64,000 bases of DNA from an uncultured virus (IMG/VR IMGVR_UViG_3300031088_000789) (Duplodnaviria > Heunggongvirae > Uroviricota > Caudoviricetes), in the IMG/VR virus record IMGVR_UViG_3300031088_000789; one strand, written 5' to 3'. The notes below the pieces were generated by a model, which saw only the letters and a list, made by a program, of their open reading frames with translations, was not told where the DNA came from and did no database searches. The position numbers and the translations under genes were made by a program. This document shows positions 1 to 64,000 of this stretch, in pieces; position 1 is the stretch's first letter, and each line of letters begins with the position of its first letter.

Positions 1-69
1 ACGAGCAACATCCAAGTTAGTTTCATGGATAGAAAATGTTCTTAATTTTTTCTTTTCTTTTTTGCTCAT
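1..69 (-). CDS. 5' part of the ORF after tnpA (MSKKEKKKLRTFSIHETNLDVAR...), probably TnpB or other cargo; partial
   Basis: Open frame from ATG at 69 to the window edge, at the position tnpB holds in copy 3. Confidence 0.55.
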   Translation of the reverse strand, partial: MSKKEKKKLRTFSIHETNLDVAR

Positions 70-118
70 AAATAATTACTCAATAATGCCATAATAATAA
101 ACAAAAAACTATTAAAAG

Positions 119-694
119 TCAAGTAATTATTGATTTTTTATTATGATGAGAACGCTTTCCATACAATTTAGCAGAAAAAACTGTCATAAGTTCAATAACA
201 TCTTCTGCTAAAGTCACTTCAAAAGATTTAGATTCGGAACTGTTAATTATGACAACATTTGTGCCAAATGTTGAGCATAATTTAAAGATTAAATCCGAAC
301 CAAATCTTAATAAACGTTCTTTGTGAGTAAGATAAAGGGTATGAATTTTACGAGAGATGATTAAAGAAAGAAGATGAATTAAACCTTTTTTATTAAAATT
401 TAATCCACTGCCAAGATCAGAAATGACAATCTTATTGTCATTTTGAATATATTGATCTAAGAATTTGATTTGGGTTTCTAAGTCTTTTTTTTGATCGTGA
501 GAAGAAACTCTGGCATAACCAACATGCAATTTATTAGAATTATGAAGTTTAAGCAAGTCATCGAAGAAGAATCTTCGATGATTGCCAAGGGTTCGAAAAG
601 AACTAATTTTACCAAGTCGTTCCCAACGACGAAGAGTAACAACAGAAAGGCCAAGAAAAGAAGCAAATTTACCAATAGAAAGAGATTTAATCAT
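119..694 (-). CDS. tnpA: IS607-family serine recombinase/transposase TnpA (intact)
   Basis: MerR-like HTH (TLRRWE...GNHRRF) plus resolvase motifs YARVSS..QK.DL..Q, SDLGSGLNF, ERLLRFG, FSAKLYGKRS. Confidence 0.95.
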   Translation of the reverse strand: MIKSLSIGKFASFLGLSVVTLRRWERLGKISSFRTLGNHRRFFFDDLLKLHNSNKLHVGYARVSSHDQKKDLETQIKFLDQYIQNDNKIVISDLGSGLNFNKKGLIHLLSLIISRKIHTLYLTHKERLLRFGSDLIFKLCSTFGTNVVIINSSESKSFEVTLAEDVIELMTVFSAKLYGKRSHHNKKSIIT

Positions 695-772
695 AAAAAA
701 AATAGAGGTTGAAACCTCTATTTTAACACAAATGATCAGATTTGATCAAGGAAATGAGCTGCAGTTAGAAAC

Positions 773-1465
773 CCTAAAAAAAATCATGTTGATATAATTA
801 TGGAAGCAAAAGAAGAATTGGGATATTATATAATACGATATCCAAATACCATATATAGTCAAAGAGCTATCAATGTTGCTATTGAAACAGGTCTTTATGA
901 TGCTGCTTACAAGGATCGTTTGAATACTGATACTAAGGCATATGAAAATATTAAAGCAAGATTTGATGTAATTGCAAAAAAAGTTGAACGCAATAACCAA
1001 GTTAAATGTGGCAGAGTTGAAAAAGATATTATAAAAAATCCAATGCCTGCAAACGCTTTAAGTTATCAGCATATACACTCAACCACTGCTGAATGGGATA
1101 CTGGATCTTATAAAGATTTAACATATAGATCAGCGAAAGATACAAGAGAAAATGATCATATCCCTGCAAAAGCTTTCGTTTTAAAATATTTATCCATGAG
1201 AGACAATAATGGTATAAATTATAGTGGTGATAAATTAAACAATATTGTAAATAACGCTTCAGCCGTTAATATTGAAAAAAAACTTCATAATGAAGGTCGA
1301 ACTATGCGAGATAAAGTTTTATATAAACTATATTATGCTGATTTATCTGCAGCAACAATTGAAGATCTTAGCTGGCATTATATTAATTCCGATTATAATC
1401 CTCAAGTTTTAGTTGCCATGGAGCAAGTTTACTTAAGAAATTACAGGTTGTGTTTGTACGAATAA
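773..1465 (+). pseudogene. C-terminal part of an IS-interrupted gene with a polymorphic-toxin-like His-rich nuclease domain
   Basis: Frame is open from the IS junction (PKKNHVDIIMEAKE...). GSYKDL...DHIP...ASAV.I...H..GRT resembles Rhs/CdiA-type C-terminal nuclease domains. Confidence 0.55.
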
Positions 1466-1493
1466 ATGTTAATTTAATATTATAGGAGATTTT

Positions 1494-1964
1494 ATGAATA
1501 TTGACCTTATTAAAAACGATACATTTAGAGAGATTGTCTCAAATATTGTTGAGCCGTGCTCTTGGAAAAAGGTTGTTGAATTAAAATCATTTCCATTCGA
1601 TGAATGGCAATATTTTGAAAATGATATGCCTAATGAACCATCTTTAAACAATTTTAATTTGATTAAGCAAATGATTGCACTTTATGAAATTGATCAATAT
1701 GTGTATGGTGTTTTAACTATTGAAGGTATTGATTATATTGTTTCAGTCGATAATGAATTTACAATAAGAGTTGTTGGTGATACTGAATCCAATTGGCTTA
1801 GAACTATGTTTTATTTACATGATAATTTAGATAAGTTTGAGTTATTCATGCAAGAATGTAATAGAAAGTTAGGTATTCTTATTAAAGAACCTGACTTCGA
1901 ACATTTCTCGCATATTGATAATGACATATTAGAACCCTTAATATTTGGTAATTGGCAACCTTGA
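1494..1964 (+). CDS. acidic hypothetical protein, candidate immunity protein
   Basis: AGGAG RBS; directly after the toxin-like ORF; followed by a terminator. Confidence 0.5.
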   Translation: MNIDLIKNDTFREIVSNIVEPCSWKKVVELKSFPFDEWQYFENDMPNEPSLNNFNLIKQMIALYEIDQYVYGVLTIEGIDYIVSVDNEFTIRVVGDTESNWLRTMFYLHDNLDKFELFMQECNRKLGILIKEPDFEHFSHIDNDILEPLIFGNWQP

Positions 1965-1973
1965 TAAATATAT

Positions 1974-1998
1974 AAAAAAGAGGCCGTAGCCTCTTTTT
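1974..1998. terminator. bidirectional rho-independent terminator
   Basis: AAAAAAGAGGC-CGTA-GCCTCTTTTT between convergent genes. Confidence 0.8.
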
Positions 1999-2012
1999 AT
2001 TTTATATCTTGT

Positions 2013-2702
2013 TTATACTAAGACCATATCTACCATTTCCAGTCTTAATTTATAATCATCACTGGTGAAGTCATATGCAGCCGGAATCCACATTTCTGGC
2101 AACACTTCTTGCAGCATTGTGTTATCTCTGTTAAACCGCATATTAATCAGAAAAATCTCTTCTTCTGTTGTGCTCAGCATACTCTTATCTTTTTTCGAGA
2201 TAATGGATCTGAGTTTTTTTGTTTTTTGATCATAATAACGTTCACTAAATTCTGATTCAACCAACTCAAAATCGGCATTATATGTTAAATTGATAAACGA
2301 CTGTTCAAATTGAAAACCTTTAATCAGGTAGTTAAAAGACAGCACAATGCTTTTTACTTTCTGTTTTTCATCAAAAGAAATGGTGCATTGAGCAGGTTTT
2401 CTTTCTGTATTATTGCCAATATAAAATTTCAGTGGGGAATTAACCGCTTTCAATGTCAAAGTAGACGTATTGATGCGTTTTCCTTTTTGTGGGTTATCAA
2501 ATTTAAAGATAAATTTGTCATCGAATTGAATGTCTTGCTTTGATAAACAATCAATAATATGCTCAGCTAAATCTTCACCAAAATTGAATTGTTCAATAAT
2601 TCGAATTGTTTTATTCGTTACTTTGTCTCTTACTTTTTGTAGATTTGCATCTTGATGTATTTCACGAATTTCTTCACGCTCTGCTCGCATTGATTTCGAC
2701 AT
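2013..2702 (-). CDS. hypothetical protein (shared C-terminal tail family)
   Basis: 229-aa ORF with RBS; ends LEMVDMVLV. Confidence 0.8.
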   Translation of the reverse strand: MSKSMRAEREEIREIHQDANLQKVRDKVTNKTIRIIEQFNFGEDLAEHIIDCLSKQDIQFDDKFIFKFDNPQKGKRINTSTLTLKAVNSPLKFYIGNNTERKPAQCTISFDEKQKVKSIVLSFNYLIKGFQFEQSFINLTYNADFELVESEFSERYYDQKTKKLRSIISKKDKSMLSTTEEEIFLINMRFNRDNTMLQEVLPEMWIPAAYDFTSDDYKLRLEMVDMVLV

Positions 2703-2826
2703 ATCAATAACCTATTTTTTTTAATGAAACCTTATATTATCATACTTTTTTGATTGAAACAATACATTTGATTTGACTTTATATTTTTATTTTTATACAA
2801 TTCGTCCACTTACAGGAGCTATCACT

Positions 2827-3447
2827 ATGTTTTTTGCTGAACTTTTATATAAACTTTTTGAAATCATTACAACGCCTATTTGCTGGATGAAGTCCGCACT
2901 TTATTCCTTGCGTGATCTCAGAAAAGAACTCTGTGTTTTTTTAAATAACTATTATCAAGTCAACACATTTAGCCCAAAGGATTATGGTATTCGTGTTTAC
3001 TTATTTAGTGGTTTCGAATTTTACCATAAGCAAACAAAAGAAATTTTAGCTTCTAGCCCAGATATGACAACTAAATTTCTTGAACTCAGACTAAGCAATC
3101 TTCATTCAAAAGAATTTCCAACTAGCCAATTACCTCAATTGAATAAATTTTGTAGTGTTAAAGAAAACATTTCACTTTGGCACGATCACAGTAAAATCAA
3201 TCAAATTAGACACATTATCACACTATCACCTAATAAAGATTCAAAGAAATCAGTACATGACGAACCCGTTTATACAGATATCATGGTACTGAAAGATGGT
3301 AATGATAATGTCACTCATTTATCAAAAGAACTCTATGATTTCAGCTCTATGTATGGTGAGCAGATCAGTGTTTACAATTATAAAAATGATAAGAAACTTT
3401 CTGATATTTTCAACGAAATCATCAACGAAAAAACGACTGTTATCTAA
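2827..3447 (+). CDS. hypothetical protein
   Basis: CAGGAG RBS before ATG 2827; upstream TTGACT..TACAAT promoter. Confidence 0.75.
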   Translation: MFFAELLYKLFEIITTPICWMKSALYSLRDLRKELCVFLNNYYQVNTFSPKDYGIRVYLFSGFEFYHKQTKEILASSPDMTTKFLELRLSNLHSKEFPTSQLPQLNKFCSVKENISLWHDHSKINQIRHIITLSPNKDSKKSVHDEPVYTDIMVLKDGNDNVTHLSKELYDFSSMYGEQISVYNYKNDKKLSDIFNEIINEKTTVI

Positions 3448-3516
3448 TGGCCGTTTCTTGTAAAAACTTTAAAAGCATGATAAAATCATGCTTTAATTCG
3501 GTCAAAGGTTACCATT

Positions 3517-3846
3517 ATGAGTGTTCATATTAAGCATTGGGAATGGGATTCACCTGAAGAATGCCTTAAATGGCTGTTTGAAAATCATCCTGATATGAAA
3601 CATTATAACAGCCTTCATTTGTGGCAAGAGTCCTTTGCAACACTGGGTGGTGGTTGTTTGGCGGGTAGTTACAATTGGATTAATCCGAAAAAACTTGAAA
3701 ACCGTCTGTATTCTGTTCGCTGGTGTGATGATGCAGTAGCTATCCGCTTCCATGATCAGATTTTTGCTGCCAAGGTGCCCAATCGCCGTTATCCTGATCA
3801 GGTTGGCTGCGTATTACTCAGGTTGCCAACACCAGAACCTGTTTGA
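3517..3846 (+). CDS. hypothetical protein
   Basis: ORF with RBS and upstream -10 box. Confidence 0.75.
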   Translation: MSVHIKHWEWDSPEECLKWLFENHPDMKHYNSLHLWQESFATLGGGCLAGSYNWINPKKLENRLYSVRWCDDAVAIRFHDQIFAAKVPNRRYPDQVGCVLLRLPTPEPV

Positions 3847-3966
3847 TTTTCCAATATAAGGTCTTGCATTGACCATCGTTTCTTGCTATAATAGTTTTAA
3901 CACGGCCACCATTAGAATTTATTTTACTTGGTGGTTTTTTATTTCTACTGCATAGGAAAAATTGTT

Positions 3967-4284
3967 ATGACTTCTCAAGTCGTTCTCGCAATCGGTCATT
4001 CTTGCCCTTCGAATAGCAACCTCGCTCAATATGCACCAGAAGCTGTAAGTGTATGGTACAACAAAGACACTGCTTTTGTTGGCATGGTCGTTAATAATGA
4101 TTTTTCCAGTGTTCTGGATATTTCGAAGCTCGATTTTGATGCCATCAAAGCTCAATTTGCTGATTATCGCACATTGGTTGCCAAAATCGCTGGTGATCAT
4201 GAATGGAAAAGTCTTGATGACCGCCATGATTGGTTTGAACTGTTCAACTCTGGTGAACCACAGATTGTTGTTATGGCAAAATAA
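3967..4284 (+). CDS. hypothetical protein
   Basis: AGGA RBS; terminator GAGGC-TTCG-GCCTC follows. Confidence 0.75.
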   Translation: MTSQVVLAIGHSCPSNSNLAQYAPEAVSVWYNKDTAFVGMVVNNDFSSVLDISKLDFDAIKAQFADYRTLVAKIAGDHEWKSLDDRHDWFELFNSGEPQIVVMAK

Positions 4285-4367
4285 CAAGTTAATTCATGAT
4301 GAAATAAAAGAGGCTTCGGCCTCTTTTTTATTTGACTTTTTAAATATTAATTATATTTTATATTCAT

Positions 4368-4760
4368 ATGATTGATTTAAATAAAATAAAAGAAAAAATC
4401 AATATATCATTTAATATTGATAAGTTAAGTTATTTACAAAACCTTGTTCCGGGTACAGTTCAAAGTGAAGATATACAGTTTAATATTGATGACTTTGAAT
4501 CAGAAACAGCAATAGATTTAATTTATAACGAAAGTCAAATTATAGAACACACAAAAAAACACAATATTCTTTGTGTTGATAATAATTTAGAAACATTATC
4601 CAATCATCATATTATTATAGCTGAAGATGTTGGTGGCTCTCCTATTATTTTAGATTTGCTTTCTGGCTGTGTTCTTTTGTTTTGGTTTGATTTTGATGGA
4701 AAGTTAGCCTTATTATTTGATGACTTAAAATCATTTTATGATGCTCTATTGATGGATTAA
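4368..4760 (+). CDS. SMI1/KNR4 (SUKH)-like protein
   Basis: IIIAEDVGGSPIILDL..G.V..F...DDLKSF matches the SUKH C-terminal pattern. Confidence 0.65.
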   Translation: MIDLNKIKEKINISFNIDKLSYLQNLVPGTVQSEDIQFNIDDFESETAIDLIYNESQIIEHTKKHNILCVDNNLETLSNHHIIIAEDVGGSPIILDLLSGCVLLFWFDFDGKLALLFDDLKSFYDALLMD

Positions 4761-4859
4761 AAATAGATTTCATCTATTTTTTGCAATATTTTCATTAAGT
4801 TATTGCTATTTCCCTTCTCTTTTGTTACGATTGATGGACTATTAGGAGATAGATAATAC

Positions 4860-6260
4860 ATGTCAAAACATAATTTTAATTTTTCAGATGTTGCTGTTGT
4901 TAAATCCATTCCAAACGCTACCGAAGTTGTTGTAAGCACTTACCAATCCTCAGAAGATGGCCCTATTGTCCATGAAAGCGTACCTGTTGAACTCCATCGC
5001 CTCTTAGATGACAAAACTGTAAGTGCCTATCATGGATCGACTTATTTTGTTTTGATTCATGTTAAAGCTGATGACAAGACTATTGCAAAACAAGTTGTCG
5101 CTGCAGTTGCTGCTCTACCAAAACACCTGCAAAAAGTTGCAGTACTTGCCGATGTTGGATGTCTGAAGAAATTTACAGCAGATGTACTGGTTGCTACGGC
5201 TCAACAATGGTCTGCAAAATCTGAACAAAAACCAAAAGAACCCAAGTCTATTTCATTGGTTTATACAGGTGAAAAATCCCTTGTTGAATTGACTGAACGT
5301 ATCGCACTTGGTCGAGCACTGGCTTTAGCTCAAGCAACCAAAATTCGTTTGATCGAAATGCCTTCAAACTATCTCACTCCATCTAATTTGCTTGAAGAAG
5401 CTAAAACCATCAGGAATTCTAGCCAAAAGGTCACGCTTTCCTATGTCAGTGGCAAAGACTTGGAAGAAGAAGGTTACGGCTCGCTTTACGCTGTTTCCAG
5501 AGGTTCTGTTGAAGAAGGTCATTTGATCACGCTTGAATACAACGGTGGCGAGAAAGGTGAAGCTCCTATTGTGCTGGTCGGCAAAGGTCTTACTTTCGAT
5601 TCTGGTGGTATTTCTATCAAGCCTTCCCGTGGCATGGGCCGCATGAAAGGTGACATGGGTGGTGCGGCTACTGTTCTTGCGTCCTTGATTTACGCGATTG
5701 AAACCGATGTGAAGAAAAACATTGTGGCTATCATTGCTACGTGTGAAAACATGCCAGACGCTGCAGCTCTGAAACCGGGTGATGTGATTACCGCCAAGAA
5801 TGGTAAAACTATCGAAGTGGAAGATACTGATGCCGAAGGCCGTTTGGTGTTGGCTGATGCACTTTGCCACGCTCAAACCTTTAACGGAGCAGTCACCATT
5901 GATTTTGCTACCCTCACAGGTGCTGTTATCTCAGCGATTGGTCATGTTCACACAGGTCTGTTTACAGAGTGCGATGAATGGGCCGAAACTATTCTTAAAG
6001 CGGGTAAAGCATCTGGTGATACTGCTTGGCGTTTGCCTTTGGGTGATGAATACAGTCATTTCCTTGAAAGTTCAGTTGCAGACATGAACAACCTCTGTTT
6101 GGGTCAAGGTGCAGGTGCTACCAATGGTGCCATCTTCTTGCGTGAGTTTGCTCCAAAAGAAAACTGGATTCACCTTGATATTGCAGGCACCAGTGATCAC
6201 AATGGTGGTACTGGGCGACCAGTTGGCTTGATGTCACATTTCCTTGACACTTACCGCTGA
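4860..6260 (+). CDS. pepA: M17 leucyl aminopeptidase
   Basis: LVGKGLTFDSGG, MKGDMGGAA, DTDAEGRLVLAD, ATLTGA and WIHLDIAGT motifs. Confidence 0.95.
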   Translation: MSKHNFNFSDVAVVKSIPNATEVVVSTYQSSEDGPIVHESVPVELHRLLDDKTVSAYHGSTYFVLIHVKADDKTIAKQVVAAVAALPKHLQKVAVLADVGCLKKFTADVLVATAQQWSAKSEQKPKEPKSISLVYTGEKSLVELTERIALGRALALAQATKIRLIEMPSNYLTPSNLLEEAKTIRNSSQKVTLSYVSGKDLEEEGYGSLYAVSRGSVEEGHLITLEYNGGEKGEAPIVLVGKGLTFDSGGISIKPSRGMGRMKGDMGGAATVLASLIYAIETDVKKNIVAIIATCENMPDAAALKPGDVITAKNGKTIEVEDTDAEGRLVLADALCHAQTFNGAVTIDFATLTGAVISAIGHVHTGLFTECDEWAETILKAGKASGDTAWRLPLGDEYSHFLESSVADMNNLCLGQGAGATNGAIFLREFAPKENWIHLDIAGTSDHNGGTGRPVGLMSHFLDTYR

Positions 6261-6420
6261 TTGTCATTGATGTTTTATGAAAGAGCCTTCATGGCTCTTT
6301 TTTTTATTCTATTTACAAAGAAAAATGAAATTTCATTACTTCCCATAACACTTCCCATAACGTTGCTATTTTTCATTCATCATGGTACAATTCACGTAAT
6401 TATATTTGAGGCCAAATTCT

Positions 6421-7122
6421 ATGTTGCGTTATGACCATTTCATGACAGAAGGTGAACGAGAACTTGATTACTTTTGCCGCCTAGAAAACACCAATCTACC
6501 TACTCAGAAGACTTCCAAAGAAGTCACCAAGTTGATGGTTGACTTTATTCTTCGTAACAACATAAGCATGAATGGCCAGAAGGGCAATAAGTATGCTGCT
6601 TTTCGTGAGCATGGTGCGGACGTTCCATTTATTGGTGGTTTTGGTGCTCGCCATCAAATTGCACGCTTATTGTTAGGTCAAGATTTTAATATCAGTGCTC
6701 ATGCTCAATCTCATATTGATGGCATTATTGCTCTTTATGACAAAATTAACTTTGAAACTCAGTTTCTTGGCGAAGTTTGTGTGATTTTCTCATTGAAAGA
6801 AGATTATCAAACGCTCGAAGATGTTGAGTATATTGAATTTGTTTATAATTTCAGTTTAGCTACTGATAAAAACTATTATTACAATGCTGCGTTCTTAGTT
6901 CGTAATTATCTGAATGGCTCTGGTTTTGAGTGTTCAATGGAATCACAGGAGGACATGGACTATGAAATGGTTGTTCTTTTGACCACATCACTCACCCAGT
7001 TCCATGATATTTTACCCACTTTTATTGATAGACACAAACAACAATTCTGCCAAAAGTTAGGCTTAGATGTTAATGAATACAATCAGGATACTAACATGCT
7101 TATTCAGATGATTGACATTTGA
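6421..7122 (+). CDS. hypothetical protein (shared C-terminal tail family)
   Basis: GAGG RBS; ends MLIQMIDI. Confidence 0.75.
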   Translation: MLRYDHFMTEGERELDYFCRLENTNLPTQKTSKEVTKLMVDFILRNNISMNGQKGNKYAAFREHGADVPFIGGFGARHQIARLLLGQDFNISAHAQSHIDGIIALYDKINFETQFLGEVCVIFSLKEDYQTLEDVEYIEFVYNFSLATDKNYYYNAAFLVRNYLNGSGFECSMESQEDMDYEMVVLLTTSLTQFHDILPTFIDRHKQQFCQKLGLDVNEYNQDTNMLIQMIDI

Positions 7123-7194
7123 TTTTATTATTTTTTTTGTTATGATTGTCAATCATTAGGAGTCTAATTATGTTAAATAAAATGGTTAATTTTT

Positions 7195-7401
7195 ATGAAT
7201 ATTAATATTAAACTCATAAAGCTTATTGATGAAGAACCTCCTGAAAATCAGGAGTGTTTGTTTATTCTTGCAGATTATCCGAATCGTTTGTTTTCTGGTA
7301 TTTATGATATCTATTCTTGCACTTTTTTGTCTGATGGCTTTGCTTATGATGCCGATAATGTTATAGGGTGGTGCTTAAATAACATATCGATTACTTATTA
7401 A
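7195..7401 (+). CDS. small hypothetical protein (DUF551-like pattern)
   Basis: EEPPENQECL...VIGW pattern. Confidence 0.5.
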   Translation: MNINIKLIKLIDEEPPENQECLFILADYPNRLFSGIYDIYSCTFLSDGFAYDADNVIGWCLNNISITY

Positions 7402-7425
7402 ATCGTCCATCTAGGTTCTTTTTCT

Positions 7426-8010
7426 ATGTTCAAAAAAATAGCTACTTTTGTATTCTTTTGTATGTTCACCCTCCTTGCTGGCTGCTCTGGCACTCCGTTC
7501 TATGGTCCAATGACAGCTATTCATGATGATAAAACAGTAGATATTGGCTCCTATGTTCAATGGAACAATGAGTATGCTGTAACCGCTAAACATGTCAAAT
7601 ATGTGCCCAATATTGTCTATGTTTCGAAAGATTACGACCTCGTATTTTTTAAACATCCATCAACAGCCACTGTTCGATGGGCCGACACTCATGTAAATGA
7701 AAATCTTGTTTCAAAAGGATTTCCATTTTTTCCCAAACGCAATAAAGAATTATCTCTTGCTGGTCAAAGTGTAGATATTAATCTGACTATGGATAACCTT
7801 CCACACTATTATCTTATTGATGCTTTGCTCGTTGCAGGTATGTCTGGTGGCCCAGTATTGAATAGTCGAAATGAAGTTGTGGGCATTAATATTGGTTATA
7901 CTAAAAAGCTCTATAACATCAATAATAAAACTCAACACTACTCTGTTTATCTATCCCATCAGGGCATTCAAAAAGAGTGGATTAAGTTTCAAGAAATTAA
8001 CCAAGATTAA
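7426..8010 (+). CDS. trypsin-like serine protease lipoprotein
   Basis: Lipobox LAGC; triad motifs VTAKH, YDL, GMSGGPV. Confidence 0.85.
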   Translation: MFKKIATFVFFCMFTLLAGCSGTPFYGPMTAIHDDKTVDIGSYVQWNNEYAVTAKHVKYVPNIVYVSKDYDLVFFKHPSTATVRWADTHVNENLVSKGFPFFPKRNKELSLAGQSVDINLTMDNLPHYYLIDALLVAGMSGGPVLNSRNEVVGINIGYTKKLYNINNKTQHYSVYLSHQGIQKEWIKFQEINQD

Positions 8011-8082
8011 TTATTTCGTCGTTGACTATTTGCTTTGTATCAAATACGAAGTATACTTATTTTATTATTTTAGGAGCCAATA

Positions 8083-8358
8083 ATGTCAGATAAAAATAAT
8101 GCTTTGTTTACTGATTATTTAAGAAGACCGGGTGATAATCGTCCTGATCACGAACGATTTATTAATGTTAATCCTCCACCTACACAAGAACAAATTGATC
8201 ATCTTCGATCTATACAAATACCAAAGGCACCACCATCTGCACCTCATACAAAAACAGGAGCTACTTTTTCGAGTATCAAAACTATTATTTTGAATGATGA
8301 TAATTTGACTGCAGAGCAAAAATGTCGTTTGATTACTAATATTGGGTTGTTGTATTAA
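8083..8358 (+). CDS. hypothetical protein
   Basis: AGGAG RBS. Confidence 0.7.
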   Translation: MSDKNNALFTDYLRRPGDNRPDHERFINVNPPPTQEQIDHLRSIQIPKAPPSAPHTKTGATFSSIKTIILNDDNLTAEQKCRLITNIGLLY

Positions 8359-8420
8359 ATGCTTGTGCTAATTGATATGATTCTGTTATAATGTAGGTTC
8401 GCCTATCATGGGGTTTTAAT

Positions 8421-8912
8421 ATGAAAAAGTTTCCTAAATACCAGAAAGATTTTATTATATTCTTTACTTTATTGGCTTTTTGTTTATTTTCTATATATGG
8501 ATCTTATCGTTTGTATGATTATGGAGCAAATCGTACACATAGTGAAACCCGACATGCAAGAATGATTGATGTATTTGATAATGCATATGACTATAAAGGT
8601 CAACATTATTATTATACTTATGGCAATTTTCTTGATTATAAGTCTGGTCAGTATTTCGTTGCTCCCATTACTGTATTGACTTTCAACACATTTAAAAAGG
8701 ATGGTAATAAACCTATTGAAACCAGTTGGGTGTATAGTATAGATGATATGGAAAGAACTTTGAAAGGTAGTTTGGCTCAGATGGCTGGTTTTTTTGGAGT
8801 CGTTTTCTTCATCTTTTTTGGTATCTTTAATTTTTCAGAACTTATAATGACTTCATATAAAAGGAAAGAATACTTATATAAACGAGTTATTTTACATAAC
8901 AAAACTTTGTAA
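8421..8912 (+). CDS. two-TM membrane protein, paralog 1 of 4
   Basis: Hydrophobic N- and C-terminal segments; G.F.D..SG..F.A.I...F...G..PIE core. Confidence 0.75.
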   Translation: MKKFPKYQKDFIIFFTLLAFCLFSIYGSYRLYDYGANRTHSETRHARMIDVFDNAYDYKGQHYYYTYGNFLDYKSGQYFVAPITVLTFNTFKKDGNKPIETSWVYSIDDMERTLKGSLAQMAGFFGVVFFIFFGIFNFSELIMTSYKRKEYLYKRVILHNKTL

Positions 8913-9045
8913 ATCAATAAAAAAAAAGTAAAAAATCAGCATTTTAGATGCTATAAAATTAATCTCCAAATGCAACGTAAAATTTGATTTATTCTTGTAT
9001 CTGTTGTATAATCGTCATTCCGTTTAATTCTAAAGGTTTTTTACA

Positions 9046-9483
9046 ATGAGAAAAATCGAAGCTTTTCAGTGGATTGCTGTTCTTATTGCAATGCTAGGAT
9101 TAAGCTATTTGGCCAATGACGCTGCCAATAGCCGTCAAATGGAAATTACGCGATCAGTTATTTTGATTGATACCGAACTTGTTAATAAAGAATATCACGA
9201 TGTCGCATACACTGAAATAAAAGGTGTGTTTTATGAACCGTCGATGCAGAAAAAATTTACAGCCTCTATCGATGATCCTTTGTATGTTTCGTTCATGTCA
9301 GGTGGCAAGAAACCTATTGAAATCCGACGAGCATTCAGTCTGGATACTATTGATGGCACTTTCGCTGGTCCGCTTTTTCGAGCGGTAAGTATCATCATCT
9401 TGGGTTACTTGATTTTCACATTAATTCAGTTGGGTTCTCTTCAAAATAGATTTACACCCCTAAAAAAAACATTGATTATATGA
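9046..9483 (+). CDS. two-TM membrane protein, paralog 2 of 4
   Basis: KFTASIDD.LY..F..G..KPIE...SLDTI core. Confidence 0.8.
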   Translation: MRKIEAFQWIAVLIAMLGLSYLANDAANSRQMEITRSVILIDTELVNKEYHDVAYTEIKGVFYEPSMQKKFTASIDDPLYVSFMSGGKKPIEIRRAFSLDTIDGTFAGPLFRAVSIIILGYLIFTLIQLGSLQNRFTPLKKTLII

Positions 9484-9525
9484 GTCTTTTTTGATAGAAT
9501 TTAAATCTTACGTTTAGGTGACTTT

Positions 9526-9993
9526 ATGAATAAAATTTTGATGGGTTTACTATTTTCTTTGGCTATTGTATCCGGTATTACTGGATATTTGTTGCTGGGC
9601 GAAGGCAAAATTCGTGAAACACCCATTTTGCGAGATGTTGTCTTGTATGACACTTCCATGACTTCGTATAAGTCAAAAAGCAAAGATGTTTTTAACACGA
9701 AAGGCTATTTTATTGACAAAGAAACAAATTCAAAATTTGTAGCTTCTATTGAAGACAAGCTCTATCGTGAATTCCATCGTGGCAATGAAAGCCCCATCGA
9801 GTTGCAAAAAGCTGTGAGTATTGACACCATTGAAAACTCACAAGAAGGTGCTCTATATAGATTGGCTGGTACCATGATGCCTATTATTATAATTGGTTTT
9901 GTTGTTTCCTTTTTCATCATTGAAACAGAACGTTTGCGAAGAACTAAACCTAAATCTTCTAAAAAGGAGTTAAAACATGACTCATATTTCTAA
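9526..9993 (+). CDS. two-TM membrane protein, paralog 3 of 4
   Basis: KFVASIED.LY..F..G..SPIE...SIDTI core. Confidence 0.8.
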   Translation: MNKILMGLLFSLAIVSGITGYLLLGEGKIRETPILRDVVLYDTSMTSYKSKSKDVFNTKGYFIDKETNSKFVASIEDKLYREFHRGNESPIELQKAVSIDTIENSQEGALYRLAGTMMPIIIIGFVVSFFIIETERLRRTKPKSSKKELKHDSYF

Positions 9994-10438
9994 AATTGTT
10001 TTCACAGTATTAGGTTTTGTCATTTTTATGGCAGGCGTATGGCTTGCCAATTTGGGTTCAGATGACATGGAAATGAAACCCCGCCAAGTGACGTTAACTG
10101 ATGTTTCTGTTACCTTTGAAAGCGTCAAAGATGATGCACCATCTTCAACTATTGGTAGTTTTGTGGACACTCAAACAGGTCGTTCGTTTAAAGCTTCGAT
10201 TAATGATGCAACCTATGTTCATTTTAAAGTTGCTAGCAATCAACCATTGTCTATGGTCAAAGAAGTCAGTGTTGATACTGTTTACGGTGTGAATCAAGGT
10301 AAATACACTTATGTTCTTGGTATTTTCTTTAAGTTTTTAGGAGCATTAGTTATTGTTACAGCCTCTCAAATTTGGCTTGAAGCCTTTAAAACGTGGAGAA
10401 AAGGCCGAAAACAATCAATTACTCAGATTTCATCTTAA
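9977..10438 (+). CDS. two-TM membrane protein, paralog 4 of 4
   Basis: SFKASIND..Y..F...PL...SVDTV core; AAGGAG RBS. Confidence 0.8.
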   Translation: MTHISKIVFTVLGFVIFMAGVWLANLGSDDMEMKPRQVTLTDVSVTFESVKDDAPSSTIGSFVDTQTGRSFKASINDATYVHFKVASNQPLSMVKEVSVDTVYGVNQGKYTYVLGIFFKFLGALVIVTASQIWLEAFKTWRKGRKQSITQISS

Positions 10439-10503
10439 ACACTTTACACGAAAGGTCATTTTTGTTAAAATACTCCCATCTTAATGACAATGAGATTATC
10501 ATC

Positions 10504-10692
10504 ATGACCAACAAAGTAATCAGTGAAAAAGCTAAAATCGCACTCATCAATGCTATCAAATCTGATTTGGCTAACGATAAGGATGCTCAGCACGAAGCTG
10601 CTGCCTATGGTCGTGTGGGTGTTTATCAAATGACCGAAGAACAAATCATGAAAGAATTTAATTACTATGGCATTGATCCTTTTTCGGATTGA
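10504..10692 (+). CDS. hypothetical protein
   Basis: TTTACA..TAAAAT promoter upstream; ATG 10504. Confidence 0.65.
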   Translation: MTNKVISEKAKIALINAIKSDLANDKDAQHEAAAYGRVGVYQMTEEQIMKEFNYYGIDPFSD

Positions 10693-10842
10693 CATCCACC
10701 CCATAGCTAAAGCAAGGGGCATTCTTTTTACTAAGCTTTGGTAACCTTGAAAAATATTTGATACTAAGACAACTGCGGTCGTCTTTTTTTTGACTAAATT
10801 TAAATCACTCCTACAATAGAATAATTAACCTTTTATTTAAAT

Positions 10843-11439
10843 ATGAAAATAACTCAAACAGCTCTTTCTGCTAAAGTTGATGCTCTTTTTAATAACTTGA
10901 TTGATAGTTCATTTGTACATGGTGTCATTAATCGCCCACCGATTTTCTTTACCAACACTGTTTGGGCTAAAAATGTTGCCTATTCTTTTATTCCTTATGG
11001 ATTGGAAATTAAAGGTAAAAAACGAGCTAAATATCTCAGAAAGCAACTGGTCACAGCAACTCATTTCTATCAGTATAACTTGGTTGATAACGATATTGTT
11101 CAGGTTATAGAACAATCTCAATCCAGTCATCCAATATCTATTGAGTATATATTTAAAGAATCCATTAGCACTTTTTGTCTAAAAGTTGATGCTCAAAACT
11201 TAGGCATTAATTTGGTTGAAGTTGTTGCCCTTGATGGTGTAATTGATTTTAGTCTCTCTGTTGATCATAACAAACATTTTTCTTATAACGAATATATTTA
11301 TATTGATGGTAAAGTTAGACAAATAGTAAATAATGAAAATGGTGTTGAGCGAATATATGACCTAGACTATATTGATAATCAGCTATGTTCGATTTCATCA
11401 ACAACTCACGGAAAAACTAAAATTCATTTCGAAATCTAA
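10843..11439 (+). CDS. hypothetical protein
   Basis: 198-aa ORF; TTGACT..TACAAT upstream. Confidence 0.7.
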   Translation: MKITQTALSAKVDALFNNLIDSSFVHGVINRPPIFFTNTVWAKNVAYSFIPYGLEIKGKKRAKYLRKQLVTATHFYQYNLVDNDIVQVIEQSQSSHPISIEYIFKESISTFCLKVDAQNLGINLVEVVALDGVIDFSLSVDHNKHFSYNEYIYIDGKVRQIVNNENGVERIYDLDYIDNQLCSISSTTHGKTKIHFEI

Positions 11440-11507
11440 CAATGCTTTTTCTTGAATTTTTGTATTTTTGCTGCTATAATCTATGAAATTTAATAGAGAT
11501 TATACCC

Positions 11508-11924
11508 ATGAAAGCCAATCAACTGCTCAGTGCTCTTGAAAGCTACCAGACTTTTGATGAACTCAAAAAAGATATGGAATCCCTTTTTGTTCAGCATACT
11601 TTTGATCCTGTCAAAAACAAATATGAAATTGATCAAATCAACAGCAATATTGCCTGTTTTGCTAGTTCTATGGAGATCTGGCAAGATGATTTTAACAAAA
11701 CTTGTGAATTTACTGTAGACTTGGCAACTGTTGATCAACGTCAACTTTATTCTGTCTTGAAAGAGCTTCATAACGAAGAAGAAGAATTGACGGGTATGTC
11801 TGATGCTTGGGAGTCGGGTGATGCTTGTGATATGGCTTGCAATGACCCCGGACTGCAGTATGAACAAAGTCAAAAAGTTGAAAGCCTTTGGGCTGAATTT
11901 GAACAAACTTACAAAAAATATTAA
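11508..11924 (+). CDS. acidic hypothetical protein
   Basis: TGCTATAAT promoter; 138-aa ORF. Confidence 0.75.
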   Translation: MKANQLLSALESYQTFDELKKDMESLFVQHTFDPVKNKYEIDQINSNIACFASSMEIWQDDFNKTCEFTVDLATVDQRQLYSVLKELHNEEEELTGMSDAWESGDACDMACNDPGLQYEQSQKVESLWAEFEQTYKKY

Positions 11925-12262
11925 TGTCTAGGAGAATGGATATGTTGAAAAAAATTGGCCTGTTTTTGTTGCTGGTGGCGATGTCTATTTCTGCTTATGC
12001 TGGTAACACAGTGGAAATCACCAAAAACTATGATCTTCCTGCGGGCATGAAAGATTGTCGCGTTTTTCAATTGACTGATGGTTTGCTCACGCCTATTTTA
12101 TTTATTACAAAATGTCCATTGTCAAAAACTTCAACTTCTAGCTTGCGGAATAAGAGCACGGCTGTTAGCTCTGTGGTTGATTATGTTGATGAAGATGTGC
12201 CTGTTGTATCTGATGACAACATCATTGAAATCAATGGTAAACGTTACAAAGAAATCAATTGA
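11924..12262 (+). CDS. secreted hypothetical protein
   Basis: Signal peptide (SAYA); Cys pair; start may be 11936 or 11942 after AGGAG. Confidence 0.7.
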   Translation: MSRRMDMLKKIGLFLLLVAMSISAYAGNTVEITKNYDLPAGMKDCRVFQLTDGLLTPILFITKCPLSKTSTSSLRNKSTAVSSVVDYVDEDVPVVSDDNIIEINGKRYKEIN

Positions 12263-12362
12263 ACGATTTCAGTGAATAGGGGCTTCTGCCCCTTTTGTTT
12301 TTAAGTTTTTTTGATTTTATCACCTCATTGTGTTAAAATAGCTCAACTACAGGAGACTATTT

Positions 12363-12623
12363 ATGCCATCAATTAAATTTTGGGTTAATGACAAAACTCG
12401 TATGTGCTCTATGACTACTGGTGCAGAAAATGCTGCTGCTAACCTGAAAGAAGGTTATCGTGAAGTGACTGCAGAAGAGCAAGATGCGTTTCGAGAAGAA
12501 ACTAAAACACTCAAATCTGCTCAGAAATCTAAAAAAGGCAAGAAAGGTGATGGTGATTCTGGTCTGAATATCAAGGCTTCTGCGGCTGACATTGCGAAAG
12601 TTATTGCTGATTTTAACCGTTAA
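12363..12623 (+). CDS. hypothetical protein
   Basis: CAGGAG RBS. Confidence 0.75.
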   Translation: MPSIKFWVNDKTRMCSMTTGAENAAANLKEGYREVTAEEQDAFREETKTLKSAQKSKKGKKGDGDSGLNIKASAADIAKVIADFNR

Positions 12624-12695
12624 TTCGTTTTATTTGTTTTTTTCTTGGATGGTTTATGCTATAATTCATCCATCACTAAACAAGGATATTTAACC

Positions 12696-12905
12696 ATGGC
12701 AGAATGTCATCCAGATTCAGGTTTGACCAAGCAAGATTACTACCGTATGGCACGTAACGATGTCGATAGGGAGTATGATAAACGGCTTGCTAAAAAAGGC
12801 TTTTTTGAATCCACCAAGTCCATTGAAGCGGAACGTGAAAGAGCCTTAAAAAAAGTTCATGATGACCATTGGGGTGGCGGTGGTGGTGGTTGTTTTTCTG
12901 AATAA
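12696..12905 (+). CDS. hypothetical protein with Gly-rich C-terminus
   Basis: TGCTATAAT promoter, AAGGA RBS. Confidence 0.7.
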   Translation: MAECHPDSGLTKQDYYRMARNDVDREYDKRLAKKGFFESTKSIEAERERALKKVHDDHWGGGGGGCFSE

Positions 12906-12976
12906 CTATTCTTATTCTGTTGTTGATTATTATTTTACTAGTGGTAAAATTTTTTTAACAACCATAGGATAGTTAC

Positions 12977-13177
12977 ATGTCAGGAGATAATACAGATACA
13001 AAAGTTGATTACGAATGGTTCTATAAAAATTCCATAAACCTTGTTAATGCTTATTTCGATAAAAAATTATCAAAAAGGTCTTTTTTTACATCAATCAAAT
13101 CAATTGAATTAGCTAGGCAGCTTGAATTAGCTAAAATTGAAAAACAGTTTTTTGGTCGTTATATCAAAGATAACTAA
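12977..13177 (+). CDS. hypothetical protein
   Basis: AGGA RBS. Confidence 0.6.
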   Translation: MSGDNTDTKVDYEWFYKNSINLVNAYFDKKLSKRSFFTSIKSIELARQLELAKIEKQFFGRYIKDN

Positions 13178-13200
13178 AATTTCTTTTAATAGGTAGATAA

Positions 13201-13665
13201 ATGAAATACTTTGTTATTTCTCAGCATGTTTCATATACACATGAAGGCGTTAACAGCAATCCAGTAGCTATTCGTCACTGTGATGAACAGATAATCATTG
13301 ATGAAGTGGCTGATCTTAATGCTCATGTCACTACTGATGCTGATGATTTTGTTCATCATTACTATACCTATACTGAATTGCCAGTGGTTGGGTTTGGCAT
13401 AACGTTTGACCTGCCTTCGAAAAAGCCTGATTACAATTTGGTTTCATTGAAGAACCATATGGAATCGGATATTGAACGGTCACATGTGTTCTACAATCAT
13501 GGCAAGGATAATGTTTTTTGTATGCGTCATGACACCTTTAAGAGTTATTTCTTGAACGATCATCGTTGTGGGGCAAGAGCTGTTGGTGTTCCTGATGAGG
13601 TGGTTGAGGCTATGTTTGACACCATTTTCGCAAATTACGTTAGACGTGGCATTCGGTTATCATAA
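13201..13665 (+). CDS. hypothetical protein
   Basis: ORF followed by a TTCG-loop terminator. Confidence 0.75.
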   Translation: MKYFVISQHVSYTHEGVNSNPVAIRHCDEQIIIDEVADLNAHVTTDADDFVHHYYTYTELPVVGFGITFDLPSKKPDYNLVSLKNHMESDIERSHVFYNHGKDNVFCMRHDTFKSYFLNDHRCGARAVGVPDEVVEAMFDTIFANYVRRGIRLS

Positions 13666-13764
13666 TCTGTTTTATCAAAAGGGTCACTTCGGTGGCCTTT
13701 TTTGTTGTATTTTTTTTGATTTGACTGTATAATACCATCTAAATGTTTAATCAGGTGCTTAATC

Positions 13765-14115
13765 ATGAGCCGTAAAGCTAAAAAAGGTCATTCTATTCCT
13801 AATCCTGTCGCTTTCAATGTTATCATTGATACTGATGACGATTTTACTGTTGATGGTCAAACTAGAATTAACCGCACGGTTACTGTTAGTAAAGACGGAA
13901 TAGTTGGCCGTAATCTTGCGTATTATTTACTCAATTTGGATTATAAGGTTAATCCAAATAAGTCTTCAAAACTGACTGATTTTAAAGCTTGTCTGAAATC
14001 TATTGATTTTTCTAATTGCATTCTTTTACTGACGCTTCCGAAAGATCATTTTGACTATACTTCTAAGATTACTTTTGGTGGAAATCAAACAATAACCATC
14101 ACATTATCCAATTAA
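13765..14115 (+). CDS. hypothetical protein
   Basis: TATAAT promoter; AGGTG RBS. Confidence 0.7.
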   Translation: MSRKAKKGHSIPNPVAFNVIIDTDDDFTVDGQTRINRTVTVSKDGIVGRNLAYYLLNLDYKVNPNKSSKLTDFKACLKSIDFSNCILLLTLPKDHFDYTSKITFGGNQTITITLSN

Positions 14116-14128
14116 TTAGGTACTTATT

Positions 14129-14530
14129 ATGTTTCCAGAAATTCAAAAAAAGATCCTAAGTCTGCAAACTCAACTGGCAGAGCAGCGTAAATTGCTTGAA
14201 GCTTCTTTCATTGAAGCTTTTGAAATTGACTCTGCTGAGTTTCCTGTTCAAAAGCTCTATTGGAATTATTTTTATTTCGATAAACCATCAAAATCTTCTT
14301 TTAAAGATATTCAAAAAATTTTCCTCGTTGATGGTAACATTAACGTATATCGTCACATGAAATTCAATGGCGTGGTCACGGGGGCTGAACTTAACGACTT
14401 CTATCAGCGGGCTGTTTTTATTGAAGATCAGTTTTTTGGTGCTTTTGTAAGCCCTGATGAAGATAGCAATCATGCTCCACTTCCTTTGCCGTTGGAAAAT
14501 GTTTCATGGTTGATGCTTTTTCCAGTTTGA
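14129..14530 (+). CDS. hypothetical protein
   Basis: 133-aa ORF with RBS. Confidence 0.7.
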   Translation: MFPEIQKKILSLQTQLAEQRKLLEASFIEAFEIDSAEFPVQKLYWNYFYFDKPSKSSFKDIQKIFLVDGNINVYRHMKFNGVVTGAELNDFYQRAVFIEDQFFGAFVSPDEDSNHAPLPLPLENVSWLMLFPV

Positions 14531-14544
14531 TTTGAAAAAAAGCA

Positions 14545-14573
14545 TTGACAACCTAACGACAATTTGCTACAAT
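14545..14573 (+). promoter_or_regulatory. near-consensus sigma70 promoter for the tRNA-like cluster
   Basis: TTGACA-17 nt-TACAAT with extended TG. Confidence 0.8.
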
Positions 14574-14693
14574 AGCCATCAATAAGACGAGAGAAATCTC
14601 TTCTTACTAGCGGCAAATGATGTTAACTATATTGAGTGTTATACATAGTTGCATCAAGGGTGTGAAAGAAATTTTGCACTTCGTCTGTTCCAC

Positions 14694-14766
14694 AAAGGTG
14701 TATATCAGTTGGTAGATAGTTTCCCTAACAGGGAAAAGGTCGCGGGTTCGAGTCCCGTCACTGATG
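14694..14766 (+). tRNA. tRNA-like gene, anticodon loop CTAACAG (AAC/Val), imperfect acceptor stem
   Basis: D arm TATC/GATA, anticodon stem TTTCC/GGAAA, T arm GCGGG-TTCGAGT-CCCGT; two acceptor mismatches; no CCA. Confidence 0.6.
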
Positions 14767-14794
14767 TGTATTTAGGCCAAAAGGTCAGGACAAT

Positions 14795-14868
14795 TACGGT
14801 GTATATCAGCGGCCTAGATAATCTCTCTAACAGAGAGAAGGACGCAGGTTCGAATCCTGCCATCGTAT
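14795..14868 (+). tRNA. tRNA with AAC anticodon (nominally Val)
   Basis: Full cloverleaf: TACGGTG/CATCGTA, TATC/GATA, TCTCT-CTAACAG-AGAGA, GCAGG-TTCGAAT-CCTGC; discriminator T; no encoded CCA. Confidence 0.8.
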
Positions 14869-14877
14869 GTAAGAACT

Positions 14878-14906
14878 AAAAAGACTTCTTCGGAAGTCTT
14901 TTTTTT
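14878..14906 (+). terminator. terminator of the tRNA-like cluster
   Basis: AAGACTTC-TTCG-GAAGTCTT plus T-run. Confidence 0.85.
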
Positions 14907-14965
14907 GCTTTATTTTTAACAATGTTGTATAATCAAAATCTGAATAGATAAAAAGGTAATTCTTT

Positions 14966-15172
14966 ATGTTTTTTAAAACAAGAATTCGAGAGTCAACAGA
15001 AACTGGTTCAAAGAAATTTATTTGCGAATATAAGACGTTCTTATTTTGGAAAAACTGTAACGGGTACCCTTATTCTCCTTATGGAATTAGATCATATTCC
15101 ACAGGTTATAGTAGTAGAGAAGATGCGGAACGCCGTATTAAATTTTTTAGATCTCATTTTTTTGGTTGTTAA
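14966..15172 (+). CDS. small hypothetical phage protein
   Basis: Promoter and RBS; KTFLFW motif also seen in 22845..23066 (KKFLFW). Confidence 0.65.
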   Translation: MFFKTRIRESTETGSKKFICEYKTFLFWKNCNGYPYSPYGIRSYSTGYSSREDAERRIKFFRSHFFGC

Positions 15173-15199
15173 TTATTTATTTAATATTAGGAGAACACT

Positions 15200-15472
15200 A
15201 TGTTTACTGCTGCTAATGCAAGATCTTTAAGTCAAATTGATTCCGTAGAACGTAATAAAAAGCTTGATGAACGCATTCAACGAGAAGTTGAAGAGGCTAT
15301 TCGAGATGGTAGAAAGAAAGGGCTTTTACGAGTCTATTTGGAAGACTGGTTTTTTGATTCTATTGAAGAAGAATTGACTCGCCGGGGTTTCCATAGCATT
15401 GAAATTCCGCACATTACGCTGAAAGGTGATGTTTCTTTTAGTTGGGCAAGCGAAGACGATTCAGACGATTAA
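15200..15472 (+). CDS. hypothetical protein
   Basis: AGGAG RBS. Confidence 0.75.
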   Translation: MFTAANARSLSQIDSVERNKKLDERIQREVEEAIRDGRKKGLLRVYLEDWFFDSIEEELTRRGFHSIEIPHITLKGDVSFSWASEDDSDD

Positions 15473-15543
15473 TCTTTTTTTTATTGTCTTTTTGTCGAAT
15501 AGTTGCTATAATTTAGTTCTTATCTAACGGAAATAGACAGAAC

Positions 15544-16128
15544 ATGAGCCAAGGTTTGAGTTATTTCATGCACGATATGCTCCATGTGGAGCATGGTCAG
15601 TCTATTCAAGTCATTGGTCAACTAGCTCCTGCCGTCTTGCAACAAATGCACGATTATTTCCCACCTTGTGATGCTGTTGGTTGGGATTTTACTGAGCGTG
15701 GTCTTAATGTCGGCTATTCTCAATCTTCTGGCATTGATGAAGCTGTTTTCGCTCACGAAAAGTTCTTGGCTTTTAATGTTGATGAAGACTGTGCTGAATT
15801 TGAGGAATTTCTCAATAAGCACTATTCCTTCCTTACAGACGCCAGCAGCACTTACATGTTTTGCGAAGCTTCCTATGCACAACTTCATGATGATTCAAAC
15901 TTGGCCTCCCGTGGGCAGTTGATGTTTATCGTAAGCAATCCATCCAATCACACTTTTATCTCTATTGATGATCAGGGTGTCACCCATGAAGTTATTCCAG
16001 TGGCGGGAGATATTCTGTTTTTGGATATTGCTTGCCGTCATGCTCTCTTCCCAAAACAAGTAGACGTAAATGATTTGAGTTCGATCAAACCCTTGAAGAT
16101 GGCGATGATTTCGCTCAATGGTTTTTAA
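15544..16128 (+). CDS. possible 2OG-Fe(II) oxygenase/cupin-like protein
   Basis: H-x-D (AQLHDD) and a distal His (GDILFLD...HAL). Confidence 0.5.
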   Translation: MSQGLSYFMHDMLHVEHGQSIQVIGQLAPAVLQQMHDYFPPCDAVGWDFTERGLNVGYSQSSGIDEAVFAHEKFLAFNVDEDCAEFEEFLNKHYSFLTDASSTYMFCEASYAQLHDDSNLASRGQLMFIVSNPSNHTFISIDDQGVTHEVIPVAGDILFLDIACRHALFPKQVDVNDLSSIKPLKMAMISLNGF

Positions 16129-16156
16129 AATTGTTTTACAAAATGGTGGATAGTTT

Positions 16157-16558
16157 ATGTTTAATCAAACGCTTGATTACACCTTAAAAAAATCAGACAA
16201 AGATGGCTTGCATGCTATCTTTTCTGATTCATCATTTGAATATGAGGTTCATGTTCAAGATGATTCTGTTGATCAACGTTTCTTGACTGTATCTATTATT
16301 GCTGGAAATAATGGACTTGAAAAGAGTGATGATTTGACTGGATTTGGCAAGCCAATTCCTGTATTATCAACCACAATTAAGATCTTGTTAGAACACTTGA
16401 ATATTCATGGGACACGACCAGTTAGGCTGCTGGCTGTTGATGAGCAACGTTGTCAATTGTATTACAACATTTCTCGCAAAATCCTTTCTGACTGGTATGT
16501 GTGTGTTGCTGGGAATAATGTCATTGTCCTACCCTTGTCTTACTTTGAAAAAGAATAG
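16157..16558 (+). CDS. hypothetical protein
   Basis: 133-aa ORF with RBS. Confidence 0.7.
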   Translation: MFNQTLDYTLKKSDKDGLHAIFSDSSFEYEVHVQDDSVDQRFLTVSIIAGNNGLEKSDDLTGFGKPIPVLSTTIKILLEHLNIHGTRPVRLLAVDEQRCQLYYNISRKILSDWYVCVAGNNVIVLPLSYFEKE

Positions 16559-16663
16559 CATCATGCATGAATAAAATGTCTAATAATAAATGGCATTTTT
16601 TCTTTTATTTTATCTCTTTTTGTGGTATACTTACTTCGTCAAATACATAAAGGAAACTCTATT

Positions 16664-16849
16664 ATGCACGCTTATGGTCATTCCCGTCATGACAAAATTC
16701 AATGCAAATATGGTTGCTGTACCCTGAAATCCGGCAAAGCTAAAAATTGCCGTAAACTCGTAGATCGTGCTCACCGAAAAACTGCCCGCCAGTCCAGTGT
16801 CAAAGAAATCACTGTTCGTATCCGCGAATCCTCGGTGGTTGAGGATTAA
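16664..16849 (+). CDS. small basic Cys-containing protein
   Basis: AAGGA RBS; TATACT -10 box. Confidence 0.65.
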   Translation: MHAYGHSRHDKIQCKYGCCTLKSGKAKNCRKLVDRAHRKTARQSSVKEITVRIRESSVVED

Positions 16850-16851
16850 TC

Positions 16852-17223
16852 ATGGATCTCGACTTCATCGTTAGCCATATTGAAAAAACGCTGACAGATG
16901 ATTTGTTGAAGCCTGTTTATCGGAAGTTGACGAACAGGCATTTGACCACTGGCCATTGTTATGCCGCTTCTGAAGCGGCCTTTCATTTATTGGGTGGCAG
17001 CAAATATTGGATGTCATGTTGTGGGCGTGATGATGAGGGTGGTACTCATTGGTGGCTGAAACACAAATCATCTGGTGTATTACTTGATGTTACTGCTGCA
17101 CAATTCACTCATTTTGGAAAAATCCCTCCTTATGCCAATGGGCGTCCCGTTGGATTCCTAACCAAACAGCCAAGTAAACGAGCAGTCGTGATCATTGAGC
17201 GTTTAAAATCATTGAAAGGATAG
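16852..17223 (+). CDS. hypothetical phage protein (GHCY..SEA...HWWL...D.TA.QF; papain/transglutaminase-like Cys-His-Asp)
   Basis: Spacing of Cys, His and Asp motifs; GAGG RBS. Confidence 0.55.
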   Translation: MDLDFIVSHIEKTLTDDLLKPVYRKLTNRHLTTGHCYAASEAAFHLLGGSKYWMSCCGRDDEGGTHWWLKHKSSGVLLDVTAAQFTHFGKIPPYANGRPVGFLTKQPSKRAVVIIERLKSLKG

Positions 17224-17267
17224 CTTTTCAGTGGTATAATCATGGCATACTTCATCAGGAATTTGCC

Positions 17268-17546
17268 ATGAATATTATTAAACGCATTCAACAAGCTGTG
17301 CATGATTACAAAAACCCTTCGGATGAAAAACTTCTTATAAAAGTGGCGAAACTTTACAGCAAGTATGCCAGCTATCATCATCTGCAGCATACGCCCCGTG
17401 GTTTTGCTGATGCGGTCGCTCGTAAAGAATCCATGAAGAGAACTTTTAGAGAAATCCAGTGCATGGAACCCAGCCCGGAGCGTCGTCAAAAATTGCTGGA
17501 TACCATCAAGCTGTTCAAAGAATACAACAATATTGGCTTTCGTTAA
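17268..17546 (+). CDS. hypothetical protein
   Basis: TGGTATAAT promoter, AGGA RBS. Confidence 0.7.
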   Translation: MNIIKRIQQAVHDYKNPSDEKLLIKVAKLYSKYASYHHLQHTPRGFADAVARKESMKRTFREIQCMEPSPERRQKLLDTIKLFKEYNNIGFR

Positions 17547-17568
17547 TCAATCAGAGTGAAATATTGCC

Positions 17569-17916
17569 ATGAAACTGAATATTAAACTGTTTTTTTCGCT
17601 TTTGTTTGTGCGTTTTCTGCAGGTGTTACCAAACCACAAAAATCCTAATGATGGCAAATTGATGAACTACAATAAAACTCTTTTGTGGCGTTATGAAAGC
17701 TTCTTTATACATGATTATAATCGTCAGTTTACTTGCGTTCCAAAAAAGGTTGCTCTTGAAACCAAAGAAGAAATGTTGAAAGCTTTTGATGCGGCTAATC
17801 GCATTCCTTGTGGGATTAAGCGGACATTGGCATTGAAAAAGAATATTCTTGTATTTAAAGCGAACATTGAGCGTGGTTATTCCAAAAAAATTGCAAAATT
17901 GCACCCAGCTTGGTAG
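17569..17916 (+). CDS. hypothetical protein
   Basis: 115-aa ORF. Confidence 0.65.
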   Translation: MKLNIKLFFSLLFVRFLQVLPNHKNPNDGKLMNYNKTLLWRYESFFIHDYNRQFTCVPKKVALETKEEMLKAFDAANRIPCGIKRTLALKKNILVFKANIERGYSKKIAKLHPAW

Positions 17917-17966
17917 CTATTTCTTAGTTTTTTTGCTATAATCACCTTACTTAATCAATAGGAAGC

Positions 17967-18398
17967 ATGCACATGACGACTCCAACCCAATCTCAAATTC
18001 TGCAGAATCTGGCACTGAATGCTGTCTCCCGCATTGAAAATGATCTGCGAGTGATGACTGGGATGCAAGGTGTTACGCTTTCTCCAGAAATCACTGTTTT
18101 TTATGAACAGCGAATTGAATCTCTGCAAAAATTCGTGAAAGCTTTGTCTTTCTCCAATGAAGTAGATATTGAGTTGTGCGAAATTTTGGATAAAGAAGAT
18201 TATGTTGTTGTCGCTCAATCATTGGACAATGAACTTTCAGAATTGATGAAATGTCTTCAAGCCGTTGGTATTAATCTTTACAAACAACAGGCAGCTAATG
18301 CAGACAATGCACTAGAATCTGACTACAATAACTATTACACCATGCTTCAAGCCAAAACTGACTTTTATGACCTTTACAATAAAGTTCGTTTTGACTAA
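17967..18398 (+). CDS. hypothetical protein
   Basis: TGCTATAAT promoter, AGGA RBS, terminator follows. Confidence 0.75.
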   Translation: MHMTTPTQSQILQNLALNAVSRIENDLRVMTGMQGVTLSPEITVFYEQRIESLQKFVKALSFSNEVDIELCEILDKEDYVVVAQSLDNELSELMKCLQAVGINLYKQQAANADNALESDYNNYYTMLQAKTDFYDLYNKVRFD

Positions 18399-18440
18399 TT
18401 TTATGGCTAAAAGAAAACCACCTTCGGGTGGTTTTTTTGT

Positions 18441-19262
18441 TTAAATTGCAATCATATCTTCAATGATCACAATGTCAGCTATTTTTGTATAATCTTTATC
18501 ATAAAGATAGTTGTAATAGCTTACAAAGCTTTCTTCAATTTTAACTGGATCTAATCTGTATGTATCATAATGATGCAGCATTTCATACTTTGTTATTCCT
18601 ACTTTTTTTCTGATAATGACTCCATTTTTTGAAACTGATAACATTAGTTTTCCGAAACTGATATATGCGATATATTGATCTTTATTTACTTGCAAGCTAA
18701 CTTCTATATGGCCAAATTTATAAGTTTCATGGCGGTCACATGCATACGTTGAGTCAATATATGAAAACTTTTTAAACAATCGATTTTCACCAAATAAAAG
18801 CTGGTCTATCTTTTTCAAATTTAAATAAAAGTTTTGTTTATCTGCAATTACCGAATAGTTTCTAGCCATTGGTTGGTGTTCTTGAAAGACTTTATTAATT
18901 GAATCGTCTAGTATTCTCCGAATTACTTTTTCATTAGAACAGCTATTAAAGTTAAAACAGTGGTATATATTTTTAATAATACCATCACCTCTTGAATACT
19001 TATAATGAAAAGGATAACCTTTTGTAAGATTAATAGTAATATCAAAGGTAGTAATCGCTAAGACAAGTGTGGTTGTGTAATCTTTTTGATATAAATTTAA
19101 TAAATCATCTGCGATGACATTCAATATTGTTTTTATTTTCTCTATATCTTTTGGCTGAACAATCTCTTCAACTGATTGTTTTATCGTTATATCTTTTAGT
19201 TGACTTATATTAATATTGCAGCACATTTTTGTATCTATTATTAATTTTGCGTTCATCATCAC
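18441..19262 (-). CDS. hypothetical protein, paralog of 19269..20087
   Basis: Shared ISQLK, LN..ADDL, L.KGYPF, SY..S.Y, YN..YD..Y; ends EDMIAI. Confidence 0.8.
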   Translation of the reverse strand: MMMNAKLIIDTKMCCNINISQLKDITIKQSVEEIVQPKDIEKIKTILNVIADDLLNLYQKDYTTTLVLAITTFDITINLTKGYPFHYKYSRGDGIIKNIYHCFNFNSCSNEKVIRRILDDSINKVFQEHQPMARNYSVIADKQNFYLNLKKIDQLLFGENRLFKKFSYIDSTYACDRHETYKFGHIEVSLQVNKDQYIAYISFGKLMLSVSKNGVIIRKKVGITKYEMLHHYDTYRLDPVKIEESFVSYYNYLYDKDYTKIADIVIIEDMIAI

Positions 19263-19268
19263 TCCATG

Positions 19269-20087
19269 TTAAATTTCTATCATATCATGCACCAACAATA
19301 CCTCTTTTACGTTTTTATAGTTTGTATAGTTGGTGTCATATATTTCATTGTACATCTTGATAAATTCTTTTTGTATTTGATCTTCAGTCGCTTCGTTTGC
19401 TTTTAATACTTTTCTGATGTTTCCATTGTCTTTATGTTGGAAAAGCATTCCACCATTTGTAATAACAATTTTAATTAAACCAATGTAGATTTTTAACATT
19501 GGTGTTTTTACTTCACTTTTTGGTTCAATGTTTATACTTCTAACCGCCATTTTTTTTTCATCTTCATATATTGATCCATAATATGAATAATTAGGTAGTA
19601 AAACAGGTTTTTCAAAGAAAATTTTATCCAGTATTCTCATTTGTTGATAATAGTTTTCAACATGATTTAAATTAGTAAATGGCTTAAGATTGAGCCAATT
19701 ATTGGCACCTTCTTCTAGATGGCTTTGAATTTCTAGATCAATGGCTTTATGAATACTGGCGTCATCACTACAGTCTTCTAATGAGAAGATGTATTTAAGA
19801 CCTTCCACTGCTTGGCCTGCGGTTTCAGCTATGAAAGGATAGCCTTTTTCTAATTTAATAGATACTTCCAGTGCATCAATATTGATCCGAACATACGATT
19901 GATAATCACCATGATTAATACTAATCAGGTCATCAGCAAAGATATTGAGTAGGCGTTCAAGATTACCTTTATGTTCTTTTTTAATAACATTGCTTTCTAT
20001 AAATGAAACGTCAACATTTTTCAATTGACTTATCCACCAATGCCCCATGGTGTTTTTTTCAAGATCCAGTGGTTCAGAAGGATTCAT
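19269..20087 (-). CDS. hypothetical protein, paralog of 18441..19262
   Basis: Same shared motifs; ends HDMIEI; GAGG RBS. Confidence 0.8.
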   Translation of the reverse strand: MNPSEPLDLEKNTMGHWWISQLKNVDVSFIESNVIKKEHKGNLERLLNIFADDLISINHGDYQSYVRINIDALEVSIKLEKGYPFIAETAGQAVEGLKYIFSLEDCSDDASIHKAIDLEIQSHLEEGANNWLNLKPFTNLNHVENYYQQMRILDKIFFEKPVLLPNYSYYGSIYEDEKKMAVRSINIEPKSEVKTPMLKIYIGLIKIVITNGGMLFQHKDNGNIRKVLKANEATEDQIQKEFIKMYNEIYDTNYTNYKNVKEVLLVHDMIEI

Positions 20088-20242
20088 TCTTGTGACCTCT
20101 TTTAAAATTTATGCCTATTTTTAGACACTATATTATCAATCAAAATCTTTTAAAAATCAAGATATTTTCTTTTTTTTTAAGCTTTACCTGCCTTTTTGAT
20201 TGTGGTAAAATTATTCCATATTTCATTCCATGAGGAACTATA

Positions 20243-20626
20243 ATGCTCATTAGAAAAATTGCTGTTCATATTGCAATGGCTTCTCTATTTTTGTGTGCCG
20301 GTTCACTGTTGAACTATTTTGTGTTTAATGGTTTGCTGGGCAGTGGTGTTTATAGTGCGACTCTAGCTGCTTGTATGTATTTGCAAATTGTCCTTGGCTT
20401 GAACATGCTGCGTCTTTATAAGGCAGATCAGTCTATGACTGTGCATGAAGTTCAAGATCTTAATGTTGCCAATATGTATCTGATTGGTTTTATCACACTT
20501 TCCATCGTTGTTCTTTCTATCACGATTACTTCAAAGTTTCTTATTATGCTGGGATTCTTGGCTTATTATGGATTTTCTAGTAATTTCATTTCAAAAACGC
20601 ATGAAGTCGAATCTCGTAATGGATAA
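20243..20626 (+). CDS. membrane protein (about 4 TM)
   Basis: Four hydrophobic segments; GAGG RBS. Confidence 0.75.
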   Translation: MLIRKIAVHIAMASLFLCAGSLLNYFVFNGLLGSGVYSATLAACMYLQIVLGLNMLRLYKADQSMTVHEVQDLNVANMYLIGFITLSIVVLSITITSKFLIMLGFLAYYGFSSNFISKTHEVESRNG

Positions 20627-20709
20627 GTGGTCAGATTGCAAGCATTAAAATGTTTACAAAACCCTTGATTTTTGGTATAATCATACCATCTTAAAAGGGT
20701 TTAATCGTT

Positions 20710-21435
20710 ATGCCTAAAATCAACAGTAGCAAAAGTAATGGCACATTGTTTGAGCAAATCGGCTTGGCGTTCATCGCTGCTGCCGGTCAGCCTTACTTTG
20801 CCAATAACGGTTACATCGCTACCTCCGATGCAGACATTGCTCGTTGGGTTGAAAACGATTATGACCTTTTCACTAAATACCTCAAACCAGATGGTTTCAG
20901 CCGTGGTTGGGGTGTTCAAGGTAAAATTCATATTGGTAATATTCGCATTGATCCTGATTTCTTTGACATGGAAACTGGCAGTATTTTTGAGTTCAAGTAT
21001 CAGGAAAGCAATGGTTCGATGGTTGAAAAACTTTACAAAAACTTTTTGACCTATCAAGCTCTCAAAGAACCCTCTTTCATCGTGCATCATGGTGTTGGAT
21101 TCAATGAAAGGTTCTTTGCTTGCTTGAACGAACATCGGCAATTCATGAAACATCCAGATTTGACTCAATTCATCACTTTTAACCAGTTCATTCAAGAAAA
21201 ACTTGGTTTGGATATTGATGTTAGTAACTCTTATATGTCGATTGCTGTTGATAAAACTGCAACCGCTGCAATGCGTCGTAAACATGTTAAATTAAAGGAT
21301 TACGTTGAACGTGTCGTGTTTGACACGAAAAGCAGAAAGGAAATTGCTCGCTTCAAAACACTGCAACTGCTTGAAGACGCATCTAGCGATGGCTTCAAAG
21401 ATGACAATTTCTTTAAAAAATGCTCTTTCAACTAA
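20710..21435 (+). CDS. PD-(D/E)XK nuclease-fold protein
   Basis: G.LFE...PDF...IFEFKYQ..GS..EKL motif. Confidence 0.65.
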   Translation: MPKINSSKSNGTLFEQIGLAFIAAAGQPYFANNGYIATSDADIARWVENDYDLFTKYLKPDGFSRGWGVQGKIHIGNIRIDPDFFDMETGSIFEFKYQESNGSMVEKLYKNFLTYQALKEPSFIVHHGVGFNERFFACLNEHRQFMKHPDLTQFITFNQFIQEKLGLDIDVSNSYMSIAVDKTATAAMRRKHVKLKDYVERVVFDTKSRKEIARFKTLQLLEDASSDGFKDDNFFKKCSFN

Positions 21436-21447
21436 TTAGGATCTTTT

Positions 21448-21738
21448 ATGACTGATGTTCAAACGCTGGATTTGATTGAATCGCCTTTTACCAAAGTGAA
21501 TAAAGGGCTTGAAATTGTAGGTAATTGGCCGAAGTATATTCGTGCTCTGGCGGATGGCAGCATGGAAGAGGAACTTCGTTGTTCTTGCTTCTATTACATG
21601 CACAAACGAACGCCTAAATTGCGTTCTGAAATCATGACGGATGACATTACGGCTGGTGTGGTCAGTGTGCTTAATATCATTCAAAGGATGATTACTGAAA
21701 TTACAGGTATTCATTTACCTCCAGTTGTGGTAGAATAA
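21448..21738 (+). CDS. hypothetical protein
   Basis: AGGA RBS. Confidence 0.65.
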   Translation: MTDVQTLDLIESPFTKVNKGLEIVGNWPKYIRALADGSMEEELRCSCFYYMHKRTPKLRSEIMTDDITAGVVSVLNIIQRMITEITGIHLPPVVVE

Positions 21739-21768
21739 CCATACACAAACCAAACAGTGAGAATTTTT

Positions 21769-22152
21769 ATGGAAATCGTACAAAAAGCAATGGAAAACTT
21801 AAAAGGTGCTCGTGAAAACTTGGAAAATAGCACTCGCCTTTACAGGGAAGCGAAAACGTTGCTTCGCAAGTCGATTGGGGCTGAATATCCTCTGCTATCT
21901 CTGACGGGGCGTGACTACATCTATAGTCGAGCTTTGTGGGGTAGCCCGAAGAATGGTGTTACTGATGCTGATTTTCTTTCTCATTACACCTACATGGAAC
22001 CTTACAGTGTCGTAGTAGGTAGTGATGATGATAACTTTATGGGATTGGAAGTCGGAGCAACTTACGTCCATTTCATTCTGTTGGAACAAGATTCGAGTTG
22101 GGATGATGAAAATCCTGAATTTTGGGAATCGATGTTTATCAAAATCAGCTAA
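21769..22152 (+). CDS. hypothetical protein
   Basis: ORF followed by a terminator. Confidence 0.7.
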   Translation: MEIVQKAMENLKGARENLENSTRLYREAKTLLRKSIGAEYPLLSLTGRDYIYSRALWGSPKNGVTDADFLSHYTYMEPYSVVVGSDDDNFMGLEVGATYVHFILLEQDSSWDDENPEFWESMFIKIS

Positions 22153-22254
22153 ATATCATAATAGCGTTAATAAAAGCATCCATTAGGGTGCTTTTTTGTT
22201 GTTCGTTTTCATGATGTATGGTAAAATAGCTTATCTCAATTTAAGGATCTTTTT

Positions 22255-22752
22255 ATGGCTGACCATCCGATTCTCACACTTGTGGTTTTTCTATTAATTT
22301 TGCTGGCTGTTGTCAGTTATCTTCCATCGAAAAAAGAAATGCTTGAAACGGGACGTTGGGTTGATTTTGACGATGACTACAAAGACATGATGTCAAAAAT
22401 TACACAAGCTACTTTGCAATATGCAGACCCTATGGGTGGCCGTCATTTGATTTATCGTCACCTTGATCGTAATGCGGTGGTCAATGGCAAGCGTATTGAT
22501 GGCGTTAACGTGAGCATTAAGTTCATGTTGAAAGCTTTTGGTGATGGGCGTCAACAAATTCATGCTTACACAGAATGCCATTATGGGAAGCCTGAATTCA
22601 GTGGTGGCGAAGTGTTCCAAAACTATAACATCACCGAAAAACACTTTGAAGCAAATGCTTATGAATTCGATAAACTATGGAAAGATGTGTTGGAATATCA
22701 CTTCTCAGTTAAACTTGATGGTGAACGCGACAGCATTAAACTTACCAATTAA
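22255..22752 (+). CDS. membrane-anchored hypothetical protein
   Basis: N-terminal TM helix; AAGGA RBS. Confidence 0.75.
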   Translation: MADHPILTLVVFLLILLAVVSYLPSKKEMLETGRWVDFDDDYKDMMSKITQATLQYADPMGGRHLIYRHLDRNAVVNGKRIDGVNVSIKFMLKAFGDGRQQIHAYTECHYGKPEFSGGEVFQNYNITEKHFEANAYEFDKLWKDVLEYHFSVKLDGERDSIKLTN

Positions 22753-22844
22753 TATATAATTATCTTTTAAAACATCCTTCAGGATGTTTTTTTTGCTTAT
22801 TTAAAAAGAATATGTTATTATCAGGTAACTTGGAGATTTCATAT

Positions 22845-23066
22845 ATGACTGGACTAACATTACGAGTGGTTAAAAATGGTTCTTTTGGATCGGTAGATAC
22901 TTTTAAAATTCAACAAAAAAAGTTCCTATTCTGGTTTGATTTTAAAGAAATGGGTGTTGTTCGCACTTTTGATAGCCTTGTGATGGCCAACATGTATGCT
23001 CAGTTGAAAGCTAGGGCAACAAAAGGGACATTTGTGGATACCAAAATAAAAAACAATGTGGTATAA
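22845..23066 (+). CDS. small hypothetical protein
   Basis: GGAG RBS. Confidence 0.65.
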   Translation: MTGLTLRVVKNGSFGSVDTFKIQQKKFLFWFDFKEMGVVRTFDSLVMANMYAQLKARATKGTFVDTKIKNNVV

Positions 23067-23093
23067 TTCATCACACAATATAAGGATTGATCG

Positions 23094-23591
23094 ATGAAAT
23101 ACATTAAAGTTCAAGACACTTTCATTCTGTTTGATGAAATCACTAATCATGGTTCATTGGCCCATGCTTTTGGACAAGTAGGCGTTGTTCAATCTGCAGG
23201 CTTTGTTAAAATGTTTCCAACGTCCAATGATCTCATTCGTATGAGCTTGAGCGGTCAAAGCTCTACCTTGAAAATTAAGTCAACTTTGGAAGATCGTGAA
23301 CTGGTCGAAAAACAAATTCACATGACCAAAGACAAACCTGTTCGATTCATGTTTGCCAACACAATGTTGGTTTTATTTGCCAATGATTCTAAAATTGATG
23401 TTGAAGCCTTAATTAAAGCAGAATACCATTATCCTTTTGTGACGGGTTCTGTTTACTTCACTACGGAAGAAAGTGATAGTATGTTCCATGAGTCAGGTTG
23501 GAAAGCCGTTCCACATTTCGATGACGTTCAAGGTGGCGATATTGATGAAGCCTTGCTCTATAACATTGATTTCAATATTCGGGCAGAGTGA
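23094..23591 (+). CDS. hypothetical protein
   Basis: AAGGA RBS; TGGTATAAT promoter. Confidence 0.75.
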   Translation: MKYIKVQDTFILFDEITNHGSLAHAFGQVGVVQSAGFVKMFPTSNDLIRMSLSGQSSTLKIKSTLEDRELVEKQIHMTKDKPVRFMFANTMLVLFANDSKIDVEALIKAEYHYPFVTGSVYFTTEESDSMFHESGWKAVPHFDDVQGGDIDEALLYNIDFNIRAE

Positions 23592-23907
23592 TCTGCTTTT
23601 TATTCTTGATTTGTCCGAAGAAAATATTGGTAATAAAGCGATTGATAAATGATTGGAAGACTATCTTAATTTAGTTAGCCCATCAGGTATTTAAAAAAAA
23701 ATTAAAAAAAAAATAAGTTTCCACTTTAAATAAAACCAGCTTTTGCTGGTTTTTTATTTATGCTTGAAAAAGTTAATGTTTTGCCTATCACCTTAATTTT
23801 TAATAATTTTCTGTTTTTTACTTTCATCATCCAATTGAGAATGATTGTTATTATTGACAAATACAATTATTATGATAAAGTATGTCCAACAAACAGAGGG
23901 TATGTAT

Positions 23908-24261
23908 ATGAAAAATAACAACTTATTGATCGCTGCAGTTTTACCAATTGTTTATGGTGCCTATAAGTTCTACACTGATAAATCTTTTAAAGAAAAAGTA
24001 ACGACTAACCTAGATAAGATTTGTCATTCTGTTGATAATGGAGCACAAAAATTAAAAAGACGTGCTGGTCATGCTGAAATTGAACTTAAATCATTTTTTA
24101 ACGACGCCTATGATGAGCTAAAACTAACAGAAGAACAGATCGAAGACATTCACGAGGTTCTAAACAATAAAACGTCTGGCCTTGTGGGTAGAGTCAAAAA
24201 GCTTCTTAATGAAGATCAGAAAAAGATTTATGAAACTTCATTGCAAAAATTGAAACAATGA
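23908..24261 (+). CDS. membrane-anchored hypothetical protein
   Basis: C-terminal LT.EQ...LNEDQK motif shared with 45331..45642. Confidence 0.65.
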   Translation: MKNNNLLIAAVLPIVYGAYKFYTDKSFKEKVTTNLDKICHSVDNGAQKLKRRAGHAEIELKSFFNDAYDELKLTEEQIEDIHEVLNNKTSGLVGRVKKLLNEDQKKIYETSLQKLKQ

Positions 24262-24374
24262 ATTTTCATATTTGGCTAAGGTCGTAATACCCTTTTGAAC
24301 GGCGGTTCATAAACAATTGTATCCATCTACAATTGATTACATTTAAAAATAAACTTTCCTTTGGAGGCAATTCT

Positions 24375-24518
24375 ATGAATACACAACAGAATCAATCTCA
24401 AAAAAATGAACAAGGTAAGCAAAATCTGAAGCAGTCACAAGGTGGCCAAGCTAATACAAAACAAACTCAAAGCAAAACACAAGATAAGCAGCAAAACCCT
24501 ACTCAAAAACATAAGTAG
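24375..24518 (+). CDS. small Gln-rich protein
   Basis: GGAGG RBS; low-complexity Q/K/N. Confidence 0.55.
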   Translation: MNTQQNQSQKNEQGKQNLKQSQGGQANTKQTQSKTQDKQQNPTQKHK

Positions 24519-24912
24519 GTAATGGTAAATCCATTAAAACAAATGACCTTCGGGTCAAAAATACAGTCTAACATTCTATTAGACAAACCATTTGAAATTT
24601 CAAATACACAAAGCCCAACATGTTTGGGCTTTTGTGTTTATTAATAAAAATATGTTACAAGGATTTTTGTATTTTTAAATAATTCCAGTGGTATATCATA
24701 AAACGGTTTTTTGCACTTTTTATTATATTTAAATTGGATGTTTTTAAAACGGTTTATTTTTAATACTTGGCACATATACTAAAACGGATTTATTACATCA
24801 AAAAACACTTAAAAAAGTGACATTTTAAGAGATAGGAGCAAAAAAATGCTTTACACTTTCTTGGATTTTTGCTATACTAGCCACACATAAACAGAAAGAA
24901 CGGAGAAACACC

Positions 24913-25053
24913 ATGACTCAAGTAGCACTGACCAAAGAACAAGAAATCGAACAGGCTTATGCTCAACTGAAAGCTCAGGAGCAGAAAGATAAAGATCTCG
25001 CATGGCAGAAGGCTGATAAAGAGCTGGGACATCAGCAAAAGTCTTCGGTTTAA
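24913..25053 (+). CDS. 46-aa peptide MTQVALTKEQEIEQAYAQLKAQE..., copy 1 of 3
   Basis: Own promoter (TTTACA..TATACT), CGGAG RBS, TTCG terminator; first 23 aa identical in all copies. Confidence 0.85.
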   Translation: MTQVALTKEQEIEQAYAQLKAQEQKDKDLAWQKADKELGHQQKSSV

Positions 25054-25146
25054 CAAGTCACACAGAAAAGCGGCCTTCGGGTCGCTTTTTTCTTGCTTGA
25101 TTTTTGTGTATTTGATATAATATTGCTCTAATTTCAGGAGATTGTT

Positions 25147-25878
25147 ATGTTTATTAATCAGCCTCAAAAAAATGAATACTCTGACAGCCTGTTGAAAATG
25201 AGCTATACCTTCCCGCTTGAAGGTCATGCTTCTTCGGTTTCACTTCGTGAAGGTGATTTGGTTGCCTTTATGAAGAAATACACCCCAGAGATTGATGTTG
25301 ATGCTTATCAACAAGCTGCTCAGAAAAAGCTAATGAACGACCAGCGTTATCATCTGCAAGTTAAAGTTCGCTATCAACTTGATAAAGTATTGGAACCTGT
25401 ATTCTGTGTTGGACTTCATGACATGTCATTTTCTGATACTGATTTCTTTGCTTTGGATGGATTTAAAGATTTTGTTGAAGGTGACAATTTCCCCGCACTC
25501 TTTGAAGTAGCTGAGAATATTATTGATACCTTGTATAAAGATGGTGCTCTTTATATCACACGCGACATTGATTTTAAAGATCGTTTCTGGTCGTTTGATG
25601 ATGGGGCTGTTTTTGACACTGATTTCCATTCTCTACATTTGAAGGAAAAGGCTATTCAGGCTATCGCAGACCATATTCGTCAAGACGTTGAACTCAATGG
25701 TGAATCGACGTTGGCTAAGGCGAGAAAATCATTGGAAAATGTTTATATGGATATGTCTTTTAATAGTTTTTTGAACCAATGGCCGATGGATGTAGAGCTA
25801 TTAAAAGGTAGCGATTTGAGCTATACTACATTCAGTAAATTCCTTAAAAAGTATAACCTTATGGGTAATAACGTTTAA
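25147..25878 (+). CDS. hypothetical protein, paralog of 25892..26632
   Basis: Shared Y.F.L...DL..FM..Y.PEID...Y and W.F.DG.V. Confidence 0.8.
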   Translation: MFINQPQKNEYSDSLLKMSYTFPLEGHASSVSLREGDLVAFMKKYTPEIDVDAYQQAAQKKLMNDQRYHLQVKVRYQLDKVLEPVFCVGLHDMSFSDTDFFALDGFKDFVEGDNFPALFEVAENIIDTLYKDGALYITRDIDFKDRFWSFDDGAVFDTDFHSLHLKEKAIQAIADHIRQDVELNGESTLAKARKSLENVYMDMSFNSFLNQWPMDVELLKGSDLSYTTFSKFLKKYNLMGNNV

Positions 25879-25891
25879 AGTGAGGTAACGT

Positions 25892-26632
25892 ATGTTTATT
25901 GGTAAACAACTTCAAGTCCCTTACATTGTTGAAATTGCTCGTTTGGGTTATGAGTTCTCTTTGAAAAATGGTTGCACCGTTAAGATTGAAGGGGCTGACC
26001 TTATCCAGTTTATGACTCGCTATGTTCCTGAAATCGATATGGAACCTTATGCGGATTTTGCTACTCGTTATTTGAAATATCAACAAACTATTGATTTGCT
26101 CTATTTCATTCGTAATAAACTGAATCCTATCACTAATGACTATTTTTATGAATCATTGTATCAACTCAGTATTGATGTAGACAGTGATAGCAGTGATCGC
26201 CCACGTTTTGAGAAAATGAAAGAAGAAAAGATGGATGAGTTTCTTGAGGCTGCATTTGGGCTTTATGCCAGTGTCGTCAATCAGGAAAAAGCAAATCTTT
26301 GCCCAATTCACCCTTTTACCCATAGTTCTGCTACTCAATGGGTATTTGCTGATGGGGTTATGACTCAAAGTGACGATGAAAGTGTTATTACCTTGACGAA
26401 AAGCAGTATTGTTATGTTGACTGAGCACTTCCGCCGTGATTTTATGGTCAATGGCCCAGAAAACCTGCAATCTTTTGATAACGGCAAAATTAATGAGCAC
26501 AAATACATTTCTTTGGATTATTTCATTGAAAACTTTGAAAAAGATCTTGAAAAATTCAAAGCGGGTGGCCTTACTTTTGATGGTTTTGTTGACCTGATGG
26601 TAGGTTACAAAATTTGTGATAAATATGATTAA
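25892..26632 (+). CDS. hypothetical protein, paralog of 25147..25878
   Basis: Same shared motifs; GAGGT RBS. Confidence 0.8.
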   Translation: MFIGKQLQVPYIVEIARLGYEFSLKNGCTVKIEGADLIQFMTRYVPEIDMEPYADFATRYLKYQQTIDLLYFIRNKLNPITNDYFYESLYQLSIDVDSDSSDRPRFEKMKEEKMDEFLEAAFGLYASVVNQEKANLCPIHPFTHSSATQWVFADGVMTQSDDESVITLTKSSIVMLTEHFRRDFMVNGPENLQSFDNGKINEHKYISLDYFIENFEKDLEKFKAGGLTFDGFVDLMVGYKICDKYD

Positions 26633-26702
26633 AATGCTTTACAAGAAACCCGTTTTTCGCTATACTAAACACACACAAACAACGATGTAACGGAGAAATA
26701 CC

Positions 26703-26837
26703 ATGACTCAAGTAGCACTGACCAAAGAGCAAGAAATCGAACAAGCCTACGCTCAACTGAAGGCTCAGGAAAAACAAGAACGTGATGCGGTGTGGGAACG
26801 TGCCGAAGCGGATCAGAGCAAAGGCAAAGACGAATAA
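26703..26837 (+). CDS. 44-aa peptide MTQVALTKEQ..., copy 2 of 3
   Basis: Same promoter, leader and terminator layout as copy 1. Confidence 0.85.
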   Translation: MTQVALTKEQEIEQAYAQLKAQEKQERDAVWERAEADQSKGKDE

Positions 26838-26963
26838 AACCGTCAAGCTATACAATGAAAAAGCCCTTTACGGGGCTTTTTTTTGTTTCTAATCAACTAT
26901 TATTTTGTTTTGATATCTGCTATAATACAAACTCATTATATGCTTAATTAAAAGGTATCTTTT

Positions 26964-27338
26964 ATGTCTGATTTTCCTAAATACCGTTATAGTGCTGTTG
27001 CTCGACAAGAAGGAGAACGTGGCTTGTTGGAGGTTAATCTCTATACCAATCAGTCAAGAGTTCAACCTGTTATCACCATTAAAGCCTTTGTTACTCAGTT
27101 GAATCGAAAGGATGTCGATCCTATTTTGGACCTCAAAGTGGGCGTTTTCCAAACGTTTAAGAATGGTGCCTTCCATGACTGTGATGATGACAATTACGCT
27201 GTTATGCACAAGGAAGCTATGGAGCTTGTTCAAGTTATTGAAGAAAAGTTTCTGTCAGGTACAATTGAGCCGGTTTCACTGATGATGTTTGTTCATCCAA
27301 CATTAGTTTATGGTCTTTCCGGGGCCGTAGCCGAGTAA
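26964..27338 (+). CDS. hypothetical protein
   Basis: TGCTATAAT promoter; terminator follows. Confidence 0.75.
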   Translation: MSDFPKYRYSAVARQEGERGLLEVNLYTNQSRVQPVITIKAFVTQLNRKDVDPILDLKVGVFQTFKNGAFHDCDDDNYAVMHKEAMELVQVIEEKFLSGTIEPVSLMMFVHPTLVYGLSGAVAE

Positions 27339-27427
27339 ATGTTTAAAAGGGGCCTTCGGGCCTTTTTTGTTACTTGTTATTTTTTATTGGTTTGTTACTA
27401 TAACAATAATAACATCTTAGTTTAATT

Positions 27428-27592
27428 ATGAAAATGATGAAACCAAAAACTTCACTGATTATTATTGCATCATCCATAACAATTCTTGCTGTTACTTATG
27501 CCATCCTTTATTTCACAGGTGAGCTTGATCGCATTGTTGACTTTAATGAATGTGATAGACATGTAGGCTATTATCATCCGTGTGCGAACTAA
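27428..27592 (+). CDS. small membrane protein (54 aa)
   Basis: MKMMKPKTSLIIIASSITILAVTYAILYF...; read by hand. Confidence 0.5.
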   Translation: MKMMKPKTSLIIIASSITILAVTYAILYFTGELDRIVDFNECDRHVGYYHPCAN

Positions 27593-27671
27593 TATCTCTT
27601 GAATATCCATTAAAGTGTTATTGATTTATTCCGCAAATTTTGGTATAATTCAGTATCTTATTGTAGGTGCC

Positions 27672-28118
27672 ATGATTATGCCAACGACTCAATTGCGTTT
27701 TACTGGATTTAAAGACCCCACGGGTTTAGATATTTTTGAAGGTGATTACCTTATCCTTACCGTTAGTGATTTGAGCTTTGAACAACGTGAAAAACGTGAC
27801 CTCAATCGTCTTACTGCTGCCTATGATATTCGTTATATTCAAGCATACATTACGCCAACTGGCCAGCTTCGTTATGACATTGACCTAATTTTGGTTGATT
27901 CAAACCATAGAGCATTGACAACAGCAGAATATTTTTATCTTGATGAAGAAGATAAAACCATCACACTTGAAGAATTTACTGCACTCTACATTAAAGATTT
28001 CATTAAAAATGATATTTTTCGTGAGACAACTCATAAAAACTTCCAAATGTTGAAAAATATTGTTGATGATAAACTTTGGTTCAAAAAACCTGCACTTGTG
28101 AATCGGGAGAAACAATAA
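27672..28118 (+). CDS. hypothetical protein with YopX-like N-terminal motif
   Basis: FTGFKD..G.DIFEGD. Confidence 0.6.
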   Translation: MIMPTTQLRFTGFKDPTGLDIFEGDYLILTVSDLSFEQREKRDLNRLTAAYDIRYIQAYITPTGQLRYDIDLILVDSNHRALTTAEYFYLDEEDKTITLEEFTALYIKDFIKNDIFRETTHKNFQMLKNIVDDKLWFKKPALVNREKQ

Positions 28119-28582
28119 TGATTGAATCTGGTCTGTTTGATAATAAAAATAACCCTATTTGTCAGGGCCAACATTTCTTATTCACTATCCCTGATGATGT
28201 TTTTACTACCGATCATAATACTTTTTATGGTGGTAATTTGGGTAAAGAAATGAAAGCCATTGGTGCTCGCTATTTCTTGATGTATGTCATTCCAACCGAT
28301 TTCTTGTCGCTTCGATTGGCAAATTGCTATCTAAATGATGATATGGTTCCGTTTACGATTAATGATCATATTCGTGTTTTCAATCATGATGCGAAATACT
28401 TTTCTCATGACGGTATTGATCTTTTGACTGTGGATAAAAACCAAGCATATGTTACATTTGCAGAAGATGCCTTCTCTTTTGTAAAATATTTAGTGAGTAA
28501 AGGCTGGCTGGTATATGAACCCAACCCTTCTTTTGACTTATCCAAAGTAGAAGTGACTTACAAATATTTTTTGAAAGCTTAA
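28118..28582 (+). CDS. hypothetical protein related to the upstream ORF
   Basis: SGLFD..N.PI.QG; TAATG coupling. Confidence 0.65.
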   Translation: MIESGLFDNKNNPICQGQHFLFTIPDDVFTTDHNTFYGGNLGKEMKAIGARYFLMYVIPTDFLSLRLANCYLNDDMVPFTINDHIRVFNHDAKYFSHDGIDLLTVDKNQAYVTFAEDAFSFVKYLVSKGWLVYEPNPSFDLSKVEVTYKYFLKA

Positions 28583-28628
28583 AAAGAAAACCACCTAGAA
28601 AGGTGGTTTTTTAGTTGGATCTATTTTT

Positions 28629-28811
28629 TCAGTTTCCTGAAAAATCTGTATTATTGTATGCTTCGTCTGAAATAGCGTTTCCTACTTTTTTATCAATTAT
28701 GTATTCCAGTTCTTCCAGCAATCCTGCAGCTTTAAACTTTTCAAAAACTTCGTTGCATTTTACAACATCTTCCGGCTTATCTTGCCAGTGATATAAGTCT
28801 TCTTTTACCAT
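28629..28811 (-). CDS. small hypothetical protein
   Basis: AGGAG RBS on the minus strand. Confidence 0.6.
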   Translation of the reverse strand: MVKEDLYHWQDKPEDVVKCNEVFEKFKAAGLLEELEYIIDKKVGNAISDEAYNNTDFSGN

Positions 28812-28969
28812 TTTAACAGACTCCTACTCAAAAAATTATTGTCATTATTCTACCAAATTTCATTTCTATCGTCAACTAAAATTAAGTTTTATCATTTTGA
28901 AAAAAGATGTTGTCAGAAAATCCATTTTTTGCTATACTCACCTTATCGAATATACATGGAATACTTATC

Positions 28970-29404
28970 ATGATGACCAAAACAGAACAGGCTCAAATCT
29001 GGACCAATGCTGATTTCGATGCCTTACTCAGTGGGTTTAAAACCGCATTGGGGTTGATGGACGGCTATTATAGCACCAGTGAAACAGCAGATGACCTTCG
29101 CCAACTCTATGAAAAATTTCAACAGCAGCGAGATGATTTGGACCCTGTTGTTGCTTCCACTTTGCACAATGCTAAATGCAAAATCTGTAATAAAGAGTTC
29201 ATTCGTTCTGGTAACGGTAAGTTGTTGAATGCCATTGAACAGAATGGTGCAGTGATGAGTCATATCATGAACTTTCATGGAATTCATGACTATGATGTTC
29301 GTAGAAAGCACTTGCAAAAAGCGGGCGTAACTCGTGTAACGTATGCTAACCGTAATGAGTTCAATCGAGGTAATGTTCAAAGCGAACGCCGAGACAAAAA
29401 ATAA
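28970..29404 (+). CDS. hypothetical protein with possible C2H2-like Zn finger
   Basis: CKIC...H...H. Confidence 0.65.
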   Translation: MMTKTEQAQIWTNADFDALLSGFKTALGLMDGYYSTSETADDLRQLYEKFQQQRDDLDPVVASTLHNAKCKICNKEFIRSGNGKLLNAIEQNGAVMSHIMNFHGIHDYDVRRKHLQKAGVTRVTYANRNEFNRGNVQSERRDKK

Positions 29405-29483
29405 AATTGATTTAAAAATGCTTTACAGAAATTTCGATTTAAACTATACTACCTCACATAAACAGAAACAACGGAGAAACACC

Positions 29484-29618
29484 ATGACTCAAGTAGCATT
29501 GACCAAAGAACAAGAAATCGAACAAGCCTATGCTCAACTGAAAGCTCAGGAAAAACAAGAGCGTGATGCAGTATGGGAACGTGTCGAAGCTGATCAAAAC
29601 AAAGCAAGCGTTAGCTAA
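29484..29618 (+). CDS. 44-aa peptide MTQVALTKEQ..., copy 3 of 3
   Basis: Same promoter and leader cassette. Confidence 0.85.
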   Translation: MTQVALTKEQEIEQAYAQLKAQEKQERDAVWERVEADQNKASVS

Positions 29619-29639
29619 CGCTTTGATAAGGGTTCTATC

Positions 29640-29819
29640 ATGATTTTACAATGGGCTGGTTTCCTTCTTTTGTTAGTTATTGGTTTCGCTTTATTCATGA
29701 GTGGGCTTTTAAACTTACTAGGTAGCGGTGACAGAACTGGTTCAGAGTTTAGAATTCAGAATGTGATTCAATGCTTTCTAGGTTGTGCTCTTTTTGCTGG
29801 TGTCTTTTTCTTAAAGTGA
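29640..29819 (+). CDS. small two-TM membrane protein
   Basis: MILQWAGFLLLLVIGFALF...; read by hand. Confidence 0.55.
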   Translation: MILQWAGFLLLLVIGFALFMSGLLNLLGSGDRTGSEFRIQNVIQCFLGCALFAGVFFLK

Positions 29820-29867
29820 ACTGCAAAAAAAGCTTGATTGCTTGATTCAAATTTGATAGAATAGCTT

Positions 29868-30259
29868 CATGAAATCGAGACAACGAAAGAATTTGGAGCC
29901 TGCGTTATAGTGGGTTGGGTGGTAGCGGTGTCGCGGGCGAGCCACTAAGAGACATGGAGAGCAATCTCTGTCTCACAGTAGAATGGGGAATTATAGTCCA
30001 AGAGGTTATGATTAAAACGGCTGGATGAGTCGGCCCCTTCTACTAACCTAATTTAAATTTTATACAGTGGTAGCTCAACGGATGTTCAAGGTAGGCCGCG
30101 ACTTGAAAGGAAAATTCTAGACACTTTCCTGATGGTTTGGTCGAGAATAGACTAGCTTTCGACAGCAGAGCGTGCCTGATAAGGCAAGGTGTTCGGTTCA
30201 ATTCCAGCCCACTGTACCAACAACGAAAACAACTTGTTGAAAAACAGGTTGTTTTTTTT
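29868..30259 (+). ncRNA. large structured ncRNA ending in a tRNA-like domain
   Basis: Promoter TTGATT-17-TAGAAT (29834-29862), no ORF, many helices, terminator at 30226-30259. Confidence 0.75.
30064..30219 (+). tRNA. tRNA-Ile(GAT)-like with a 91-nt D-loop
   Basis: Acceptor ACAGTGG/CCACTGT + A + CCA, U8A9, D stem GCTC/GAGC, TGCC-TGATAA-GGCA, GG-TTCAATT-CC. Confidence 0.7.
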
Positions 30260-30347
30260 ATCTAAATTTTCTGAAAACATCAAAAAACAGTTTCTTTCTG
30301 CTCTATTTTTTGCTATACTAGCTTCACATTCTTAGGAGATATACAAA

Positions 30348-30542
30348 ATGGCTTTCGAAACTTCTCAAATCAAAGTCGTCAAAAATGAAGGTGATTTCAA
30401 GCGTGCTATGGATGCTGGTTTTGCTGTGAATCTTCATGAATGTTCCTCCACTGAGATGTGGATCGTTCTTCCGATGAAAGATGCTGACATGAAGTTGCAT
30501 GCTGAATATCATGGCTTTAAGCCCGTCACTGTTGCTCTTTAA
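30348..30542 (+). CDS. small hypothetical protein
   Basis: TGCTATACT promoter; AGGAG RBS. Confidence 0.75.
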   Translation: MAFETSQIKVVKNEGDFKRAMDAGFAVNLHECSSTEMWIVLPMKDADMKLHAEYHGFKPVTVAL

Positions 30543-30557
30543 AGTAAGGGCACTCGA

Positions 30558-30767
30558 ATGGTGGGCATCGTGAGCTTGGCACAAAAAAGAATGTGTGTTT
30601 GTGTAAAATGCAAATCGACACTTTCTTTTGTCCCTGAAGAAGTCTCAGATTTTATTGAGCGAAAATATATTGGTCAGGCTCAACATAAATACTCCTTAAT
30701 CTGCCCGCATTGTGAGCACAAATTGATTTCTGTTCTCCCATGGTTTCCAGTAGGTCTTTGCGAATAA
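30558..30767 (+). CDS. Zn-ribbon protein
   Basis: CVKC...CPHC. Confidence 0.65.
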   Translation: MVGIVSLAQKRMCVCVKCKSTLSFVPEEVSDFIERKYIGQAQHKYSLICPHCEHKLISVLPWFPVGLCE

Positions 30768-30865
30768 TTTAAAAATTACATTTTTGGAATTTATTCTAAA
30801 ATAATATTGTTTTCATAGCCAATATTTGTTATAATTTTCCCACTTAATCAAACAGAGATTATACC

Positions 30866-31294
30866 ATGAACCCAGTAATCATCAGTCGCCCATTGGATTC
30901 TTACGAAGTTGGTCAGAATGACGCGGCTGTTTCCGTCATCAATACCACTCTGTCCGCTCCTGAATTCGATGTGGTGCTTCGTGATGCCATTTCGGCTTAC
31001 ATGACAGGTTGGGCTTCTTTTGAACCAGAAGTTCAACGCACGCTGGCTGAGCTTGACAATTTTGTCTCAGAAACTCCTGAGCATGAGGCTGCTTTGCAAG
31101 TTTTTGATGCGGAATATCAAAAACAGTTGGCCTTTATCGAGGCAAACAAGGTGTTTGAATATGAAGGTCAAAAACTGTTGCTGACTGATTTCATTTTCAA
31201 TGATAAGGATGTAGTCGAGTTTAAGGTGATGGCTCTGCCTGATTGGCTGGCTATGAAGACTGTTGAGGTGACTTCCGGTTTCGAAGTCGCTTAA
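30866..31294 (+). CDS. hypothetical protein
   Basis: TGTTATAAT promoter. Confidence 0.75.
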   Translation: MNPVIISRPLDSYEVGQNDAAVSVINTTLSAPEFDVVLRDAISAYMTGWASFEPEVQRTLAELDNFVSETPEHEAALQVFDAEYQKQLAFIEANKVFEYEGQKLLLTDFIFNDKDVVEFKVMALPDWLAMKTVEVTSGFEVA

Positions 31295-31335
31295 TTCAAC
31301 TGACAACTTTCTTTTATCCTGTTTGGAGTTTCTAT

Positions 31336-31638
31336 ATGAGCACTACTATCACTAAACATAATGGCTTCATCATTCTTGGCTCCACTGGCTGTTCTTGCTG
31401 CCGTTATGAGAACTTCGTTCAAGGCATTATCAAGACCGAAGAAGAAGCCAATACACTGGTTGAAAGCCACAAACGAAACAAAACCGTATCTTCACAGTAT
31501 TCGGCTACTGGCGTATATACCATCAAGCGTATTGAATATGAACTTATCAGCGATGGTCGAATTATCTTGTGTGATCGCGTAATGGACAATGAGAACTTTG
31601 TTCTGACGGGTGCAGACGAATATTACGCTTTTTCTTGA
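31336..31638 (+). CDS. hypothetical protein
   Basis: GGAG RBS; GCSCC motif. Confidence 0.7.
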   Translation: MSTTITKHNGFIILGSTGCSCCRYENFVQGIIKTEEEANTLVESHKRNKTVSSQYSATGVYTIKRIEYELISDGRIILCDRVMDNENFVLTGADEYYAFS

Positions 31639-31688
31639 TTTCTCAAAAAATCGTTGACTTTCTTGGATGTTTAAAGTAATATATTTTT

Positions 31689-31791
31689 AACAGTGCTTCA
31701 TCCTCTCATGGTGATGTCAACCATTGACGTTGTGGCCATTTTTGCAACAAACACTCAAACTCTTATTGGACGCTCTAAGGGTTTTTTTGTG
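31689..31791 (+). ncRNA. candidate sRNA, copy A
   Basis: TTGACT-17-TAATAT promoter; terminator with GGACGCT loop; paralog directly downstream. Confidence 0.5.
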
Positions 31792-31847
31792 CCTTTTTTT
31801 TGTCAAAAAAGCTTGTGATTTTTAATCATTTATAGTAGAATAACTTT

Positions 31848-31950
31848 AATCGAGCCATATCCCATGTTGTTAACTTGATTTTCAATACGTTATGGCCTTC
31901 TGCGGTAGCAAAACAAACCCTTTTAGGACGCTTTAAGGGTTTTTTTGTGT
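31848..31950 (+). ncRNA. candidate sRNA, copy B
   Basis: TTGTGA-17-TAGAAT promoter; shares ACGTTRTGGCC and GGACGCTYTAAGGG-T-run with copy A. Confidence 0.5.
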
Positions 31951-32033
31951 CTAAAATTTGATTAAACTGTTGTTATCTATGTCAAATTACAGTATAATCC
32001 TCTTATCAAATTAATTTTGTTGAGGATTTATCA

Positions 32034-32441
32034 ATGCCATTCGCTTACTCTGCTGCATATCTGTCCCACGGTTCCGAGAGTATGTTTAAAAAACTGGGTG
32101 TGGACAAAGATAAACTTCACATGACCACCTGTTTTGACACTACTGCAACCATTAAGCCTGCAAATAATATTGATATTGTTCATAAAACTGCTGTTATTTC
32201 CAAAATTACAGAATGGGAAACGCCAAGTGGCCTGTATGTAGTAGCAGAAATGACAGACTGTGGTTGGAGTCTGGTTTTGAACCAGCACTTTAAAGCATTG
32301 GGTGCAGTTGAAGATCTTCCGCATAACCCACATATTACTCTGATGAAATCTTCATCGCCTGAACTGGTTGAAAAACTGCAGGTTTTGGTTGGTCGTGAAG
32401 TGGTATTCAATGAGCATGCTGTTAAGGTAAAAGGTCTTTAA
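32034..32441 (+). CDS. 2H phosphoesterase, Acb1 (T4 57B)-like anti-CBASS nuclease candidate
   Basis: Two HxT motifs (KLHMTTCF, PHITL) with Y.AA..S, W.T..G and ALGA..D context as recalled for T4 Acb1. Confidence 0.7.
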   Translation: MPFAYSAAYLSHGSESMFKKLGVDKDKLHMTTCFDTTATIKPANNIDIVHKTAVISKITEWETPSGLYVVAEMTDCGWSLVLNQHFKALGAVEDLPHNPHITLMKSSSPELVEKLQVLVGREVVFNEHAVKVKGL

Positions 32442-32490
32442 TCTTAGTTTCGATTATGGTATAATGTCTTAGCTAATTTGAGGTATTTCC

Positions 32491-32970
32491 ATGATCGAAC
32501 CGATTTCTGTTTTCGTCAATATCTATCATCCTGCTTATTTGGGTGGTACGGTTTATACCATTACAAAACAAGACCTTTACGAAAGCCAAGAAAAAGCTTT
32601 AATTGCTGCTCAGCATCATTATGCTGGCGAATTGCTGCATTCTGGATTAGCTGTCAGTTTTCTTCCTGAAATGGATGAGCATCCTTACGAAGTGCCCAAA
32701 GGTTATATTGTAAGTTTTATGAACATTATTCGTCCTGAGCTAAACTCTTCAGATCCTTATGCTTCTGGTCAATCTGGGCTTTATTCCACTGCAGAAGCTG
32801 CTAAAGAACAAGCAGATCGTATCCGTAAAGGCTACTATATGTCTGAGCGTTATATTGCAGCCGCTGTCCCTGTGGTTTTTAAAGGACTACCAATGACAGA
32901 CGGTTGGGCAAGGCATGATCAATTTAACTATTCTTTTGTTCATCGTGAAGAACGAACTGTTGTTGATTGA
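32491..32970 (+). CDS. hypothetical protein with an internal duplication
   Basis: Two units F.NI..P...G...LY...E.A...A...Y...AV. Confidence 0.7.
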   Translation: MIEPISVFVNIYHPAYLGGTVYTITKQDLYESQEKALIAAQHHYAGELLHSGLAVSFLPEMDEHPYEVPKGYIVSFMNIIRPELNSSDPYASGQSGLYSTAEAAKEQADRIRKGYYMSERYIAAAVPVVFKGLPMTDGWARHDQFNYSFVHREERTVVD

Positions 32971-33033
32971 TCCCAGTTGATCTTGTTTTCTTCATAAAAC
33001 TATTATATAATTTTTTCTTTTCGGAGAAGCAAA

Positions 33034-33513
33034 ATGTATCAACAAATTGAAAAAATCCAGCAAATTTTTATTGAGCGTCGAATGACATTGGCTGTTGCTG
33101 AAAGTCTTACAGGCGGCAACATTCAGGCTTTGTTGACTGCCATTTCAGGATCTTCTGCTTATTTTAGTGGTGGTGTGACCGCTTATAATCTTCGCCAAAA
33201 AGTCGATATTTTGGGTGTTGATGAAGCCAATGCAGCGGCATGTAATTGTGTTAGTGCTCAGACTGCAGAAGAAATGGCTAAAGGTATTTCTGTTTTGATG
33301 AACACTGATTTTGGCGTGGCGACAACTGGCTATGTTTCTCCTACCATTGAAATTGAGAAAGCTTATGCTTATATCTCTGTTTATCGTCGTTCTGATGACT
33401 CTTTCGTTACCTTTAAATCTGAAAACAATAAATATGTTGCTCGCCCTACTTCGCAAGCTTATTTTGCAAAAACTGCACTTCAAGCTCTTATTGAACGTTT
33501 GGGAGAAAAATAA
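33034..33513 (+). CDS. pncC: CinA/PncC nicotinamide-mononucleotide deamidase, copy 1
   Basis: AVAESLTGG, SGSSAYFSGG.TAY...K, VS..TA.EMA.G, VATTG. Confidence 0.85.
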   Translation: MYQQIEKIQQIFIERRMTLAVAESLTGGNIQALLTAISGSSAYFSGGVTAYNLRQKVDILGVDEANAAACNCVSAQTAEEMAKGISVLMNTDFGVATTGYVSPTIEIEKAYAYISVYRRSDDSFVTFKSENNKYVARPTSQAYFAKTALQALIERLGEK

Positions 33514-33788
33514 TGACTATTGTAACTGCTTATCAAATTGAAGGTACCACTGAATGGATGAGCCAAACGCTTGGTGGAAATGAAGATTATACTAGTGCAG
33601 TTGTCACCTCTAAAAATGGTGATAAAAAACATGCCCAATTCCCTTCTGAATTCAATTGGAAAGTTGGTGATTGGGTAGTCCTTTGGCCGAATGGTTTTAA
33701 AAACATTCAAACAATTGAGTCTTTTTCTAAACATTTTAAGCATATTGATGGCATTCGTTATGAAACGGATCTTCAAGCACTTTTTTGA
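33513..33788 (+). CDS. hypothetical protein
   Basis: TAATG coupling to pncC. Confidence 0.7.
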   Translation: MTIVTAYQIEGTTEWMSQTLGGNEDYTSAVVTSKNGDKKHAQFPSEFNWKVGDWVVLWPNGFKNIQTIESFSKHFKHIDGIRYETDLQALF

Positions 33789-33833
33789 AAAAAAAATACT
33801 TGTGTCTAAAGTGTTTTTTTGATATTATAAGGG

Positions 33834-34007
33834 GGCAATGCAGGGCAAACTTAGCTCTCGGGGTTGATAAGCATTGGATGACCACTCGTATTCTCTGATG
33901 ACGTGGTAGCTCTCAGTAGTTTGGCAAGCTATTGTGGAACACCGGCCAAAACCTATTCATAAGGTTTTATTAAACATGAAGGTCGCTTATTGCAAGTGGC
34001 CTTTTTT
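33834..34007 (+). ncRNA. candidate structured ncRNA
   Basis: TTGTGT-17-TATTAT promoter, no ORF, helices CAATGC/GCATTG and ACCAC/GTGGT, terminator 33980-34007. Confidence 0.5.
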
Positions 34008-34084
34008 ATTTTTGTTCGAATCGTTTGATTTCTCAATTCTTTTTTGTTAAAATAAGCTCTCAAAACAACGTGGAGATTGATTGT

Positions 34085-34270
34085 ATGAATATGTCCTTCG
34101 CAGAGAGACAACAACGTCTTGAACAGCATTTTGAACAGGCTTCTGTCAACATTCGAAAGTTGCGTGAGCATATTATTAAACATGCAGCCGCTTCTGGTAT
34201 TCCCGTAGTTGAAATTAATATTCCTCAAACTGAGGTTTTTGATTTTTCGGGCTTTCCTGTAAAATCGTAA
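34085..34270 (+). CDS. small hypothetical protein
   Basis: GGAG RBS. Confidence 0.65.
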   Translation: MNMSFAERQQRLEQHFEQASVNIRKLREHIIKHAAASGIPVVEINIPQTEVFDFSGFPVKS

Positions 34271-34413
34271 TGTTTACTTTCTGAATAACGGCATGCCATG
34301 ACTCAGTGATGGGTGATGGCATTTTTTTCTTTAGCTTTTAGAAATTGGTTTTTCTTTACATTTTCTTACTTTTTTGATATACTACACGCCACAAACAAAT
34401 AATGAGGTGTGTC

Positions 34414-34530
34414 ATGAAAAATATCAACGCAACGCTTGCTCAGATTGTGAAAACTTGTAAATCTGTGAAGAAAGCTTTGACGCCTGTTCATGATAATAGC
34501 TACAAGTTTAGCCGTAATTATTTCGATTGA
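34414..34530 (+). CDS. 38-aa hypothetical protein
   Basis: TTTACA..TATACT promoter; GAGGTG RBS. Confidence 0.55.
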   Translation: MKNINATLAQIVKTCKSVKKALTPVHDNSYKFSRNYFD

Positions 34531-34556
34531 TTCACTATCTTTTCTAAGGATAAAAA

Positions 34557-34760
34557 ATGAGACTTAAACCCAATTTTATTCAAACTATTGATAAAGAAAG
34601 CATGAATAGGCTTCCTATTGATATTAATGTTAACTTTATTGAAAGTTGTGAATCTTTTGACTGTCATCTTTCATTGGTTATTGTGAGTGGTCGTGAACAT
34701 TATGTATATACTAACGAGCTTAAAGATTTTGTTAATCTGCCTAATGGTAGTCGGTACTGA
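34557..34760 (+). CDS. small hypothetical protein
   Basis: AAGGA RBS; TGATG coupling to the next ORF. Confidence 0.6.
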   Translation: MRLKPNFIQTIDKESMNRLPIDINVNFIESCESFDCHLSLVIVSGREHYVYTNELKDFVNLPNGSRY

Positions 34761-35572
34761 TGACTGAATCTTTGACTCATATCTACCGCACTTTGGGTGA
34801 AAATATCAATGACTCTGCTCAAGTAGCGGAGATTTGTCGTCTTCGTCATTATCGTTTCGATTCTAGTAACTTTGTTTTAGACAATCGTGACAGTTATCCT
34901 TGTCTTGAAAACAATCAATCTACTCAGACGTTAGTTGCTTATCTTCAAAGACCTGCATTATACTTACCTTTTATCCAATATTTCAGTGATATTCAAAAAA
35001 CAGACTTTACGCATATTCAGAATGTGCTTGATGCTCTACTTTCTTCTGGTGTTGAATGTTGTGTCACTGCAAAAGGTGATTATTATATCAAGGATTATTT
35101 AACACAAAAAGATATTATCTTTTCATCAATACAAAATGATTATGATCTTGAAGTGCAGGCAGCATCTGTTATTCGGCTTGAAAATCATGATAGCAAACGT
35201 AAACGAATGCTTAACCTTCACCTTGATTTTAAAATTGGAGTTTGTGACGAAGGTGCTTTTGTTAGAGCCAGATTTACTGTCCCAACTCGCTATAAATCAT
35301 TTTATATCTATTTTTATGAGCTGAATAATCGTTTTTATCTTTCAATTCCGAAAGAATCCACAGAAACTATTCATCCAGAAAATGAAACTTTTGTCTTTGA
35401 AGGCGTTACAGCACAAGAAGATATTCATGCTTTGATTAAACAACGTTATACACATCGCGTTTTCTATGCGAATTATAAAAAAATGTTTGATAAGTACTTT
35501 AATGATGACATTCAACTTGAAAATATTGACTTATGGTCAACGATCCAAATTGTTGATGCCATCAAAATGTAG
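34760..35572 (+). CDS. hypothetical protein (shared C-terminal tail family)
   Basis: 270 aa; ends IQIVDAIKM. Confidence 0.75.
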   Translation: MTESLTHIYRTLGENINDSAQVAEICRLRHYRFDSSNFVLDNRDSYPCLENNQSTQTLVAYLQRPALYLPFIQYFSDIQKTDFTHIQNVLDALLSSGVECCVTAKGDYYIKDYLTQKDIIFSSIQNDYDLEVQAASVIRLENHDSKRKRMLNLHLDFKIGVCDEGAFVRARFTVPTRYKSFYIYFYELNNRFYLSIPKESTETIHPENETFVFEGVTAQEDIHALIKQRYTHRVFYANYKKMFDKYFNDDIQLENIDLWSTIQIVDAIKM

Positions 35573-35632
35573 TATTCATTGACGAACATCGTCTTTTGAT
35601 CTATACTTATCCAACACATTAGGAGTAAAAGA

Positions 35633-36115
35633 ATGCAAGAATTAGCTATAACTATTAAAGAATTCATGTTGAAACGTGGTGAAACCATCTCCGTTGCTGA
35701 AAGCCTTACAAGTGGATACCTGCAGGCACAGATGGCTGCTGTTGCAGGATCTTCCAATTACTTTGCTGGTGGTATCACTGCTTATAACATTGATATGAAA
35801 GTTAAGTTCCTCAATGTTGATCGAGCGAATGCAATAGCTTGTAATTGCGTCAGTGAGCAAACGGCTGTTGAAATGGCAAAAGGTGTTGTTGATTTGTTTG
35901 GCACTGATTATGGTGTCGCAACCACTGGTTATGTCGATTGGGATAGCCCAAAGAACATGCCACATGCTCACTTGGCGATCTATTCTCGCAAGCATCGTAA
36001 ACTTCATAGTTTCCTGATGACTTGCTCTCATCTTAAAGAAAGAACTGCGATTCAGGCATATTTTGCTAGACTTGCGACCGAAAAATTGGTAAAATTCCTC
36101 ACAGTTGACATCTAA
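35633..36115 (+). CDS. pncC: CinA/PncC nicotinamide-mononucleotide deamidase, copy 2
   Basis: SVAESLTSG, GSSNYFAGG.TAY, ACNCVS..TA.EMAKG; clear paralog of 33034. Confidence 0.85.
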   Translation: MQELAITIKEFMLKRGETISVAESLTSGYLQAQMAAVAGSSNYFAGGITAYNIDMKVKFLNVDRANAIACNCVSEQTAVEMAKGVVDLFGTDYGVATTGYVDWDSPKNMPHAHLAIYSRKHRKLHSFLMTCSHLKERTAIQAYFARLATEKLVKFLTVDI

Positions 36116-36140
36116 ACCCACTTAAATAAGGTTTCTTTTT

Positions 36141-36587
36141 ATGCAAACTATCAAAGCAGCAACCAATCAAGAACTGGTTTTGGTCCGTGGTCACTCGGGT
36201 AGTGGGAAATCGACTTTCGCCGCTTCTCTTGTTCCTTTTGGATACAAACATTTTGAAAATGACAGTTTCTTTGTAGGGGCTGATGGCGTTTACAAGTTTG
36301 ATTTCGCTTTCCATCAAGTAGCTAAGGATGAATGCGTCAAAAAGGCTGTTCAAGCTCTGGTTGATGGTGAATCGGTTGTAGTCAGTAATACCTTCACCAA
36401 AATCAATGAAATGGAATCGCTGGTTTCTTTTGCAAAAGAACTGGGCATTGATATTCGTGTTTTTGAAATGGAAAACGATTTCGAAAATACTCATGCTGTT
36501 CCAGCCGCTGTTGTGGCAGAAAAGAAAGCGGCTTTCGAACCGTTGGAGAGTGCATTCAGGATTAAAGGCGACTATATTGTAGTCTAA
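36141..36587 (+). CDS. P-loop kinase/ATPase (AAA_33 or polynucleotide-kinase-like)
   Basis: LVRGHSGSGKST, VVVSNTF, N.H.VP. Confidence 0.8.
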   Translation: MQTIKAATNQELVLVRGHSGSGKSTFAASLVPFGYKHFENDSFFVGADGVYKFDFAFHQVAKDECVKKAVQALVDGESVVVSNTFTKINEMESLVSFAKELGIDIRVFEMENDFENTHAVPAAVVAEKKAAFEPLESAFRIKGDYIVV

Positions 36588-36635
36588 CCTGACAGGTTAA
36601 AAGAAAGCCTCACATTTGTGAGGCTTTTTATTAAT

Positions 36636-37304
36636 TTACATTTGTTTTCTGCACACTGTGTAGAAGTCATAAGTATCCATATAAGTATATGAATAATATG
36701 TTTCATATGAGCCAGCTTTGTATTCATATCCATTGATAATAACAGATTGAGCTAATGGACCATTATATACTTCAGCACCTTGCCAATAAATTTTAGTTAC
36801 TGTGGAACCATCTTCTCTGTAATGGTTAAAATAAGTACTGGTCATAATAGAAGTACTTTCAGATGAATTAAACGTTACATTATACTCACACTCAGATGGT
36901 GTCCCGGTACCCATTGCAATTCTGTTTTGCATCGGTAATTGTCTGCTTTGTTGTTCTAATATTGGTGATCCCACATTCCTAGTCTGAAAAGTTTTATTGC
37001 TAATTTCTTGTTCTTGGCGATATCGTTCTTCTTCGGCTATACATCCTATTCCTGATTGATTGAACTGTTGACCTTGTTCATAGTTGTCTGTGGATGGCAA
37101 CCATGTACAATTCGTCATTCCAGTTATTGTCCAACTTGTGTATGCAGGTGTTGTTGCTGTCCACACTTCTGCTTGCGATCCTAAATTAATGGAGCCATTA
37201 GGTAATATACCTCCTTTATCCATTTCGAGGGGGATATACGTGCTAAATCCTGCATGAGCACTTCCAAAAATGAGTGCCGTTAATGAATAAATAAATATTT
37301 TCAT
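36636..37304 (-). CDS. secreted Cys-containing protein, family member 1
   Basis: Signal peptide; W...P....W......C..W.P and C...R motifs shared with 41285 and 47287. Confidence 0.75.
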   Translation of the reverse strand: MKIFIYSLTALIFGSAHAGFSTYIPLEMDKGGILPNGSINLGSQAEVWTATTPAYTSWTITGMTNCTWLPSTDNYEQGQQFNQSGIGCIAEEERYRQEQEISNKTFQTRNVGSPILEQQSRQLPMQNRIAMGTGTPSECEYNVTFNSSESTSIMTSTYFNHYREDGSTVTKIYWQGAEVYNGPLAQSVIINGYEYKAGSYETYYSYTYMDTYDFYTVCRKQM

Positions 37305-37444
37305 GTGAGAATAAAATAGTTGTATATATATATATTTTAATATGTGAAAGTTTTAAGTCAATATATTAAAAAGTGTATTTTAATCTTTTTTAAAGATCCT
37401 TGCATAAATGTTCTTTTTGTAGTAAAATTCTACTATTCTAATTA

Positions 37445-37900
37445 ATGATGATTGTTCATATGAAAAAGCAACGCCAACCAAAATGGATGCCACCAGAACC
37501 GCCTAGTGTAGAGGTGATTCGACTAGAGACAGCCGATGGTTTTGGAATTTATCGGAGTATTGAAGTCCCAAAAGATCGACCAAGCTATGTTGACTTGGAA
37601 AAATCTGTTTGGTACCAAGTGACTCAATTTCACGATTCATCTGTTCATCCTAGTCCTTCTGTTGAATTTAGTATAGAGCTAGATTTGTGGCCCGAGTTTA
37701 TGTCAGGTTTCGCAAACGTTGAACAATATCGAAAGTGGGTCTTTAACCCTTACTGGCGTCGTGCTTTTTCCGAACGGGGTGTTAAAATGGTGACCTACAA
37801 AGTTCAACGTGATGAAGTCAAATTTGGTAGAACACAGGTGCTATTCAACAAGCATTTTTCTAAAAAGGTGAAGGAAGAACCATTGGCAAATTACTTGTAA
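37445..37900 (+). CDS. hypothetical phage protein
   Basis: RLE...G.G.Y, HPSP, GF..V.Q...W, QV.F pattern. Confidence 0.7.
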   Translation: MMIVHMKKQRQPKWMPPEPPSVEVIRLETADGFGIYRSIEVPKDRPSYVDLEKSVWYQVTQFHDSSVHPSPSVEFSIELDLWPEFMSGFANVEQYRKWVFNPYWRRAFSERGVKMVTYKVQRDEVKFGRTQVLFNKHFSKKVKEEPLANYL

Positions 37901-37968
37901 GCATTAAAAACTACCACAAATATAGCTTTTGTGGTAGAATACTTACTTTAAATAGGTGAGCAAATATT

Positions 37969-38457
37969 ATGAAAAACTTTGAAGTCGGTGATGTGGTCAT
38001 TAACTTGAATAGCCTCCATCTTTGGAATAATACCTATCATTCCAAACGTTTTATTCAGTCAATGAAAGAAACAGTGACGGCTGTTAATGGCGACTTGTTT
38101 ACAACTGATCAAAAGATCTCTCTGGATGAGCATATCTCAGACAAAAGTATGTCAGCACATCGAGTTTTTCGTCAAGAAGATGGCCGTTGTATTGCTGATT
38201 CAAGCAGTTTTCGTTATAATTTTACAAAACATCCAGAACTCATTCTTTATCGTTTGAATGCTGTTTTTGATGCTGGTTATCAGAAATTGAAAGCCGATGA
38301 TAAGGTAGCTATTCAAGATATTGAAGATCAAATTGCAACTCTTCAACAAAAATTGGATGACTTATATGCGGGCAAACGGCCATTGAACTCTAAAAAAACA
38401 GTTCGTGAACATCATGATGAATGTGTAAAAGCTATCTTTGAAACATTGAAACCTTAA
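37969..38457 (+). CDS. hypothetical protein
   Basis: AGGTGAG RBS; terminator follows. Confidence 0.75.
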   Translation: MKNFEVGDVVINLNSLHLWNNTYHSKRFIQSMKETVTAVNGDLFTTDQKISLDEHISDKSMSAHRVFRQEDGRCIADSSSFRYNFTKHPELILYRLNAVFDAGYQKLKADDKVAIQDIEDQIATLQQKLDDLYAGKRPLNSKKTVREHHDECVKAIFETLKP

Positions 38458-38519
38458 TTTTCTGGCAGCATCTTTTTTTTAGGGGCTTAGGCCCCTTTTT
38501 TGTTCAATAATGATTTGAC

Positions 38520-38676
38520 ACATGTGCAGACACCCATTCCGCTGGGCTTTGCCTCGACCAGCGGTGACCGTGAAGGGGAAATGTCATTAACTTTCTTAGC
38601 CAGAAAGGATCGAAAGATTATGGCCGTTGAACAGATAGCGACTGTTCTGCAATCTGACTTGATCAGATTGTAATAT
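38520..38676 (+). ncRNA. GC-rich multi-hairpin intergenic segment
   Basis: CCGCTGG/CCAGCGG, CTTTCT/AGAAAG, GATC-GAAA-GATT, GAACAG/CTGTTC, TGCAATCTGA/TCAGATTGTA. Confidence 0.4.
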
Positions 38677-38966
38677 AGAAAAAATTTTATTTCATTATGA
38701 GTTTTTTGTATATTGCAATCATACATCATTCAATAGAAAGCCTTTTTGGTGCGAGCCATTATGGCTTTTTTTCTTACCTTTTTTCACTTAAATCTCTCAA
38801 AAAGCTTGTCTGATGGATTTACAGTTTTGAAATTTTGTGAGATAATCTAGGATCAAAATTCATTTATGCTTTTTTAAAAAACTTAAAAATGATTGCAAAA
38901 AAGTGTTGTGCTTAATGGTATTCGTTGGTATAATTCTCCCACACACACAGAGACGGAGCTACACAC

Positions 38967-39314
38967 ATGACCACTTCCCAAGTCGCCACTGTTGAACGTA
39001 ACCTCGAAACCCTGCAAACAGCTCTTGATATGCTGCGTCAGAAAATGAAAGAAGATTACGCTCGCACAGGCTTCAATCTGGGCTATGATATCTCTTTCGA
39101 GATGGGTTCTAAATACATTCGTGTCATCCATCATCGTGGTGATAACTCTCAACGTAGCTGCTGTGGCTTTGTATGCTGCGATTTCAACCACAAGAAGTTT
39201 GCGTTTGGTGACATGCTCAAACAAGCGGGTTGGAAAGCACCAGCAACGAACTTTGCTCGTGGCAACGTGTTTGAGTTGGAAGACAAGAAAGTAGCTTGGA
39301 CTGGCATCCAGTAA
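38967..39314 (+). CDS. phage hypothetical protein, paralog of 39427
   Basis: KYIRV...C.GFVCCD.NHKKF.FGD.LK...W.APA.N.ARG.VF. Confidence 0.85.
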   Translation: MTTSQVATVERNLETLQTALDMLRQKMKEDYARTGFNLGYDISFEMGSKYIRVIHHRGDNSQRSCCGFVCCDFNHKKFAFGDMLKQAGWKAPATNFARGNVFELEDKKVAWTGIQ

Positions 39315-39426
39315 GGCAAGGCACATTGTTTAACAGCAGGGGCTTCGGCCCCTTTTCTGTTTTTTAAATTTGTTATTTTTGATGATTTTTGGTATAATTA
39401 TGCTCTACTTGATGAGGAATTAGAGA

Positions 39427-39816
39427 ATGAAAATCCGAGTGCCACTCAGACTTTTTGAAGTAAAACACACCTCGAAAAATGAAGAGCGAACAGAACCTTC
39501 TGTTGAGTACACGCAAGAAGAATTGTTGGCAAAATTGGATACGTTGCGTAATCTTATGATTATGGACCACAATAAAAAAGGAGATCCTAATCAATATGAT
39601 ATTCATTTTGAATTTGGTAAAAAATATATCCGCGTGGTCATGACTCATTATGGATCGCCTAGTTGTGCAGGTTTTGTGTGTTGTGATCGTAATCATAAAA
39701 AATTCCAATTTGGTGACCTTCTTAAATCAGATACATGGTCTGCACCTGCTATGAATAAAGCTCGTGGCAGTGTTTTTGCATTGGAAGGAAAACGAGTCCT
39801 TTGGACGGGTATTTAA
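39427..39816 (+). CDS. phage hypothetical protein, paralog of 38967
   Basis: Same motifs as 38967. Confidence 0.85.
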   Translation: MKIRVPLRLFEVKHTSKNEERTEPSVEYTQEELLAKLDTLRNLMIMDHNKKGDPNQYDIHFEFGKKYIRVVMTHYGSPSCAGFVCCDRNHKKFQFGDLLKSDTWSAPAMNKARGSVFALEGKRVLWTGI

Positions 39817-39913
39817 TAAGCATATTTATACTATTATTATGGGGTTCGATCCCATTTTTTTGATATTTTTTGTGCTATTATTAAACATCTTTATTTTTTA
39901 TTATGAGGTTTTT

Positions 39914-40186
39914 ATGTTTAAAATTATTGATTAGATACCAAGATTGAAACAAATGATTACTGACTTTTCAACTACTTATTCATTACCTATTCTTAATCCT
40001 AGGATTAGTCCTGTGTCTGCTATTATTCCTGATGCTGACAATCAAATCTTATACACTAATAATGTTAATTATATCTATGTTAAATTGTTAAATTTAATAC
40101 GAAATGAAATTAATCAGAAAATTGGTAATTCATCTGATGTTATGACTTCTCATGATATTGATCTTTATCGTATTATTACTATTTGA
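39914..40186 (+). pseudogene. hypothetical gene with in-frame TAG at codon 7
   Basis: GAGG RBS then ATG TTT AAA ATT ATT GAT TAG; the same frame continues as ORF 39944..40186. Confidence 0.45.
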
Positions 40187-40266
40187 TTATTTCGTGCTTT
40201 TAAAATCCTCTAGATTTAGGGGATTTTTTTGTTTACATGGGTTTTAGTATACGTTATACTAACCAC

Positions 40267-40490
40267 GATTTCAGGCACTTCTTCGAAAATCTATTGAGAA
40301 GTACATTTTCGAAGTGGTGGCGGAATTCCACCTCGTTGGCCGAGGACTATTGTGAAGGGAGTTGGGTATCGAATCCCAATGATATGTCATAGGGGCAATA
40401 ACCCTTATGTAACTCTAGTGAGACAAATGGCTCTGGCGACCCGCCAGTTAAACGCACCTGCGGAATCAGGTCGAGGGGTTCAAATTTTTA
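40267..40490 (+). ncRNA. highly structured RNA (long leader or ncRNA)
   Basis: TTTACA-17-TATACT promoter (40232-40260); at least 7 hairpins; no ORF until 40515. Confidence 0.6.
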
Positions 40491-40514
40491 ATCGTTGATA
40501 ACTTGGAGAAAAAT

Positions 40515-40814
40515 ATGTCAACCATCATTAGTTCCATTGCTGATAGCCATGATGTAACTCTACATGTTCCAGATGGTCTTATGTTTGATGTTGATCGTTC
40601 TGGCAATATTAGTGAAGCTGAAATGACGGCCTTTCTTGCTGAAATTGATGCTATTAATGCCAGTTCTCGCCGTTATGCTGACATGTATTTCTTCAATCAA
40701 AGCCGTAACATTCGTTTGAAAAAATCTAATGTTCGCGTCCCTCGTAAGCAAGCTATTGCTCGTTTTGGTGGTATCAATAAAGTGGTTTCTATTGTTTTTT
40801 CTGACGGTGCCTAA
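40515..40814 (+). CDS. hypothetical protein
   Basis: GGAG RBS. Confidence 0.7.
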   Translation: MSTIISSIADSHDVTLHVPDGLMFDVDRSGNISEAEMTAFLAEIDAINASSRRYADMYFFNQSRNIRLKKSNVRVPRKQAIARFGGINKVVSIVFSDGA

Positions 40815-40870
40815 CGGTGTACTTACTTAAACCCGCTTAGGCTGGTTTCACTTTTTTTAGGAGATTAATC

Positions 40871-41113
40871 ATGCGTAAATTTATCAATAAAGTTTTTGAT
40901 TGGAAAACAAACCCGGCCAGTGTGTTTTATCTTGTTATTCCGTTGGTTGCTCTCGCTTTTTCACTGTTGTTTGCCCAAGCTTATTTGCAATATAAATTGA
41001 ATGACGATATTGGCTATCTCGTTATTCTTGGGATTTTTGTTGTTTTCGCTTCTATTCTTGCTTTCTTTATGCGAAGAGATTGGAAAAAAAGAGTTAGACC
41101 TTACAAACGCTGA
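40871..41113 (+). CDS. two-TM membrane protein
   Basis: AGGAG RBS; two hydrophobic helices. Confidence 0.75.
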   Translation: MRKFINKVFDWKTNPASVFYLVIPLVALAFSLLFAQAYLQYKLNDDIGYLVILGIFVVFASILAFFMRRDWKKRVRPYKR

Positions 41114-41284
41114 AAATTGATATATAACTAGCTTCGGCTAGATTGTTTATGGGAGTTGTGAATGGTGAAGTTAAAGTTCAAAATACATTGCTTGATATGC
41201 TGAAACCCATTGTTGAACACATTGGTGAAGAAGAAAAAATAATCTAATCTGTTACAATTATAAAACCAGCTCCGAGCTGGTTTT

Positions 41285-42307
41285 TTAATTTTTAGATTTT
41301 ACATAAATTTCTTTTAAGCTACTCACATCGAAGTGTGGAGCTGTTGCGTAAGAGAAGCTTGGGCAAATTCTATTTGAACCAGCGATACCAGCACCACCAC
41401 AAGGGCCACCATTTCCCGCTACAGGCCATAGACCAAAGGTATCTGTCATATCAGTAGGTCTTTGACCCGGCCATCCACTAGCCTCAGAATAAAGCTTAGA
41501 TGCTCCGTTAGGAGTATTCACAGCAAATCCAGATCCTATATTTTGTCCCTGTGCAAATGTTGAGAATGTTTGCCATGCTCCAAACATACTTACCCATGTT
41601 GGGTTAGCGTTTTTCACCATCATAGTGGAACTAAGATTTACAGAACCACTTGGTAATACTGGATAATTAGCTGTATCATTTGAATAGCTTAATATTTTAC
41701 CACCTTTCATTGCGACATCTTTAAAATTACGTTTTGTTGACCCAGCAGGTAATTGAACCCATCTCCCTACCAATATCCAATTACCTCCAGATGTATTCAT
41801 GTCTACATAGGCTTTGGCTGTATTACCTTGTCCATCAGATATGTCATATATACCACTTTGTCCTGCTACTGGATTCATAATCATTAGATAACTTGTTGCT
41901 GTTCCATAGGCATCTTTTGTATCCGTCAATCCTGTTAATACTTTTGAATCATTTTCATCATTATATGCAGAACCTACTGTACGAATTTCTCCCGTTACTG
42001 AATTCTTCTCTTGTTTTATATAACTTTGATACTGTACACCTTTGCAATTAGTTGCTGTTTGTGTAAATTTAACGTTTATCATTTCTTCTTCAGGAGCTGG
42101 GGTATATGAACTGCAGTCATATCTATATAATTCACTCTCTTTTGGTGCATCAGTCCAGCCTAATGATTTAGGTTCAATCTCTAACCATTCTGAGCCTTTA
42201 AACTTAACTTCCATTGTCCCTATCATTACTTCATATTTTGCATAATTTAATCCACAAAATAAAGAAAGTGTACTCAATGCTAATATTTTTATTTTTTTAT
42301 GTTTCAT
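41285..42307 (-). CDS. secreted protein with fibrinogen-like (YxDM..GG.W.LV) domain, family member 2
   Basis: Signal peptide; SGIY.I...AYVDMNTSGGNWILV. Confidence 0.7.
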   Translation of the reverse strand: MKHKKIKILALSTLSLFCGLNYAKYEVMIGTMEVKFKGSEWLEIEPKSLGWTDAPKESELYRYDCSSYTPAPEEEMINVKFTQTATNCKGVQYQSYIKQEKNSVTGEIRTVGSAYNDENDSKVLTGLTDTKDAYGTATSYLMIMNPVAGQSGIYDISDGQGNTAKAYVDMNTSGGNWILVGRWVQLPAGSTKRNFKDVAMKGGKILSYSNDTANYPVLPSGSVNLSSTMMVKNANPTWVSMFGAWQTFSTFAQGQNIGSGFAVNTPNGASKLYSEASGWPGQRPTDMTDTFGLWPVAGNGGPCGGAGIAGSNRICPSFSYATAPHFDVSSLKEIYVKSKN

Positions 42308-42470
42308 ATCTGATATTATTTTATTGTTTATCCTATTTTAATCTTTTTAGAACTTATTTCAAGCATTATAATGTTTATAATTATGCTGGTGAAACACAAA
42401 ATAAAGAACTTTACACAAAATCTATTTTTTGCTATAATCAATTCACTTAATTTTTACAGGATGCAACAAA

Positions 42471-42737
42471 ATGCCAAGAACCTCAGAAGACGCTTTCCAA
42501 AACAGTCAAGAATTTACTGTTGTTGATCACTCAGGATTTGTTGAGGCGGCAGCTAGCTTCATTTACCGTGGCTATTTGATTTCATTTTCCACGATGGGCT
42601 ATAATAAGTCCATTACGCGAAACCCTGTATTGGTTATTGCAAATAATGGGAACGGCGACAACACCCAAAGCTTTGATACCGTTGAATCAGCTATCGTTAA
42701 CATTGATAGCTGGCTGAACGACCGCAATCCACGTTGA
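42471..42737 (+). CDS. hypothetical protein
   Basis: TTTACA..TATAAT promoter; AGGA RBS. Confidence 0.7.
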   Translation: MPRTSEDAFQNSQEFTVVDHSGFVEAAASFIYRGYLISFSTMGYNKSITRNPVLVIANNGNGDNTQSFDTVESAIVNIDSWLNDRNPR

Positions 42738-42764
42738 ATACGATTAAATTTAGGAGAATATCTC

Positions 42765-43523
42765 ATGCTGCGTAACGTAACTATTCAAGGAAAATATATT
42801 GAAGGCACTTGGCTCCTGATTGAAAACTTCAATGAATTGACCGAATACATGGAATTCACTTCAGGTCGAGTTTCGGATCAAATTACTCGCCTATTGAAAA
42901 GCAAGGTTGGCCCTGAACGTTGGGATCATATGATTACTCGTACACCAGAAGGCAGCATTCTGGCTGCTTCCATTATGTATTGCCAAGCACATGGTAAGAA
43001 TCCATTGCTTGAAATGGACGGCATTATTCAGAAAAAATATCTGAACATGATCGATAAATTGGTTAAAGGTCAAAAGCTTCTGGTTAACCCATTGGGTGGT
43101 TACTGCACTATGGGTGACGATGTTGAAATTCTCTCAGAAACTTCTTTTGAAACTGCGTCTAAGTTGACCTATGCCATTAATAAAAATACGCAATACATCA
43201 ACCTTGAAAATGACCCTGAACTTGAAGAACGCACACGTCAGTATTTGGGTGAACGAGATCCGAATTATTCTTACATCCTAAACCTTCATAAATTCAGCAA
43301 AGAAGACTTGGTAAAGGTTTTTACTGAGTTCAAGGCGAATGGCGGTTCTATTGTTCATGTTTACACTACGGGGACCAACGTTCCGCAAATGTATGAATAC
43401 TTTGATGCCGCCAAAGAAGCTGGTTTGAATGACTTTGTGTTTGAATTCAATTCAGGGACTGGTAATGGCATTGATCGATTTATCAATCATATTAGACCAT
43501 TGTGTAATTTGACCTTGATTTAA
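42765..43523 (+). CDS. hypothetical protein
   Basis: AGGAG RBS; terminator follows. Confidence 0.8.
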   Translation: MLRNVTIQGKYIEGTWLLIENFNELTEYMEFTSGRVSDQITRLLKSKVGPERWDHMITRTPEGSILAASIMYCQAHGKNPLLEMDGIIQKKYLNMIDKLVKGQKLLVNPLGGYCTMGDDVEILSETSFETASKLTYAINKNTQYINLENDPELEERTRQYLGERDPNYSYILNLHKFSKEDLVKVFTEFKANGGSIVHVYTTGTNVPQMYEYFDAAKEAGLNDFVFEFNSGTGNGIDRFINHIRPLCNLTLI

Positions 43524-43618
43524 TGTTGCTCTTAAAAAATGCCCCTTTATAGGGGCTTTTGTTTGCAAAAAAACCTATATTTTGCTATAATTTGGCTACA
43601 TTCTTAGGAGACACCGAC

Positions 43619-44206
43619 ATGACTATGACCGCTATTGAGCTTCGTAAAGACCTGCTCATTTGGGTTGACCTTGAAACTACAGGTCTTGATATTGAAGACG
43701 CTTTGATGGGTGCTCACAAACACAAAATTCTTGAAATTGGTATTCACATTACCGATTCCAAGTTCAATGTTATTGACGAAGGTTTTGAAATCATCGTTCA
43801 TCATGATGTTGAAGAAGCCAAAGCCTTGTCGTGTGAGTATGTGCGTAATATGCACATGACCAATGGCCTGTGGGATCGTGTCGATGCTTCTACTGTTTCT
43901 CTGGCAGAAGCTGAGGAAATGATGATGGCTTACATTGCGAAATTCAATATTGCTCCAAAATCCAGCCCAATTTGTGGCAATAGTGTTTCGCTTGACCGCA
44001 ACTTTATCATGGCTCAAATGCCTAAATTTGCTGCCATTCTTCACTACCGTATTATTGATGTCAGCACTATCAAAGAAATCGTATGGCGTGTAAAACCAGA
44101 AGTCGGCCAAATGGTCAAAAAACAAGAGAAACATCGTGGCCTTGATGACATTAAAGAGTCGATTGCTGAATACAAGATTTACGCTGAACACTTCTTTGTT
44201 CAATAA
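43619..44206 (+). CDS. orn: oligoribonuclease (DEDDh)
   Basis: LIWVDLETTGLD, ILEIG..ITD, MH..NGL, SPICGNSV..DR.F, HYRIIDVSTIKE, HRGLDDIKESI.E. Confidence 0.93.
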   Translation: MTMTAIELRKDLLIWVDLETTGLDIEDALMGAHKHKILEIGIHITDSKFNVIDEGFEIIVHHDVEEAKALSCEYVRNMHMTNGLWDRVDASTVSLAEAEEMMMAYIAKFNIAPKSSPICGNSVSLDRNFIMAQMPKFAAILHYRIIDVSTIKEIVWRVKPEVGQMVKKQEKHRGLDDIKESIAEYKIYAEHFFVQ

Positions 44207-44325
44207 GAAGAAGTATCTTTAACTAGAAACCGCTTCGGCGGTTTTTTTATTTATTTTTAATGTTTTTTCTTTTTTATTTCAATTAGTTATGTTAGAATAG
44301 TGACATATTTTAAAGAGGATTTATT

Positions 44326-44778
44326 ATGAAAGAACATCAAAACCTGATTACTGCGACTAACATCTACTCTTGTATCGTTAACATTAACAAACTGAAACGA
44401 GCACTTGAAGAAAGCCCAGAGGGTTTTATTGAACGTCTTAGTTCGTTGCTTCCTGATAATGATGAAGATTTGATTAAAGCTGATCTGGAAGAGATTGCAG
44501 AGGCTTACATTTCAGATCCTTGCAAAGAACATCTTCAAAACTTGATTGAATTCATTATGGAAATTGATCATGTTATTGTGTTTGACAAGGTGGCTCTTGA
44601 ACCTTCTGAAATTGATACGTTGTCTCAACAAGCTGTGAGCACATTCCTTGATGACAATCAGCAGCGAGCCACAGAGTTGAGCACTTCGAGGGTTGCTCAA
44701 CAAATGAAAGGTAATGAAGCTGCTATTAAGGCTGCAACTGCAGCTTTTGAAGCTCAACTTCGAGTACAATTCCTATAA
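44326..44778 (+). CDS. hypothetical protein
   Basis: GAGGA RBS; terminator follows. Confidence 0.75.
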   Translation: MKEHQNLITATNIYSCIVNINKLKRALEESPEGFIERLSSLLPDNDEDLIKADLEEIAEAYISDPCKEHLQNLIEFIMEIDHVIVFDKVALEPSEIDTLSQQAVSTFLDDNQQRATELSTSRVAQQMKGNEAAIKAATAAFEAQLRVQFL

Positions 44779-45030
44779 GATTACATCAGATATAAATAGG
44801 TCACTTCGGTGACCTTTTTTTATAGTTATATGATTGAATATTTTTAGAGAAAAAGAATTCAATTGGATTGAACTCTAAATTGATGGCTATGTGCTATTAC
44901 ATTTAAAAATACTTAATATATAGGAATATTTTAAGACTAATTAACAAGATATAAAAAATATCATTTTTGCTATTTACTTAATATATTTTTATTGTATAAT
45001 ATTTGACTAATAAACAAAGGTATTTATATT

Positions 45031-45162
45031 ATGCAAGGTTCATTTGGTGATGCAACGGAACGTTTCCGTGGTGGCAAAAAACGTGACACAGAAAAAGCAA
45101 AGAGTCATGAAAAAGACAAAGAGTTTCGCACTAAGCGTCGTAAGCGTCATCTAAACGATTAA
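45031..45162 (+). CDS. 43-aa basic peptide
   Basis: TATAAT promoter, AAGG RBS, terminator; ...KRRKRHLND. Confidence 0.6.
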   Translation: MQGSFGDATERFRGGKKRDTEKAKSHEKDKEFRTKRRKRHLND

Positions 45163-45330
45163 AACTAAGCCACCTAGAGTGGTTTTTTGTTAATTTTTTA
45201 CTTTATATAATGATAATTATTCTCAATATTTTTGACTTTTTATGTAGCCGTGATAATATATAAATAATTTCTATCATTAGAATAATACGACAACATAGAT
45301 TGTACAACCAACTATTAGGAGAATTACATA

Positions 45331-45642
45331 ATGAAAAAAATGATGTTTGCGTGTTTACTTTCAATACCAGTAACTGCCTTTGCAGTTATTGCTAATACTA
45401 CGGATGATATACAATCTCGTAATGAACAACTTGCGGGACTTGTAAAACAGTCTTTTTACTCTGATGTTTCACGGTTGCACCTTACCCCTGAACAATATAC
45501 CGTTGTTGTGACCAAGATTCGTCATAATCAGGATGACTTGGCTGCAGATATTAAAAAGGTACTGAATGAGGATCAAAAAGAAACATTTGATACTATCATG
45601 GCTGAAAAGAAATCTGCAATGGGTGATAACGTTGGTTTTTAG
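45331..45642 (+). CDS. secreted helical protein
   Basis: Signal peptide (TAFA); L.LTPEQ...VLNEDQK, reminiscent of Spy/CpxP LTxxQ. Confidence 0.65.
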   Translation: MKKMMFACLLSIPVTAFAVIANTTDDIQSRNEQLAGLVKQSFYSDVSRLHLTPEQYTVVVTKIRHNQDDLAADIKKVLNEDQKETFDTIMAEKKSAMGDNVGF

Positions 45643-45958
45643 CTATATGGTTTGTTAAAAATTAAGTCTTTTTATGACTTTCAGGTGCTAATTTATTTTG
45701 TATGACGAAACAACTAAATGGCTTCATGGTATACGCCACCACAATCTAGTAATGGGTACCAGATTACACCACAGTGGTAATAAAAAACTTGACACATTAC
45801 GAAAAATATGAATGAAATCAACAACCAATTTGGTTGAATTTTGGATTTTCAACCATTTTGAATAAGGCATTTTTACCAAATGTCTTATTTTTTTTATCAT
45901 TATTTGCTTTTTTGGATACTTGTGGCTAAAATATTTTTAATTAACTTGGACCTATTTT

Positions 45959-46414
45959 ATGATATTGACTATTGAGCTTGTACCAAAATCATGTTGGTTT
46001 TCTAATTTGAGGGATCACCTCACAGACGCTCAGTGGAAAGAGGTCAAACAGTCAACCTTCAAAGCGGCTGATAACCGTTGTGAGATCTGCAATGGTGTTG
46101 GTGAAAAATGGCCTGTTGAATGTCATGAGGTGTGGGAATATGATGATCTTCATAAAATCCAACGCCTTTCTGGAACTGTTGCTTTATGTCCATCTTGTCA
46201 TCAAGTCAAACATATTGGATTAGCTATGGTAACTGGTCGCTATGATCAGGCTAAATCTCATTTCTCAGCAATCAATAAAATGCCTATGCGTCGAACTGAA
46301 AACTATATTGAAAAAGTGTTCAATGTTTTCAATGAACGTTCCAAACACCAGTGGACATTAGATATTTCACTCATTAATAAAAAATATGGTTTCGATATAA
46401 AAGAGAAACGTTAA
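45959..46414 (+). CDS. HNH endonuclease
   Basis: CEIC...ECHEVW.Y...LCPSCH.VKH. Confidence 0.85.
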   Translation: MILTIELVPKSCWFSNLRDHLTDAQWKEVKQSTFKAADNRCEICNGVGEKWPVECHEVWEYDDLHKIQRLSGTVALCPSCHQVKHIGLAMVTGRYDQAKSHFSAINKMPMRRTENYIEKVFNVFNERSKHQWTLDISLINKKYGFDIKEKR

Positions 46415-46484
46415 TAGGATTATTACTTGCATTAACTCTGGTTTTTTGCTAAAATCAACGTATTCATTTAAAAGGTATGATGTC

Positions 46485-46724
46485 ATGACTATTCATTCTC
46501 GTTCCAAAATGCCTAAAAAAGTACAGATCGATCTAAGCGGCCCCGATGGTAATGCTCTGGCTCTGGTAGCTATTGCTCATAATATTGGTCGCCAATTGGG
46601 TAAAACCCATCAAGAATTGGATGCTATTCAAAAAGATATGCTGTCCAGTAACTATGACCATGTGGTGGCTACTCTGGAAAAACATTATGGTGATTTCATC
46701 GATATTTATACTGATGATGCTTGA
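46485..46724 (+). CDS. small phage hypothetical protein
   Basis: IDLSGPDGNA..L...M.S..YDH pattern common in phages. Confidence 0.7.
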   Translation: MTIHSRSKMPKKVQIDLSGPDGNALALVAIAHNIGRQLGKTHQELDAIQKDMLSSNYDHVVATLEKHYGDFIDIYTDDA

Positions 46725-46810
46725 TTATTGAGATTTTTCAAAAATCACTAGGCATGTTTTAAAATCTTTGTTATAATACATCAACATACACAGCCCGCAA
46801 GGTGAATGCC

Positions 46811-47155
46811 ATGTTTCCTCAATCTATCGTTACTGCCGATGTTGTAGATGTTAATTACGACTCTGCAAAATTTATGGTAGCTGGCAATAATGGAGAACGT
46901 GAAGTTGCCGTGCGTTTCTTCTGCACTATTCTTGTTCGTGGTGGATTCGTTTTTCGTCATACCAGTCAGCTTGTTGATGAGCTTGCAGCTTCTAAAATGG
47001 CTGATAAAGTCTATAACCATATCTTTAAAGAGCATGGTTCTGTTAATATGGAATTTTGGGGTGAATATCTCTCAACTTCTAGCTCGCCTGCACTGGAAAA
47101 GCTTCAACTTGAATCGCATCTTGAAACAGGTCAGGTAACACCTCTTTTGAATTAA
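46811..47155 (+). CDS. hypothetical protein
   Basis: AAGGTG RBS; TATAAT promoter. Confidence 0.7.
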   Translation: MFPQSIVTADVVDVNYDSAKFMVAGNNGEREVAVRFFCTILVRGGFVFRHTSQLVDELAASKMADKVYNHIFKEHGSVNMEFWGEYLSTSSSPALEKLQLESHLETGQVTPLLN

Positions 47156-47286
47156 CGTCAATTTAAAATTGTTATATAAAAGAGAAGCTTCGGCTTCTTT
47201 TTTTTTACAAAATATATATTTTGTTTTAATTGACAGTTTTTACAATGACTTGTATTATAATATTAAAAACAATAATAATAAATATC

Positions 47287-47961
47287 ATGAAGTTAAAAAA
47301 AATCTTATATATTCCTTTAATTTCTTTATTGGGAATTTCTTCTTTCGCTGATTATATTGTGCAATATCCTGATCAAAAAGTTACTTTTAAAAATTTAGGC
47401 CAATGGGTTCAAGGAGATCCTGTAATTACTGAATGGATCAATGTTGGCTCGCCATATGACTGTACTAGTGCTGAACCACTTGAAGATACTCAGCCATTAG
47501 GAATCACTTACACTAAAAATTTTTCGGGTTGTCAGCAGTTACAAGAACGTAATGTTACTCATTTTGAAAAGCATACTATTTCAGGAGTTATTCGTAATTC
47601 TGTAACTACAAAAGAAAATCAAATTCTAACAAATGCAACCTATTCGAAAAATGCTGTTGGTACAAAAGTTGTAAAGGAATGTTCTTTTTCTAATGCTAGT
47701 GGTAAAAGTAATAGATGGATTGACGTTGCAAAAACTAATACACAAAATTATACTATAACTTATGGAATGCAATTACAGTGGTTAGGACAATCATTAATTT
47801 ATAATATAAATACAAGCAAAACTTATGCTAAAACAGCGACTTTTGTTTATGATGGTTATGTTTATACTCGTGGTGAATATAAAACAAGTAGCACTTATAG
47901 CGAACAAAATAGATTAGATTATTATTACTATGAATTATGTCGAGAACCTATTGCACCTTAA
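47287..47961 (+). CDS. secreted Cys-containing protein, family member 3
   Basis: Signal peptide; W....P....W...G.PYDC; C-terminal GY.Y..G.Y...Y..CR shared with 36636. Confidence 0.75.
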   Translation: MKLKKILYIPLISLLGISSFADYIVQYPDQKVTFKNLGQWVQGDPVITEWINVGSPYDCTSAEPLEDTQPLGITYTKNFSGCQQLQERNVTHFEKHTISGVIRNSVTTKENQILTNATYSKNAVGTKVVKECSFSNASGKSNRWIDVAKTNTQNYTITYGMQLQWLGQSLIYNINTSKTYAKTATFVYDGYVYTRGEYKTSSTYSEQNRLDYYYYELCREPIAP

Positions 47962-48060
47962 TCAAAGCAAAGAAGCTTCGGCTTCTTTTTTTGTTGCCAT
48001 TTCAGAGATCTTTAAGTATAATCACATTATTGAATTTAAATTTTAAAACGGGATTTTGAC

Positions 48061-48561
48061 ATGAATATCAGTCAAACAGAATACGACAACATTAAGACTA
48101 ACGTGCTTAGTCATCTTCGTCGGAAAGGCTATTACACTCAGCCATCTGTCCGTGCCTATCCTGTTACTATCAAGGTTTTGGAAGACCTTATTGCTGCAGG
48201 TCTTGTGACTGAAAGCAAGCAATACCATGGTAAAGAACGACTCTTCAACTCGACATCGCTTCTTCCATCGACAATCGTTGTTCGTATGCAATTTACACAT
48301 AACCTGAAATCTGGAAATCATTGTGGTCATTCTGGTGTTTTCTATGCTAAGGTGAACGAACGCTTTGATGAAGTCACTCTTAAAGATTTTGTTGAAGTTG
48401 GTGTTGTTGATTCAGTTGAAGTAAAGGATGTTCCAAAAAATCTGTGGGAAAAAATCTTGGGTCGTAAATCGGAGCGTGTTGTATTTGTGACCTTGCGAAA
48501 CGGCAAAGTCATTAAAACCCCTTACAATACTATTTATCAAATTACTCGCCCAGAACATTGA
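48061..48561 (+). CDS. hypothetical protein
   Basis: TATAAT promoter. Confidence 0.7.
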   Translation: MNISQTEYDNIKTNVLSHLRRKGYYTQPSVRAYPVTIKVLEDLIAAGLVTESKQYHGKERLFNSTSLLPSTIVVRMQFTHNLKSGNHCGHSGVFYAKVNERFDEVTLKDFVEVGVVDSVEVKDVPKNLWEKILGRKSERVVFVTLRNGKVIKTPYNTIYQITRPEH

Positions 48562-48638
48562 AAAAAACAGCTTAAAAAGCTTGTTTCCAAAATCTCTTTT
48601 TGCTAGAATAGCTTCATCAAATCAAGGAGTTACAAAGA

Positions 48639-49043
48639 ATGCACCAAGTAGATACCCAGCTCATTAATGCTCATGGCGATGTTTCTGAAAGCTACGAGAC
48701 TTGGGTTCCCGCTAATGGGATTGACAACTTCGTTAAAACCGAATTCACTTGTGGCAATTGCTTCCTGCTTGCTCTTGCTCTTCATTACAAAACCAAGTGG
48801 CCTATCAAGGCAAAAATGAGCGGTTCCGATGTGATTCACTGCTACGTGCTGAATGACGAAGGTAAAGCCGTCGATATTTATGGCGTGCGACCAACCGAAC
48901 AAGCTCCAACTCGTTACGATAGCGAACTGGAAGAAAATTGCAAGGTTATTGATGTGCGGCCAGAAACACCATGGCCTGCGAACAAAGATTATCAGTGGGC
49001 CGAAGAACTGGTTGCCACTTTCCCGGCTCACTTTGGCCTGTAA
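48639..49043 (+). CDS. hypothetical protein (G.C..LA.AL...H...DI.G family), related to 53232
   Basis: Cys/His/Asp motif; AAGGAG RBS. Confidence 0.7.
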   Translation: MHQVDTQLINAHGDVSESYETWVPANGIDNFVKTEFTCGNCFLLALALHYKTKWPIKAKMSGSDVIHCYVLNDEGKAVDIYGVRPTEQAPTRYDSELEENCKVIDVRPETPWPANKDYQWAEELVATFPAHFGL

Positions 49044-49161
49044 TCGACTACTGTTAAAACGCCTTCCGGGGCGTTTTATTCTCTAAATACTTGAAATACT
49101 TATTGTTTAGTTGATTATTTATCGTTATACTAACCACATTACAGAAAACGGAATATTTACC

Positions 49162-49446
49162 ATGCAAATCACTGTTAAATTCAAAGAAACTGCCGAACAA
49201 ACCCAACTGAAATCCCTGAAAGTCGCCAGTGACCAGTTCTATGAACTGTCTGATACTCAACAAATCATGGTGGATATTCGTCAGTTGGTGCTTCGCCAAG
49301 TTGATCGCACTGTCCCTGACTATGCTGATAAACTGGTCATCGTTGACCTAGAAGAAGCCGCCAACAAAATTCGTCTGCATCTGCTGGATGTTCGTCAGTC
49401 TCGTATGCACGATGATGAATTGGCAGACAACTCGGAATACTACTAA
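49162..49446 (+). CDS. hypothetical protein
   Basis: TATACT promoter. Confidence 0.7.
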   Translation: MQITVKFKETAEQTQLKSLKVASDQFYELSDTQQIMVDIRQLVLRQVDRTVPDYADKLVIVDLEEAANKIRLHLLDVRQSRMHDDELADNSEYY

Positions 49447-49621
49447 TCACTAACGAAAAGTAGGATTGAAATCAAGGTGAGGCAATGTTATAATTGTCTC
49501 ACTTTTTAGCTTTAACCGAATAACTCACTACTAAGGTATTAATATGATCAATACAGACATTTGATTCAAATGACCGAGTTATTCTACTTAATTCACATAT
49601 CAGTCAATAAGGAGAATATTG

Positions 49622-49873
49622 ATGTCTACTATTCATGATAATTGGACAGAAACTGTTCCACAAGAAGAAGGCGACTACTATTTCTATGGAGACATTTCAT
49701 TTAAAAAAGACGACCCCAATTTTAATCCTGAGTTGTCTATTTTGCACATTTACAAAATTTCGAATGGGTTAATGTATGTAATTGCTGGGAACTTTTTCCA
49801 TCCAAAAAAAGATGGAAGTCATGAAGGCTATGGAAAATTCAAGAAAGTTAACTTCGAAAAACCAGAACTCTAA
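49622..49873 (+). CDS. hypothetical protein, related to 61506
   Basis: WTE..P.E.G.Y; AAGGAG RBS. Confidence 0.7.
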   Translation: MSTIHDNWTETVPQEEGDYYFYGDISFKKDDPNFNPELSILHIYKISNGLMYVIAGNFFHPKKDGSHEGYGKFKKVNFEKPEL

Positions 49874-49904
49874 CATGAAACACGTTAAGGAGCCGTCTGG
49901 CTCC

Positions 49905-50768
49905 TTATTCTTGTGGTGAATAATTTTCTATACTTTCCATTACTTCTGCTTTAATTTCATCCCAAAAACGATTAAATGCTGATAGAGCATTGTTACTTTC
50001 TCTGATCCATTTATTGGTTTCATCAATAATCATATTTTGAGCAACTTGAATAGTAGCGAATGTTTTATTGATATCAGATAATGATGATTTTATATGTCGT
50101 TTACTTTCCCGTATTGTAATGTGATCACTTCTTTCGTCTTCTAGTATTTCTTTGACATGTTCCCAAACAGTAACATCTGCCTGTGCATTTACACTTTTTA
50201 TTTGTGTAATGACACAATTCACTTGTTGTTTAAAATAGGTTATTCGTTTTAAACTATTAGCTAATTTATGATTAATATCTGGTATAAATAAATGATCGTA
50301 ATTTACATTTAAAGCTTCACATTCAATCATCTCATTGATGCTTTTTATAGCAGCATTTAACCAAGAAATAGTATTCTTCCCTGTCTCGTATACGCTTTTA
50401 GATATATCGCATACACTTTGTTTCATCTTATGATCATTGTTAAGTTGCTTGTATTTTTTAGTTTTATTCAAATCAGCATTAATATAGTCATCAATACAAG
50501 ATTGTAAAAATTTATTTTTTTCTTTTTCTAAATTATCTTTTGTGTTCTTAATAAGATTGGTTGAAACATTGATGTATTCCTTGATTTCATTGATATATTC
50601 TTTTTTATCTTTTTCAAAGAATCTTTTTATAAAGAAAATTTTTTTTAGTTCTGCTTTTTTTTCTTGTAGCAAAGACTCATATTCAAATAACTTGATGGTT
50701 TCATCATTGATAGTAAGATCTGCAGCATCTGATATTTTCTTGTAATTTTCCATTCGTTTATGATTCAT
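49905..50768 (-). CDS. coiled-coil-rich hypothetical protein
   Basis: 287-aa ORF with RBS. Confidence 0.75.
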   Translation of the reverse strand: MNHKRMENYKKISDAADLTINDETIKLFEYESLLQEKKAELKKIFFIKRFFEKDKKEYINEIKEYINVSTNLIKNTKDNLEKEKNKFLQSCIDDYINADLNKTKKYKQLNNDHKMKQSVCDISKSVYETGKNTISWLNAAIKSINEMIECEALNVNYDHLFIPDINHKLANSLKRITYFKQQVNCVITQIKSVNAQADVTVWEHVKEILEDERSDHITIRESKRHIKSSLSDINKTFATIQVAQNMIIDETNKWIRESNNALSAFNRFWDEIKAEVMESIENYSPQE

Positions 50769-50915
50769 ACAAACCCCCCTTAAAAATGGTTACGATTTTA
50801 GCACTTATTTTTTATAAAATCAATATTTTATTTTTTTTAATATTACTTGAATGCTATGCTCTTTTTTAGTATAATGCAGGTCTAATCGAAGTCATCTCAC
50901 ATAGGAGTAGTCATC

Positions 50916-50942
50916 ATGAAAGACGAACACGACGATCTGTAA
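50916..50942 (+). CDS. 8-aa micropeptide MKDEHDDL
   Basis: TTGAAT-17-TATAAT promoter, AGGAG RBS, terminator AAAGGTA-GCAA-TACCTTT at the stop. Confidence 0.5.
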   Translation: MKDEHDDL

Positions 50943-50997
50943 AGGTAGCAATACCTTTTTTTATTTTTTATAAATTTCTTTTTAACTATGGATATTC

Positions 50998-52016
50998 ATT
51001 ATTTCTCCTGAACAAGCTCAAAAACTGGCAAAAGATACCCATCTTCAAATTGAAAAACTTGAAGAAGGTCGCCTTCCTGTTATTGATGTTCTCGACATTT
51101 ATGCAGAAGATGGGTTTCTGATTGGCCCTGAGCAAATCCTGCAGGCATTTCAGGATTTTAAAACAGAGAATCTGCCGGTTCGTGTTGCCGAATTGAAAGA
51201 AAATATCATGAAAGCAATGGTCGAAATGAACAGTCTTGTCAACCAAGCTCAAATGGACGTAAAACTCAATAATGAGCGAATTGATTTGGCCGTAGGTGAT
51301 CTGAAATCTACCTTGTTTGATAACATTCGAAATGTTCCAGAAAGTCTGTTGACTCGCAAGATGCGTATTGGTAAAAAAATTATTGACGATGCGGATCTTC
51401 ATTTCTTGGAAGAAGCCTACAAAAATCTTGGATTTAAATATTGTGAAGTCAGTGTTCGAACTGATTATATTTACTTTGATCCAGAAGCAGGCGAAATTCG
51501 TCAACCGTTCCTGAAAGAGTTTCATCGCATTACTAACAACAAATACCGTTTTTAAAACAATGATCAAATCTGATCACTAACTATTCAACGGCAAAATAGA
51601 TATTACAAATAAGCTACTAGTCTGAGTACCAATTCTATACCTTCTAGAATACCTTCCTCGATTTTTACCTATTTATCTTTTTTGGAATAAAACAAGTAAA
51701 ACCATCACAATATACATAATAACTAGAACAGATTTTTTATCTATCTAGTAAATCACCTGTTGTTATTCGATTCGTCGCAATATCTTGTTTTATTCGCTGT
51801 CTATTTTCTTTTTAATTTAAACATCAATGGTTTAATATTAAATTAGACAAACTAATAATACATGATTAATATTTAAAGTCAAGTATTATTTTCATAAATG
51901 ATCAGATTTGATCAAGAAAATGAGACGCAGTTAAAAACCCATCACTTAGCAACTATGTTCAATGTGACAACTCTCGCATTGAAAACCCAGAGGTGTTGTG
52001 TATGTGGTTAGCTTGA
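50998..52016 (+). pseudogene. gene split by the mini-element; paralog of 53686..54315
   Basis: Removing the element and one ACC copy gives ...ITNNKYPSLSNYVQCDNSRIENPEVLCMWLA*. Shares YK.LGF, D...FDP and NY with 53686. Start codon appears to be ATT. Confidence 0.75.
51545..51939 (-). mobile_element. non-autonomous IS607-derived mini-element (ends, promoter, omegaRNA-like region; no ORF)
   Basis: Both ends match the 55317-57966 element; ACC core on both sides; interior is homologous to the tnpB 3' end. Confidence 0.85.
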
Positions 52017-52123
52017 ATCAGTAACAACCTTCACAAAAGGAGCTTTGGCTCCTTTTTCCTTGCATCTTTATCTAAAAAGCTTTATAATGAGGCTTCTTTC
52101 TACTAATACATTTGGAGTTTTTC

Positions 52124-52645
52124 ATGAGCAAAATCATTAAGGCAACATTGACTATTGAAGGCAAAAACATCAGTGTTGATGAACTGAATGATCTGTTTTC
52201 GGGAGCGGCGGCCAAAATCAAAGGTTTGAGTTTTTTGATTAATGATCAAGCCTACAATGCGAGCAATCTCAAAAAATATCTTTTCACTGCTGTTAAAGGC
52301 ACAAAGTCATCAGCTATTGAAGTGGATGAAATCGACCTTCCAAATGCACTTCCAAAGATTGTGAAACTGGCTGCAAAAGTCGGAAACAAACTTGACCAAG
52401 TAGCTTATCAGGAATCGTTCCCAATTTTCTGTGATGAACTTGTTCGTGGTGAAGATGTTCATGTTTGCACTCGTTTCTTGGGGATGAATCTCTTTGTTAC
52501 CCGCTTGGAAGATAAAACAGGCAATCAAAAAGAACGCTCCAATAAGGCATGGATGGAAAGCTTCATTGATAAAAACCTCAAAAAAGACCGTAAAGGGCTG
52601 TCGCTGGACGTAAGTGCGGCTTTCTTGTCTAAACAACCTGATTAA
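52124..52645 (+). CDS. hypothetical protein
   Basis: GGAG RBS; TTGCAT..TATAAT promoter. Confidence 0.75.
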   Translation: MSKIIKATLTIEGKNISVDELNDLFSGAAAKIKGLSFLINDQAYNASNLKKYLFTAVKGTKSSAIEVDEIDLPNALPKIVKLAAKVGNKLDQVAYQESFPIFCDELVRGEDVHVCTRFLGMNLFVTRLEDKTGNQKERSNKAWMESFIDKNLKKDRKGLSLDVSAAFLSKQPD

Positions 52646-52719
52646 TGGGTTGATTCATTTTTCAAAAAGCTTTATAATAAAGGAGATCTTCGGATCTCTT
52701 TTTTTTTTGGAATTTTATT

Positions 52720-53184
52720 ATGAACTTATTACTTCGTCATCGTTGCTTTGAATTCGACACAGAAGGCACTATTGTATATGACCCTGATCGTGGTTCAATG
52801 AAAAACAATATTGAGCATTGGGCTGTCATTACAGTTGATGCAGATATTGCAGCCTACTATCGCCATTTGTTTTATAAGCAATATGGTGTTGCATTGGATA
52901 AGCCTAACTGGGATGTTCACTGCTCTGTTTTGAAAGGCTATAGCATGATGGATAAGGATAAACCTTGGGGCTGGCGTGATAATGAACACGTTCAAGTCAA
53001 TTATACTCATGAAATGTTTTGGAATACGACTCATGTTTGGGTGAATTGCTATTCACAAGCCTTTTTTGAAATTCGAGATTTTTATAACATTGTTGGACAA
53101 GATCAAGGACATATCACCATTGGCAAGTTTAAACATAATCAGCAAGGTTGTATAAAACCGTTTAAAAATTACAATCCTGATTGA
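52720..53184 (+). CDS. 2H phosphoesterase-like protein
   Basis: HxS and HxT motifs (VHCSV, GHITIG). Confidence 0.6.
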   Translation: MNLLLRHRCFEFDTEGTIVYDPDRGSMKNNIEHWAVITVDADIAAYYRHLFYKQYGVALDKPNWDVHCSVLKGYSMMDKDKPWGWRDNEHVQVNYTHEMFWNTTHVWVNCYSQAFFEIRDFYNIVGQDQGHITIGKFKHNQQGCIKPFKNYNPD

Positions 53185-53231
53185 TTTCAATCGTCTTTTT
53201 TGCTATAATTCAAGCCTAATTGGAGTATTTT

Positions 53232-53606
53232 ATGATTAAACAACTTGAAAATGTGGTTCCTGACGAAATTTCAGAAGAATATCTGTCAGCAAAATCTATT
53301 TTTCTGGCCGTTGCACTGTGGCGTACTTTTGGTGGTGTTATTCAAGTGCGATTGGTAGATGACCTTTCCGTAAAATCTATTGATCATGCTTGGCTCTCGG
53401 TTGATGGTCATGATATTGATATCGATGGCTCTTATCCACCTATTGCACCCTTGGATGAAAGTGAAAACGATTTGTATGTTGGCATGGATGAAGAAAAAAC
53501 CCTTGAATTAGTCCGCTCTATTATTGATGTGAGTGATAAAGATTGGGAAAAGGAAGTTAAAAAAGCTCTCAAAATCGTCAAAAAATATTATTTCAGAGAT
53601 GAATAA
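53232..53606 (+). CDS. hypothetical protein related to 48639
   Basis: FLAVAL...HAW...DIDG. Confidence 0.7.
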   Translation: MIKQLENVVPDEISEEYLSAKSIFLAVALWRTFGGVIQVRLVDDLSVKSIDHAWLSVDGHDIDIDGSYPPIAPLDESENDLYVGMDEEKTLELVRSIIDVSDKDWEKEVKKALKIVKKYYFRDE

Positions 53607-53685
53607 TCTTTTTTTTGAAAAAAAATGTTGTGCCCGATGACCGTTTTTGCTATACTTGCCTCATCTAATCAATAAGGTTATTGTT

Positions 53686-54315
53686 ATGAATGATTCCGCT
53701 CTGAAAGCCATTGAAAAAAACAAGAGTGAGATCGCTCAGATTCAAAAAAAATCTGTGGCCGTCCCAGAAGCACTCAGCCTCTACTGCGAAGATGGCATGT
53801 CTTATAGTGTCAGCGACATTATTGATGAACTGAAACGACATTCGACTGTTGGCCTGACTTCGTTTGCAAAAGAGCAATTGGCCATTGCATTGGCGGCTTT
53901 GACCACTTACAACGATGAAGTCACTGCTCTTCAAAATGAAGCCATTGAAGCAAACAATGCTGTGGCTGAAAAGGTTAAGAAGAAACGTGAAGAATTGGAT
54001 GTTCTTCTCAACGATGTTCCTGAAAAGAAATTTACCAAAGTTGTGCGAATTAGCAAAAGCAAACTTTCCCCAGAAGTTCGTGAAGATCTGGTAAAAGTTT
54101 ACAAAAAACTTGGTTTCACTCATGTTGGTGCGGTCGAGTGGCGTGATTTTGTCTTCTTTGATCCTGCTGTGACTGATGGAAAAGAGCTTCGTAATCTTAT
54201 TGCAACTACTTTTGAAGACATTCATCCTGACAAATCGTTCTTGACCATCCGTAACTACATCATGGTAGAAAATAACACTGCTGACCTTGAAACTGTCATC
54301 AAATCCCTTGTATAA
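53686..54315 (+). CDS. hypothetical protein, paralog of the split gene at 50998
   Basis: Y.EDG, VP...., YKKLGF, DFVFFDP motifs. Confidence 0.8.
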   Translation: MNDSALKAIEKNKSEIAQIQKKSVAVPEALSLYCEDGMSYSVSDIIDELKRHSTVGLTSFAKEQLAIALAALTTYNDEVTALQNEAIEANNAVAEKVKKKREELDVLLNDVPEKKFTKVVRISKSKLSPEVREDLVKVYKKLGFTHVGAVEWRDFVFFDPAVTDGKELRNLIATTFEDIHPDKSFLTIRNYIMVENNTADLETVIKSLV

Positions 54316-54454
54316 TGATGACTCAACGGGGCTGAAAGGCCCCTTGCTTCAAATGTTGTAAATCGCAAGTGCTAAGTAGCAGAAAACAAGAACAAAGCCT
54401 GCCTATTGAATACGACGATACTGCCGATATTTATTCTCAGACAGGAGATTCACG

Positions 54455-54613
54455 ATGCTTAAAACTAAACGTATGCTGTTGCTATTCCTTGCTTTGGGCT
54501 TTACAGGTGGTGGTGATCATAGCCAGCATCATGATCGTTCGCCTTCGCAATCAAAAGTCCGTCGCTGGTCGGTTCTTCAACACAAAAGTAAACATGCCCA
54601 TATTCAACGTTAA
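54455..54613 (+). CDS. 52-aa His-rich peptide with hydrophobic N-terminus
   Basis: CAGGAG RBS; read by hand. Confidence 0.5.
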   Translation: MLKTKRMLLLFLALGFTGGGDHSQHHDRSPSQSKVRRWSVLQHKSKHAHIQR

Positions 54614-54745
54614 ATTTCATATTTTTTGTTGAATCAAGACTCAATCTTTGGTATAATTATCCCATCGAAGCAACAAGGGGCGAGCATTCAAATAAGCCTT
54701 TCCCCTTGTAAATGCTGAATCGACTCTCTTGAAACAGAAAAGGAT

Positions 54746-55090
54746 ATGACCATGAAAATGATGAAAATTGTTCTCGCTGCTATCACTCTGGCTCTGATGA
54801 CTGGTTGCGTGTCTGCTGGTCAATATGGTTCTTACCAAGCACGTCAAATTGAGCGTAAATGCATGATCAACGCAGATAAGCAAGCTCAAAACGCCTATAT
54901 CCGTAAAGAAAGTGATGTTCGCTTTGCAGAGTCTTACAAGAAGGCTCAAAAGGCTCAGCAAACGTTCCAAAAACGCATTGCAAGCATTCAAGAAAGCCGT
55001 GACCGCTGCATTGCAAGCGGCCAGCGTAAAGTCTTTGAAGAACAGCTTCGTCGCACTACCAACCGTATGTATAACCGCACCTACTACTGA
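54746..55090 (+). CDS. lipoprotein
   Basis: Lipobox MTGC; terminator follows. Confidence 0.75.
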   Translation: MTMKMMKIVLAAITLALMTGCVSAGQYGSYQARQIERKCMINADKQAQNAYIRKESDVRFAESYKKAQKAQQTFQKRIASIQESRDRCIASGQRKVFEEQLRRTTNRMYNRTYY

Positions 55091-55395
55091 TAGTTGCTGA
55101 CTAACGAACCCGCCGAGTGCGGGTTTTTTGTTTATTTAATTCTAGATTTATGGTATAATTTAGAAAATTTGGAGAGGTCTTATCATGAGTTATCATACTG
55201 CTGCACCTTATGATTCCAAAATTCCAGATGCCTATAAACTGATTTTTGAAGACAATGGTTATATGGTTTATGAATGGAGTGGTCGCCTGTTCCTGTATCG
55301 TAAAGGCAAATCGTTGGGTTTTTAACTGCGTCTCATTTTCTTGATTAAATCTGATCATTTATGTTAGAATAGAGGTGTCAACATCTATTTTTTAT

Positions 55396-55937
55396 ATGAT
55401 TAAATCTCTTTCTGTTGTTACTCTTCGTCGTTGGGAAAAATTTGGTAAAATTAGTTCTTTTCGAACTCTTGGCAATCATCGAAGATTTTTCTTCGATGAC
55501 TTGCTTAAACTTCATAATTCTAATAAATTGTATGTTGGTTATGCCAGAGTTTCTTCTCACGATCAAAAAAATACTTAGAAACCCAAATCAAATTCTTAGA
55601 TAAATATATTCAAAATGACAATAAAATGGTCATTTCTGATCTTGGCAGTGGATTAAATTTTAATAAAAAAGGTTTAATTCTTCTTCTTTCTTTAATTGTT
55701 TCTCGTAAAATTCATACCCTTTATCTCACTCACAAAGAACGTTTATTAAGATTTGGTTCGGATTTAATCCTTAAATTATGCTCAACATTTGGCACAAATG
55801 TTGTCATAATTAACAGTTCCGAATCTAAATCTTTTGAAGTGACTTTAGCAGAAGACGTTATTGAACTTATGACTGTCTTTTCGGCTAAATTGTAGGGTAA
55901 ACGTTCTCATCATAACAAAAAATCAATAACTACTTGA
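55396..55937 (+). pseudogene. tnpA: inactivated IS607 tnpA
   Basis: Near-identical to 119..694 but with a 33-bp HTH deletion between CTTTCT repeats, a frameshift near 55570 and TAT>TAG at 55893. Confidence 0.9.
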
Positions 55938-55962
55938 CTTTTAATAGTTTTTTATTTATTAT
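55934..55962 (+). promoter_or_regulatory. internal tnpB promoter
   Basis: TTGACT-17-TATTAT; also present in copy 1 and, with a 16-nt spacer, in the mini-element. Confidence 0.55.
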
Positions 55963-55990
55963 TGTGGCATTATTGAGTATTTATTTATCC

Positions 55991-57919
55991 ATGAAAAAGA
56001 AATCCAACATCAAAGAGTTGTTTGGTACTACATTAGATGATGATGTAGCATTGAACAACACCATCACTGTTCAGGCAAAGTTCAAACTTTGTCCTGAGCA
56101 GGATGTGATCTTGAACAAAATCATGGAACATCTTACTTACGCTAAACTCATGTACTTTAACTATCTCGTTTATTCAACTAAAATGAATAAATTCATGAAA
56201 GATAATGCTCTTTATATTACTAAAGAGATAAAAGTGAAAGATGAATTAACAGGTTTAACATTATCACAAAGCGTTACAACCCTTGAAACTTTTAAAGTGG
56301 CTTTTTGTCGTGTCTATGGTCTATCATCTCGCCAATTCAATTCTATTGATTTTCTCATTAAAGGTCTTATTAAGGCTAATAAGACTTTAATGCAAGATAG
56401 ATTAATTAACTTTAACGATCAACTTGATAGAAAATTAGCCAAACAGAAAAAACTTGTGGGTGAGATTCATCTTTTATCCATAAGTGATGCTTTTAAGACT
56501 AAGAAAAATAGTGCTCTTTCTAGTCATAATAAAAAGAAAATAGCTTTAATTAAGTTAAAAGAAGAAATTGAAAGAAAACAAGCCGCTATTGTTCGGTTAG
56601 AACATAACATTAAAACAAACAAAGTATCTGTTTGTTTTGGTGATCGAAAAATATTGAATCGGCTTTCTTCTTTATTCAATGATAGCAATTATGATCATGG
56701 AAAATACAAACATATTAGTAATGAAGCTCGAAAAAGCTATCATACTGCATACAGAAAGCTCTGGCATGATTCTCGGTTTAATCAATTTTTCTTATTGGGT
56801 TCAAAAGATGAAAACAATGGTAATGCTTCTTGTGTGTTTTCAAAACAGAGTGAAAGCCTTTATTCTGTTAAGATTTCAATTCCACAATGTGTTAGAGATG
56901 AACTTGGTTTATCTCAAAAGCATTTGGTGATTGACAATATTAATTTTAAACACAATGAAAAAGAAATCTTAAACAGTTTTGCTTTAAATGAACAAAGAAA
57001 ACAAAAAGAAAGTGAGTACACTCAAAAACTAAAAGACAAAGATCCATCATTATTTGATGATAAAGGTGAAGCAATAAGTAAAGCGACTTACTTAGAAGAT
57101 GAAGGTGTTGCTATTTCTTTTAGATTTATAAAAGACACTTTTGCCGATCCAAAAAGACTTTCAAGCTCTTGGAGAATTCTTACTTCAATGGATGAAACCA
57201 AACATCAGAAAGCTATTATGTCAAAAGCAACAGGTGTTATTGCTATTGATACTAATGTCGATCATTTTGCTGTTGCTGAATTGAATGGTCAAAGAAACCT
57301 AAAGAAAGCTTTCAACGTGTATTTTGGTTTCACTGATAGTGAACAGAATTCAAATAAAACGCTTCGTAAAGAAGCAATATTGAAATCAGCTAAAAAGATT
57401 ATTAACTATGCAATAGAGACTAAAAAACCTATTGTAATCGAACGTTTAGATTTCAAAAATAAACGAGCAGCATTAAAAGAAGAAAATACATTATTTGGTG
57501 ATGCTGCCAAAAAGAAAAACCGTATACTGTCATCATTTGCATACTCATTGATGATAGAGACAATAAAAACTCTGGCCTATCGTAACGGTATAGCCGTTTA
57601 CGAAGTCAATCCAGCTTTTACGTCTCAAATAGGTTGGTTAAAGTATGCTAAACAATATGGTATATCACGGCATATGGCAGCAGCTTATGTGATCGGAAGA
57701 AGAACCTATGCCATAGAAGAATTGTTTGACCGGAATGAACAAGTTATTGTAAAAAGCCAAATAAGAACAGTCCCTTTACTAGTAGATAGAGAAGATTGTA
57801 AAACTTATTTTGAGTACTGCAGTAAAAACTTGCGAAATTTCCTAAAAAGACAGGTTCATGAAAGCCGAGGAAAGTTGGACAGTACTCAGGTTAGTAGTGA
57901 ATCGGTAATAGCTATTTAG
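55991..57919 (+). CDS. tnpB: large (642 aa) TnpB-related RNA-guided nuclease
   Basis: RuvC-I IAIDTN, RuvC-II IVIERLDF, VNPAFTSQIG..KY...SRHMAAAYVIGRR; follows tnpA. Confidence 0.85.
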   Translation: MKKKSNIKELFGTTLDDDVALNNTITVQAKFKLCPEQDVILNKIMEHLTYAKLMYFNYLVYSTKMNKFMKDNALYITKEIKVKDELTGLTLSQSVTTLETFKVAFCRVYGLSSRQFNSIDFLIKGLIKANKTLMQDRLINFNDQLDRKLAKQKKLVGEIHLLSISDAFKTKKNSALSSHNKKKIALIKLKEEIERKQAAIVRLEHNIKTNKVSVCFGDRKILNRLSSLFNDSNYDHGKYKHISNEARKSYHTAYRKLWHDSRFNQFFLLGSKDENNGNASCVFSKQSESLYSVKISIPQCVRDELGLSQKHLVIDNINFKHNEKEILNSFALNEQRKQKESEYTQKLKDKDPSLFDDKGEAISKATYLEDEGVAISFRFIKDTFADPKRLSSSWRILTSMDETKHQKAIMSKATGVIAIDTNVDHFAVAELNGQRNLKKAFNVYFGFTDSEQNSNKTLRKEAILKSAKKIINYAIETKKPIVIERLDFKNKRAALKEENTLFGDAAKKKNRILSSFAYSLMIETIKTLAYRNGIAVYEVNPAFTSQIGWLKYAKQYGISRHMAAAYVIGRRTYAIEELFDRNEQVIVKSQIRTVPLLVDREDCKTYFEYCSKNLRNFLKRQVHESRGKLDSTQVSSESVIAI

Positions 57920-57986
57920 CCGTTGAATAGTTAGTGATCAGATTTGATCATTTTTCAAAAAGCGGTCAACTGATTAATGGTTTTAC
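57700..57986 (+). ncRNA. predicted omegaRNA (tnpB 3' end, right end, flank-derived guide); 5' end approximate
   Basis: Region conserved in the mini-element; terminal hairpin CCG-TTGAA...TGATCA-GATT-TGATCA...TTCAA..CGG. Confidence 0.55.
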
Positions 57987-58208
57987 TGGACTCAAAAAGA
58001 ATTATCGTAATAGCTTCGAAGTTTGGATTTATAAAATCAAACAAAAAGATATGGCAAAAATTAAAAACATCGAAGCGGATATCAAGCAGATGCAACAAGA
58101 TTGTGATCTGATTCGTGATGTTCATTCTTGATCATTTTTAAGTTTTTCTTGTCATTGTTTGATTATTTTGCTATAATTCAGGCAGATATTGACTAGAAGG
58201 CTAAAACA

Positions 58209-58616
58209 ATGCTTACAGTTAAAGACATCCTCAGCAATTATCCAGTAAAGATTGAATATAACGAACACAATATTATTCGTGCGAATCTTGCATTGGATTA
58301 CTTGTGGGAAGAACGTTGTAAAGAACGTGGTTTTGTTTATGCTGGTGAGCGGTCTGGTAGCTGTAAGTTTGCAGCCTTGTTGGCACGGAATCTTTTTGGT
58401 GGCCGTCTTGCGGGTAATCACGAGCATGTCTTTGTTATCAGTGGCTCTAATTTGATTGACCTCAACATTGATCAAAAAGATGTTATTGATCTACATCAAG
58501 CTCATTTGCGTATGGACACTGTATTGACTCATCGTGATTATCGTGATGCTTTAACATCTTGCTTGCCACGGGTTGATAAATGGGAGCAATGGGTGCTTAA
58601 TAGGGCAAAGAAATAA
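58209..58616 (+). CDS. phage hypothetical protein (GSCKFA.L...FGG...GN..H.F...IDL)
   Basis: TGCTATAAT promoter; Cys/His/Asp motif. Confidence 0.7.
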   Translation: MLTVKDILSNYPVKIEYNEHNIIRANLALDYLWEERCKERGFVYAGERSGSCKFAALLARNLFGGRLAGNHEHVFVISGSNLIDLNIDQKDVIDLHQAHLRMDTVLTHRDYRDALTSCLPRVDKWEQWVLNRAKK

Positions 58617-58679
58617 CTAGACTATAATCCTGTTTTTTGATAGAATATATCCATCTTAACGACACACAAGGAAATCAAC

Positions 58680-59237
58680 ATGACTTCTGCAAAAATCGAC
58701 CTCAGCCAAGCAAAAGATACTCAAGACGCCATTAATATTGTAATGCGTGTTCGTATGAAGCTGGAAAAAGTGCTGGAAGCAATGCAACACACTACCGCAC
58801 AACCTAATCACCGTTATACCATCAGCTACATGGTTGGTAATGTGGGTAATGTGGTGGCTGTTCGCTCTGATTTTTTGTGCGTAGAGGCTATGGAGTTGGG
58901 TAATCGACTGGCCGCAGCCGGGGTTCAGGAATTGGCCCATGAGAATCCGTATGCTGAATGCGAAATGGGCACTCTTGACTATTGGATCGAAGAAAAAATG
59001 TCGGGTGATTCACTGGTTATTAAAGGTTCGAAGATTCGTTATAAAAAACCATCTACCAAACCGAGACAGCCAGCTCAATGGTTCAATCTGACGGACGATG
59101 TTCAAATCATTGTCACTCGACTGGAACTGACCGCAGAAGACTATGCTGAATTCCGTGAACGCCAGATGAAAGAAGCCATGGAATCTGTCAAAAAACTGGG
59201 TTATGACATCCAAGATGGCGTTTTTGAAGTCGTATAA
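58680..59237 (+). CDS. hypothetical protein
   Basis: AAGGA RBS; terminator follows. Confidence 0.75.
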   Translation: MTSAKIDLSQAKDTQDAINIVMRVRMKLEKVLEAMQHTTAQPNHRYTISYMVGNVGNVVAVRSDFLCVEAMELGNRLAAAGVQELAHENPYAECEMGTLDYWIEEKMSGDSLVIKGSKIRYKKPSTKPRQPAQWFNLTDDVQIIVTRLELTAEDYAEFRERQMKEAMESVKKLGYDIQDGVFEVV

Positions 59238-59390
59238 CACTTTTACGCAAAAAAAGAAGAAGACCGACTAGTTCGGTCTTTTTTATATTTATTATGGTAG
59301 TATAAAAACGGAATATTGATTTTATTCTCAATTAACATTGTGTATTTCTTAGATTTCTTGTATAATAAAGCAAACTATTGAGGGTAGGCT

Positions 59391-59954
59391 ATGTGCATCA
59401 AACTTCGAAAAATTGAACTTGGCATGGATGTTCAGGAAGTTTATAATACAAAAAAATCTGAAGACTATTCCTTTAAAAGACTAGATGGCAACCGTTTATT
59501 TATGCATCTTTTTCGGCTTGATAAAGATAAAGAGCGTATTTTAGTAGGTTCTGATCGACATAATAGAACAGCTATGTTTATGTATTCAGAATCAGTTCCT
59601 AATGCCAGCATTAATGATATTTATGTCAAATATCTGGAATTGTTTTTCCAAAGTCAATATAAACCTATGCCTGACCATTTGAAACAGGCTTTTTCTGTTG
59701 AAGCTGATTTTTGCCTATTGAATGGAGCCATGAATAGCCGTGGAGATTGTGTACTCTTGGGCACTTCAAAAGATCCCGAAGATGATTCGCGTTCTATGTG
59801 GATGGTATTGGCAATCTCACCTTCAATGATGGGTTATACCACGCCAAGAAAAACTCGAAAAGTTCGTCAATCTGATGGTTCTTCTCGACCTCTTGACATG
59901 TGGGATGTTCTTGGGACTGTTGGAACGGTTGCAGGGCTTTTCAGCTTGTTTTGA
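59391..59954 (+). CDS. hypothetical protein
   Basis: TATAAT promoter; GAGG RBS. Confidence 0.7.
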   Translation: MCIKLRKIELGMDVQEVYNTKKSEDYSFKRLDGNRLFMHLFRLDKDKERILVGSDRHNRTAMFMYSESVPNASINDIYVKYLELFFQSQYKPMPDHLKQAFSVEADFCLLNGAMNSRGDCVLLGTSKDPEDDSRSMWMVLAISPSMMGYTTPRKTRKVRQSDGSSRPLDMWDVLGTVGTVAGLFSLF

Positions 59955-60016
59955 GTGAAAATGAAGGCATAAAAAAAGGTGTCCGAAGACACCTTCTTTT
60001 TCAACTTACCAAAGGA

Positions 60017-60133
60017 TTACATCTCCTTCAGGTAAGCACGCTTATCGCGTTTATTTTTTTGCTTACGCTTCTTGTCTACCTGCGTAGCAGGCTTATTGAA
60101 GCTATTCATGTGTTTTGCTACGAAATTACGCAT
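60017..60133 (-). CDS. 38-aa basic peptide MRNFVAKHMNSFNKPATQVDKKRKQK...
   Basis: GAGGTG RBS and TGCTATAAT on the minus strand; terminator at 59970-60001. Confidence 0.7.
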   Translation of the reverse strand: MRNFVAKHMNSFNKPATQVDKKRKQKNKRDKRAYLKEM

Positions 60134-60300
60134 GGTGTCACCTCATTAAGTTTATTAGGTTGTCTTGTTTAAGTTAGGCTATTATAGCAAATCTAGACAG
60201 GTTTGAAAAGTGTTTTTTATCTTTTTTTTCAAAAAATGTTCTTTTCATTTTGCTATATTTTTGGTAAAATACCTGAAATCTTCAATTGAGGTGAATCATC

Positions 60301-60471
60301 ATGGTAATGTGCGATTGCGTTAAATGTTGTGGAAATGATGAACATATCGTATGCGAAAACCAATTGATTTCAATCCAATCTGGTATTTTTCGTGCTCAGA
60401 AATTTAATACTATTTTGTTTGTGATTGCTATCAGCTTGTGTGCTCTGGGGCTTTTGGGCAATTTCAAATAG
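60301..60471 (+). CDS. small Cys-rich membrane protein
   Basis: GAGGTG RBS; read by hand. Confidence 0.55.
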   Translation: MVMCDCVKCCGNDEHIVCENQLISIQSGIFRAQKFNTILFVIAISLCALGLLGNFK

Positions 60472-60533
60472 TTAAACTTGCTTTAAATCTTAGTTTTAGG
60501 TATAATTTACTTCTTACTTTTCGGAGTGTTCCC

Positions 60534-61034
60534 ATGCTTACCGCTATCAAAAACAAGATTTTCACCACTTTCCAAGCTTTGTTCCCATCTGAGCTGTATC
60601 AATTGTCGGCAACAGCGGTTAAAGCTGCAGAAGATGCTCGCCGTAAACGTGAAAACGATTTTGACTGGGCTGAACTCTCTGTTTTGGTTAACAAGCCTGT
60701 TATTGCTGTGGGTAATGATTGGGGAAATCCTGTCATTGGCATCGCCAAAGAAGTGATTGGTATTTCCAAAGCAAACAATCCTCGACTCATTGTGAAAGAT
60801 TACATTACAGGCAAAGAAATTATGCCTTTTGGTGCTGTAATGGCATACAATGATGTTCGACTTGACGCTATTTTCAAATTGACCCCGGCAGAAATTACCA
60901 GTTTGGTTTATCGTCATTCGACACCACAAACTGAAGAAGATAGCCCGAATAAAGAAAAACGTGAATCGCGTGAAGTGATTATGGAAAAATTGACCACCAA
61001 TGGCTTCTTTGATGCTATCAAAGGTCTTGAATAA
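60534..61034 (+). CDS. hypothetical protein
   Basis: GGAG RBS; TTCG terminator. Confidence 0.75.
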   Translation: MLTAIKNKIFTTFQALFPSELYQLSATAVKAAEDARRKRENDFDWAELSVLVNKPVIAVGNDWGNPVIGIAKEVIGISKANNPRLIVKDYITGKEIMPFGAVMAYNDVRLDAIFKLTPAEITSLVYRHSTPQTEEDSPNKEKRESREVIMEKLTTNGFFDAIKGLE

Positions 61035-61137
61035 ACCGCTTCGGCGGTTTTTTTCAATCATCTTAAAAAATTTGTTGTTAAAAATGAGTTTTTACGTTAT
61101 ACTGCATACATCAAAACAAAGCATACAGAGGTTTTAA

Positions 61138-61443
61138 ATGACTGTTCAAGCTACCCAATTTTACATCAGCGACACCATTACTACCACTAAACGTGTTTGG
61201 GTCAACTATGATCCAGAAGTCATCTGCAGTATTGGTGAAGAAGGCAAGCTGCTGAAATCTCAGTTTTATGCTCTGGACTGTATTTCTTGCTGGGGTGGGC
61301 ATGACAAAAGTGATGTTTGTCGTGATGAAACTATCACCAAATCGTGGGAAATTCCAGCAGAGTTCGTTCCTGCGATGAGCCATATGTTGATGAAATTTGG
61401 TTGGGAAGAATCTGATTTTTGGCGAAATGCTGAAAAACGGTAA
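61138..61443 (+). CDS. hypothetical protein
   Basis: GAGG RBS; TATACT promoter. Confidence 0.75.
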   Translation: MTVQATQFYISDTITTTKRVWVNYDPEVICSIGEEGKLLKSQFYALDCISCWGGHDKSDVCRDETITKSWEIPAEFVPAMSHMLMKFGWEESDFWRNAEKR

Positions 61444-61505
61444 TTACATTGAAATCAAACGCCCCGCTTGTGTGGGTTTTTGTTTATATATTATGAGGAT
61501 TTGAT

Positions 61506-61697
61506 ATGAACGTATGGACAGAAGATTTTCCAAAAGAACCGGGTTATTACTGGGTGAAACGTTCCCATAATGGTTCAAAAGAAATTGTTTATTTGTCACG
61601 GCATAATCTTATTCATCAAATGGCGACGAGAGATTGCCTCTCTGGTTATTACGATATTTTAGAATGGGGATCTAAAATCGCAGAACCTGATGATTAA
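61506..61697 (+). CDS. small hypothetical protein
   Basis: WTEDFPKEPGYYW; GAGGA RBS. Confidence 0.7.
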   Translation: MNVWTEDFPKEPGYYWVKRSHNGSKEIVYLSRHNLIHQMATRDCLSGYYDILEWGSKIAEPDD

Positions 61698-61818
61698 TTG
61701 TCTGTTATTGTGTCAAAACGACCGCTTCGGCGGTTTTTTTGATCTAAAAATAATATTTTTGTTGTAATTCTCTCTACTTTTTGTTAAAATAAACAAATGC
61801 AATTAGGAATTAGAGATT

Positions 61819-62217
61819 ATGTTTACCAATGATTTTGTGAACAGCCCTATGGGGCAAGCAGCAATGGCCTATGCCGAGCAGGTATATGCAGCTAGCTTCA
61901 AAGCGGAAGAGTTCACACTCAGCCAGCATCCAGAAATGTTTGAAGAATTGGTTTCTTACCATATGGAGCCTGTCTACAAATATGAACCTGCTGACCCACT
62001 TTTTCGTGATGATGACGAATTTTTTGACTCTCCTGACAGTCCTGATATGGAATTGCTTCATGAAGGTTTGTCGCGTGAACAAGCCGAAGCACTCGCCAAC
62101 GTTTCTACCTATGTTTGGTTGGTTAACTACAAAGGCGAAGGTGAGGGCTTTATTTTGAAAGAATTGGCTTCCAATTTAAGTCGTTATCATGGCAAATGGA
62201 ACTATTCTGAAGGTTAG
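61819..62217 (+). CDS. acidic hypothetical protein
   Basis: Flanked by promoter and terminator. Confidence 0.7.
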   Translation: MFTNDFVNSPMGQAAMAYAEQVYAASFKAEEFTLSQHPEMFEELVSYHMEPVYKYEPADPLFRDDDEFFDSPDSPDMELLHEGLSREQAEALANVSTYVWLVNYKGEGEGFILKELASNLSRYHGKWNYSEG

Positions 62218-62303
62218 TGGTCAATTTGCTATCAAAGGCAACCTACATGGTTGCTTTTTTTATGACTGCAGACTATAATTAGCGAAATTTAGAGGATCGC
62301 AGA

Positions 62304-62885
62304 ATGACTAATCATTCTATCTATACCTTGCCAGATGAAGTTTTGGCCCAGAGCGTTGGCATTGCATTTGCCCGTGAGATTTTTCATGAGTCTCAGGATC
62401 TCAAACAGCAAGATATTGCATTTTCATGGGGTACTTATGGCGATACGGCTATTCGTATTGCTGTTTCTAACTTGCCTTTATATTTTAGTGAAGTTCCTTC
62501 AAATCTTTTAGAGTTGAAGAAAATCACCAAAGTATCTTTTTCAATTGAAGCGAAGCTTCTTGTTGAATCAGCAGGTGAAAGTCTCAATACCGTACAATAT
62601 CCAGTTGATGAAATTCGCACTCATCTTCGACAGTATTTTGATCGATATTATGACCAGTTAAAAAGACGCTTTAAACGTGATTTTGGCAATGAACATCCTG
62701 ATGGAGCGGCATTGGATTGGCAAATTGCATTCACAAATTTGCATACGCCTACTTATGTTTATAATCAGGCTGTGGACTATCTTGATCGTTATGTTCATGG
62801 TAAAGCTATTGACCCTTCTGATATTCATGTTTTACAGGTCGATGTTCGCCAGTATCTTCGTAAGCTTTTTCTAGGTGGCGATTAA
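62304..62885 (+). CDS. hypothetical protein
   Basis: GAGGA RBS. Confidence 0.75.
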   Translation: MTNHSIYTLPDEVLAQSVGIAFAREIFHESQDLKQQDIAFSWGTYGDTAIRIAVSNLPLYFSEVPSNLLELKKITKVSFSIEAKLLVESAGESLNTVQYPVDEIRTHLRQYFDRYYDQLKRRFKRDFGNEHPDGAALDWQIAFTNLHTPTYVYNQAVDYLDRYVHGKAIDPSDIHVLQVDVRQYLRKLFLGGD

Positions 62886-62959
62886 AAAATCTCGATTTTT
62901 TGTTGCCTATTTTTAAGATTTTTGCTAAGATAGCATTCTAATTCATAGAGGACATTGAC

Positions 62960-63532
62960 ATGGGCGTTGGCAAATATTCTCCTACTGTAAGCAATTCTTA
63001 CAGCAAAGACCAAGAATGGTTTGAAAAAAATGGTGGTGGTTTTGGCAATGGCCTGATTCCAGAATCTCAGTATGATAACCAAGGCTATGATGATTATGGT
63101 TATCATGGTTATACTGATCGAGATCGTGCAGGTTATACCGAAAACGATTACCTGACTGACTCCATTGAAGATGGTAGTTCTGGTATTTATGACCGTGTTA
63201 TGAGCTTGTGGGACGGCTATAATGCTCCTACGATTCTTGACCTGTCTGGCGTGATTTCGAATAAAGTTTCAAATGATGCGTTGTTCGCTTTGGATCATTC
63301 CAAAATGGTAGCGATTATTCATATTCATGAATCGGCCAGCACTGCACGTTATAAGCTGGGTGAAGCCTTTAAAGCAGGTGGTAGTGCTGATGGTCACGCA
63401 CACTACCAGAAAGAATTTAAGGCATTCTTTGCTGAAATTGAAAAGAAAATGGTTGAACATACCATGTTCTTGGAAGATTTTTATGAGAAGTTTTTGTATG
63501 ACTTCATAAAAATTCAAAAAAAATTCATTTAA
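62960..63532 (+). CDS. hypothetical protein with YD..GYD.YGY repeats
   Basis: GAGGA RBS; GY repeats. Confidence 0.75.
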   Translation: MGVGKYSPTVSNSYSKDQEWFEKNGGGFGNGLIPESQYDNQGYDDYGYHGYTDRDRAGYTENDYLTDSIEDGSSGIYDRVMSLWDGYNAPTILDLSGVISNKVSNDALFALDHSKMVAIIHIHESASTARYKLGEAFKAGGSADGHAHYQKEFKAFFAEIEKKMVEHTMFLEDFYEKFLYDFIKIQKKFI

Positions 63533-63593
63533 AAGGTTTGTTATAGCCAGCTAAAAATGCTATAATCACTGCTCAATTCAAGAGGTGTAAAAC

Positions 63594-63824
63594 ATGAAAC
63601 GTCAACTGCAAGCAGACCAAGCTGAATCACAGTCGGAAAGCAGCATTGAAGCCAAAGCACTCGCTACCCTGCGAGCACGCAATGAACGTCTCACTTCCCT
63701 GTTGGGTTGTGTCGTGGAATCCATCACTTTCGACATGAAAGATCAGGTGATGAGTCCACAGTTGCAAGAGGACATTGCAATGGCTAATGAAACACTTGAT
63801 GAATATGAAAAATATCCGCTTTAA
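63594..63824 (+). CDS. hypothetical protein
   Basis: GAGGTG RBS; terminator follows. Confidence 0.7.
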   Translation: MKRQLQADQAESQSESSIEAKALATLRARNERLTSLLGCVVESITFDMKDQVMSPQLQEDIAMANETLDEYEKYPL

Positions 63825-63952
63825 AGCAGTAACATAGCAAGAATAAAAAGGCCCATTTTGGGCCTTTTTTCATTTCATTCAACTTAATATTCTTGTTTTC
63901 ATTTTAAGTTTTTGATATAATGTTTATCTTCTAAACAAATGAGATTCCTATC

Positions 63953-64000
63953 ATGGGCATTCAAAAATTCCAAGAATTGGTCGTCTATGGCATTCAAGTA
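63953..64000 (+). CDS. partial ORF at the window edge
   Basis: TATAAT promoter, then MGIQKFQELVVYGIQV... Confidence 0.5.
   Translation, partial: MGIQKFQELVVYGIQV

Follow-up and report, generated by a model that had tools for sequence, protein, structure and literature searches.

Does a stretch of DNA that has both ends of an insertion sequence but codes for nothing merely ride along with its relatives, or does it have a product of its own? The question is raised by a minus-strand segment of about 394 bp in the window, by which we mean the whole stretch of DNA analysed here, 64,000 nucleotides from an uncultured virus of the Caudoviricetes (IMG/VR record IMGVR_UViG_3300031088_000789). The first-pass annotation of this DNA had described the segment as a protein-free IS607 mini-element, consisting of a left end, a tnpB-type promoter and a stretch homologous to the last part of tnpB and to the right end, and had inferred that it expresses its own omegaRNA. 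The features so described are all present to within 1 base, and alignments to full-length relatives confirm this anatomy. On the evidence set out below, we think it reasonably likely that the mini-element is a functional free-standing omegaRNA that is mobilised and that uses TnpA and TnpB in trans.

On the minus strand, the mini-element starts at T/GGGTTTTTAACTG, with GGG at 51940-51938, and finishes at AAAAACGG/T, with CGG at 51548-51546 (slashes mark the joints). These boundaries rest on three observations: similarity to a second copy on another contig stops there, contigs assembled from sequencing runs have loose ends at 51543 and 51545, and orthologues of the gene that the element interrupts show where the inserted DNA lies. 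Coordinates of the mini-element, of its relatives in the window and of the interrupted gene are collected in Table 1.

Table 1. Positions in the window of the mini-element, its full-length relatives and the gene it interrupts.
Feature	Position	Strand	Remarks
Whole mini-element	51546..51940	minus	about 394 bp, one of two GG cores counted
Left end of mini-element	51893..51940	minus	TGATCA-N4-TGATCA motif inside, at 51899-51914
Promoter-like site TTGACT-16-TATTAT	51855..51882	minus	homologous to the promoter before tnpB
Leader of mini-element	51800..51854	minus	remnant of tnpB 5' UTR and start codon (alignment of tnpB upstream regions, sequence reading)
OmegaRNA-like scaffold	51546..51799	minus	254 nt, three domains, finishes at right-end CGG
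Presumed guide	51526..51545	minus	20 nt of flank directly 3' of right end, antisense to interrupted gene; inferred from position
5' part of interrupted gene	51007..51555	plus	now ends ..NNKY-RF and a stop codon within the mini-element's right end
Severed 3' tail of interrupted gene, PSLSNYVQCDNSRIENPEVL..	51939..52016	plus	matches C-terminal tail of 8 aligned orthologues
Element A	55316..57965	plus	left end, tnpA pseudogene, tnpB promoter, tnpB-like gene, own scaffold
Element A tnpA pseudogene	55398-55934	plus	11-codon loss and frameshift
Element A tnpB-like gene	55991-57919	plus	intact, 642 aa
Element A scaffold	57728-57965	plus	covariance model, 265 bits
Copy B	1..774	minus	left end, intact tnpA, tnpB-type promoter, 23 codons of downstream gene leaving the window
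Copy B left end	727-774	minus	
Copy B tnpA, intact	119-694	minus	NF033518 (IS607 transposase), 4.9e-50, above cut-off

Both ends of the mini-element belong to the same family as the longer copies nearby. Its left end (47 nt) is 97.9% identical to 55317-55363, the left end of element A, and aligns over 55 columns at 87% identity to that of copy B (773-719), which bears tnpA, while the right end is 85% identical to that of element A over the last 85 nt. The motif TGATCAGATTTGATCA is present in all five element ends of the window and has nine matches on the two strands together, against 0.18 expected (0/100 shuffles). Inward of the left end lies the promoter-like site, which at 10/12 is the top such site within 50900-52300. 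This AT-rich region holds 5 promoter-like sites versus 5.1 in shuffles, which is no excess; both hexamers of the site in question are identical in all eight aligned elements (seven full copies and the mini-element), with a spacer that varies. The tnpB start remnant in the leader forms an ORF of 7 codons, and homology to the tnpB 3' end and right end takes up the last 254 nt of the element. As the first-pass annotation had stated, there is no ORF in the element, in that none of at least 20 aa lies on its own strand; neither an effector nor a transposase gene is found inside it, and its opposite strand has just two ORFs, one of 28 aa and one of 37 aa, the latter exiting through the left end. From an element made up of two ends, the tnpB promoter and the tnpB 3' region, with no ORF, we read a history in which two deletions took out tnpA and nearly all of tnpB and spared the ends, promoter and 3' region. 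An ATG in the left end, facing outward (MIRF(D/N)QENETQLKT..), starts ORFs that run into the flank at 51898-52011 (+) and 55101-55358 (-), and the ORF opened by the mini-element is out of frame with the interrupted gene.

The mini-element is an insertion inside a plus-strand gene, which it splits exactly at a TGGG site, and target duplication is absent. Homologues of this gene are 209-213 aa long in 46 of 48 cases. The eight that we aligned as orthologues run unbroken through the joint as ..NKY/PSLSNYVQCDNS.. (over a longer stretch, ..NKY-PSLSNYVQCDNSRIE.. without interruption), and in the window the two halves flank the mini-element. When the tail of a paralogue (53686-54315) served to compare the possible joints, the frame of the GGG joint alone continued the gene (shuffle p 0.005, versus 0.46 and 0.84 for the other two frames), and the empty site is therefore T-GGG-T, with no duplication of the target. 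The same joint is required by the orthologues, which read ..KY/PSLS.. across it, so that the empty-site string proposed earlier stands. The severed tail ends ..VLCMWLA and a stop at 51999-52016 (+), where orthologues have ..VLMYVVSLNQ; because the frame changes near the tail end, this suggests decay after insertion.

Evidence that the element moves comes from copies in other surroundings. A second copy occupies positions 7857-8253 of a 112-kb metagenome contig, L031, where its flanks are unrelated to those in the window. Similarity between the two breaks off exactly at both ends, the copies being identical through CGG-T and unrelated beyond. They differ at 10 mismatches in 395 nt, all confined to the left end's outer 36 nt, and the remaining 358 nt are identical. 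Between L031:7859-7895 and window 51940-51905 the differences consist of 10 substitutions, and in L031 this stretch is similar to the left end of L033, a complete relative; because of this resemblance, the sequences suggest that ends have been exchanged between family members. Contigs from three RNA-library runs, belonging to three studies, cover only 51543-51919 and none of the window flanks, and at 51543 and 51545 two run contigs continue into other sequence, which adds two further flanks. In run X10 the window flanks are present at 100% and no contig covers the interior of the mini-element, a gap that says nothing about another occupant of the site. The RNA-library data are assembled contigs, which carry no strand, ends or expression level, and they may represent DNA carry-over or read-through, since some of them also span the promoter and left end. 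The mini-element is thus mobile and present in more than one genomic context, and it is almost certainly a mobile non-autonomous derivative of IS607. Searches by blastn with the mini-element and element A against a phage collection gave no match, and neither did a search of IMG/VR with the right-end pattern.

The full-length relatives allow the element to be placed within its family. Over 54-491, copy B is 94% identical to element A (55565-56002), and it may be complete, as a tnpB promoter and 23 downstream codons precede the edge of the window. L033 is a complete relative with both tnpA and tnpB intact. Left junctions read T/GGG in five of six cases, copy B having A/GGG, and right ends finish (A/G)CGG, followed by T at seven of the eight loci; ..CGG is found at all eight right ends read (seven intact ends and a degenerate one in L031). 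It had been suggested that the window holds one TnpA/TnpB/omegaRNA system split over three loci, in which no copy is visibly autonomous. Both parts of this suggestion lack support, because element A carries TnpB together with its own scaffold and copy B continues past the window edge, where it may be complete, and a complete relative exists in L033. The idea of a three-locus split is accordingly weak, and the elements make up an ordinary IS family, in which some members are full-length and others decayed or miniature.

Several further details of these relatives were observed. The tnpA genes of element A (55560-55580) and of L030 (3076-3106) are frameshifted near the same point, at TnpA residues 69-78, the break in element A falling within a run of A's. 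Element A itself lies at the 3' end of a small plus-strand ORF (55185-55325) whose stop is in the left end (GGT TTT TAA), and both element ends provide a stop within 3 codons. On L031, a tnpB homologue at 3474-5451, 61% identical, has neither tnpA nor a left end, and its right end is without TGATCA-N4-TGATCA; because these parts are missing, it looks immobilised. The L031 copy of the mini-element lies 2.4 kb downstream of this homologue.

If the last part of the mini-element serves as RNA, its fold should be that of the full-length copies, and the absence of such a conserved fold was one of the grounds that the first-pass annotation had named for giving up its proposal. We aligned the last 235-242 nt of seven full copies, leaving the mini-element out, and obtained with RNAalifold a structure of 68 pairs in 9 helices. 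Across the seven copies 95.1% of cells are paired versus 88.3% in shuffles, and 19 pairs are changed on both sides versus 8.9 in shuffles (0/500 shuffles as high in either case); with slid partners, only 34-44% are paired. One helix illustrates the pattern across four lineages, in which it is formed by CAGGUUCA with UGAAUCGG, CUAUUGAA with UUUAAUAG, CUAGUAAG with CUUACUAG, and CUAAUGG with CCAUUAG. The strand that carries the fold is the tnpB-sense one, as invariant G-U pairs show. At the right end the closing helix has a competitor in another hairpin (CUAUUU..GAAUAG), which is favoured by one double change in L033.

A covariance model built from the seven full copies only matches the mini-element at 51799-51546 (-) with 140.8 bits (E 4.7e-40), over its full length (model positions 1-241) and ending at CGG, compared with 106.8 bits for a sequence-only model. 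It also finds the L031 copy of the mini-element, and nothing else among the 36 sources searched. Although the mini-element is only 65-72% identical to any full copy, it keeps 64 of the 68 pairs, whereas random placement of its substitutions leaves 41.6-45.4 pairs (sd about 3, at most 55 across 2000 trials), and 13 of the kept pairs use pair types found in no full copy. For these counts the alignment was fitted to the model; MAFFT/RNAalifold, run independently, gave the same helices. One long-range stem has turned into a perfect 12-bp helix in the mini-element, and a variable loop has gained an extra hairpin. Divergent contigs of the mini type from one run lend the fold no clear support: they show three wobble-to-Watson-Crick changes and three broken pairs, plus one possible double change that counts only if two separate contigs represent one variant. 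Rfam gave no relevant match in 51300-58300 at E up to 1 (for example, to RAGATH-18 of IS607 TnpB), nor in the whole window at the gathering score. The mini-element has conserved the RNA fold seen in the right ends of full-length copies, and on this point the earlier proposal came through.

This conservation bears directly on the simplest alternative, in which the element is a MITE-like passenger whose ends alone matter, for TnpA, and whose inner fold is an undecayed relic of its parent with no RNA function. Mini-IS constructs without both genes are excised by IS607 TnpA in trans (PMC10690162), so nothing internal is needed for movement, and the RNA-library contigs do not establish expression. 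We nevertheless regard a mere passenger as unlikely: a body that has diverged by 28-35% from all full copies would be expected to hold on to 42-45 pairs, far fewer than are found, 13 of its pairs are of new types, and two separate deletions left exactly the promoter and the scaffold. A second alternative takes the promoter as the functional part, with transcription out of the right end acting antisense to the interrupted gene or driving neighbouring genes, and the structure serving RNA stability and not TnpB. The conserved promoter does point outward, the transcript in the window would be antisense to 51007-51555, and no terminator-like site is found for about 470 nt 3' of the right end. Flanks vary between copies of the mini-element, however, so there is no common regulated target, and the homology of the structured part to the tnpB 3' end region of every full copy extends to each helix; a mobile promoter or antisense module therefore seems to us improbable. 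That the pairing reflects DNA structure or protein-binding sites of the recombinase, as the palindromic TGATCA-N4-TGATCA hairpin in both ends might suggest, is highly improbable, given that IS607 TnpA works on double-stranded ends (PMC6188088), that the helices extend 254 nt inward and that the invariant G-U pairs are valid on one strand only.

A free-standing guide RNA would need a protein partner, and element A provides a candidate of the relevant type. Its 642-aa TnpB-like protein matches TIGR01766 above cut-off and NF040570 below cut-off (1.2e-11), and a Pfam search with it gave no match. A big protein set yielded 19 matches, 18 of which were aligned with it. In all 19 rows D420, E484 and H561 are invariant, and the His (H561) occupies the position expected of the RuvC-III Asp; a S-R/K/I-H-M-A/S-A-A-Y-V-I motif is likewise found in the window protein and its 18 homologues. 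No zinc finger is present, there being no Cys pairs between the TSQ motif and H561 in these rows. The predicted fold (pLDDT 75.5) is nearest to Cas12k, Cas12f and Cas12m, of which Cas12k and Cas12m are naturally nuclease-poor. A sequence search of the PDB with the TnpB profile gave only one weak match, to Cas12m (E 0.0076), and a scan of IMG/VR for TnpB relatives found none. Among TnpBs, the major clade RIIIr-4 is described as having the RuvC-III Asp replaced by His, no C4 zinc finger, and an over-representation in viruses (PMC10691335). The window protein and its 18 homologues share this His and the missing zinc finger, and by these motifs, which are the sole basis of the placement, the protein appears to bear the RIIIr-4 signature. 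Our literature search found no biochemical work on this clade.

Having lost both genes and kept two ends, a promoter and the folded part of a guide RNA, the mini-element probably depends on enzymes from its full-length relatives; it retains exactly what movement and a guide RNA require, and nothing else. In the free-standing omegaRNA reading that we favour, a serine-recombinase TnpA supplied from elsewhere would move the element between TGGG sites by way of the GG core. The promoter would then drive an RNA of about 300 nt, whose scaffold would end in ..ACGG and which would run on into the flank, to be used as the guide. Since TnpB is known to derive its omegaRNA from the mRNA that encodes it (PMC10278001), joining a tnpB promoter to the scaffold makes sense as a means of expression once the gene is gone. 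A TnpB-like protein from a full copy would bind this RNA and act on the uninterrupted allele, in which TGGG is followed by a match to the guide, and retention or spread of the insertion would thereby be favoured. Transcription, binding by TnpB, DNA cleavage and the identity of the partner TnpB are the parts of this scheme that we infer. The scaffold does not pinpoint a cognate TnpB, as all the full copies recovered lie at much the same distance from it (65-72% identity), and its use by the TnpB of the window is our assumption. The stretch of about 470 nt without a terminator-like site also counts against this reading, as do the His and the missing zinc finger of the TnpB-like protein, which may or may not be a nuclease.

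The general idea of free-standing, mobilised omegaRNAs that are used in trans is already published (PMC10691335, PMC10055086), and three known systems are close enough for comparison. The free-standing mobilised omegaRNAs of OMEGA systems work in trans (Altae-Tran 2021, as summarised in PMC10691335) and resemble the mini-element in combining a scaffold with transposon ends, in having no effector or transposase gene, and in the presence of effector-encoding copies in the same genomes. As summarised there, however, they are loci of the IS200/IS605 type, whereas the mini-element has the ends of IS607, a serine-recombinase element, with a conserved promoter of its own, and belongs with a His-variant TnpB. 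Protein-free, PATE-like IS605 elements of Geobacillus stearothermophilus "often encode omegaRNAs" (Meers 2023, PMC10055086), and like the mini-element they are minimal and gene-free, with omegaRNAs that need TnpB in trans and with mobilisation by TnpA in trans. In that account they rely on a Y1 (HUH) transposase, single-stranded hairpin ends and a TAM of the TTGAT type, in contrast to the GG core, TGGG site and double-strand serine recombinase that apply to the mini-element. The third system is CboIStron, an IS607-family IStron of Clostridium botulinum with a TGGG target/TAM, a GG core and a scaffold ending in ..UCGG (PMC10690162). It shares with the mini-element a serine TnpA, the GG core, a TGGG target that equals the TAM, a scaffold ending in NCGG, a guide taken from the flank and the lack of target duplication. 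It differs in encoding both proteins plus a group I intron, and its gene-free version is, in the account given there, a laboratory construct only, whereas the mini-element is natural and has spread. No natural gene-free IS607 omegaRNA element was found in our literature search, which covered part of the field.

The surrounding window contributes some observations of its own. About 160 nt at 40325-40488 are 76-81% identical to unannotated stretches of Klebsiella and Serratia phages of about 300 kb and of Pseudomonas phages (19 records); this segment, which has no match in Rfam, possibly specifies a non-coding RNA conserved among large phages. At 14693-14868 there is a tandem pair of tRNA-Val(AAC) genes. 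A family of 150-nt direct repeats, 71-87% identical, occupies 24884-25033, 26674-26823 and 29455-29604, each copy adjoining a TTTACA..TATACT promoter-like repeat. Of the ORFs scanned, 22 of 25 have no family in Pfam and 19 of 20 none in PHROG. One of the window's own proteins has been recorded from a 677,834-bp contig, and the replicon looks like a very large phage-like genome.

On the reading we favour, the mini-element is a naturally occurring omegaRNA of the IS607 type that moves about separately from its nuclease. For the His-variant, zinc-finger-less clade of TnpB it supplies an empty site known to the base (TGGG plus target), together with a defined promoter and a fold supported by covariation, and it thereby makes several questions testable: whether this clade is RNA-guided and whether it is a nuclease, whether guides can be shared between diverged TnpB lineages, and whether guide-only elements have an advantage in transmission. 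More speculatively, and with the balance of our judgement against it, the element might be a guide-RNA-only hyperparasite of the IS607/TnpB family in very large phage-like genomes, one that encodes nothing, would jump by means of a borrowed TnpA and, during co-infection, would use a borrowed His-variant TnpB for homing into alleles that are still uninterrupted; the identical 358-nt body would thereby have spread, even into coding sequence, between genomes whose TnpB proteins are only 61% identical. Were this true, L031, whose nearby TnpB stands without transposase, left end or right-end motif, may already pair a stationary effector with mobile guides, which would be a step towards a CRISPR-like split between effector and guide.
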